From Paragordius varius (lineage: Eukaryota > Animalia > Nematomorpha), in assembly GCA_964247055.1 (NCBI GenBank), contig OZ176055.1, positions 1,364,001 through 1,428,000 on the forward strand: a stretch of 64,000 nucleotides of DNA, given 5' to 3'. Below, in pieces: positions 1 through 64,000 of the stretch. Each line of letters begins with the position of its first letter. Position 1 is the first letter of the stretch. A program made the translations under genes and the position numbers. Under the pieces are notes generated by a model, which was not told where the DNA came from, ran no database searches, and saw nothing but the letters and a program-made list of their open reading frames with translations.

Positions 1-1966
1 AGTTTCAGAGATAATTATTCTTAAAAATTTGCAATAAATAAAGGAAAGATAAAATAAAAACATAATTAATAAAAAGAATGTTTTTAATTTTTCTTATACG
101 TTTATGCATAGGCTCAAATATTGTTTACTCGAAAATCATTCGTGATCCCTTTTTAAAGAAAAGAATGACATTATACAAATCCCCAGAAATGTGATTAACT
201 GAACTCGTATGGCTTCTTAAGTTTTTTGAAAATTAGCTCCAAAATCACGCCATTTTTGTATGGCGTCTCATTTAAACCGGTAGACCCCTATCCACAGGCC
301 TATATGGAAAAAAGAGCTAAGTTAAATTTTTTGCCTTTATAGGGGATATGTTTGGAATCATCTTTGAGACCATCGTCTCATGTGTTATTCGAAAAAACAA
401 AACTAAATAATCCTAATATGATGGCGTATTTTTAGGGCATAAAAGCCCCAAATTAACGGCTAATTAAGAAAAGCTCGACCTTAATTTTTATCTAGTCACG
501 GGTAATATTTCCGTCTTTTAATGAGCTCATATGACTTCATAATTTTCTAGCTCCATTTTTATATAGTGGCGCAGTTTTTGGCGGGTAGCTCCCTACCCAG
601 GGGCAGGTATAAAAAAGCGTGGGGCAAAATTTTTGCCCTTATATGGGGAATATCTGGAATTATCATGGATTCCATATGTTCCTATAAATTCTTGGAAATA
701 TTGCTTCAAAACCAATAAGTTGTTCTATGGCGGCACATTTTTCAGGGCGTAAAACTTTACTTAACGACTCATTAAAACAACGCCCCCATACTAAAATATT
801 TGTTTTTAAGGGGTATAAAATAATTTGAGCCCTTATTGAAATCAAGTCTCATGTTTTTTGAAAGTGGCTCCAAAGGATGCTGTATCGATACGGTGACCCA
901 GTTTTACGCGGGTAGCCTTCTAACCAGGCGCGAAACAAATAATTCGGGTAATACCTGGAATCATGATTGATCCCATATCGTGAAATTTTCGAAAAATTAC
1001 TCAAAACCAAAAAGTCATTCTATGGTGGCGTATTTTTCAGCTCAAAAACCTAATTAAGGATGTAATTTAATAAAACAGCTCACCTTAAATTTTGCTTTTT
1101 TCCGGGTAATACTCAAACCCTTATTGAACTCATATGGCCTGATAAGTTGCCAAGTCACGCTGTGTCGATAAGATGGCGCAGTTGTAGGCGGGTAGCCTCC
1201 TAGCCTGAGGCCAATATAAAAAAGACGTTCTATAAAAAAAATTTGCCTTTATAGGGACCTGGAATCATGATTGATTCCTTAGCTCTAATTACTAAAAAAA
1301 CATTCTATTGTGGCGCATTTTTCAGGGGGTGAAGGGCCTTAACGGCTAATTTTAAAAAACCCACGGCCTAAATTTTTGCCTTATTACGAGTAATATTATA
1401 AGCACTATTGAACTCTAATGGCTTGATTGATTTTATGGAATTTAGCCCCAACGGCACACTATTTCGTGACAGGGCAGTTTTTAGCGGGTATCTCCTTACC
1501 CAGCAGCCAATATAAAAAAACGCACGACAAATTTTTTTCCTTTTAACAGGAAATGCCTAGAATCCATTGGATTTTTACGGTATCATACCCTTGACCAAAA
1601 ATAGATTCAAAAAATTATTTTTGTGAACTTTTTTGAAAAAATGGCATTCTACCGGGGGAATGGGTAAAAAGAGGGTTTAAATTAAAAGGCGAACTGACTA
1701 TGTTAATTAGATTTGAAATCGAATGGTCTAACACGTTTTCCGGAAAATTATCTCAAAGACACAATTTTTGTCGACTTTGTTTTCAAAAAAACCGTTTTTC
1801 ACACGGGGTAGGCTCGAACTTGGGGCTTAATTTAACATAAGGCTTAGCTATCGTCGGGGAATTCATTAATGATTATATTTTTTCGGCATTTGGATTTGAA
1901 TGGGTCTACAGGTTTTCCGAAAACAGATCACAAAGCCACCACTTTCCATTTTTATAAATATATAGA
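1..1966 (-). mobile_element. Non-autonomous Helitron-like element, copy 1 (3' hairpin end just outside the window)
   Basis: On the minus strand it starts A|TCTATATATTTATAAAAATGGAAAGTGGTGGCTTTGTGAT at 1966 and contains ~310-bp subrepeats. Bases 1-14 (reverse complement TTATCTCTGAAACT) match the sequence just upstream of the 3' hairpin seen in other copies. Confidence 0.75.
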
Positions 1967-3885
1967 TTACTTTTTCCAGCAAAAAGACAATAAAAAGCTA
2001 TCACAAGATCATAAAAGCCAGCACAATAAAAACCTAAACCATTAAGATCCATATTTACCCATACCCCCTTCCAAAAATTTTTTTATAATGAATATCATTA
2101 ATATTTTTGGCATAGGAGGGAAATATTCAGCAGTATTTTACCTTCAAGGTCGGCATAATTTGTTACAAAATGTTAAAGAGGCGTGGTGTCGCATAAATTT
2201 GCATTTTATGGATGTAGCTACTATTTGACACTGGTAAAAATGCATTGCATTTTCTATATTATTAATAAATTTATTTTACCTAAATAAAGTTATTTTTAGA
2301 GGCTGTTTTATCCACGGGTATCATATTAAATTATTTAAAATATATTAGTTTCAATAATCAATATAACATAATCGTAGCTTCAAAACTCATTATATAAATT
2401 GTACTTAGCATTATTCGATTTCAAAATTTTTACAGAAAATTATTTACTGCACCTCAATTTTTTAATAATGTTTCTTTCAATGAAATCTAGATATTTGACA
2501 AAATCTGTTTGTTACATAAATTATATAAAGTTTTGGTCAAGTAATAATAGTTTATTTGTTTTGGACCATTCTCGTTTCTTATAATTTTGAGAATAAAATT
2601 GGTACCAATATATTTATTGCAAGCCTAATTTGTAAGGTAAAAACAGCACTTCGGTTAATCGGAAAATTCCGACAAAGAACATTACTTTAAATCAATTGAA
2701 AAGATTTCTGGTTATTGGCTTACACGGGGTTTATATTTAAAATTGTAAGATGTCGATTTTAAGCTTTTTTAATATTGAATTTACATGCTTAATAACACAT
2801 GTAAACAATTTTAGAGTGTTTTCAATCCCATTTGAATTACTTTTAAGGAGTCTTTGTATATTTAAATTAAAAAATAACCATTATCAGTGTATTTAAATTT
2901 AGAAAGCACCATACATGGCAAACGTATGATATGACCCCCTATGCTCTCGTATTTGTAAAAATGATCATTTTTATTGAGAAATTGCATTGTTAAATTGGTT
3001 ATTAATAAAAACGGTTACAATCGCGTTCATGATAAAAGTCAGACAAAATTCAGCATTTTCCTTCTCAATACACTTATGATCCTTAAACTAAACTAGAACG
3101 ATCCATGCTATATGCTAGAAAAAAATCAGCCCTCCATCAATCGTTTGTGATTCGCCACCAATATTTTTTGCGTAATTTTAATTTATGTTTTCGATTCCTT
3201 TAGATTTGTATAGCCATAAAATTTTAGGCACATTCAAATAAATTAACAAAACAATTTTATGGTTTTTTATTCGTCTATTTAATTCCGTTGTAGATATATT
3301 TAAATATATGCAAATTACGAGAAACACATGTTTTCACGGATTATAAAACATGATAACGAAAATAAAAATAAAATTTATTTATTCCATAGTAGTTAGCCAG
3401 TCAAATTAAGAGTGGCTTGAGTATTCTCATATAGCTTTCATCCATACCTCAATTAAGCTTGTTGTGGCCATCTTAAGACCGTTATAACAAAACAATAAAC
3501 AAAACGCCACTGAAAAAAAATGAATGAGAAATAAGCATAAAGTACACTCAAATTTTATACTTTACGGCTATTTAAATGTAATTTTGTCTTAAAAAAACCA
3601 TCATCTATCTATCTATTTCTTTTTTTACGACACACATAAAAAAAAACCAGACCAGTAAATTAAAATTGAATAAAAAATAACCGTTTTGAGACTTGGATCA
3701 TCTTCTCTCTTTATATATAAAAATTCCCTCTCGTTTTGTATGCAATTAAATTTTTTTATTGAATCACGTAGCCATTATCGGTATAAAAAGCAAGCTTGCT
3801 AAATTGATTACAACAATAACTTTCAATTATTCTCTTGTCAAAAAAATCCTTACAAGTTTTTTTTCTTCAAAATTATCCAAAAACG

Positions 3886-6636
3886 ATGAAATCTTCCGCA
3901 ACAAATTCTTTTGGGACGGCAACCTCGACTCCAGTTACAGAAAATCCACTGGCTAAAGGAGAAAATGGTTTTTTTTATATTTTAATCATCAACTTAGTTT
4001 CAATAAAATTTTACATGAATTTTTAATGTTTCGAAATTAGTTTTTTTTTATTAAAATAAAATTAACTATCTAGCACTGTTGAGTAAACCGAATGCCTTAT
4101 TTACAATATAATTTGATACCATACAATATACATATTATATTTTTATTTCAAACATAATTTTTCTTTAATATTTGATGGTTTTATATATAACATATAACGG
4201 TAGCTTATGAGTTTATATAATAGGGAGAGTTTATTGACTTTTTATTTATTTTTTTTTCATACAAATGTATGAGAATAAAACCTTTAAAACACACATATTA
4301 TATATCTAATTTTTATTTGTTATTAATTAATATATTTTTTTAACCTAAACCCATACTTTTTATCCGTGCGGATTTAGTATACATGAACGAACTATCCGCT
4401 TTTGAGAAAAGAGTGTTCACTTGGTTTGGAAATAGTCAATTTAAGACTCCTGGAACCACTAAAATTCCGTAAAATATTATGCTGCTTTTAAAATTTCCTT
4501 ATTATTGATATATAACACCTTTTTTATACGTATAATCACAGGTAATATTAAATTTTCGTAAATTCACAGGTAATATCAAATTTTAACAATTTAACATCAA
4601 CTTGTATTATAATTTGCATGTTTTACAAAAGTTAAGGTTTATTAGATTTAAAGTTCATGTACCTTTTGTTTTATTATTGAGTTAACTTTTTATTTTATCA
4701 TTTTTATTTGAAGTTTCGGCTGTACCGCTCATAACTGTGGTTAATTTTTTTTTCAGATCAGAGCTATTTGAAAAATATTTTTTTCTAATATTTAAGAGTG
4801 TCATATTTTCAAGTATAAATTAAACAGCAGGGAAAATTCAAAATACTAAATCTCTAGAGTCTTTGAGAGATATATCGGTATGATAACAGTAATTTATATA
4901 TAACGTTATTTACGTTTTTATAATTTAAAAAATTTGGCAAAAACAGTGAATATAAAATAGAATAAAATATTACAATCTGTCTGGTATGAAAATTAGACTG
5001 TTATGTCTTTTCTTTAAAAAGATGCGTTGAGAATATTTTTGAAGGACTATTCTCTTGAGAATTCAAAATAACATCGGCTCATTTTACTTTGTCGATTCGA
5101 AAAAATGCTAATTTGTGTAGTCGAAAAATTTAAATTTTCAATAAGCTATTTAATGATTTTAATGATTTCAAAAATTAAGCATTTGTTATCTTTAAAGACT
5201 TGAGAGTTATGACTGGAAAGTTTTTATTATAGATAATTATTACACATTGATGGTTTATTTGAAATAATATATGCAAAAATGTAAAATACCGCCTCTTGTG
5301 CCTAGACTATAATTTACGACATTACTGACTTTAAATGAATTTTTTGCTTACATATTTATATAAACCTTTCGATTGTATGTCCGATATCTGAAAAGTTTAA
5401 CATTTCATGACTTATTGGGGCAGTATTATATCCTAGAGCGATTTAATATAATATTAAAATATTTAAGGTATTAGGCCGAATCTAACATTCCCTTACCTTT
5501 TATGGAGTTTTATAAATATGTTTATTTTAGTCTTTTAGTCACTTTATACAAAGTAAATTTTAAAAACCCATCTCAAACTTTTTCACCGCCATTTTTTTTC
5601 TATTTACTTTTTTAAATCGGTAATAAAATAGGCCGCAAATAAATGTATAATATGGTTATAATGTAAATAAATAACTTTAGTAAGCTTTTAGGCTGCATTT
5701 TACCAGCTAAACTTGATTTTTATTGATTCTAAAATCAGCTGTTATATACGTGTTTTGAAGGCGCCTGTAGTCGCAAATATAAGCTTTTTAATCTAATACA
5801 GGAGAACAATATTTGATACTCAAATTACCAAAACTTTCAAACCTGCATCTAGAAATTGAACTCAGGGACATAAAACTAACCCAATACGTCATCGCTAAAA
5901 AAATTTCAAAGGACATGAAGTGGTTAAATAAAATTGGCATCGAAATAAATTGTTATAAAGAAACGTTTTTCGCCAATAAATGTATTGGAAGCTTTTGTAT
6001 GATTATATTTTTATTTACACTCTATTGCAAATCGCGATGACATTTTAGGGTAGTTTTATGCCCCAAAGGTTAAATCGGTGAAAATTAATTTTAGAACACA
6101 CTTCTGCACTATTATATAAAATAACTTGGAAATATTATAGTTTTTTTAACTTCCATAGTCCCGATTCCGGATAGCTCCAAAACAGGAAAGAAGCAGGCAG
6201 CTGATATTAAAAGCAATAAATATCAAAAATTTGCTGGTAAATTGCAATCTGAATGCTTTCCATAGTTAATTATTTATTACCTTAATTCATATTTATTTGC
6301 CTGGCCTGTTGTATTCATGTAAAAAAATGAAAAATGAGGTCATGTTAAGAAAGCATAAATTTAATTTGTGACCACCCACCCTTTTCACTAATTTAATGTC
6401 CAATTTAAAGTTGACAGGGGCTGCAGATATCTTTCGAAGATATGTGTTAGAAAATTTATCGTTTTACTTTATTGGATTAAAATTTTTTATTTTTGTTTTT
6501 TTGATTGCATTTTAGACTCATTATGTTGGACAAAGCTAAAAGCAAATTCTGGATTACGATCAACATGGGAGCTATTTTGGCAAGTTCACTTTTCATAGTG
6601 GGCTACGCTTATAAATACAAGAAGGAAGATAATTGA
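3886..6636 (+). CDS. FAM162: FAM162 (UPF0389)-like small membrane protein, ~97 aa, 3 exons; start uncertain
   Basis: Exons 3886-3967, 4378-4468 and 6516-6636 have matching phases (1, 2). Translation ...LSAFEKRVFTWFGNSQFKTPGTTKIP|LIMLDKAKSKFWITINMGAILASSLFIVGYAYKYKKEDN* resembles the recalled FAM162 core (xKKILxWxGxFK..IP...EMLDxAKNK followed by a TM helix). Confidence 0.6.
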
Positions 6637-7467
6637 AATCTTTATTTTATTTTATTTTCCAAATTCAAATCCAAAAAACCAATTAATTTAATTTTTGCTA
6701 ATGAAACAACAAAACAAAATATAAAATTGGAAAAAAAGATATATTAAAAAATTTAAATCATGTGGTTTCATATCATTCTGCACTTTGTTTGTCATTTAAA
6801 ATTTATTATCTTTTAGTTTTTTTAGAGAGATATAGATTAACTCAAACATTACATTAAAATAAAAGCACAAATTAAATAGTGAAAAAAATTATAAAAAAGC
6901 TTTTAATTTAATTAATTAATTTTCATTGTGTTCTTACAGTGTTTTTTTTTCATATATATAAAAAATGACAAATTGAGCCAATTTTGCCATAAAAATTTTA
7001 CATTTAAAGTCTGTTCTAATATATATAAAGATATAACTGCTATAAATTCAGATAGTTTAATAGAGATATATTTATTTAGAATATATACTGTATCAAATTG
7101 TTTAAACATTAATATATAATTAATTACATTTTGTGATGATCTTCCAATAACAATATCCTCTTATCTCTAATCTTATAGATCATAATAATAATAAATTTAT
7201 TTTGTCATTTTTCGATTTAAATTTTTTTAGTTATTTATTAACAAAGTAAAGGTAAATGTTCATTTTGCGACAACTATTTTTATATTCTATGAAAATATTG
7301 GCACCTCTCTCGCTCGACAAAAGGCATATAGGATGGCCTTGAAAATAATAAATTTACCTATATGTATAAATATTATTAAATTATCAATATGTTTTGATTT
7401 TACGTAATTAAATTATAAATGTGGCAAGATATTATTTATTTTATAAATGTGAGGGGATAAATAAATA

Positions 7468-7626
7468 CAGTGGCGTATGGCATAAAGCAATATTAGTCCA
7501 TATAAGAATGATTTTTTTTCAAAAAACCTAGTTGTATACTCACATATCCATAATATCCCCTTGTTTTTAAATAAAACCTTTTTTATGCTTTTATTGACTA
7601 ATATTTTTTTATGCCATACGCTACTG
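7468..7626. mobile_element. Tc1/mariner-type MITE, 159 bp
   Basis: Terminal inverted repeats CAGTGGCGTATGGCATAAA / TTTATGCCATACGCTACTG extend imperfectly to ~35 bp and are flanked by TA on both sides. Confidence 0.75.
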
Positions 7627-8902
7627 TAAATACAGTAACGAAGCTCTTATTGGTATTGTTAGTTTTAAAATTGGCTAAAAGTATATTTAAATAACATGTC
7701 TGTTGAAATGTATGAGATTTTTCATTTATTAGTTACATATTTAATTACAAACTGTATTTTTCCACAATTTTCAAATATGTAACTATTAAAAAGGAAAAAT
7801 TACATAGTACTTGAGCAGACGTATAATTTTAAAATTCGTTTGACCCATAACTGATTTGACCAAATAGCTCCAGTTATTGCATTGTACTAATTTCGAAAAA
7901 CTGGCAAAAATTCTATGTAATATTTTCTCACACATGAAAGGACAAAAATTACGTTTTCTAAATAATGTAATCAGTTAAAAACTTAATGGTAAATTCCATA
8001 TTTAAAAAAAATAATGCGATTCCTAGGCTTTTGTTGTCATATAAAGTGTCATTTTTTGAGTTTTACCATTCAAATTATTTGGTTTACTACCCTAAGATAT
8101 GTACACCCCAAAAAAGACAAAAAAAATTATACCTCTTATATATTTTTGTGGCTAGAGTTGGGTATGAGACCGTGGATAAAAACTTGAAAATCAAGACTCT
8201 AACTGTGACATCGTAAAAACCAGTTTAGACATCAATATTTACTCCATAAAAACCAGGGCCAAAAATTACTGATAATCAGTTGTCTGACTCGTGCATTTTA
8301 CTTTTTCACACCCTGTTTTTGCGGATAATGAACTAGCGTTGTTAATTGCGAACCGCGTAAATTTAATTAATAATTTAAATCACTCCCAAACGCAGCCCAC
8401 CTTTAGAAACAGCTAAATATATTACCATATGGCACAACACATTTATAATTGCAATTATAATTCAGCTAAAATTATATGAATTTATTGGGTCAATATTCGA
8501 TTACTTTTATAATCTTTGTCAAACGTAAAAAATAAAATTAAAATATAAACTAAAAGTAAAAATATTTACTGAGATATGAAACTACAGTCATTTATACTCT
8601 ATTTTATCAAAAATTTACTTTTTTTCGTTAAATGGTAAAAATATTTGGTAAAGAATGGAAAAACAAGAGCTCTATGTTATTAACCATATCATATTCAAAG
8701 TAAAAAAAATGTGGGGAAATGGCGTCGGAAATCTTTGGTAAAAAAATGAAAATCTTAAAAGATTGTCAAAGGTGAATGGTAATATTTCTGTTAATTTTTT
8801 TAACAAAATTTTATTACTATTTTTTCGAATTTTTTTTTATTTAAAACAAAACTAAACCACGTAAATTTTATTTTTAATAGGCGAAAAAAATATTTATTAT
8901 AA

Positions 8903-10530
8903 TCTATCTATATATTTTTAAAAATGGAGAGTGGTGGCTTTGTGATCTGTTTACGGAAAACCGATAGACCCATTCAAATCCAAATGTCGAAAAAATGCAA
9001 TCATTAATGAATGCCCCGACAATAGCTTCGCCCTTTTTTGAATTAGGGCCCCAGTTCGGGCCCATCCCGTGTAAAAAACGGGTTTTTAAAAATCGTGTCT
9101 TTGAGACAATTTTCTGGAAAACGTGTTGGACCATTCAATTTCAAATATAATACTTATTTTCAATTGCGCCGAACATAGGCGGCTCACTTTTTTAACTTAG
9201 GCCCTCTTTGGCCGCTACCCCCAGAAAATTTTTTTCAAAAAATTAAGTCCACAAAAATAATTTTTTGAATCTATTTTTCGCCACCGTAAAAATTTAATAA
9301 GGATTCCTCCCTGTTAAAAGGCAAAACTTTAGTCGTGCGTTTCTTTTATATTGGCTGTCGGGTAAGGAGCTACCCGCTAAAAACTGATCCGTTATGTCGT
9401 AATATCGTACCCTTGGGGCTAAATTTAAGAAAACCTATCAGACCATATGAGTTCAATCCGTGCTTAAAAAATTACCCGTAACAAGGCAAAAATATAGCTC
9501 GCACGGTTTTTTAAATTAGCCGTTAATTAGGCCCTTCACGCCCTAAAAAATGCGCCACCATAGAATGATTTTTAATTTTGGGGCAATTAAAACTAAGGAT
9601 AGCATATAGAATAAATCATGATTCCAGATTTTCTCCGTGAATAAAAATTAAATTAAGCGCTTTTTTGCATCAATTTCTGGGTAGGGCTTTACTCGCCTAA
9701 AACTGCGGCACTATATCGAAGTTCCGTTGTTTAGAAGTTTTTTTCAGAAAACTTATCAGGTCACATAAGTTTTATACGGGCCTGAAATATTACCTGTGAA
9801 AAGGCAAAAATTTAAATCGAGTGGTTTTTTAATATTAGCCATTAATTAGGCCCTTTGCATCCTAAAAATGCGCTATCATTGAACTATTTAATAGTTTTGA
9901 AGCTTTTCTTCCAAAAACTATTAATAACATATGAAATGAATGATGATTTTCCCTCTAAGGCAAAAATTTTATCGAACGTCTTTTTTATATAGGTTTCTGG
10001 CTGGGAGATACCCGCCAACAACTGCGTCACCATATCGATGCAGCACAGAAAACCTAGGACTAATAGGAATATAAGAAATCCATGATTTCCAGACATTGCC
10101 CATATTAAGGCAAAAATTTTGCCCAACGCTTTTTTATACCCCTGGGTAAAGAGCTACCCGCCAAAAACTGTGCACTGTATATCAATTGCGTTGTTTGGAG
10201 CTAATTTGTTGTAATTTTATGAAGCCATATGAGCTCATTAAAAGCTTGAAATATTACCCATAACTAGGAAAAGAAGGTCAGGTTTTTTTTATAAGCTGTT
10301 AATTTGGGACCCTTATGACCTAAAACGCCATCAATCACGATTATCTAGTGTTTAAGTATTTTTTCGCATAACCCATGAGACGATGGTATCAAAGATAATT
10401 CCAAATATTCCTATAAAGGCAAAGAATTTAACTGCTTTTTCCATATAGGTCTATGGGTAGGGGTCTATCGGTAAGACGCCATAAAAAATGGCTTAGTTTT
10501 GGACCTAATTTTCATAAAACTTAAGAAGTC
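8903..10530 (+). mobile_element. Helitron-like element, copy 2 (3'-truncated)
   Basis: A|TCTAT...ATTTTTAAAAATGGAGAGTGGTGGCTTTGTGATC 5' end and the same subrepeats as the other copies. Similarity stops at ~10530. Confidence 0.7.
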
Positions 10531-10769
10531 ATACCTGATGTCAAAAATAAAGGTTTTTTGCACGTTTCACCCAATAATTGCCTATGTTTTTTTCTACTAA
10601 TATCATTGCGGAATAAATATAATTTGTGTTAACATTGTTAAAATTTGGTGTGGTTGGGCCTTTATACTATTAAACGCGCTCAACAAAAAGATATCACAAT
10701 GAATAAAACAAAATTATAACGATGTAATCAATTGTATATATAAGGGAAATCCAAACTGAATGCGTTTCA

Positions 10770-11310
10770 TCCTAAAATGCTCTATTTTGGAAAATTTAAA
10801 AAACAATTATATGAATATACCAGTTTACCACTATTAAATCCTATATGTTTTTTTCTATGATCATTGTTTTAAAAAAGGCAAGATATCATCTCTGATACTT
10901 ATAATAAATGATTAAAATTGTTTTCATTCTGCAACCTTAGTTTTTTTTGAGCAACAACAATCGAAACTCTTTTCGAAAAAACATAATAATTTTGAAAAGA
11001 TTTTGTGTTTCTTTCGTCGTACAATCTTTTGATTCTGCAAATTGTTCCCAGAATATAGTGCATCTTGGTTTTTTTTCATAATGAAATTTAATTTGTGAAA
11101 AAAACATTCAATAGGATTGAGTTGGGGCAAATTAGGTGATAAATATATTGTTTCTTAAATTACCCAAAATAGAACATTTATGAATGGGTGCGTTGTCGCA
11201 AATGACAAACGCATCTTGTGGTAACATAGCCAAAGACTTCTTAAAAAATGGCTTAAAAGTCTCGCCATTAAACGCCGCTCCCTGTTTGATGTTATAATTA
11301 ACAATACTGC
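10770..11310 (-). pseudogene. Decayed IS630/Tc1-family DDE transposase fragment (-), with a second short (+) copy at ~10770-10880
   Basis: Minus-strand translation across a frameshift gives ...GAAFNGETFKPF...FVICDNAPIHK... and ...LSPNLPQLNPIECFF, matching the DNAxxH and PxYSPxLNPIE motifs of IS630/Tc1. Confidence 0.7.
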
Positions 11311-12959
11311 CTGGGGCGCTGAAAACGTTATGATGTTACACCATATAATCTAAAGATAATCATGGGACATGGCTAATAAATATTGAATATGAGTAAACTT
11401 ATTCTTATAAAATATTTTATAAAACAGTAAAAATTGAGAATATTCAGACAAAATATAAAAACCAAACGACAAATATATTTTTAAAATGATAACCATACTT
11501 CTATAAACTTAAAATCAATGAGAAATTTTTAAATGTATAATTGAGTCTGTTACCATTTTTGCATTTATATTCCTTATTTTACATTCGAAATGATGTAAAA
11601 CAGGTTTAAATATATGGTTTTATTTAAGAAAAATTTTTTTTCGATTTGTCTGTCAAATTTTAAACTGTAAGCTTACTGATAATTAAACATTCCTAACTTT
11701 AATTCTAATCTTATTTATATTTAGAAACACCATACGCCTCGAATGTTATGATAAGATCCCTAACAGTAGCAAGTTATGATAAAATTAACAAATTAACCGA
11801 ATATTTATCCTCATTTAATGTCAAAATCATGATAAACCATAAAGATGAACCCAAAGACTACAACAATAATACCATAAATCAACAAAATGATTTGATTTCA
11901 TTTGAATAAATTGTTATCTATATAGATACGTTCGATTAATTAATTAGAATAAAATTTTAAACTAACGACTGAATATTTTTTAATCATAAAAAAATATAAT
12001 GGTTAGAATGGGAAAACTTAGATTTGGGTAAAAATTGTAGAAATAAAAATGTTTTTTACCATGTAAAGACGCGCAAACAACGCATTTTAAATTGAATTAA
12101 CTATGTAGATATAAAACTAACCAGAAGTTATAGATAGGACTTTTATGTATTATTGGCATTTTGTGATCATATAATTAGGTTTATAAATCTTTGTTGGATC
12201 AATAGTTTATAGGTAATCGCTCAGAAGGGTTAACATAGAACTCGTTTTTTCGATTTTATGTTCGGATTTTTCTACGCTCTCCTTTTTGCGACTTAAAATT
12301 GACAAAATTTTTGATACATATTTTGGTAATAATTTTTTATGCACCCCTGCATAAAATTATATTAGATGAGAAAAATTGTTTTGTTTAAATTGGTATTGTA
12401 GGTTTTACGCTTTGATTTATTTACAGGCTTTATCAGCTATCCTAATTGATATTATGGCTATTTCAACAAATGTTGTTGTGGAAATACTTCATGTCAAAAA
12501 TTAAAACCCTAAATTTTTTGGCAGCTTAAATTTTAAACATAAGATTTAAACTACTATTAATTTTAACATTTTTTGCTAGTTCATTATTGAGAAAGATTCA
12601 TTCAGAAAACTTGTTTATTAATGATGTATTTGAAATATTCGGCCAAATATTTTGGAGGGCCTCGTGTTGGCCACCCCCGGTCTAGTTATATTCAGTAACT
12701 CTAAATATACTGTTTAGAGTATCTTTTTTTTCTTTGTTTAAAGGGTAATGACTCAAATTGTATCCAAGGCTTTAACACTCGCTTTCCCATGGCTGACAGT
12801 GATGATGGAAAAATTGCGCAATTTCGGGCTTCCAAAGTTTGATAGTCCGGCGCGGTTACCTACTATACCCTAAAACCAAATATGAATCGGTAATTTTTAT
12901 ATGTCATCTTTGACACTTGTCCCTAGGGTTGTGCATTTGACTGCCTTCTCAAAAAAGTC

Positions 12960-13215
12960 CGGTCAGACCCAGTCAATATACCCTTGGACAAAATATATTA
13001 TTTAGATATGTCATGGTTTTGATTGAGAGTAAAAATTCGGTAAGGCACCGTCAGGACAGGCACCAATCGTAAAGGGCTTTCATAAAGGTATATCTTTATT
13101 ATTAGAAAACGTCTCTTTGTTCTGTATGATTGGCACATAGAGTGTTGTTAATTATAGCATTAAACAGGTAGCGTTTAATGGCGAGACTTTTAAGCCATTT
13201 TTGGAGGAGTCTTTT
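12960..13215 (+). pseudogene. IS630/Tc1 transposase fragment (first-Asp region) in the spacer of the inverted duplication
   Basis: Reads ...KIYYLDMSWF... then APSGQAPIVKG...VNYSIKQVAFNGETFKPFLEES with stops. 13150-13210 is a near reverse complement of 11240-11300. Confidence 0.6.
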
Positions 13216-13539
13216 TAAAGATTTATATATTATAAAGTATATCTATGAAAGCACGCCATCTTTTTATTACAGTATACAGCGGGGATAGTATATAGTTTAA
13301 TCTTTTAAATGTAATGCAAATGTGGTCCACAATCGAACCGCAATAGAAGAAACGTTTAAATTAGCTATTTGATTTAAGTTGGTATTTTCAATTTCCAATT
13401 TTTACTTTCTCCCTGGAAATATTTATATAACTGAAGTTTTACCAAACTTACAGTGAAATTTGCTTATTGCGTGGATTTCTAAATAGGGACACATGTCAAA
13501 GATGACATATAAAAATTACCGATTCGTATTTGGTTTTAA

Positions 13540-13660
13540 GGTATAACAGGTAGAGCGCCGGACTCTCAAACTTTCGAAGCCCGAAGCTGCGCAAATTTTC
13601 CATCATCACTGTCAGCCCTGGGAAGGCGAGTGTTAAAGCCTTCACAAGTCTGGAATTTAA
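13540..13660 (+). mobile_element. tRNA-derived SINE-like copy (mirror copy at ~12750-12870, -)
   Basis: Shares GCCGGACTCT...CGAAGCCCGAA...TTTTCCATCATCACTGTCAGCCCTGGG.AGGCGAGTGTT with the 56.9-kb copy. Confidence 0.55.
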
Positions 13661-15540
13661 GACAAAGGAAGAAAAGTTACAAACGTTATATTTAGAGTTA
13701 CTAAATATTAACTAGACCGAGGGTGGCCAACAAGAGGCCCTCCAAAATATTTGGCCGAATATTTCAAATACAAAATCTTACAAAATTTAAATTATTTTTT
13801 TTAAACAAATTTTCTGAATAAATCTTTTTTAATTTGGTAATGAACTAGCAAAAAATGTTAAAATTGATACTAGTTTAGATCTTAGTTTAAAATTTAAGTT
13901 CTGCCAAAAAATTTAGGGTATTAAATTTTTGACATTAAGTATTTCCACAATAACATTTGTTGAAATAGCCGTAATATTAATTAGGATAGCTGATAAAGCC
14001 TGTAAATAAATCGAAGCCTAAAACCTACAACAATATGATTTGAAAAAATAATTTTTCTCATCTATTATAATTTTATTCAGGGGTGCATATAAAATTATCA
14101 TCAAAATGTATCAAAAATTTTTTCAATTTTAAGTCGCAATAATGAGTGCGTAGAAAAATCCGCACTTAAAATGGAAAAAACGAGTTTCAACCCTTCTGAT
14201 CGATCACATATAATCTATTGATCCAACAAAGATTTATAAACCTAATTATATGATAACAAAATGTCAATACTAAATAAAAGTCCTAGCTATAAAGTGAATT
14301 TTATCAGACTTACCTAGCTAATAACGCTCAATTCATTAAAAATGCGTAAGCATAGATTGCCCGTCTATACATGGTAAAAAACATTTTTATTTCTACAATT
14401 TTTACCTAAACCTAAGTATTCCCATTCTACCTTTAATACTTTTTCATGATAAAAAACTATTTCAGTCGTTAGCTAAAATATAAAATTTTATTCTTATAAA
14501 ATAAATCCAACGTATCTATAAAAAAACAATTTATTCAAATGAAATCAAATCCTTTTGTTGATTTATGGTATTATTGTTGTGGTCTTTGGGTTCATCTTTA
14601 TGGTTTATCATGATTTTGACATTAAATGAGGATAAATACTCGGTTAATTTGCTAATTTTATCATAACTCGCTACTGTTAGGGATCTTATCATAACATTCG
14701 AGGCGTATGGTGTTTCTAAATTTAAATAAGATTAGAATTAAAGTTAGGAATGTTTAATTATCAAAAGTAAGCTTACAGTAAAAATTAAAATTTGACAGAC
14801 AATACGTAAAAATATATTATTTTTCAAAAAAACATATTTTTAAACCTTTTTTGAATACATCACTTCGAGTTGCCAAATAAGGAATAAAAGTGCAAATCGG
14901 TAACATACTCAATTATACATTTATAAATTTCTCATTAATATTAATTTAAAAGAAGTATAGTTATCATTTAAAAAAATATTGTCGTTTGGTTTTAATATTT
15001 TGTTTGTATATTCTCAATTTTTACTGTTAATATATATTTTAAAGGAATAGGTTTACTCATATTGAAAGTTAATTTGCCATGTTCCATGATTGTCTTTAGA
15101 TTGTATGGTATCACATCATGACGTTTTAGGCGCACCAGACATATGAGCTTTGAATCAGGACCTATTTTTATAAAAAATAGGGTAGCTATTTAATTTGGGC
15201 GTTTATTTTAGCCGGCTTAAAAATAACCAGTCTTAATGCTTATATAAATACGTCATTAATGGTCATAAGTATTCATACTTGTTAAACCAAATAAATGAAG
15301 CGAACAGTGTTTTAATTCCTGATTTTTTATAAGCCAGGTTAAGGAATTTTTAACAGAAATAGTATCATAACATATTTTATTAAATTTACGCAATATCATT
15401 TGAAATTAAAAACTCTATTACTGAAAGTGTTAGGGGATGACCAAATTTTTATTTTTGATGGTTTTATGTATCCATGCATACTAAGTAAATAAATTTTTGT
15501 TTAATTCTAAAAAAAATTTTTTTTAGTTTCAAGCAAACTT

Positions 15541-17717
15541 TTACGAATTACTTGGTCCAATCACATCAAATTTGGGGAGTCGCCATACTAAGGCTTGATT
15601 CACATGTTCGTATTTAGCGATACCAACACTGCTTCGTAAGACTAAGTTTTCATTGAGTAGGTAGAGTGTTGACATATTCTCCACCAAAAAGGATGAATGT
15701 TTCGAACAAAATTTTTGGGATTTCTCTTCCCGAAACAGGTAAATCCAATCCATAGGGATGGGAATGAAAACTGTGGTATTTTCGCAATTCAGCTTTTTGA
15801 AAATTTTACTGTAAGGTTGAGCACATAGAGTTTTGGTTGATATAGTACAGGTGATTTCATACGTCATTACATACGTGCTCTTAGCTGCATGTTGGTGAGC
15901 CCTAACATTAATAACGGGGAGTATGGGCAATCTAAAGTCTTTCCTAATAGGAACGGTAAAACGGGCAAGTTCAAAACGCATGCCGTCCAAAGGACAAAAT
16001 TCAATCCTACCTGGGTCTTGGGTGGTGTTAATGTGTTGATTAGTTACTTTGGCACATGCATGAGTCTTCAAACTTTTACCATTAATTTTTATCCAACTAT
16101 CGGTGATTGGACATGGTGTTATATCGGCTCTTGCAGCCACCTCCTGTCCTTTGCCCCTGATATCGTTTAACCTTACTTCACATAGGGGTGTCCCATTCAA
16201 AAATGCCAGACAAAATATTCGTACGAAAATTTTTGGGTCTGGAATTTCCCAATCACCTAGCGTGGTATATGCTGGTATGGTGTTTCCCACATTTTTAGTT
16301 TGAGCTACATGATTAATAGTATTTGGTATTAATACAAGCGATTGCACCTTTTCATAAACCCAAACCGTTATTTGTTGATATCCGTAACTTAACATCTGAC
16401 CGATTTGTGGAATTCGATTCCGCGTAACGTTTAATTTAAAGAACAAATTCTCGACTTTGTCCAAAAACTCCTGGAAATAATCGTATTCGAATGAGCCTAT
16501 TTTACACAGCGTTTTTGCATTGGCACTGTATTTGTCTGACTTTGAGAATGATTTTACCACAGAAGTTAGACCCGATTTCAACAGATTCTCCTGGTAGGAT
16601 ACCGTTTGTAATTTAGCCACAAATATTTTTCCAAATATGTTATAGGGTTGAGTATAAATTTGAGATATTTGATAGCTTGGGAGTATGGCAACGTCTTGAA
16701 AGGCTTTAGTTGTGTCATTTACATTAAAAAACTTTATGTGTCCACTACTGGGTAGTACCTTTATTATAACTTTTGTCCAAAATTTTTCATTGTGAGCAAT
16801 GTTAACAATATTACTATTTCTGAGGTATAAGTCCCATGCCTTCACCTTTTCCTTTGGGGTATCTGTTTCGAGTACATTGTTTGCCTGTAACGTTGGGTTA
16901 ATTTGTAAATTTTTGATATCAGGAGGGGAATCGAAATGGGTCAGAAAGGGATTTGTTGTATTAACATTCAAGGTTGAGTTCCAAAGATACGGATTTTGAT
17001 TTGTCAAATAAGCTGAATCCTGTAAATGCATTTTAAAAACAAAGAATTAGTGAAAGGTATTTGTGAATAAAATTTAACATCAAAAGAACACGAAACCAAA
17101 CTTTAAAGTAATGTCGTGACGTGGAATTAGTCGATAGATCCATCAAAGATTGTTGTCGACCTGTATAAAATGGGTAATATATTTGGTGTTTAGAGTGTCC
17201 AACATTCGGCCCTCCAAAATTTTTATTAATTAAATACAAAATCCACAATTTGGAAAATATAAGCAAAAACCTCGGTATAATTAATATTTCCTACTGAAGT
17301 CCTTCAAAATGGGAATGAACTAGCGAAAATTAATAAAATAAATACTAGTTTTATTTTTTGCAATTTTTACAGGCTTATGTTTGAAATCTAATGAAACATT
17401 TATTAATGCCCCTAGATTTTTCGAATGTGGCCCGCGAAGTCATTTGTGTTAGACACAGCTGGTTTAAAGAGTAGAGTCTATTTAACCAAAAAATATTATC
17501 TAAAATATAATTAAACCTCTTGCATAAGATGAAACCGTGGGGGCCATTTTCTTTGATCTACGGTAAATGGAGTCGGCATAATTTGAATTATCCTCAGATA
17601 TGGAATAACTCCGTCCATTTCTTCTAGGAGCCTCATAATCGCTAGTAGTTGTAAAATCTATATACATCATTAAATAAACACCAAACAACCTGTGTTAACA
17701 TTAATGTCATCATTCAT
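15541..17717 (-). CDS. stnB: Stonin / stoned-B (stonin-homology + mu-homology domain endocytic adaptor), ~568 aa
   Basis: Exons 17717-17690, 17657-17517, 17160-17102 and 17019-15541 have consistent phases. NPF motif present; FWTKVIIKV...KIGSFEYDYF...LAFLNGTPLCEVRLNDI...FCPLDGMRFELARF matches recalled stonin SHD/MHD motifs. The 3' end may be incomplete. Confidence 0.85.
17191..17461 (-). mobile_element. hAT MITE (degenerate copy) in stonin intron 2
   Basis: Ends TAGAGTGTCCAAC / GTGTTAGACACAGCTG, and the interior is homologous to the 31734-31989 copy. Confidence 0.6.
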
Positions 17718-18419
17718 TTCTGCGGGGTTCAAATGATTTTTAAGGAAAAACTTTTTTGCACATTTGCATATATATAAGTATGTAATATGGAAAAATATCT
17801 GTTTTTACAAAATGACTCCCCTCGTTTCTTTCATATATAATACGTATATACATATCTATTTCGTTATAAGCACATTGCTTATTTGTCATAGAGCAACAGA
17901 GCTTTATGTGAATTTTCCTTTTTACAATATTATGTGCAGTGTGCAAACATAGAAAAAATCAATAACTTCTCCATATAGAAACACTAACTATAAGATAATC
18001 TTTTGTGTACGATAAAGGATGTATCTAATGTAATATATATATTTGAATTCTATATAAGTATTTTCCGAATTCCAAAAAGCTTTTAGAGTTAAAATTAAAA
18101 TTAGACAAACAAAAAACGAAGACAACCATATTTTTCAGTTAATTTTCGGTTGTAAGAAGAATAATCAGATAGATGTGTTTTCCCAATACTGTAACTCTAT
18201 AATATAAAATTAGTACTATTAATAAACCAATTATCAAATGATATTATTCATTATGTTTATTAACAGTAATTTAAGGTCTTTTTTAAAAATCCCCCCTTCC
18301 TTTTAGATTTTTTTACACCCTTTTGGGAAAACCACTGTGGTTAATAATATAAATTTACGATATTTTAATTAGATAGCTAGTAATGTATTAGGAGAAAATC
18401 ACCTTTCTTTATCACTAGC

Positions 18420-20340
18420 ATCACAAAGCCACCACCTTACATTTTTATAAATATATAGATTATCGCTGAGACTGCGTCACAACGAAGCGTGACAGGGTCC
18501 GGAAAACCGGTTGACCCATTATTCAAATATCGAAAAAATAAAATCATTAATAAATGACCCGACAATACTTCGCCCCTTTTATTGAATTAGGCCCCCATTT
18601 GGGGCCCATTCCGTGCAAAAAACGGGTTTTTTTGAAAACACAATCCACAAAAATCGTGTCTTTGAGACAATTTTCCCGAAAACTTGTTGGACCATTCGAT
18701 TTCAAATATGATTTGTACTTATTTTCGAATGCGCCGAACATAGTCGGCTTGACTTTTTAATTTAGGCTATCTTTTTACCTGCTCCCCCCGTAAAATGCCA
18801 TTTTATTCAAAAAAACTAAGTCCACAAAAATAATTTTTTAAATCTATTTTTCGCCCAAGGTATGGGACCGTAAAAATTCAATAAGAATTCCAGGTATTTC
18901 CTGTTAGATGACAAAATTTTTAGTCAAGCGTTTCTTTGATGATAGCTGCTGGGTTATATCGAAATAGCGTGCTTTTGGGGCTTCAGAAAAGCTATCAGGC
19001 CATATGAGTTTAATCCGTACTTAAAATATTACCCGTAATAGGTCAAAAATTTAAGTCGAGCGGATTTTTTTAAAGAGCGGTTAAATAGGCCTTTTACGCC
19101 CTAAAAATGTGCTATCATTGAACTATTATTTATTTTTGAAGCCATTCTTCCATAAACTATTAAGAACATATGAATTGAATGATGATTTCAGGTATTCCCA
19201 CATAAAGGCAAAAAATATTATCGAACGTCTTTTTTATATTGGCCATTAGGTAGAGGGCTACCCGCCTACGCCAACATATCAAATTGCGTTGTTTAGGATA
19301 AATTTTCAGAAATCAGGCCATATTTTTATTAGGGCCTTAAATATTACCCGTAAAAAGTTAAAATTTAAGTCGAGCGAATTTTTTAAAATTAGCGGTTAAA
19401 TAGGCTCTAGGTAGGGGGTTACCCGCGTAAAAATGCACTATATCGATACAGCATGACTTTGGAGCCAAATTTCAGATATCATGAGACTATGTGAGTTCAA
19501 TAAGGGCCTAAAATATTTATTACCCCTTAAAAAACAAATATTTTAGTAGAGGGGGTTATTTCAATGAGTCGCTAAGAAAAGTTTTACGCCCTCAATAATC
19601 GCCGCCATAGAACAATTTTTTGGTTTTGAAGGAATATTTCCAAGAACTTATAGGAACATAAGGACATTATAATTCCAGATATTCCCCATATAAAGACAAA
19701 AATTTTGCCCGACGCTTTTTTATACCTGCCTCTGGGTAAGAAGCTACCCGCCAAAAACTGTGCCACTATGTAGAAATTGCGCCGTTTTTTGGAACTAATT
19801 TAAAATTTATACCTAGAAGCTCATTTAAAGTTGGAAATATTACCCGTAAATAGGTAAAAATTAAGGTCAGGCCTTTTTTATTAGCCGTTAGTTTGGGGCC
19901 TTTATGCCCTAAAAATACGCCATCATATATCGATTATTTAGTGTTGAGGTTTTTTTTTCGAATAGCCCATGAGACGATGGTCTCAAAAATCCAAATATTT
20001 TCCCTAGAAAGGCCAAATATTAAACTTAGCGCTTTTCCATATAGGCCTATGGGCAGGGGTCTACCGGTTTAAAACTGAGACGCCATACAAAAATGGCGTG
20101 GCTTTGGAGCTAATTTTTAAAAAACTTAAGAAGCCATACGATAATAAAGTCTTTAAATAGTACTAAAAAAAGGTAAAAATTAGAGTATAGCGGTTTTTTC
20201 CGTTAGCCGTCAATTTGGGGCCTTTACACCAGTAAACAATATATTAGTATGAATACACCGTTTTAAAAATCCTATGAGATCATATCTATTAAATATTGTT
20301 TCGAAATAATCCACATATATGGATCATTTTATTGTCCCTT
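18420..20340 (+). mobile_element. Helitron-like element, copy 3, nested in copy 4; 5' terminus locally inverted
   Basis: The body from 18498 is colinear with copies 2 and 5. The 5' terminal 40 bp appears inverted at 18420-18459, followed by a 3'-type hairpin GTCAC-AACGAAGC-GTGAC at 18476-18493. Confidence 0.7.
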
Positions 20341-20394
20341 TTTTTAAATAGCCCCCCCCCCGCCTCCCAGAAGTCCAAATCCTCGGGCTGCGTT

Positions 20395-22649
20395 TGCAAT
20401 AAATAGAGGTAATAATGAAAAAATACATTTAATGAAAAGACTGTCTAATTTATTCTTTAACGGTTTTTTTTCATAGGTTCAAATATTGTTTACTCGAAAT
20501 TGACCATATTTAAGCTGCCCGTTATTTAATTTAATATTCAACTATTGAATTTTAAAATTTTCGTTTTACGAAATCAAAAAGTTTTATTTTGAAATTGTGT
20601 TTACATAGCTGTGATCAAGGGATATCAAAAGTAAATCATTTATTTACCCATAGACCTATATGGAAAAAGCGCTGAGTTATATTACCTGTATAGGGCATAT
20701 ATTTGGAATCATCTTTGATACTATCGTCTCATGGGTAATTTGAAAATATACCTCAACACTAAATAATGGCGTATTTTTAGGGCATAAAGGCCCCAAATTA
20801 ACGGCTAATAACGTACCTAGTTATGGGTAATATTTCAAACTGTTAATGAGCTTATATGGCTTCGTATATTTCCTGTAAATTAGCTCAAAGAAAACGCAAT
20901 TTTTATATAGTGACATTTGGTGAGTATCTCCTTACCCAGGGCCAGATATAAAAAAGCGTTGAGAATTCGCTCTTCTATGAAGAACATCTGGAATTAACGT
21001 TCTTGGAAATATTGCTTCAAAACTAAAAAATGTTATATGGCGGCGCAATTTCCTTTGCGCAAAACTTTACTTAGCGAGTCATTAACTCCCACTAAAATAT
21101 TTGTTTTTAAGGGGATAATAACTACTTTAGGCTCTTATCGAACTCACATAGTCTCATAGGTTTTTTGAAATTTGGCTCCAAAGGTATGCTGTATCGATAT
21201 GGTGACGCGGTTTTACACGGGTAGCCCCCTACCCAGGGGCGAAACAAAAAAACGCTCGATTATTTTTGCCTTAATTCGGTAATACCTGGAAACATGATTG
21301 ATTCCATATGCTCTCGTGGGATTTGCGAAAAATTGCCTCAAAACCAAAGAGTTATTCTATGGTGGGGCATTTTTCAGGGCAGGGGCCTATTAAGGGGTAA
21401 TTTAATAAAACCGCTCTTCTTAAATTTTTGCCTTTTACGGGTAATATAAGCCTTTATTAAACTCATATGGCCTGATAAGTTTTCTAAAATTTGCCTCCAA
21501 AGTCACGCTGTATCGATATGGTGGGGCAGTTGTTGGCGGGTAGCCCTCTTCCCAGAAGTTAATATAAAAAAGACGTTCGATAAAAAAATTTGCCTTTATA
21601 GGGGAAAACCTGGAATCATCATTCATTCCATATGTTCTTAATAATTTTGGAAGAGTGCTTTAAAACTAAATAACAGTTCAATGATGGAGCTTTTTAGGGC
21701 ATAAAGGGTTAACGCCTAATATAAAAACCGCTCGACTTAAATTTTTGCCTTTTTCCGGGTGATATTTCAGGCCCTTATTAAACTTATATGGCCTGATAAT
21801 TTTTCTAAAAATTAACTCCTAAACAACGCAATTTCAATTTAGTGGCGCAGTTTTAGGCGAGTAGCTCCCTATCCAGAGGCTGATACAAAAAAGCGCTTGA
21901 TTAAAATTTTTGCCTTTTTACGAAGAATACCTGGAATCATGATTGATTCCATATTCATCTGTTTTTGGAAAATTGCCTCAAAACTGAAAAATCATTCTAT
22001 GGTGGCGCATTTTTCAAGGCGTTAAGGCCTAACATGACCTAAATTTTTGCTTTGTTACCATTAATATTTTGAGCACCCATTAATATCATATGGTCTGGTA
22101 GGTTTTTTGAAATTTAGCCGAAAAGGCACGCTATTTCGATATGGTGGGGCAGTTGTTGGCGGGTAGCCCTCTTCCCAGAAGTTAATATAAAAAAACGCAC
22201 TACAATTTTTTTGCCTTTTAACAGGGAATACGTGAAATCCTCATTGAATTCTTACAGTCTCATACCTTGGAAAAATAGATTTAAAATACCATTTTTGTAA
22301 AAATGGTATTTTAGGGGGGAAGCGGGTAGAAAGAGGTTTTATATATAAAAAAGCGAGCCGCCTATTTTCGGCGCAGTCGAAAAAAAGTAAAAAAAATTAA
22401 ATTTGAAATCGAATAATCCAACACGTTTTCCGGAAAATTGTCTCAAAGACACGATTTATGTGGACTTTGTTAAAAAAAACCTTTTTTTAAAGGGTGGGCC
22501 CGAACTGGGGGCCTAATTTAAAAAAGGCCTAGCTATTGTCGGGGCATTCATTTATGATTATTTTTCTGACATTTGGATTTAAATGGGTCTACCGGTTTTC
22601 CGGAAACAGTTCACAAAGCCAGCATTTTCCATTTTTATAAATATATAGA
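20395..22649 (-). mobile_element. Helitron-like element, copy 4
   Basis: A|TCTATATATTTATAAAAATGG 5' end at 22649. Colinear with copies 1 and 6 down to ~20395, where the 3'-terminal ~60 bp is missing. Confidence 0.75.
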
Positions 22650-24009
22650 TTTCACTTTTTGTGTTACCGTAAGTAAATATACCAATTATTAATCTTTATT
22701 TTTATAACGTATTTTATTCCTGATCCCTTAAAAGCAATATTTATCCAAAAATCGAAACGAAAAAAACATAGTTTCAATTTTTTGACCACAACCTTAAATA
22801 GTAATTAAACACCGATTTGGTCTTGACGAAACTGTGCTTCTAGAAGGTTAGCATAAAATTTACTATGGTCTCTATCGCTTATATTTTTAATATTATATAA
22901 AACAAGTTTTAACAAATTATTTAACTGCATTTTAAAACATTTTTAATTTCAATTTCGAAGCATTGTATAAATGACCCGCTGTTTTGCCGATCTGGTTTCA
23001 CCTTGCCCAAAAATAACGTGCTATTAAATAATAATTTGGGATATTAATATCTAAATCCAATTTATAAAACGCTTACGCATTATTATGAACCGAGGGCGCA
23101 TTAGGGGTAGCAGTTTAAACCATAAATTTGGTGGCTTAAGTGCGGTTGCCATTTCAATCAAAGGCCAAACCCTGTACAACATTGAGTGAATTTTCACTGT
23201 AACTATTTTTTTTAATTTAATGATGTAACAAACCTATTTTAGGGCAAATAATCATATAATGGATAAAATAGTTGGAATTAAATTTGCAACTTATAATCAT
23301 TATATTAATAATATTAAATGACTAATTTTTTACGGGGCCTAAATTTTGGCCTAAACCGCGCAAAAGTGGAAAATCTCAAAGCTCTCTGATAAAAGTAGCT
23401 GAATTTGGTGTAAAGACATGATACAAGCATTACGCGATATATATATTTTTTTGAAATGTTCGGTTAGGCATGTTAAATTAAACATCTATAGTCAAAATTT
23501 GGTTAACATCGTTATCAATGGTTATAGATATTATTACTCTTGGAATAATGGAACATTCACAAATCTCTATAATGTATCTTTCAATTTCGTATCCCGCGTA
23601 TGGAAGCGAATATTTTTGTAAACAAAAAATAATGGTGTTTTGGGTTATTAATTTGATCTACTTAATATGTTGTTAATGTTTAAAATTGGACGGGCCATAT
23701 TTTAGACTCAATCTCCTTAATGATATTATAAGGAATGTAATATATATATTTTATTTAACTCAATCAACTCGTTAAAGTATTACACAAAAATAATTTTATA
23801 TGCTAATCATTTAAATTATCAAACACGGAATTGATTAGTAATATAATTTCGCGGTACATTTAACAAAATTGGATAATTAAAAGGTATGTATGTATTTGGT
23901 AAATATCAATTATTTTAACATATAATGGTCGACCCGTTATATTGCTCTTAATATCCGCATCATGACCCTTTAATAAAAAAAAATTTCAGTTTTTTAGTAG
24001 TCACTCTAT

Positions 24010-24250
24010 TTATATTTACCATTTAATTCAAATTTACTCTAAAAATAAATTATGTGTTTTCGACCTAATATAACTCATTATTAATAAGAAATATAATCTT
24101 ATGGCATAGTATATTATTTTTTCAGTATTTTATATTAATTTTAAAAGTAATTTTTTTTTAAAAAAATATAGGTGATTTTTAATCAAAAACAATAATTTAT
24201 TTTAGGGTGAATTTGAATTGTTTAAGGATTTGAACTGTGAATGGTATATA
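24010..24250. mobile_element. MITE of the TATACCATT-TIR / 21-bp minisatellite family
   Basis: TACCATTTAATTCAAATTTAC ... GGGTGAATTTGAATTGTTTAAGG...GAATGGTATA, with an interior similar to 46140-46460. Confidence 0.5.
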
Positions 24251-24863
24251 ATGGTGGCTTTTTAACAATTTCCCGAAAAACGTGTAGGCCAATATAAATT
24301 TAATCCAAATTTGTTCATCCGACTATAGTCAAGCAACTTTTTTAAACTTGTCCCTTAGTTAATTTCAATTTCGCATGAAAACAGTCGTTTTTGAAAGATA
24401 CAATTCCTTAAAAATAAACCTATTTTTTGCTGAATTATCCCCTGTATTTAGCCGCTCTCCCCGTAAACATGCTTCGCAAAAAACCCATTTTTAAAGCGAT
24501 TTCTAAGTGAGATAATAATAAGTTTAGAATAATAAGTTCTTAGCCTGGTGCTTTTTTAAATTAGCAACTCCGACCTCTGTAAAATACGGCACCATATAAA
24601 AATTAATTAGCATTGAATCAGAATACGACCATATGATACTGATTTCCTTTTCATTAATTGACAAAATTAAGTTTATATTTTAATACTCAACCAATCTCGA
24701 TATAGTCCCATACTTTTTATCAATAGTGAATGGTATAATTTTTTTTGAAAATCCGACTAAAATTTGATACATGCATGGTATATGGGAATAAGAATTTTTT
24801 TATAAATAATAACTTTATTAATATATAAAATATATTTATATGTATACATTTGTTTGCATAATT

Positions 24864-25196
24864 TTAAAATACATGAACTAAGCCATATATAAAGGTCCAA
24901 AACAAAACATAGGTAAATAATCCATTCATCAAACCTTCCGTAAATAACAGATATGGGGATTGGAAATATAACTCTTTCGAATTGACCATTTTCTTATAAT
25001 ACAGGAGTGACATGAAAAATGATGCGAGAAGGAAGAATAAAAATCCCTGAATCGAGGTTAAACCAATTATACCAGCGGTACAGCCTGCCAGTGCAGACAC
25101 AGTAGTTCTGGCGTATTCTAACAAGGAAAAATTGTATCTAATGGCGTTTTCATTATATATGATGGTATCAAGAGAATTAATATCACAATCATCCAT
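24864..25196 (-). CDS. EMC6: ER membrane protein complex subunit 6, single exon, 110 aa
   Basis: YNENAIRYN...YARTTVSALAGCTAGIIGLT...GFLFF...YVLFWTFIYGLVHVF is the typical EMC6 (Rab5ip/TMEM93) signature. Confidence 0.95.
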   Translation of the reverse strand: MDDCDINSLDTIIYNENAIRYNFSLLEYARTTVSALAGCTAGIIGLTSIQGFLFFLLASFFMSLLYYKKMVNSKELYFQSPYLLFTEGLMNGLFTYVLFWTFIYGLVHVF

Positions 25197-25328
25197 TGTA
25201 AACGTTATAAAGATATGTATATGTATTGATTTAAACTACAAAAAATAAAGGGGAAAAAATCAATTTTTTGAATGTGTAAAGTTATGCAACTTTCGTGAAA
25301 ACACATGTGATGTTATCAATGTAGAAAT
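25197..25328. promoter_or_regulatory. Putative bidirectional promoter between EMC6 and SPOP (132 bp between start codons)
   Basis: Divergent ATGs at 25196 (-) and 25329 (+). Transcription start sites cannot be seen; the call is inferred from gene geometry. Confidence 0.5.
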
Positions 25329-30097
<4,769 letters not shown>

Positions 30098-30583
30098 GAC
30101 AAGTTTTAGTGTTGTGTTGCATCAAATGAGTTATTTAAATAAGATGAGTTTTTCTATTTAATATTCACTATGGTATTTATAAATTAAATATAATAAATTA
30201 GCACACATTTGTCACTATATACAATATGAATAGATATACATAAATATTGATTACATAATGCTACGTGCTTGATGCATAAGAATGTATCAATGTAGTAACT
30301 GTTAAATTGGAATAATTAGTGTCAGATTTTAATATTCTACTACCAACTATTAAAGGGGGGAGGTGTTCTGGTTCATTTATGTTTTTAAAGGAGTTCATTG
30401 AATTGTTTCCTGAATCCAGCGAGTTCGAAACATAACCCTGATCTATTACCTAATATCAATAAATAAATATTGAAAAATCAAACTATTAAATATCAATGCC
30501 CATTTCTCCCATTAATATATATGGTTAAATCCTTAAAAATTCTTTACTAATTGATAAATATCATCACTGATTTTGTATTTAAA

Positions 30584-33500
30584 TCAATTTAGAATTACTA
30601 TTAATTGCGTTTGGGTTAATGGTTTTACCTGAGATAATATAGTGGGAATGGCTGTATTAGGGTCTGTGTTTAGCTGTTGTTTTACATTGCTTTTCTTGCT
30701 CCACAAATTAAATAATTTCCATTTCAACTCCAAAAAAAGGGTGGGAGATGTTTTAGTAGTTTTTGATTTTGTTTTACGAAAATATAGGCATATAAACACA
30801 TGGATTATGAAAATAATTATGATTATCAATGTAATGGCTATGGTAGATGGAATGTATTTGCTTTGAAGGATTCGTTGATAATTTGCCGTATTTTTCATTT
30901 CGCATAAACAATAGCTTTGCAACATATTCATTTGTATGGTTTGAGACATATTTTCATTGACATTTATCCAAATACCTGCAAATCAAATATTTACAGTAAA
31001 AACATAAAAATATAAAAACAAATTTTTTAAAAAACACGCATACCTTTTTAGTTAATTTATCCCTAAAAAACCATTCAAATACAATTATACATCATTGATA
31101 GTAACACGAATATACATCTCTATTTTTTATTTTGTAATTTAAAACAATCAATTATCATCAAATTAATCAAGATTTAAAAAGGGTTATCTTTTAGAAAAGA
31201 ATATTTGTCTTTATATTTTTACGTTTTGTCCGTATAATTTCAATTTTACTGTAAAAAAATATTAAGCCGTCAAAAATTGTGTTAGATATCTATTTAGGAT
31301 AGAATATTTTTATGATATTAGGAATTTTGAGATAATTTTTCAAAATAATTAATGTTTAAAAAATGAAGACCAACTATAACATTTAATTTATATTTCCATT
31401 CTTACAATAATAAAAATGTTAAATATATTGATTTCTTCCTTAATTATATTCCAAGGTTTTTTATTTGTATTATAGATAGATAATTTATATCAGATAAAAT
31501 TAAATGGCTATTTTCGCATTTCTTTTGAGTAAAAAAAATTTTTAATAAAAAAAAGTCTTAATTTTACTATTTGGTGGCTGATGATTTTGTTCAAGACTTG
31601 AAATGAATGGTATTGGTGAGTTTTTGGATGTTCGCCTTGTTGTTGCCAATAAAATTTTATTGCAAAATTGAGTTATCTATAGAAGTGTGATTTTTTTATC
31701 AAAAATTTGTTAAAGAAAAACAAAAATCTAGTCCAGGGGTGTCCAACACAAATGGCTTCGCGGGCCGTATTCCAAATATATATGGGCATTCATAAGGAAT
31801 TTATTAGTCATTTTTAACATAAAATTGGAAAATTCAAACATATAATATAGAAATTTTTTCTAGTTCTTGCTAATTGGTATTTAGAAAAATTGTTTGGTAA
31901 ATATCTATACTATAAAGATTTTATGAACACATATTTAAAAAATTTATGGATTTTTTCAAATTTTTCGCGGGCTGGTGTTGGCACCCCTGATCTAGTGTGT
32001 TTCTATGTTTTTTTCATACTTGATTGTCAGATAAGGTACATAAGGAATTGCAGGTATATCCATATTCCGAATCCACTGATATAAATCTTTTTTGAATGTT
32101 TTTATTGATAGGATGTGATATACAAATGTTGACTCGAGGAGGACAAAATATTTCAGTACACCTGGGTGGAGTTGTTGAAGTAATGTAACTAAATTAATTC
32201 CAATATATATTTTTTAGGGCATTTAAAAAGTATAAAATACCTAACCATTTAATTAAAATAAAATATTTCAGTATGTTCATGGTAAACAAAGTGTTTAACA
32301 GTTAACAATTCCACTAAATTCTATTTTTATTAATTTTTTTTTGCAATGTTAACTTCTCAGGTAAAAAGTATGTATGTTTGAAAAGAGCATATATAAAATA
32401 TTTTTGCATAGTCAATCGATATAATATTATCTAAAATAGAATGATTTAATCAAAAAAATGAAACCGTAACCAATGAAAAATAATTTTAAAATGAAATTTT
32501 TAGCCTTCGAGCCTTAAACAAATGGTTATTGAACTAAAAGCAGAAACGGCTCCGGTTTCAACCCCTGATTATACAATTAATTTTAAAAAAATACAAAAAG
32601 GAAAAAACGCGACGTAAACCTTGTTGATATAACTAATTTTAATTATGCAAGATATTTTTATTAATTATCGATTATTTAAAAATATTTTGAAAATATTTAC
32701 CTATCAGTAGTTTTCTCCATAAAAGTATGTTTTGGAGTAGGGCTGAAGGTAACTATTTTGTTAGTTATATATCTATTTTTTATCAATCGCCTTGTTGTGT
32801 TTTTATTCATAAATTGAAAATGATTATAATTTTTATTATTATTATTCCTACCAAGATTATCTTTATTATGTCGACTGTTAATATAGAGACTGATTGGGAA
32901 TGTAAGTTTTTTTAAATAATATGGATGATGTACAATGCATTCCAGTTTATAAAATTGCATTTTGTCTTCTCCGCCGCCATCAAGCGAAGAAAATTGAATA
33001 TCTTTGTAATATTGATCGTAATTTTGAAGCGTTTGATTGTAATATTTTAATCGATTTGCAGTAATATTGACAGAAGGATATCTAAGAATAGGATATAATT
33101 TACATTTATATTGAAAATGAGAACTAGTATAATTAATTATTTCAAATATATCTAAGTTTCATTGCTTTTATAGAGTAAGTAAATAGATTTTAAATCAAAC
33201 ATCCAAAAAAAATTTTCATCGAGGGCAAATGATTTTTTTACGACAAAACTTATAATAATAGTGATATATAAAATTGAATCTTTACCAATAACTATAATAA
33301 CTTAAGGTACAATTGACTATCTAATTAAAATAAAATTGCACAAAAATAAGCTGAAATTCCAACAGTCGCGTGATTTCTTTTTAACTTATATATTTCATTT
33401 TGTTAAACATTTTAGAAAGTTATTCATTATTGTCGATAGCATATGCAACAACGACTATTAATGACAAATTATAATAAAAAGCGAAACAAATAACTATAAG

Positions 33501-35111
33501 CCAATAATACTGCCCTTTGTTGTATATCCTATTTGGCAAATTAATAACTTTTAGCATATTTACTCATAGTATATAAATTTATCCAAAATTTGCCATAAAT
33601 ATATATTTTTTATATCTTGCTTTTGTCTCAAACATATATCTCACAAATTTGTAGTTAAATGATTAATCAGTTATATTAGGTTATTTTTTGTTCTTTTTTG
33701 ATAAGCAAAATTAAAAATCAATAATGTTATAAATTATATCGTTACAACAGTTACAACAATTTAGCATTACAATAATAAATAAGGGGAGAATTTGTCAGAT
33801 AACGAAAATTATAGCATATTAAACAATTTGGTGGTATGCCAAAAAATTAAGACAGTATTTATTACTTTATTTCCCAGGTGATTAGGGGTGCCGGACGCCC
33901 ACCCTGGATTTCACACCTAAGTTTAAGGTTTGAGGTTTCATTACTTACATGGAAGTAATAAGAAGTAGATGATTGATTATCTAAGGTAACAATTTCGGTT
34001 TTATAATTTTTTTCCTTTCCGCTCCCCCTAAGCAGGGTAATTTTAGCGGTCTGCGATTTAGGGGCAGTCATGAGTTTTAACTGAGCGGTAGCTCTCAGGT
34101 GATCGCTATAAAATTTATTCCGTCGACCACTGACTTGGCACTCGAAAATGGCTTCATCGGTTTCCGTAAAATTTTGAATGTGAAGCGAAAAATTTCCCCT
34201 GCTTTTGTCCCCAAACATTCGGTAATTCTTGTAATAAGGGATTTTATGATGAAAACCTGTATATATATATATATATATATATATTGAGTGTTTGTAAAAA
34301 TAAGTTTTTTTAGTGGCAAAAATTTTGATTGGAATCAGTCAGAATATACCATTTACAATTCAAATTCACCCTTAAACAATTCTAATTCACACTTAAACAA
34401 TTCAAATTCACCCTTAAAAATTCAAATTCACCCTTGAACAATTCAAATTCACACCAAAAATATATGCTTTTGGGCTTAAATATTTTATTTTTAATATAAA
34501 ATATATCTTTATGGCTTAGTTTATTATTATTTTCAGTTTAATGTTAATTTAAACAAAATTTTATTTTTTAATAATATAGAAAAATATAGGTAATTTTTAA
34601 TCATAAAAAACACATTTGAGTTCCAGGGTGAATTCAAAGTGTAAATGGTATATTTTATATGTTTTGTTTTAATCATAAAAAGGTCGGCGAAAAGTGCCAT
34701 CATCAAATTTCGTGGCCTATATAATTAAAAGTTTTATTATGCTTAAATATCTATTAATAATCTAAAAATAATTAAACTCAACCATAATTAAAAATAAAAT
34801 AATGAAAAGTTTGAAATAATAACCATACCAAGAGCTATCGAATTTTTTTTCCATTGAACCCTTCCAACTAAATCCTTGATAACACAAGGAATTAAGACAT
34901 TAGTATTTGGTTTGACCCATAAATCTCGAGGTTTTTCCACAAAATGTTGGATCCCAAACATTTCTAGAAGTGAAATTTTACATTAGAATCAAGAAATGAT
35001 AAATTTGAAATTAATATCGTAAATATTACCTTTAAACATTATAAGGAGAAGTAATAATAATGAATGGGAATAATTATTATTATAATTATAATGATAGGTT
35101 AATGATAGCAT
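30584..35111 (-). CDS. Type I membrane Ig-superfamily protein, nephrin/kirre-like, signal peptide + 2 Ig + stalk + TM, ~519 aa
   Basis: Exons 35111-35030, 34963-34829, 34256-33866, 33081-32852, 32752-32701, 32188-32020, 31676-31568 and 30975-30584 total 1560 nt with all phases matching. Features: SLLLLLLIMF signal, QHFVEKP...PC...GRVQWKKNSIALG...GNFSLHI...DEAIFECQV (Ig1), LRCEIQGGRPAPLITW...YKLECIVHHP (Ig2), and TM IAITLIIIIIFIIHVFICLYF. The 3' exons are less certain. Confidence 0.75.
31734..31989 (+). mobile_element. hAT (Charlie/Buster-type) MITE, 256 bp, intronic
   Basis: TIRs CAGGGGTGTCCAACAC / GTGTTGGCACCCCTG with 8-bp target duplication ATCTAGTC / ATCTAGTG. Partial copies lie at ~12560-12680, 13715-13880, 53260-53470, 59270-59300 and 63020-63261. 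Confidence 0.85.
34345..34652. mobile_element. MITE with 27-bp TIRs and internal 21-bp minisatellite (~5 units)
   Basis: Left TATACCATTTACAATTCAAATTCACCC vs right reverse complement TATACCATTTACACTTTGAATTCACCC (24/27). Tandem AATTCAAATTCACCCTTAAAC units at 34357-34455. Confidence 0.65.
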
Positions 35112-35937
35112 AGTTGAGTATAACTCTCATTAAAGTTAAGTTAATACTTTGAGAAAAAAACTAAGTTTCCAACTACTTTTTGGAGGCGAGATATGGAAAA
35201 TAGATAAGCTATATTATAACATATTGCAAAGTTTACAAAAAAAATTGCCTTGTAATAATTGAACAGAGAGATATATAGAAGTTTTTGCAAAAATTATCAA
35301 ACCTTTTGCCATTTAACAGAGGAAAGAAACCAAAAATTGAGTTTTGACGAATTAGATTCTTTATTGGTTATAATATCATGGTATAGCAACCAATATATTA
35401 TATAAAAAAAGTTATTTTCTATTTTCGTAATAATGCTAATCTAGTTGTAACATAACGGGACATATACACCAAAAAAAATTTATCTCAGAAGAAATTAACG
35501 AAAAATCAATAAGGAATTTTATTTGTATGGTTTCGGGAAATAAGATATCTATTGAATATGGCTTTGGACAACGCTATAAGTTTTACTTTTTGATTCATAA
35601 TTATAACATCGGTAAAACTGGTGGTAATTATAAGCGATTTTTTCTTTCAAAAAAACACACATAAAGAGATATATCATCCATATTAGGAAAAGATTTAATT
35701 ATATTTGGATAATTCAAATCTGATCACATGTATTGATTATTTTACGAAAAAAAAATTGATTAAAAAATGATTGAAAATCAATGCACTTTAAAGTGTATAC
35801 TATCCACACATTGAATGATAAGATAATTTACTTATTATACTAATATAAGGTTTAAGTTTTTTAATGAGCCTCTTAAACACATACACTTGAAAATGAATTA
35901 ACTAAAATTAGTAGAACTGATTTATTGTTAAATATGG

Positions 35938-36147
35938 ATATATATATATATATATAATTTTTAATACAGTTTTGTCATTATATATATATATATATATATT
36001 CACTGTAACTTAATATTATTATACACTTATAGTATTAAATATTTGAAAAAAGTGGTTTTTGAAATTAAAGATGTGCTTTTTCAAATATTATTTTATTACA
36101 TTTTTTTTATATTTCTTAACCTATATATATATATATATATATATATA
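35938..36147. repeat. Cluster of (AT)n microsatellites (others at ~34260-34284 and ~51951-51977)
   Basis: Direct reading of TA dinucleotide runs. Confidence 0.85.
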
Positions 36148-37582
36148 TTTAAGAAAATAATTTTACCTATATATCCATAATAAAATAGGATTTAGAAATA
36201 AAAAAGAATATTTTTTGAAAGCCGACATTGTCTAGTGACATAATATTATTTATACATATATATTTATAGTAGGATTACGATAGATTATGAGTTAAATCCA
36301 AACAATAATTTAATAATTTTTTGTATCCTTTTAGTAATTTTTTTTTTCGAAATTTCTTTTGATAAAAAAAACATTTTTTTCACACGCAAATTTCTAACTT
36401 CAACAAATATATATATTAGTATTTCAAATGTATTTTGAATTTCATAATTACTAAACTCATTTTTTATAAATTATTCGATTACTTTTCAATTTGATTTATA
36501 ATAAAATTCAATATTCTTATAGAATTTATTACCTTTAATATTTCCGACTTAAAGCCTGGAATACATTTCAAGGATATTATGCAAATATTTTAGCTAAAAA
36601 CCAAAAGCTTAATGCATTTAAATTCCTATATATATATCCTATTATTCTTAATATATCCCTTAGGAAAACTTCATTAACCGTAATACTGTAGAGATTTTCG
36701 ACCTCATTTCAATTAACACAAGTCAAAAGTTTTTGGTCACCCGTACCTTAAATTCTCTGTATAAAAAGAATTCTATATATATTTTAAATAATTTTACAAA
36801 AACTTTAAATTATAAAAAAAATGAAGATGGTATTATAATATTTATTGAAAGCGAAAAAAATTCTCACTGTAGAAATCTAATGTACTTATATATATATATA
36901 TATTATCGACACTACTTTTTAAGTGGCTTAAAGTAATTTAATATTCAAGTGATTTTTTTACCAAAAAAATGAACGTTAGACAACTGCTGATGACTTAATT
37001 GAATATGTAAAAAAAATTATACCCTTTCCTGAGAAATTATTTTAAAACTATCTACTCATACTATAAGTTTTAATATTTTAATCTGTATTTAAATTATTAT
37101 TATACACCTATAAATCATTTTTAATTACATTAATTCGCTTAAAAGCAAAAATAATAATAATACTAGGGAATCGTAAAATAATTTATAACATTTTATAATA
37201 TGAAAATAGCGGTATTTTCATACTTTAAAAAATAATTTATGCTAAGTCTTAAATTACCATTTAAGAAGACATGAAGTCATCAAATACTACTAAAAAATTT
37301 TTTATTAAGTGTTTAAATTTAATAGAATTTTTTTAAATATGGATCAAAAATAAATATTTAGATAACAATTGGAATAAAATTCCACCCTTTTGAAGTTTTT
37401 TGATCATTTTTAACTCTGAATTGGGTAAAAGGTCGGACCAATTCTTACAACATTCTTATCAAAAGAAACCAATCGAAAAATTTAAAATATATATTTGATA
37501 TAATATTAATAAAATAACTTGGAATTGAATGTAATGAAATTGTGATATTTTAAATTTTAACAACTTATATTGATGAACCATA

Positions 37583-39900
37583 TCTATATATTTATAAAAA
37601 TGGAAATGCTGGCTTTGTGATATGTTTGTGGTAAACCGGTAGAATCATTCATATCCAAATGTCGAAAAAATATAATCATTAATGAATGCCCGACAATAGC
37701 TTCGTCCTTTTTTTAATTAAGCCCCGAGTTCGAGCCCACCCTGTGTAAAAACTGTTTTTTTAAAAAAATCGTGTCTTTGAGTTTCCGGAAAACATGTTGA
37801 ATCATTCGATTTCAAACAAGAACTTTTTACTTTTTTTTTCGATTGCGCCGAACATGATCGGCTCGCTTTTTTAATTTAGGTCCTCTCTTTACCCGCTCCC
37901 CCGTAAATTGCCATTTTTTTCCAAAAACGTCCACAAAATAATTTTTTGAATCTATTTTTTTGCCCAAGGTATGAGACCGTAAAAATTCAATGAAGATTCC
38001 AGTTATTCCCTGTTAAAAGGCAAAAATTTTAGTCGCGCGTTTCTTTTATATTGGCTACTGGGTAATTAGATGCCCGCTAAAACTGCCCCCTCATATTGAA
38101 ACGGCGTACTTTTAGGGCTAAATTTCAGAAAAATTATCAGGCCATATGAGCTCAATAGGTACTTAAAATATTACCCGTAAAAAGGCAGAAATTTTGGTAG
38201 GGCTGTTTTTTAAAATTAGCTGTTAATTAGGTCTAAGCCCAGAAAATGCGCCACCCTAGAATTATTTTTTAGTTGTGTGGCAATTTTTCGAAAAACTAAT
38301 GACATATGGAATTAATCATGATTCCAGTCCGTAAAAAGGCAAAAATTTTAACCAAGCGGTTTTTTGTATCCGCCTCTGGGAAGTCAACTACCCGCCTAAA
38401 ACTGCGCCACCATATCCAAATTTTGTTGTTTAGGATTTTCAGAAAACTTATTAGGCAATATAACTTTAATAAGGGCCTGAAATATTACCCGTAAAAAGGC
38501 AAAATTTTAAGTCGAGCGGTTTTTTTTTAATTAGCCGTTAATTAGGCTCTTTACGCCCTAAAGGCGCTATCATTCAACTGTTATTTAGTTTTGAAGCCAT
38601 TCCAAAAACTATTAAGAACATATGGAATGATTCAAATTTTTTCATCGAACATTTTTTATAGTGGCCTCTGGGCAGAGGGCCACCCTTCAACCTTGCCACC
38701 ATATCGAAACAGCATGACTTTGGATGCAAATTTTAGATAATTTATCAGACTAAAAGAATTTAATAGGGTTTTGAAATATACCGGTAAAAAGGCGAAAATT
38801 TAAGTAGACCGGTTTTATTACCCCTTAATTAGGCGCTTTTCCTGAAAACACGCGCCACCATAGAATGACTTTTTGTTGAGGCATTTTTTCGAAAATCTCA
38901 CGAGAGCATATGGAATCAATCATGATTTCAGGTATTAACTGAAATAAGGCAAAAATTTTATTCGAGCGTTTTTTTGGTTAGGGGGCTACCCGCGTAAAAC
39001 TGCCTCATCATATCTATACAGCATGTCTTTGGAGCCAAATTTTAAAAAATTTATGACACTATGTGGGTTTAAGGGCCTAAAATATTTACCATTAAAAAAA
39101 ATATTTTAGTATAGGAAGTTATTTTAATGAGTCATTAAGTAACGTTTTACGCCCTGAAAAATGCGCCACCATAGAACTTTTAGTCATACTTCCACGAACT
39201 TATAGGAACATATGGAAGCCATGATAATTCCAAATATTTCCCACATAAAGGCAAAAATTTTGCACAACGCTTTTTTATGCCTGCCCATGAGTAAGGAGCT
39301 AATCGCCAAGAGCTGGGCCACCATATAAAAATTGCGTTGTTTTGGAGCTAATTTACAGAAAATATATGAAGCCATATAAGCTCATTAAAAGCTTGAAATA
39401 TTACCCGTAACTAGGTAAAAATTAAGGTCGGCCTTTTTTAGCAGTTAATTTGGGGACTTTATGCACTCGCCATCTATAACGATTATTTACTGTTGAGATA
39501 TTTGTTTGAATAACCCAAGAGACGATGGTATCAAAGATGATTCCAAATATTTGCCCTATAAAGACAATTTAACTCGGCGCTTTCTCCATATAGGACTCTG
39601 GGTGGGGGTCTATCGGTTTAAAACTGAGATGCCATACAAAAATGGCGTGGTTTTGCAGCTAATTTTCAAAAAACTTAAGTAGCAGTGAGAGTTCAATAAG
39701 GGGTATAAATATTACCCATAAAAAGGTAAAAATGATATTCCCCTTAGCCGTTAATCTGGGGCCTTCACAGCAGTCAACAATATATTAGTACGAATGCACA
39801 GTTATGAAGCACCGTTTTTTAACTTTTATGAGATCATAACTATTAATGATGTTTCGAAATAATCCACTTATTTAGATAACAATTTCGTTGATCCCCTTTT
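37583..39900 (+). mobile_element. Helitron-like element, copy 5 (alternative 3' segment shared with copy 3)
   Basis: A|TCTATATATTTATAAAAATGGAAATG 5' end and subrepeats. Its 3' segment AACAATATATTAGTA...TTTCGAAATAATCCAC is shared only with ~20240-20330. Confidence 0.75.
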
Positions 39901-40244
39901 TACATAGTGCTCATTCGAATAAAAAACTATTAAAAGAGCAAACAATCAACATCATAATGTTTGGTATAGGAGAAGTATATATGTAATTATTATGTATAAC
40001 TGCATTCATAAGCGATCAGCCGGTTTTTTGACCGGTGCAAACCCCTTCAAACTTAAAATGAATATAACGTTTTATATTTTTGGATAATAGGTTTTAGAAT
40101 TTCCTGTAATTACAAATATTATTTCATTTTTTAGTGCAAAGATTTATTTTTTCTTAAATGAAATAAATTTTGTACTTTCATATTCATTATTACTAATGTG
40201 ATGCATTTACCTTAAGAATAAAACTTGCAACACATTCATTTTAG

Positions 40245-40780
40245 ACCTTCGATTTAAATTGGGGTAGTTAAATACCCCAGGCCTGTTAAAAATTTAATAC
40301 TTATATGTAAGGTATCGAAACCTTGGCAAAATTTTGCACTTATATAACATTAATAAACTGAAACATATAAGAAAATTTATTTAGAAAAATTGATAGTACA
40401 TATTTTAATCTAAAATCGAATGGTAAAAATTTGGTCACCGTGACATGTGTGCACTGGTAAAATTAAATAATAATACAAAATAAACCGCTTTTTCTATTTT
40501 TATCAATATTAGATGTAATTTAAATTATAGCTCTAATTTTACCCTTAAAATTAAATGAGGGCTATATTTTGCGAAATTTTTTTAAAATAAAAATGGCGTC
40601 GAAGCAGTTTGACATGGAACTTTTTTTTCAACAAAATTTTATTTAGATATTTTGGCATATTTTAATTTTTATTAAGATAAAAGCATAAATTTAAATTGCG
40701 ACCGTTTCATTCAGTATTTTTTAAAAACCTATATCAAATTTAGTCTTAGGTATTTAGATACCCCAATTTGAATCGAAGTG
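40245..40780. mobile_element. Possible piggyBac-like MITE
   Basis: 31-bp imperfect inverted repeat (26/31) CACTTCGATT.AAATTGGGGTA..TAAATAC. The right flank is TTAA and the left flank TTAG. Confidence 0.4.
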
Positions 40781-43707
40781 TTAAGAGAACAATATTTTTT
40801 GAAAATTAAATTTTTGGATGTGGGCTTCACGAAATTTTTTTGCAAATATGGACTAATTCACTTAAAATAAATGTTAAAAAGCCGGGATAGAGCTATATTT
40901 GCTAAATTTTGATATCAACCAAAAATATTAATTATAAAATTCATACTATTTCAAAAATTTAATTTTTTAGGAAAATTTTGTTGATATATACTTTATATTA
41001 ATTTGAGGCATGATGGAAAAAGTATAAAAACAATTTAGATTTTATATAATTTATTTTTTACATAATTTGATGGTAAACTTTCCATCGCTAAATTAATATG
41101 TTCGTTTGTCCTCATATTTGTATGTAAAAATTGTGTTTTTACGAAAATTCACCAATGAAATTAAAGGTAGCTTTAAATCTGAAGAAGTAAATATGTTCAG
41201 AATCATCAACATATATCAAAAAGTGTTATTTAATCTTTAAAGAATCTTTCTACCGTTTCTATCACGGCTAAAATTGAATTACGTCCTAACAAGATTATGC
41301 CAAAAATAATTTTTTCTGTAAAAGTATGCGATTTTTTAAAAAATATTTTATGAAGATTAGTAAAAATAGAATTCTTTATCACGATTCCGGCATTTTAGCT
41401 TTTTTTAAAAGAACTAGCCCATTATAAAAGAGCCAAAAAATTTAGGACTTTTGAGCGTATTAAAATATATTTTTTTTAAAATAACACTAGTCAACAAGGT
41501 TTTGCACCACCCCATTATTTTTGCATTTTCTGATACCTAATGGCATGGAAAGGCCAAAACAAAAAAGAAAAGGCCACCAATAGGATTTTTCCAAAATTTA
41601 CTTTTTAAATTTGTATTTAATTCAAAAATAACAATCATTCCTCGTGTAATGTTTTAAAATTCAAACAAGCAAGTCGATACAAGTAATATTCCATGCATGG
41701 ATAACAAATTCTAGGCATTAAATAAGATATTAAACAAGCTAAGAGCCAAATTATTAAAAATTTAAAAGGGGCTTATATATAGTGTGATAGATATAGGCGG
41801 CTGCACAAGCTCTGCATATCCCCCAAGCGATCCTATAATTATGCCAGATATGGCAAAGATAACAATAAGTAATCGTAAAGTCCGATAAGAGAGACTTGCA
41901 AGCAAAATCTGGCAAATTGACATGTCCAATTAACCAATTAACAGAATAAAGTTAGATAAATTCTACAATTAAATTATATATAAATTAGGTAAATACAAAT
42001 GGTCCAACCCCATAACAGTAAATTCTACTAAAAGTGGCTACACAACATCTATCTAAAATTCAAAATACAAAACAACCAATAATTTCAAAAAAATAAGGTA
42101 TATCCACTAGGTATAAATAAAGGATTTTTTATAAGAACCAACTCAAGAGAAAAAGTCTAATAAGTACTCGAAAGAACGAAATCTAACAAAAAAATATAGC
42201 CTATCTGAAAGCCGAAGGTTTTAACCATAGAATGCCTTTTTAGTATTTTTTTAAAAAATTTTATATGTGTTAAAAATTCTTAAAAAAAAAGACTAAATTT
42301 TGACGTTTAAGTCCGTACTATTTTTTTCTCTCTGATATTTAAATGACATATTTATATTCAATAGATAGAGTTTAAAACGTTTTATTAAATGATTTTAAAT
42401 TTATTATATAATAACATTTTATTATAAAGTTATATTTAATTTTCTCTCGATTTTCTCTTGTTTTTGAAAAATTGAAAAACCTATAAAATTTCAAAATTCT
42501 GATTGGCGGATCAAAATTTTTTTCAAATTCGGTTTTAAAACACTGAAATTAGTCATAATTTAAAAAGTTTGAGTGGTGGTGCTTAAAAATGTCCAAATTT
42601 GTCGACTAGTGTAATTTTTCCCTTTTATAGTTAATAACCTTATAAAAATTCTCCGCAAAATTTGCCATATTCTAATAAGCATTTACCACAAAAGTGATCT
42701 TTCGTAAATTACTCGTAAGCGCAAAAACTAAAAGCTCCATGATAATGACGATATATCCATATATTTTATTATACCCCCTCGATATTTTACGCATTGTTAG
42801 AGAACAGGGTTGATAAATATATTTTATTCAAAACAACTTTGCTTGTATATAATTTACAAAATCTATAAAACTACCTAAAATAAGATGTTAGGGTCAAACA
42901 AATTTTAACTATACCCAAAATTAATGTGACCAGATATTTTGAATCCTGGCGCAAAAATTGAAACATACATTGCCTATTTTAACACCAGATTTTACTGCGG
43001 TTTATCTGATGATATAGTTCTTTGTATTTATTAGCTTATTAAACACGATTAAAAATATCCAACATATGCATTAAATTAATTGAAACACAAACATTGAACT
43101 TTTAAATTTTATTAAATTTTTACTAAAATATCATAAATTCATTTTGTGTTTATTTTATATTTTGAGGCCGCTTTTACAGAAGCCCTGAGTTAAAGGGCCG
43201 TTAGCCTAAATCTTACGGTCTAAATAATTAAAGTTCCGCCACTGCGCAATTCCCTTCATAAGCGATTTTACCGGTCCGAAACCCGATTACATGTAAAACT
43301 CAATCAAAAAATAAAATAATTACCAATTAAACTAGGTTAATATTAGTATTTACCGAATGAACCTTTAATTTTTTACATATTATTTTAACAGCGGATACTC
43401 TATATTTTACATTAATTTTTTATATAAATAAAGGTAATTAATATATTTACAAATAAATATGAAAGCAGTACAAAAGTCAGGGCAGTACAGGCGCAGTTTT
43501 CAAAAACCCAGTAATATACTGCTAAAAACAGCCTATCTGGTCACATTACCCAAAATGTATTTTATTTTAAAGTTGCCTATTTTTATACCAACGACTTTTG
43601 GTATCATTCATTCGCACTGCAATATTTAAAATGTGATGCTGATTATTTTTCACGACCTTATTACGAATATTATTTAACAACCCTTTGTCGTAACCCACAC
43701 AATTTAT

Positions 43708-46700
43708 ATGCCATTATATCCAGGTATTCTTTTTAAATTGTTGCCTTTTTATTATTTCATCTAATATATTTATTTCATTGGTTTAGATTTATCCGACATT
43801 GAATCACGACTTTCAACAGCGTTTGGTACTAAATTAGGTATAAACATAACTTAATGAATCTATTTAAATCTTATGCAATCATAATAATCACTTTTACGTC
43901 TTTTTATAGAACCGTACTGGGTAATCAAACTACCGGACAAAAAACAATCTACCAAATATGTAATTTTAAATATAGAATTATTTTTATAATAAATTTATTT
44001 AATTTAATATTAATTTATGATTTTTCAGGTTCAAATTATCAAAGCTAACCTGGAACATTCCATAAAGCATTTAAAATTAATTACAAGTATCAAGTTTACT
44101 TTTTTAATAATTATATAGACGATAAATTATTAATATGCTCTGTTCACGCATATGATATTCAGTTTTTACGCGATATATTCAACGATTTAGCAATTAATGG
44201 TAATTTTGAAATCCATTGGCTTCCCACAGAACGTCCTAAAAATCTAAAAGAGCGCATTTTATTTTCCCAAATCTGGTCGCCTAAATATTGTCTTAGGTAA
44301 TTAAATTTTTTTTGCATTTTCAAAACGCTTCTCAATAAAATCTTTATAATTATATCATCATTAATTTAGTAATGATCAAGAATTAACACCTAATGCCAGA
44401 GAGGTCTTTTTAACATATGCCATATCTAACATGAAAATTGCATATCAACATGCTAAAATAGCTCGTGAACGCAACGAAGTAATTTAATTCTTTTATTTAA
44501 TCATAAAAATTACCAAAAATTTGTTTTCTTTTATAAATTTAACAGCTTTTATGTTTTAATCCTGATTAATGGATAAAAATATAATGATATATATCCACCT
44601 CAAACTTAATTTATTAGCTTTTTTGGTAAAAAATAAATATAATTGAGGGCTTCTAATTTTAAGACAATATACTTTTATAGATACCAATCGGAGTTTGTAT
44701 TGTAGATCCAACAAATAATGAAGTTTTAATATCAGGATATGATATAAGGTTATCGAGTAAATGCTTCTTGAATCACGCAGTCATGAATACCATTGCCTTG
44801 TTTTGTGAAAAAATGAAAAAGTATTGCCCATATATAGCCCAATTTTCTGTTTTTTAACAAAAAAAACCATTTTTTTATATTTTGAACTTAAGATTTTCCT
44901 ATCAACTGTTATATTTAGATTAATTATATTATTTACTTAAAAATTGCCATTTTATTTATTTTAAACATTTACATTGTTTCCTTTTTGTTTGTTTTAGATT
45001 CAGGCATTACTGTACGTAACCATAATTTTTACTACTGAATTGTTTTTTGTGATAAAAATATGTAATTTTTGATAATATAAATCTTAATTATAGTTTAATA
45101 AATACGGGTTTTTCGAAAAATATGGTTTTTCAATGAAAAAAGTGTAATAAAATTACAATTTTTAACTTAATGTTAGCGAAGGTTAACTCCGCATGATATA
45201 CAATTGTAGAGTAAAAATTAAAAATATACGGACAAATATTAGAAATATAAGGACAATTTTTTTTTCAATCATTTTCAAGTTTAATTAATTCTATTAAATT
45301 CATTTAATAACAATCGTAAAATATATAAATGATTGTGTTTTCAATATACACCTTTATTTTATATTTGGAGTTTCAAACAGTTAGTTATAATTAAAAATAT
45401 TAAACGATATAAATGTATGTTTGTATTTTAGAAATAAATACTTGTCTTATCTTTTTATTTTATCCATATAAATTTAATTTTTATTTTTAATCTACAGATA
45501 TTAAATTTTGCTTTTGAAAAAGTTTGTAAAATTTATAAAAAAGCTTATTGTATATTGAAAGGTTGGGCGCGTAGTATATGTATAAAGTTTTCCCTATAAT
45601 ATAAATTTGTTTTAAATATTATCGGCAAACCTTATTCATTCTATTAATTTTTATAAGTTGCGAAATTAGAATTAAATTACGGTTTTTAATAATAAATATG
45701 CTAATATTTTCACCAATACTTTTTTTTACATTTAGTAATCGCTATTCTGAGAAAATGTATCTTTTTACCGGCTTACATGTATTCGTTACCTATGAACCAT
45801 GTGTTATGTAATTATTAAACAATATTTTTTATTTTTTTGGAAATACAAAAATAATAAAAAATGGTCATAATTTAAACAGTATTTTTATCGGGCACAAATG
45901 TATGTTACTTATTTTTTTACAAAAATATAAAACATCTTCTTACTACACAATACAATTGGAAATTATCATGATATTAGGATTTTTAAAAAAAAATTTTTTT
46001 AATTTTCGCCTGAAAATTTTAGATTTTTTCGATCATTTTTAAAACTATAAGATTTTTCGTAGCTAATATGTTTGATTTTTATATTGACTACCAAATGAAC
46101 ATATTAATTGGAGAGTTCTAATGATTATAAAAATATAAAAATGGTATATTATATCCAATTATTTACATAAAATCACCCTCAAACAATTTATATTTACCCA
46201 AATAAATTATGTATTTTTGGAGTTAATATAACTCATCATCAATATGAAATATATCTTCATGGCTGGCATATTTTATTAATTTTTCAGTATTAATTTAATT
46301 TTAAACATATCATTTTTGATTAAACATATAAAATATTATAAGTTATTTTTGACATTAAAAAACTCGAATTTATTTTAGGGTTAATTTGAATCGTTCGAGG
46401 GTTGAATAGTTCAAGGATGAATTTGAATCGTTCGAGGGTAAATTTGAATTCTAAATGGTATACCTTGTCAACGATCGTATTATAGAAAGTGTCATTCACA
46501 GCTATAGATATATTTATTATGTTATACATTAGGTGTTGTATGGCCTTACTTCATTCTCGGGTAAAATGCGTTTTTTATGTCGAGGAATCACCGTTTGGAG
46601 CCTTTAATGGAAGGCACAATAAAATTTTGCTACAAAATTCACCCAAAACTAATCATAGCTTTCAAGTTTATCAATTACCCTATCACCATTTTACACAACA

Positions 46701-46734
46701 AACTTTGATGTTAAAAGAACAATCCCAATTATGA
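43708..46734 (+). CDS. ADAT3: tRNA-specific adenosine-34 deaminase non-catalytic subunit ADAT3/Tad3, ~297 aa
   Basis: Exons 43708-43723, 43787-43837, 43910-43959, 44029-44086, 44119-44296, 44370-44478, 44681-44820, 44998-45015, 45736-45807 and 46533-46734 total 894 nt in frame. Motifs IGVCIVDP, LNHAVM (HAV, diagnostic of ADAT3), [27 protein letters not shown] and NHSFQVY. Confidence 0.9.
46140..46460. mobile_element. MITE of the TATACCATT-TIR / minisatellite family in the last ADAT3 intron
   Basis: Degenerate GGGT(G/A)AATTTGAAT repeats ending AAATGGTATA; interior similar to 24010-24250. Confidence 0.5.
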
Positions 46735-47039
46735 AAAAGAGTGAACGAGAAAGAACTTAAATACGAAGCACAACAAACAAAAGTTGAATAAAGGAAAAAT
46801 ACTCATTTTTGATGTGTATTATATAAATTTTTACATTTATATTAATTGTTTGGTAATTGTTTAGGTAGCTTAAAAGCCTTTGTAATATATAATTATATTA
46901 TATGCGAAATATACACCAATGCAAAAAATGTGTTTTTGTCCGAAATTATTCATTATTGTTAATAGTAGATGTGCAATTTTAGAATTTAGAGGAATATATA
47001 GGGATGTTTATACCTACATATGCTGTACGTCGCAGATAG

Positions 47040-47390
47040 TTGGATAATAAAGAAAGGTGATAAAAGATATACCAATGCATTCGAAATGTGACACTAAAGA
47101 AAATCGCTACAGATAAATGGAAAGATAAAAAATGAAAAACACTGACATCCTCGATAAAATTAAACCTCATAAAATGAAATTATCTTACTTCGGTCACATC
47201 ATTAAAGCCAAAAACTTGGAGTATCAGCTAATGTCGGACAAAATTGAAGGCTCAGGAAAACGTGGCAGATGTAAAATGCGTTGGATAGATAATTTAACTA
47301 AAGAAACCAAACTATCAATGCAACAGTTGATAGTCAATACAAAATGTAGCAACTACATATATGAAATAACGACAAATCGACCCGATTTTG
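47040..47390 (+). mobile_element. Decayed RTE/BovB-type LINE 3' fragment
   Basis: AFEM*H*RKSLQI... then KLSYFGHII...LMSDKIEGSGKRGRCKMRWIDN, which matches the RTE C-terminal LxYFGH...GKIEG.RxRGR.xxRWxD motif. Confidence 0.75.
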
Positions 47391-47938
47391 GCTATAATAA
47401 CAATATAACTAATTCAATTTTCATGTTTAAATAGTTTAAGCAACTTCTTTTTTATTCATTTGTAACCCATAGTTATTAAAAAGAATACCAACTGAAACCG
47501 TGTTAAATGGTTTTTATGCTAAAAAATTTTTTTTTGGAATAGCAATTATATATTTTTATAGTAGTTTATGGTTATTCTTTTTATAATGTATTAGGTTTGC
47601 TTATTAAAATATATAAAATTTAAATGAAATGATTGGTATATAATAAAGAATAAAAGCGACAACCAATTATTTTAATTAAAAACTCAAAATTTTCTTACCT
47701 CGCGATAACTAAAAACGTTTCAGCTTCTAATAGATATCTACTCTAAGTGTTGACGCTCTCAATACTTTAATCAAGTTATAATGTTGCTTCGTAAATCAAA
47801 TTAATTCAAGTATAAATAAAACACAAATTACCTATGTAGTTTTGTTGAAAAACTCTGGCTTTATTTAACCTCTTATAAGAAAAATTGATGTGTACTCATT
47901 AAAACTACTCAATATTATAAATAATATTTCAAAACCTT

Positions 47939-50650
47939 TTATAATTTATTTACAAAAGATATCAAGATAGATATTATAGCTATTGTAATATAAATTAAAA
48001 CAATTTTAATTGTAAATTTATGATTATTGTCGTTTGATATCTTAACAATATTTATGCGATTATCTATGGATGTTGTGAATAGTAAAGCGGAATAATTCAA
48101 TATACTGTCAGAATCCTTTTCGTAATGATTAACATTATAATCATTATAATTGGGAATGTTTAGTAAATTTAGACCAGTTATGAAAGCAGTATGAGCTTTA
48201 ATGTTACATAGGGCCTGTTAAAAAATAATAAATTTACAATCAATTTTAAACATATAGCGCTAAAATATAGAGAAAGTATGGTAAAAAATTGAATCATAAA
48301 AACAAAACATATTAAGTTAAACTAAAACGGATTATATACAACTATTGTTTGAAAAAAAACGCCGTAGTTTTATTTTATGCCTTATTGTTTTAAACACTAT
48401 TTTATTGTGTAATATAAAAATTTACTTGCAAAGAAGCATTAAATATAAAGACTGACCCTTCGTTCGTTCCAACAGCGATAAAATGAGCACTGTTAATATG
48501 TATATTAATATAAATTAATAAAATATTCTGCTTTAATGAAATTAATAAAATGTGATGGATATTTTTGATTCAGTTAATTATATATATGTATAAGTTGGAT
48601 TAGATAAAAGTACTAGCTATATTTTATTAAGCACCAAGAAAAATTTTTTTTATTACGAAATAATTGTAAAATTTCAATTTTATATATGTGTATTAATATA
48701 GTGTTGTTGTATATAAATTTATAAAAGGTTTTATTTTTTTGTGGTAAAAAAACAAAAATCAAATGTTTCATCATCAAGATCCTATTGGAAAATATTAAAT
48801 TGATTATAAATTGCATTTCAATCAATCATTTATCTTTTTTTGTTCCATTAATTATTGATATTTATATTATTTTTTATTAATTTTTATTGTTTAAGGCTCA
48901 GTATAATCTTTGTAAACGTATGTAATTTTATTTTATTATATTTTAAAATCGGATAAGTGATGATCTTATTCTGAGCTACTTATATTGCTGTTTATTATAA
49001 AATATCATTATAAGAAGGGTTTATTTTTAAAAAACCCAATTTTTATCAAAAACGAATGAAAGTTGGTAATGATGTGTCAAATTATGTTAACAATAAACGT
49101 AAAAAGTTAAATTATACATATGTAAAATTAAAAATAATGAAAACATCAATAAAAAATTTACTTGGAAGCTAATTTAGAGCAATTTTCTTTGGCTATCGGT
49201 ACTGCTTTACAAAATTTATAATCCTTTTTAATATAAATGTCAAATCAATTATACGTCATTTGGTAGAATATTCCATAAACTTAGGTATGATGTTTCTTTT
49301 TTGTTGGATGGATTAAGGACAGTTAATAATTCATAATTATTTCTTAATTAATATAAATAATATAATTTCCACATTGTTAAATGTTCGTTTTCAAAGAAAA
49401 CCAAACATTTGTATTAGGGTTGATTTAATAAAGGCAAAAAACATCAAGCTTAATATTTTTTTATGAAAAAATCATTTGTGAATCTTGATTTTTCCATATA
49501 ACGGTTATAGAATACAAAATTAAGTGTGTTACCAATTTACATCTCTATTCCTCGTTTCACAACCTAAAATGCTATAGGTTATAAAAAAATCCATATAGAT
49601 ATAAAATGGGTTCTTATAATTTTTATTAATCAATATATATGTTTTGACTTAAATGGTATATATTGTCAAGGTGTCTAATTTATTACTATTAATATTTATA
49701 TTATATAACATCAATTGAAAAATGTTAATAATACATGTTTTAAAGTTTTTTTTATCACATCGAATAAAGCATTATTTTCAATTTTTTAAGTAGAAACTTA
49801 TTTGAGTCGAAAATTTACGAATGGGAAATTTTAAACAATATACTATATAAAAATTGAGTTATATTTTTTAACCTAACCTGTATTTACACGCCCTAAATTT
49901 ATAACCGGATTTATGATTCCATTCAAGTGTACATTCTTGTTTCCCTTCAAAACTCCAAACCTGCGCAGGACAATTACGAGAAATTAAAGCAATCTAATAA
50001 AGTTTTTAAAGTTATAAAAACGTGCTGTAATTGATCACATATATCCATATCATCAATCTCCGATTCAAAAACTGAAAAATTATGCAACTTTTTGAGGTTG
50101 GACTAAAATAAATGTGGATTTATATATATGAATACGTTCATAATTCGAACATGACCATCAGACGCCGCACTTATTATGAATACTAATGATCTGTTTTGTG
50201 AGGATATGCAAACACATTTTTGGTAAGTTTCATGATTTCGCTCATCAATCAGTGTAGATTTTAGCTTTTCTATAGAAAATTCTAATACATTATGGTAAAA
50301 GCATTATAAACTACTATCGGATAAAATAGGATTTATGTTCAAATTATAAGTATTGCATTTGTTATCTGCACCAATAGCCAAAAAATATTTGTCCTGAATC
50401 GATTTTATAGACATATTCATTGGGGCATCTTTCTCCATATCCAACGTGTAAAATAATTCTCCAAAATATCCCTTATCATAATGGATTCGGTAAATATTCT
50501 AAAATATTACAACTTAAACTCTACCAAAACATTGGATATTCCAGTTTTGGAAGAACCACCTCCTCCAGCAATAATAACATATCTTGAATCTAAATTATCA
50601 ATGCAGTATATTGGGATGGGAGACTTTATAGGTGGATATTTAACATACAT
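47939..50650 (-). CDS. PREB: SEC12/PREB, Sar1 guanine-nucleotide exchange factor (WD40 + C-terminal TM), ~376 aa
   Basis: Exons 50650-50525, 50498-50315, 50269-50136, 50102-50022, 49993-49878, 49342-49255, 49223-49162, 48489-48426 and 48214-47939 total 1131 nt. K-loop IAGGGGSSKTGISN, SDGHVRI, YKFRAC, GTNEGSV...SLQ...AHTAFIT, TSIDNR, and TM IVLIYITIAIISILISFV. Confidence 0.9.
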
Positions 50651-51947
50651 AACGTCCTTAATTTTCTTATATGGACTATATTTAAGACATTATTCTTTTA
50701 ATAATGAGCCAACAAAAATTTAAATTCCTTTTTAAAATTCAAGCGTGTATGAGCCAATTTTACCATGCATATGCTTAAACGTATGGTAGAGAAGAAATAT
50801 ATTGCAATGAAAATATCGGTCATTTTTTTCTCTCATGATGTATAATATTTTTGGATTTTCGGTAATTTAAATATAGGGGATTTTAAAATAATAATAGTTT
50901 TTTGGGTTTATCTCATTATTTTTTTCTAAATAAGCGTTTGATTATGTTGAACTTTAATTAAGAAAACTCCTTATTTTGATAAAATCCAATTTAAACACAA
51001 AATATAAATATTGAGCTTGCGAGTCGATATTCCTTTTATCATTTTTTAGCAACAACAAAAATAAGGAAATCCATATTTTACATTCTGTAAGCAGAAGCTA
51101 AATATTTAGATCCAAACTTTGTTGATAACCATCTAAAGTATGTTTTGTATATATTATGTATTTATTTAACAATCTAAATTTTTTCGTAAATTTTTAAATA
51201 TTCTTCATCATAGTTAATAGCTAAAAAATTTATTTTACAAATAGCATTTTGGGGATTTAGGGAACTATTATAACATTTTAAAATATTTTAACATGCGTGT
51301 TTTAGCATTGTCAGACTTTTTGATATGTTACACAGAATAAAATTCTGAGTTGATTTAAAAAGCTTTTTACAATTTTGGGTAAGTGATTTATATCTAAAAT
51401 GGCAAAATTTGCACACATTTTTTTTAAAATATTTTTTTAGGTGAAATCTAAATGCCTCATTCCAAAATACATCAGAAAATGAATCTAAGAATAAATTTTA
51501 TATTAATTTTTTATAGAACTATGCTCAAGACCAGAATTTTTCGCTCTGGCTATTTTCTTAAAATAAACGGGAAAGCTCAGATTGCGCGATAAAATATTGA
51601 ATATATGCTAAATTTATATACTAAAAATATTTTTTTAAATAAATTTTCAAAAATTATATTTTACACAAAATTTTATTAAAGCCTACTTCATATAGAGAAC
51701 TTTTAACATTATAAAGAGACCTTTTCTGTATATTTGAGGATGCTAAACATTACTATAAACTCAAAATTCAATTAAAATATTCGTTCATTTTCAAATTAAT
51801 CTTATCTGTTTTGTTACATGGCCAAAGTTTAAAAGCAAAAGAAGCTTAACATTTAATTCTGAGGCGGTAGAAATGTTCATCATCACCAAATTACATAGAG
51901 TGTTTTTATGTTCTACGTCCCAAATCGAAAGGTATAAATATATTCTG

Positions 51948-51978
<31 letters not shown>

Positions 51979-53797
51979 GCTAATTGTAGCAGGATTATCA
52001 TAGTGCTTTTGTTTTAGCCTTTACGAGTGATTTAAGCGTGTTATTTAGACTTTTGTGGAAAGTGTTTTATTGCAGAAAATGGCAAAATTTATGCACATAA
52101 TTTATATAAAATTTATTTGGCAAAAGCTTATTCCAAAATTAATCCCTAAAAGATATCATAAACTGCATATAAAAAGCATAATATTTTTTTAAAAAAACTA
52201 TTTTCAGAGAGGGGGGTCACATTTTTTGCCCGATACATATGGGCCAGTTTTTAAATGCAAAAATGGCTTTATTATACAATAGAATTTTTTAATATATGAT
52301 AGTTTACGACACCATAAAAATATAATTTTGAAATGCATATGTTATATATATTTTTTACCATAATTTTAATCTAACGTATTTTATGGCATGTCTCAGGCTG
52401 GTAAAAAGGGTAAAAAAATATTTTAAAAGTTAAAACACTTCTTCAACATAAATTAATTAGTTAAACATTATCAACTCAGATTTTTGATCAGATTAGTTAG
52501 TTTTTAAGGACTGTATTATAAATGTATTTTTTTACATAAAATTTTTTTATGTTTAACTCTTCCCAAATTCTGAAGTAATAGAATTAGTAGAAAAAGTGTT
52601 TTTATAATATCCTAAAGCAGACTCACCAAAAAATGTTAATAAGCCGCAAAAATATGTATCGAAGGTCAAGTGATGCAATGATGCATCATATAACACCGAT
52701 ATATATTTGTCGTTGTTTTGACAAATTTGCATATATTTATAAAAATAAGTACATCAAAAATTTAATATATAATTCAGGGCCATAAAAAGCAGTTTTAGGA
52801 CCGTGGTTTGAGTATTACTGTCATAAAGTGTTTTTATTTTATCTTGTTCCTAAAACCATGACATACGGTTAATCAATCTAGTAAATTTATTTTATGAATA
52901 TGCATTTTTTCAAAAATATTTGTTCTGATGCCATAATGTGGCATATATCAAATTTTTTATCGCCCAATCTCGCCATTTTTGCTTTTATTTTATGAACAAT
53001 AGCTCATTTAGAAGAAAATTTAAAGCTTTTTAAGCGCACATCGAAAAATTAACATTCCAATGATTCTCTTTAAATATAATATATGATATTTAAATGAAAT
53101 TTTTTAGAATGAAGTATTCTGGGTATCGCCAAAAAATTTATTAAGTATAATATGAGCAAATTATCCGATTTTTAATATAGAGCAATTATCACATTAGCGA
53201 TAATATCTCTGTAAGGCACAAATAAATTGTAGCCCCCATTTTTGCGCTCTGTGTACATTCTATATGTAGCAAAACTAACAGGAATTTCTAAATATATATG
53301 GGCATTCATAAGTAATTTCTTAAATTTCCAACATAAAACTATAAAAGGCAAAACAATATAACATTTTTTTCGCACTTCTTGCCAAATAGACATAACATTA
53401 TGAAAATTTAAGCATATTTTCGGAAATTATCATAAAATATCAGACGGCCACGTGTTGGATACCTCTAACCGTACAATTTTGTGGCAAAAAACTTTAAATC
53501 AGATAAATTTATATTTAAAGCTAATTAGAATTTGCACCTCATCCTATATTAGTCAATCGATTTTGCCAACAGGCATTGGCCTAATTTCAAAAGAACAGTC
53601 TAACTAGCTCACGAAATATTAATTTGGACTAAACTATTTTAACGCTTCTTAAAAAATTATTAATATAATAGACAATAATAATAATTTTAATATATACATA
53701 TATGTATTTTAAAACACATTACGAAAATAAATAATTGGACATTTTAACAATTTGCCATTGCATAACGCTTGATTCTAGCAAACTGGTGTTGAGCATG

Positions 53798-55290
53798 TCA
53801 AGTTCGTTTTGTATTATCACTATTATTCAAATCATCAAATTTTTCCGCTATCTCTTGCGTTAAAGGGGAAACCTCTTTCATCCGTCTCAAATAGCCTTCA
53901 TCCAAAGGGGAAAATATATCGGCTGTAAGATTATTGCTACTATAGGAGGCGGTGGATTTGAAACGTTTTAACAACCGCTCCAAAATAACATCAATTTCAT
54001 CTTTATCTATCTCCTGCAAACTTGGCATGATTTGAGGATCAATTTGTAGGAAATGTGTAGATCCCTGCTTCTGCTCTTCAGAGCCTGTATTTTGCGTATC
54101 GAGCAATGTTGTGCTTTCATTTTTGGCATTAGCTTTTTCCGTGGGCGTTGCACAGGGATTCACAATTATGATTGGAATCGGTTTAATCAGATAAGATTCC
54201 GAACCTGAAATATCGGTTCTTTCTTGACGAGTCATTGTTGAAACTGTTTCCGCTAAGGGTGCGTTAGTCAATAAGCTATCAGAAGATAAGATCCCTATTT
54301 TCATGTGGAATTAAGTATTAGTTAGGGTCTTTTTTAATCAAGTGTATATATGTCTAATATCTAATACCTTTTTTGATAGAGTTATCCATTGATATTTCAT
54401 GTTTTATCATTTCATCTAAAATATTTTGCGTTTAACTCCAAGTGGTTTAAAAAAAATCAATTATTGAAAATAATTTGTAATATGTATATTCAAACCTGTG
54501 AATGCTTTAGCACTCATGGGTCCATCCAAAACTAAAAACTCTGCATGAAAAAATTCTATCATTAGAAAATTAATAATAATAAATTTTAATAAACCATCAA
54601 TTGATTCTTTGTTTGGGGGAGATTCACTGGTTTCTATATTCGATTCTATCATGTGTGTATATAAAAAAATAAATAATCTAATAATTTATTTTTTTCACAT
54701 ATAAAAAAAGTGTTAAAAAATTTACATCTATCTTGATTTACTAATGAAATCCGTAACAAAATTTTCCCAAAAACTTTCTTTTACAGAAATCAAGTTTTTA
54801 TGCTTAATTTTAATAATTTTTAGGTAAAACACGCTCTGCATTGTGCCGATCCAAAATATTTAAAATGTATAAATTAACATACTGCCTTCATCGTCTATGG
54901 GCATGATTATTGATCCCTTCAATTCTAACATAATAAAATAAATGTGTAGTCCTAAATATCAATACATGTGTTTTTAAGAGCTTGAAACCAAAAATGGAAA
55001 CTAAAAATACAACTTACATGGTTCCCAATTAAGTAGCAAAAGTTTGAAAATTAAATATGGGTCTAATTCCAACATTTTAAAACTACCTCAGTTTTGTTAA
55101 ACTTTTGATATCAGATACTCAAATTTGGTTCTAATTATTTTCAAAATATCCGGTAACATCGTTTTTTCTAGTTCCAAGCTCATAAATAATATAAAAGATA
55201 GTTACCTGGCGAAACTTCAACGATAAACTTTTCGCATACGTTTGTTTCTAATCTCGGTTTCTTCCCAAGATTGATTTCTTCAAATGATAG
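53798..55290 (-). CDS. Low-complexity acidic coding exons, probably the C-terminal tail of the USP36/42-like gene
   Basis: A series of phase-1 exons (e.g. ...KFIVEVSP| ending 55206, LKGSIIMPIDDEG, SNIETSESPP, FFHAEFLVLDGP, EMIKHEIS, and a long terminal exon to 53798). The link to the exon ending at 55409 is not resolved. Confidence 0.5.
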
Positions 55291-55408
55291 GATATATATG
55301 GCATAATATATAAGGACCTATACAATTCCGAAAAATAGTCAGAGGATGACTATGTTTATTCACAACCTGATTGAAATATCAGATTTTTATATCTAAAACG
55401 TAATATAC

Positions 55409-58400
55409 CATTTATTTTTTCGATTGATCGCTTCCGCAACAATTCATTCAATGCCATATCGTTTGGACTTCTTTCAATGAAGATCGTACCTAGTATGAAA
55501 ATTTGTTACATTAAAGCGCAATGCATCAAAATAAAAAATGGTTCGCCAACTAAATAGATCTATAAAAAAAATTAAAAAGAGCGGTATTCACAAGACATAT
55601 AATTGCATAAAACAATGTATACTTTCCCTTTTGAGCGATGCTAATGTGCGGTGAGTATTGTCTATTTGGTAAAACAGCATATAAGAGTTAGTGTTGATCA
55701 CCTCGTGTAATGTGCTAGGTTGAATCTTAAATATTGAAATAAAAACATTAATTAAATCTTCGTATATATCCTCCTTATTCTTTAACTGTAACATTTTCCA
55801 TTTATGGGCATCAAGTTTAAAAACTTGAGAATAGATCACATAGAAAGGGATTCATAAAACACTATCAAAACAGAAAACTAATTAATAACATATTACAATC
55901 AAAAATTATAAATTTATCAAAGTTTTTAATTTTTGACATATCTATATTATTGCCATATTTTTATATCCAGGTTTAAATTACTATTAATTTTATAAGTCAC
56001 TGTGGTCCACTGCATCCAACGGTTAAAATTTCATTTTCATTTTAAATATTATTTAAAATTTCTCAAAAAATAATTTAAATTTTTTTGTGGACGATTGAAC
56101 CTTATAAACGACTTTATCCTTAATTTTATGGTGAGCTTTCAGAATCCGAGTTGAGCTAAGTGGCATATGAAATTTAAAAATCAATTTGAGCTAAAGAGTA
56201 TATTACTTATCTATGGAATTAAAATAGGTATTTTAGAATATATTTGATTTATATCATATGCTTACCTTATTTTGGTTTGCATTAATTTTGCGTATATGGC
56301 GTTCGTTGTAAATTTATAATTAAAAAAAAGTGCGATTTGATTAAAGTCTACTGATAATCCTAGATTTAAGGTACCTATTGAAATCCCATTTAATCTAAAA
56401 TTTATTTTCTCAGTTGTTATTAACAATTCAAATAATTTTATTTCGTAACAAATTTTGACTTTTACCAGCCTTTTTTTTGAATTTATGCTATAAAGATGCT
56501 TTAAGACATCTTTTATTTTAATTTTTTTGACCTAAATAAGAAGAAACCGAACAACTCAATATATAAAGCATTTACAGTAAAAATTGAACTTATATGGACA
56601 AGATTTGAAAATTTAAAGAAATATTTTTTTCAAAAAGACAACCATACTTTTTTAAATTTTGTTTTTTGGATATAACTCATTGTTTTAAACTACAAAGTAT
56701 AATGAAAAGTCTATTAGTAGCACAATCAATTTTATATTTTACGATTGTAATTAAAGGTTTTTAAAATGGCTTAAAAAAGTATGTTGTCTTATTACATTTC
56801 CGTATAATTTCAATCTTTACTGTAAATTTAATAAAATCAACACTTATAAAATTTATACAGACATAACGTAAAAACTAAAGTGCAAATATTTTTAATTACA
56901 ATTTTGATAGTATAGTAGATAGGGTGCCGGACTCTGACACTGCGTGCCTGAGTTCGAACCCCGAAACTACGCATTTTTTCCATCATCACTGTCAGCCCTG
57001 GGCAGGCGAGTGTTTAAAGCCTTCACATGTCCGGATACAATTTAAGTCCTTACCCTTTAATAAAAAAGGAAAAAAGAGACTCTAAACTGTATATTTATAT
57101 ACTCAACGTTTATAAAAATGTATATTTTTCACACACTAAATTAGATATTTCAAAATCGTAATATTGTTTATCAAAGAAAAGGTTTATACATATGGTTGTA
57201 TTTTTTTAAACATATTTGCCTTTAATTTTTTCATTTTAATTTTAAATTGGTTCTTTATAGCACATTAAGCCTATATAAATGATTTTTATCTTAAAATGAA
57301 CTTGGCTCATGCAATGATTCAAAAACATTTTTTTTGGATAAAAATTTCAATATAATACATATGGATCCTTGATAAGTCTCCACGTTTGATCAGGTAATTG
57401 ACAATGAATACTAAGTTCGTTTATTCCATTGTCACCTTTTTGTTGTGCCACATTGGCATATAACTTGTAAAACAATTTTTTACCCTAAAACAGAACGAAT
57501 TCAATTCTTATATCAATCATAAATTTCTAACACACCAATATTTTCAATAATTTATTATTTTAAAAAACTAAAAACGACAAAAAGTATATTAACCAATATT
57601 ATAATAAACATAATAAACTAACCAAAGTATCTGTCATAAATTTTCTAAGATCCATGACTGGGCTAACAGAAAATAATTCATGCGGAATATTTTTTTGATC
57701 AATGTCAAATTTTGATGGAGAATGCGTGGATATAGCTTGAGAAGCGGGACTTATAGTTTGACTTTCTCTGCCTGAAATCTGTTGACTACTGAAATTATTA
57801 ACGTTTCTTAAAACTATTGTCAAGAGGTTGGGTGGATGTAGGATTTTAGTTTTGGCCGTTAATTTTATAATCTTTCTGCACCTTTATGAGTAATAATACA
57901 TTTATATATAATTGAGTTTATCAAAGTTATTCTCGAAACCATAAAATTAATTTTAGGTACAAAGCAAAGAGTGATTACAGATTTTTTCACCCAATTACCA
58001 AACTTGATCTTAGTTTATGGGTATATTTGTACCCTTCTTATGGTTTATGTTAGTGATTAACGATTAAGAAAGTATTAATATCATTGAGTTTTAGATAAAT
58101 TTTATTGTGTAATCTTTAAATTAATTGCTTTTATTTAGATGTCTGGTCGTAAATATAATTGATTATAAAATAGAGTGATATCAAATACTTGGGACAAACG
58201 TCATAAGATTTCTTGTTAAACCGTTTACTAAAATTCATATCAATCGCTTTTTCCAAGTTGGTGCAATTCTGTAACCAAAAATATAAAAAAATAAATTGAA
58301 AAGTTTTAATAATCATATTATAGTATTGTATTACATTACTTTGGCATCAATGCATAATTGATAAAAGGAATTATCTTTAAACTCCCAAGCTTTACAATTT

Positions 58401-60124
58401 GGACACTCAACTATATATAAAGAATAAATCAAAAAAATCAATCGAACTTAATTTGATAGAGTTAATTTTGTGTTTTCTATATAACCATATCTTCGAATTT
58501 TAATGCTTGTATTAAAAATTAAACATTGAGACATAAAATATATCCGATTTTTTCGTACTTACTATATATAGAGTATATTAATTTTTCGTTTTATGATAGA
58601 TATTTTTTTAAAAATGAAAATAAAATATATATTTGTTAATATATATCTTACATCTGATCCTTAGTAAACCCCGAAAATGTTCAGCCATGTTGATGGCATC
58701 ATGCCCATAAGAATCTTTACTATAAAAATATATAAAAACGAGCATTTTAAAACTTTCAATTTTATCACACAAACTAACTAAATTGGTTGAAAACACTTAT
58801 TTTTTCTTAAAGTTTCCTGAATACCTTATGACATTTTTCTAAATAGAGCATAAAAATGGTTTCAGTAAAAAAACAACTTAAACTCACCCCGCCGTAATAT
58901 CAATCGATTGACGGATCATTATAGTAATGATTGAACGAAATAGGTGAACCAAATCGTAATTCCAAGCTATCCCATAATACTGGAACATATCTAATCATAA
59001 ACATAAAAAATGTGGGTTTTTGACCATTTGCAGGGCAGTCCATAAATTTATTAAAAATATTGTAAAAAATATACGGAATAATTAACTATCATATTTGAAT
59101 AATTTTAGTTAAATTTGTGTTTCTCAAACATTTATTCAAATACTTTTAGCTAAGAACTGTGCCGAATTTTGGTAAAATAAATAGCATTAATTTATGATAA
59201 GGTATTTGTTAAAGTGTCTTAATCTTAAAATTTAATAAATTTTTATTTACCCATATATTATTAATACGGGTCGCAAATCTAGTTTATTGGGAACCCCTGG
59301 TTTAAGGTTTATTTTTGTGATTTAATCAAAAATTAAAAATTTTATGGTTTTCCATATAAAATATAAGAATAAATTCTAATTTTTCCAAGCAATAAAATCT
59401 CTTAATTTTAAAAAAACGAAAAAGCATATTTTCGGTTAGTGTCAAACCTTGTAACTTTTTGGAGAAAGCTCTCATGTTCAGGCATGTTATCCGATCTGAA
59501 ATCCTATTTTCTAAGAGCTCAGTTAGGATACAATATATACAGCGATCTTTCGTTGGGCCTGCATTACAAAATATATATTTATCAATTTATATGTATTTGC
59601 TTTTTAATGCCCATATCATTAACAAGTGATAAAATATCTCAATTAAATATACTTTAATTGCAGTATGCTCATTTATGTTGGCCTGTTCGAAACACAGTAG
59701 TGTGTTAAAAAAACAAGAAAATGATGAAATTAAGCAATTTTTTCCTATTTGGGATTAGGTTTTAATAATGGACAAAAAATTTATATCACCTATTTAAATA
59801 ATGTGATTAACATAAATATGCACACTCTATTTTTTGTGCCGCGTCCCATGTTCCGCATAAAAAAGGATTGATTTTAACGAAACCCCCATTGAAAATGTTT
59901 TTAAAACCCTTTTAAGGATAAATTACAAAAATTAATTATATACATTCTTTATCATGGCCTCCAAGCATGAGAGAATTGGTGATTAAAGTTGTGTATGAAA
60001 GTGCATGTAAAAGAACAGCCAGTGCAGTTTCAGTGCTATCTATACTGCCAAAACTTTTAACTAAATTGGGCATATAATCTCCCCATTGAAGTAAGGTATC
60101 CAAATTAAATAAACTTTTGGGCAT
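55409..60124 (-). CDS. USP36/USP42-family ubiquitin-specific protease domain protein lacking catalytic Cys and His (candidate pseudo-DUB)
   Basis: Exons 60124-59944, 59558-59448, 58990-58888, 58719-58652, 58410-58340, 58268-58189, 57881-57623, 57484-57359, 55725-55623 and 55489-55409 all match in phase with no stops. ALSYTTLITNSLMLGGHDKEC...CIYC, FRGLLRIRFECPNC, YDVCPKC, PPNLLTIVL, YKLYA...W..IKD...NSYMLFY follow the USP36/42 motif order. Confidence 0.8.
56905..57050 (+). mobile_element. tRNA-derived SINE-like element (intronic)
   Basis: A-box-like TAGTATAGTAGATAGG, anticodon-arm-like GCCGGACTCTGA and B-box GAGTTCGAACCC, followed by a non-tRNA body shared with 12.8 and 13.6 kb. Confidence 0.6.
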
Positions 60125-60410
60125 TTTTGTAGTAGTTATAATATATGGATGAGAATAAATTAAAAAGAGAGTATTACACTTTAATATGGGTAATGTGTAG
60201 TATAAATGAGTAAATAGAATTGAACGTAATTATCAGTTTCTATATTATTTTTTGGCGCAAAAAAAAAGTTTTTAGTGGCGGTGAACAAAGCTTTAGATAT
60301 TTATATTATTGGGGATTGATCTTGGTGCTTGGGTAGGAATTTTGATATTTTATAGAAAATTAGCTATTCTGGGCAAATGGTAATGAATTTGCATTATTAA
60401 TTATTTTCCT

Positions 60411-62742
60411 AACTGGCCCTGTCATATTTCGCTGTAACGTATCACCGATAATTATTATTAATAATTTGTAATAAATAGAGGTAATTCAGATAAAAAATAA
60501 AAAAACATAAATAATAAAAAGAATATCTTTAATTATTTTTTACGGGCTTTTGCATAGGCTTAAATATTGTTTAATCGAAATCGACCATTTTTAAACTGTC
60601 CCTTATTAAGTGAATATATAACTATCATTTCTATATATTTTAGAATTTCTGTTTTACGAAATCATGGTAAAACATTGTGTTCACACAGCTGGGATCAAGG
60701 ATATAAAAAGTATTTTAGCCCCTTTTTAAAGGAAAGATGATATTATAAAAATTCCCCAGAAATGTGTATAACTGAACTCGTATGGCTTCTTAAGTTTTTG
60801 AAAATTAGCTCCAAACCCATTCCATTTTTGTATGGTGTCTCAGTTTTAAACCAACCCCTACTTATAGACCTATATGGAAAAAGCACTGAGTTAAATTCTT
60901 TGCCTTTATAGGGCAAATATTTGATACCATCTTTGATACCATCGTCTCATGGGTTATTCGAAAAAATACCTCAACACTAAATAATCGTTTGATGGGGTAT
61001 TTTTAGGGCATAATGACCCCAACGGCTTATAAAAAACGCCTGACCTTTTTTACTACGGGTAATATTTCAAGCTTTTAATGACTTGTCTTCATAAATTTCT
61101 ATAAATTAGCCTTAAAACAACACAATTTCTAAATATTGGCGCAGTTTTAGGCGGGTAGCTTCTAACCCAGGGGCAGGTATAAAAAAGCGCTAGGCGAATT
61201 TTTGCCTTTATATAGATCTAGAATTATCATGGATCTCATATGTCCTATTATCATGATTTTCTGAAATTTGGCTCTAAAGGCATGGTTCGATATGGTGACG
61301 CAGTTTTACGCGGGTAGTAGCCCTCTAACCTGGAACGCAACAAAAAACGCTCGATTATTTTTGCCTTAATAATATCTGGAATCATGATTGATATGCTCTC
61401 GTAGGGTTTTCGAAATTGCCTCAAAATCAAAAAGTCATTTTATATTGGCGCATTTTTTAGGCAAGGGCCATTAGCGGTAATTTAATAAACCGCTCTGCTA
61501 AAATTATTGCCTTTTTACGGGTAATTTCAAGCCCTTATTGAACTTATATGACCTAATAAGTTTTCTAAAATTTGCCTCCTAAGTGACACTGCATCGATAT
61601 GATAGCGTAGTTGTTGGCGGATAGCCCCCTACCCAGAGGTAAATATAAAAAAGATGTTCGATAAAAGATTTTTCCTTTATAGGGGAATACCTGGAATCAT
61701 CATTCATTCCATATGTTCTTAATAGTTTTTGGAAGAATGGCTTTAAAACTAAATAATTGTTCAATCATAGCGCATTTTTTAGAGCGAAAAGAGCTTAATT
61801 AACCGCTAATTCAAAAAAACCGCTAGACTTGAATTTTTGCCTTTTTGCGGGTAGTATTTCAAGCCCTTATTGAACTCATTTGACCTAATAAGCTTTTTTA
61901 AAAATTAATGGTGGCCCTGTTTTAGACGGGTATCTTCCTACCCAGAGGCTGATCTAAAAAAGCGCTTGATTAAATTTTTGCCTTTTACCCAGAAAATACT
62001 GGAATCATGATTGCCATATGCTCTCATTAATTTTTGGAATTGCTTCAAAACAAATCATTCTATGGTGGCGCATTTTTCAGGGTGTGAAGGGCCTAATTAA
62101 CGGCTAATTTTGAAAAACCGCCCAACCTAAATTTTTGCCTTCTTACGAGTAATATTTTACTATTGAACTAATATGGCCTGATATGTTTTCTGAAATTTAG
62201 CCCCAAAGGCAAGCTATTTCGATATGACGGGGCAGTTTTTAGCGGGTATCTCCTTACCCAGCAGCCAATATAATATATACGCGCGACTAAATATTTTTCC
62301 TTTGGGGAAAACCTGGAATCATTGAATACTTTACGGTCTTATATTCTGGGCGAAAAATAGATTAAAAAAATTATTTTTGTGGACTTGTTTTTTTAAAAAA
62401 AGCATTAAGAAGGAAGCGGGTAAAAAGAAACCCTAAATTTAAAAAGCTAGCCGACTATCGGCGCAATCAAAAAAAGCAAAAAATCATATTTGAAATCGAA
62501 TGGTCCACTCGGTTTTCCGGAATATTGTCTCAAAGACACGATTTTTGTAGACTTCTGTTTTCTAAATAACCCGTTTTTACACGAGGTGGGCCCGAAATGG
62601 GATCCTAATTCATAAAAAGGCGAAGCTATTGTCGGGGCATTCAATAATGATTATATTTTTTTGATATTTGGATTGAATGGGTCTACCGGTTTTCCGGAGG
62701 CAGATCACAAAGCCACCACTTTCTATTTTTATAAATTATAGA
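60411..62742 (-). mobile_element. Helitron-like element, copy 6 (near full length, ~2.3 kb)
   Basis: A|TCTATA 5' end at 62742. The 3' end reads TTATCGGTGATACGTTACAGCGAAATATGACAGGGCCAGT, a degenerate version of the hairpin at 18461-18501. No TIR or TSD. GGAATC landmarks recur about every 310 bp (61378, 61692, 62008, 62314). Confidence 0.8.
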
Positions 62743-64000
62743 TTAGATTTGCCATTAATATATTTTTTGTTTAATTTAGTTGCAACAAATATTTTACATT
62801 TAACCATGATTAACTGCATTTATGAGCGCTTAGATCGGTTATAAACCCTGCCGAACCCTATCTGAATTTAATATCATTTTTCCTATATTGATTAAAATTT
62901 TGGGTCCTTTTTCCCTATATTATGAGAAAAATATTAAAGTGTTGTTTTGTGCATTTATCGGCTTTAAATAATGACCCGTAAATTCTATGCTCCTTCTACT
63001 CCAACAATTCTATTTGAGTTCCTTCCAAAATATTTTTGAGGCCCGTGAGAAATGTTAAAAACAACATTTTAAAACTAAGATAACATTTTTTTAACAAATT
63101 TTCTGAATACGCTTTACTAATTTTGAGATTTAACTAGAAAAATTAAAATAAATACCAGTTTTTACAAACTTATGTTTAAAATCTAATAAAATATTTTTTC
63201 ATATATTTGAGAATGCGGGTTGAAATGCGGCCCTCAAATCTATTTGTTTTGGAAACCTTTGGTTTAAACGATTGTAATTGGGGGTAATGGGCCAAGCGTA
63301 TGAGAGACCATAAATTTGTACTATTAAAATTTATATTAATATTTAAATTTTTCATTATTACAAATTAAATTTGATATAAAGTAATTTGTAAAGTTATATA
63401 CTGTCAGAACTTTGCTCAGAAATTTAAAGATGTTCAAGGGTAACACACAAATGTTTCAAATTTGCCAAATTTCAAAAAGACTAAGTCTGTAGTTAGTCTA
63501 TTGAATTCATATATATGTTTTTAATCTAAAACATAAGAAATGTGAGTTATAAAGCAATTTCATTAAAAAGATAATTAATAAATTTTAATAAAATTATATT
63601 TACAGGTCATTTCATTTCTACCTGCAACAACTATTTTTTATATCAAAATATTTTCAAAGGTAAGCCTAAATATCAAATCTATTATCATTTGGAAAGGAAA
63701 TCTTAATACCTATCAGACTTTTATAGGGTCACTTCACACGATTATTAATTGTATTGAAAATTGAAAAATTATCAGTTTCCAGTTTATACAAAGAACTTTA
63801 TTCTTTAACCTTTCAAAAGAGTTAGATATAAAAAAAACTTTTTGATTGATAAATGGTGCCATTCCGTATCAGGAGAGAACTTTTTTTTCAAAAAAAGTTG
63901 TACTTAAAAAAAGACTTTAAAATAAAATTATCCATTTTTAATTCTAGTAGCACAATGATGACACATTGTGTCACTCTACCTTCTTTTATTGTGTTGTGGT

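Follow-up and report, generated by a model that had tools for sequence, protein, structure and literature searches.

A 64-kb stretch of DNA (the window) from a very AT-rich invertebrate genome was analyzed, and contains a gene on the minus strand (C6:1419356-1424124 of the genome, with the optional tenth exon described below) that resembles the catalytic core of a ubiquitin-specific protease. It begins with an ATG exactly at 60124 and runs through nine exons to 55588. The exon borders were set by the GT and AG sites together with the reading frame, prior to the inspection of any homolog or paralog. All eight introns are GT-AG, and the spliced exons provide 1137 nt in frame, that is 378 codons followed by TGA with no internal stops. 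An initial sequence-only reading had described ten exons spliced in frame at canonical sites without stops, and ending at 55409. We likewise find an open frame with canonical sites, but over nine exons; exon 9 stops at an in-frame TGA, the tenth is only optional, and the end at 55409 was not reproduced. The putative tenth exon could use an acceptor at 55489, 55470 or 55392 and would stop at 55358-55356, and the model is complete without it. The coding sequence thus ends 26 residues past the SYMLFY motif (TGA at 55588), or about 59 residues past it if the optional exon is included. The features are collected in Table 1.

Table 1. Exons, key residues and an intronic repeat of the probable USP36-derived gene (positions are those of the window)
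Feature	Position	Strand	Description
Exon 1	59944..60124	(-)	60 codons + 1 base; degenerate Cys-box helix without Cys
Exon 1, candidate equivalents of the catalytic Cys	Phe6 60109-60107 or Thr33 60028-60026	(-)	
Exon 2	59448..59558	(-)	36 full codons and phases 1 to 1, both values shared by the active paralog's exon B
Exon 3	58888..58990	(-)	degenerate QED box: NYD (58961-58953) where USP has QED; terminal intron in phase 2, 24 residues past the Q/N position
Exon 4	58652..58719	(-)	HFRGLLRIR, similar to IFGGYLRSR of USP36; ends in a phase-1 intron common with the active paralog
Exon 5	58340..58410	(-)	first zinc-ribbon CxxC = CPNC; Cys codons 58405-58403 and 58396-58394
Exon 6	58189..58268	(-)	phase-2 intron splits the second CxxC (C-P-K/C)
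Exon 7	57623..57881	(-)	second Cys of the second CxxC, then LLTIVLRNV, equivalent to the 'L-LKRF' strand
Exon 8	57359..57484	(-)	His box; YKLYA retained; GHY to NEL (57421-57413); third triad residue D/N to Lys (57370-57368)
Exon 9	55588..55725	(-)	last beta-strands of the fold (IQPSTLHEVINTNSYMLFYQ); in-frame TGA 55590-55588
Optional tenth exon (putative)	55356..55489	(-)	needs a weak donor within exon 9 (55623 or 55592)
SINE-like repeat	56905..57060	(+)	within intron 8, outside the coding model

The neighbours of the gene are repeats or orphan ORFs, with repeats lying directly upstream, and an EMC6 gene is also nearby, the product of which had no match in an exact look-up. A neighbouring gene had a single match, to a nematode protein with 27% identity. 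A downstream ORF of 168 aa was considered as a USP36-like C-terminal tail and rejected; it has no similarity to the USP36 locus.

The same genome contains an active paralog of the gene, located at C5:13135133-13142216. This is the USP36 ortholog, the best PDB match of which is human USP36; its exon F matches the structures of human USP36 (8BS9 and 8BS3) at 1.5e-19, a lead of 24 bits over every other USP. It carries the catalytic motifs GNTC, QEDAHEF, GHY and DD. The catalytic domain of the active copy is interrupted by six introns, and each of them falls at the same position and in the same phase as one of the window gene's eight, so that six of the eight are matched. Between introns with the same entry and exit phases, the numbers of codons in the active copy and the window gene are 36 and 36 (exon B and exon 2), 59 and 56 (exon C and exons 3 plus 4), 23 and 23 (exon D and exon 5, phases 1 to 0 in both), 27 and 26 (exon E and exon 6) and 112 and 128 (exon F and exons 7 plus 8). 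A second USP36 ortholog, from the unrelated assembly GCA_025450795.1, has five intron positions and phases in common with the window gene. One of these is the intron between exons 3 and 4, which is absent from the genome's own active copy. The intron that follows exon 6 has the same location in both USP36 orthologs, and the phase-0 intron that ends exon 8 is also common to both. The latter follows the D-x-x of the His box, and is absent from the other USP genes of this genome that were inspected. Among those USPs, these intron positions occur only in USP36 genes.

How strong is the similarity at the level of sequence? Identity to the active USP36 copy is approximately 18% over 283 aligned columns. 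We compared the exons by gap-free diagonals anchored at the exon borders, which replaced semi-global alignments with free offsets; the latter had low power and singled out no exons other than 9 (z = 7.5) and 8 (z = 3.0). In seven of eight exon comparisons the border-anchored diagonal ranked first among the 23-131 available (1/49, 1/69, 1/58, 1/23, 1/125, 1/131 and 1/47). The summed diagonal score was 111, compared with -215 ± 33 in shuffles (z = 9.8). Exon 6, which is the least similar by sequence, and the register of exon 1 were not individually significant in this comparison. When the last exon of the active ortholog was used as a tblastn query against the 64-kb window, the match fell exactly on exon 9 (E = 0.004), with 8 of 25 residues identical and no gaps. 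Scores of this kind separate USP36 poorly from other USPs. Exons 8 and 9 scored best against the USP36 locus (24 and 45), with other USP loci reaching up to 19 for exon 8 and 40 for exon 9; for the head of exon 7, other USPs scored higher than the USP36 locus did. Comparison by hhalign with a USP36 profile gave weak matches (E = 0.0012 and 0.19) but in the correct register; the profile was made from two sequences, a word search with the active exon F having given one match only.

General searches gave little. An hmmscan of each exon piece against Pfam (ten exon-sized open frames), the kind of HMMER check (UCH/Peptidase_C19) put forward with the initial reading, returned no UCH match at E <= 10 for any exon of the window gene. 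A six-frame scan of the genome with PF00443 gave 57 exon matches at about 20 USP loci, none of them at the window gene; the same exon-level detection works for the active paralog (74.6, 46.4 and 25.5 bits). No USP match was found for exons 7, 8 and 9 in the PDB by phmmer, no window-gene exon gave a significant tblastn match to ten USP loci, and exon 7 had no usable match in the ESM Atlas. With exon 7 as the query, phmmer retrieved nothing at E <= 0.001 from 1.84 billion representative sequences; near relatives may be unrepresented among these, and an absence of orthologs is not implied. Used as protein queries in their own genome exons 8 and 9 matched only themselves, so there is no close paralog and the window gene is single copy in this genome. 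Thus the similarity to USP36 is far weaker than the sequence-only reading implied, with single exons going unrecognized by standard tools except for the tblastn match to exon 9, and the proposed ancestry is supported. The placement as a paralog in the USP36/42 branch is favoured by the intron positions and phases of two USP36 orthologs and by the border-anchored alignments, and on these grounds descent from a USP36-type gene is well supported. No standard profile or search recognizes the exons as USP, and therefore the fold is predicted from collinearity.

The scaffold and the active site of the encoded protein have fared very differently. The motifs of the USP scaffold noted initially are all present in the nine-exon model, as CPNC, C-P-K-C formed at the junction of exons 6 and 7, YKLYA, W-RLIKD and SYMLFY. 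All four cysteine residues of the zinc ribbon are retained, with CPNC and C-P-K-C standing opposite CQVC and C-E-S-C in the alignment to the active paralog. In addition, the codon at the junction of exons 1 and 2 encodes a cysteine that completes a C-x5-C-x2-C sequence, as in USP36. By contrast, gap-free alignment against the USP36 ortholog of the genome reads GHY as NEL, D(D) as K(D) and QEDAHEFF as NYDLVHLF. The same substitutions had been read initially; here the His box lies on the top diagonal of 131, and hhalign places it in the same register.

The position of the catalytic cysteine is less clearly defined. Exon 1 contains no cysteine in whichever register it is aligned. On the best diagonal against the USP36 ortholog the catalytic position is Phe6 (10/40 identities, score 12), while in the register proposed originally it is Thr33 (8/40 identities, score -1); taken singly, neither register reaches significance (p = 0.12). 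The original assignment is therefore upheld in that the residue is not cysteine and the segment has none, but Phe6 outscores Thr33 as its equivalent. The asparagine five residues before the catalytic position (the oxyanion Asn) is matched by Met1 or by Ile. An internal duplication in exon 1 as the source of the two registers was unsupported (p = 0.53). A search for an alternative exon that might supply the missing boxes gave nothing: the peptides GN[TS]C, N.GN.C and C[YF].N[SA] were not found in any frame in 52-64 kb of the window or the next 10 kb upstream, there was no alternative Cys-box exon within 14 kb upstream of the gene, and no plausible His-box (GHY) exon was present in any frame in 52-64 kb of the window. 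The catalytic Cys, His and Asp/Asn and the QED box are replaced, and if exon 1 is aligned at Phe6, which scores better, so is the oxyanion Asn. Having lost the triad and the QED box, the protein is therefore predicted to be unable to work as a cysteine protease. The proposal of a candidate pseudo-deubiquitinase is supported by the replacement of all three triad positions, the lack of a rescuing exon in the DNA searched and the open coding frame, and the gene probably encodes a non-catalytic pseudo-DUB derived from USP36.

Is this a functional gene, or a duplicated copy of USP36 that is drifting as an unprocessed pseudogene or a dying gene, with its open frame merely left over? The loss of every catalytic residue, the almost undetectable similarity to the parent, the failure to find an ortholog with exon 7 by phmmer, and the repeats in intron 8 and directly upstream would all fit such decay. 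Yet neutral drift to about 18% identity in a background of 23% GC should have destroyed splice sites and brought in numerous stops and frameshifts, while here eight introns are all GT-AG and 378 codons are open. At this composition the probability of such a frame by chance is about 7e-13, and none of 20,000 shuffles remained open. The GC content is 35.1% in the exons and 23.3% in the introns (31-40% in each exon and 15-26% in each intron), so that every exon lies above the introns, by 12 points overall. Read in frame, the codons have a log-likelihood of +0.18; the two shifted frames give -0.26 and -0.40, and chunks of intron -0.47 ± 0.07. Because of this contrast in GC together with the in-frame codon usage, old pseudogene decay is unlikely. 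Moreover, the four zinc-ribbon cysteines and the core motifs have been selectively retained where the active-site loop is fully replaced. Taking the open frame, GC contrast and codon usage together we regard a decaying pseudogene as improbable. Purifying selection, a USP fold, expression and any binding function are predicted for the gene.

Two further explanations are less probable still. The protein might remain an enzyme, either because non-canonical residues hydrolyze ubiquitin or a ubiquitin-like protein, or because its Cys and His boxes come from an alternative exon or from one missing in the assembly. In favour of this, USP39 and USP52 were first labelled pseudo-DUBs and have since been reconsidered (PMC10919355); the register of exon 1 is ambiguous, and both the 5′ and 3′ ends of the gene are predicted from DNA. 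Against this are the lack of cysteine in exon 1 in any register, the gap-free, top-ranking alignment of the His box, the replaced triad with NYD in place of QED, the loss of the oxyanion Asn in the better-scoring register of exon 1, and the searches that yielded no Cys box in 52-64 kb of the window or the next 10 kb upstream and no plausible His box in 52-64 kb, and we consider retained activity to be highly improbable. The least probable explanation is that the gene has no USP origin at all, and that motifs in AT-rich open frames resemble those of a USP by chance. Per-exon searches of Pfam and the PDB and by BLAST do fail, the introns here also hold open frames of 80-90 codons, and short gap-free queries can score highly by chance, the head of exon 7 reaching 43 on a non-USP stretch. 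But chance would have to place seven of eight border-anchored diagonals first (approximately 1e-12 if they are independent) with the summed z noted above, generate six intron positions and phases in common with the USP36 of the genome and five with the second ortholog, and direct the last exon of the ortholog to exon 9 out of the whole 64-kb window. It is thus extremely improbable.

We therefore think it likely that a USP36/scrawny-type deubiquitinase gene was duplicated at the DNA level, and that the copy then diverged very strongly and is today a live gene maintained by selection. It retains the core architecture of a USP, with the thumb, fingers and palm blocks in order, the zinc-ribbon cysteines, and the YxLYA, W...D and SYMLFY motifs. 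The catalytic residues and the QED box have been lost, and the long regions that USP36 has at its N and C termini are lacking. The product is most likely a non-catalytic protein with a USP fold that may bind ubiquitin or a ubiquitin-like protein, or else one of the partners of USP36, and could act as a shield, decoy or scaffold.

How does this compare with known systems? The order of all the USP core blocks, the C-x5-C-x2-C sequence and both zinc-ribbon CxxC pairs are the same as in USP36 and Drosophila scrawny (dUSP36). The window gene differs from USP36 in having only five residues ahead of the catalytic position when exon 1 is aligned in its better register, in lacking the long C-terminal (nucleolar) tail, and in having two introns more than the active copy together with a Ser/Gln/Thr-rich insertion of about 27 residues past the LLTIVLRNV strand that corresponds to LKRF. 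Pseudo-DUBs are a recognized class, making up about 13% of DUBs (PMC10919355). The USP-family cases discussed in that review are USP39 and USP52/PAN2, which are ancient and universally conserved; on this non-exhaustive check, the initial statement that no pseudo-DUB is known to come from the USP36/42 branch agrees with the review. The spliceosomal USP39/Sad1 has a USP fold but, like the window gene, no catalytic Cys or His, and is regarded as non-catalytic (PMC10919355). However, USP39 is ancient and universal in eukaryotes, with a ZnF-UBP domain and a role in the tri-snRNP, whereas the window gene has no ZnF-UBP domain, belongs to the USP36 lineage and had no ortholog detected in the phmmer search with exon 7. 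PAN2/USP52 similarly keeps an inactive USP domain as a structural module, but this is combined with WD40 and exonuclease domains in a protein found throughout the eukaryotes, while the window gene is a stand-alone USP core.

There is also an engineered parallel. USP36 nulls die in the fly, but animals in which the enzyme is only catalytically dead survive with no more than minor defects in growth, and therefore the USP36 scaffold has roles that are independent of catalysis (PMC12406001). The dUSP36 variants C181S and C181S/H439D rescue growth and viability in Drosophila (PMC12406001), and like the window gene they present a USP36 scaffold without catalysis. They are full-length point mutants that preserve all the partner-binding regions, while the window gene is natural, highly diverged and truncated, and exists beside an active USP36. 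A more specific scenario can be envisaged, which we offer as doubtful speculation. The gene might be a lineage-specific pseudo-deubiquitinase born from USP36, a stand-alone dead core that binds ubiquitin or FUBI and serves as a decoy or shield beside the active USP36, in settings such as ribosome biogenesis or the germline, and in this lineage it might belong to a wider trend, unusual in its breadth, by which enzymes have turned into pseudoenzymes.

Pseudo-DUBs as a class are already known; what is new here is a probable further example, derived from USP36. The weight that this can bear is moderate, for a gene known from the DNA sequence of one species. If the interpretation is correct, a young, natural and stand-alone dead copy of USP36 would provide a useful natural experiment, revealing which parts of the USP36 core are retained once only its non-catalytic functions count.

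Stop-free segments on the minus strand of the window, which spans C6:1364001-1428000, bear USP-like motifs in the correct order, and exon borders were set from splice sites and reading frame and recorded prior to inspection of any homolog. The nine resulting exons splice to 1137 nt (378 codons and a TGA), with no internal stop and with every intron GT-AG. The sequence-only reading had ten in-frame exons; nine are supported here, and its end at 55409 was not reproduced. A tenth exon reached through a weak donor within exon 9 is possible, though nothing demands it.

Exons of the window gene (borders from GT/AG sites and frame) and introns shared with the active USP36 gene
Feature	Window coordinates	Strand	Position in protein	Phase
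Exon 1	60124-59944	-		
Exon 2	59558-59448	-		
Exon 3	58990-58888	-		
Exon 4	58719-58652	-		
Exon 5	58410-58340	-		
Exon 6	58268-58189	-		
Exon 7	57881-57623	-		
Exon 8	57484-57359	-		
Exon 9	55725-55588	-		
Shared intron 1			within Cys codon opening C-x5-C-x2-C	1
Shared intron 2			ten residues upstream of QED box Q/N	1
Shared intron 3			after R-x-R of IFGGYLRSR / HFRGLLRIR	1
Shared intron 4			after D-[AV]-K	0
Shared intron 5			codon preceding second Cys of second CxxC	2
Shared intron 6			three residues past triad D/K	0

Standard searches, all run exon by exon, fail to recognize this gene. No UCH domain was found by Pfam in any exon piece, and a six-frame PF00443 scan of the genome (110.6 Mb, 44 contigs, GC ~27%) gave 57 exon matches at ~20 USP loci, none at the window gene. 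Exons 8 and 9 matched only themselves in the genome, tblastn of the exons against ten USP loci gave nothing significant, phmmer against the PDB gave no USP match, phmmer with exon 7 had no match at E <= 0.001 among 1.84 billion cluster representatives, and an ESM Atlas search found nothing. The original identification, made from motifs, therefore called for independent testing.

This is provided by the genome's own active USP36 gene (C5:13135133-13142216), the active paralog whose existence the sequence-only reading had proposed to check. It has GNTCY, QEDAHEF, GHY and W-YRLDD, and among PDB entries its exon F best matches human USP36 (8BS9 and 8BS3; 1.5e-19), the next USP lying 24 bits lower. 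All six introns of its catalytic domain match window gene introns in position and phase. Exon lengths in codons (active versus window gene) are 36/36, 23/23, 27/26, 59 versus 33+1+22, and 112 versus 86+42, the window gene having two additional introns. One of these, e3/e4 (phase 2, 24 residues past Q/N), is matched exactly in the USP36 ortholog of an unrelated assembly, GCA_025450795.1, which has five intron positions and phases in common with the window gene overall. By this gene structure the window gene probably arose from a USP36-type gene by duplication at the DNA level. The e3/e4 intron would be ancestral, kept by the window gene and lost from the active copy, which argues against a very recent duplication.

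The ortholog lies in a compact genome (JANRHI010071332.1, 8958-10825 (+); introns 35-55 nt), and is present in the protein collection only as prokaryote-style ORF calls, of which P0001 is one exon with intron read-through. Other USP genes of the P. varius genome hold His box and C-terminus within a single exon. A group of mutually similar, seemingly active USP genes at C3:12.29-12.33 Mb, C1:2.09 Mb and C4:12.50/12.51 Mb (L002-L004, L006 and L008) has a GNTCYANS Cys box, a GHYVA His box and long low-complexity N-termini. Several of its copies are on C3 and two form an inverted pair on C4, and the group looks like a lineage-specific USP expansion.

Sequence similarity agrees with common descent, at an overall identity to active USP36 of ~18%. 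In gap-free alignments fixed at exon borders without optimisation, the anchored diagonal ranked top in seven of eight comparisons (1/49, 1/69, 1/58, 1/23, 1/125, 1/131 and 1/47), exon 6 alone being weak, and the summed score was 111, where shuffles gave -215 +/- 33 (z = 9.8). Free semi-global alignments have low power, and only exons 9 (z = 7.5) and 8 (z = 3.0) stand out. The ortholog's last exon, searched by tblastn against the whole window, falls exactly on exon 9 (E = 0.004), and hhalign against a two-sequence USP36 profile gives matches in the registers anticipated (E = 0.0012 and 0.19). By eye, identities in exons 7-8 are mostly at positions invariant between the two USP36 sequences.

The active-site loop is wholly replaced, while all four zinc-ribbon cysteines and C-x5-C-x2-C are retained. 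In the gap-free exon 8 alignment, where a 37-letter stretch pairs with YKLYANVAQQKGDNGINELSIHCQLPDQTWRLIKDPY, GHY becomes NEL (catalytic His to Glu) and the third triad residue is Lys, both as originally read; QEDAHEFF of the ortholog likewise corresponds to NYDLVHLF. Exon 1 contains no Cys, as originally read, but the proposed Thr33 register (8/40 identical) is bettered by one placing Phe6 at the catalytic position (FNLDTLLQ versus CYLNSTLQ; 10/40); neither is significant alone. Exon 1 has no sign of internal duplication. Across all frames, Cys-box-like peptides are absent from window 52-64 kb and from the 10 kb beyond it on the upstream side, and plausible His-box peptides are absent from window 52-64 kb.

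Could this be an old decaying copy? At 18% identity to its parent, such a copy would not be expected to keep the pattern observed. GC is 31-40% per exon and 15-26% per intron (35.1% versus 23.3% overall). Under a codon usage model trained on other coding sequence of the genome, the reading frame scores +0.18 bits per codon, the two other frames -0.26 and -0.40, and intron chunks -0.47 +/- 0.07. With this composition, 378 codons would all stay open with a probability of ~7e-13. From these sequence properties we conclude that the window gene is probably maintained as a coding gene.

Its surroundings are animal-type, with Ig domains, EMC6 and an adaptor-complex MHD protein; one neighbouring gene has a nematode protein (27% identity) as the sole outside match. 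Intron 8 holds a SINE-like element of ~155 bp (56905-57060 (+)), in which ARAGORN called no tRNA. Copies with 92-97% identity are spread over every large contig, and there are at least 540 first-look candidates in all, which marks this family as both young and abundant. A dispersed repeat family (~60700-63000 and 38300-39700; internal units ~320 bp) begins ~600 bp upstream of the ATG, a 651-bp probe finding copies at ~80% identity and at least 1124 first-look candidates. Downstream of the window gene, 1.05-1.3 kb from its two possible stops, is an orphan ORF of 168 aa (53798-54304 (-)) with clearly coding composition (GC 38%). This ORF lacks a Pfam domain, a paralog in the genome and any similarity to the USP36 locus; it may represent a small gene of its own or an additional 3' exon. 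At 50106-50689 (-) there are three successive open frames; a YVIIAGGGGSSKTG motif in one of them is reminiscent of WD-repeat proteins of the Sec12/PREB type, a candidate assignment.

Lacking the triad, the predicted product cannot be a cysteine protease. USP36 has long tails, whereas the window gene would encode a stand-alone USP core without them. Flies with catalytically dead USP36 are viable while nulls are lethal (PMC12406001), and pseudo-DUBs usually serve as scaffolds or allosteric partners (PMC10919355). We infer that the product would most likely act by non-catalytic binding, with ubiquitin, a ubiquitin-like protein or a partner of USP36 as its target.
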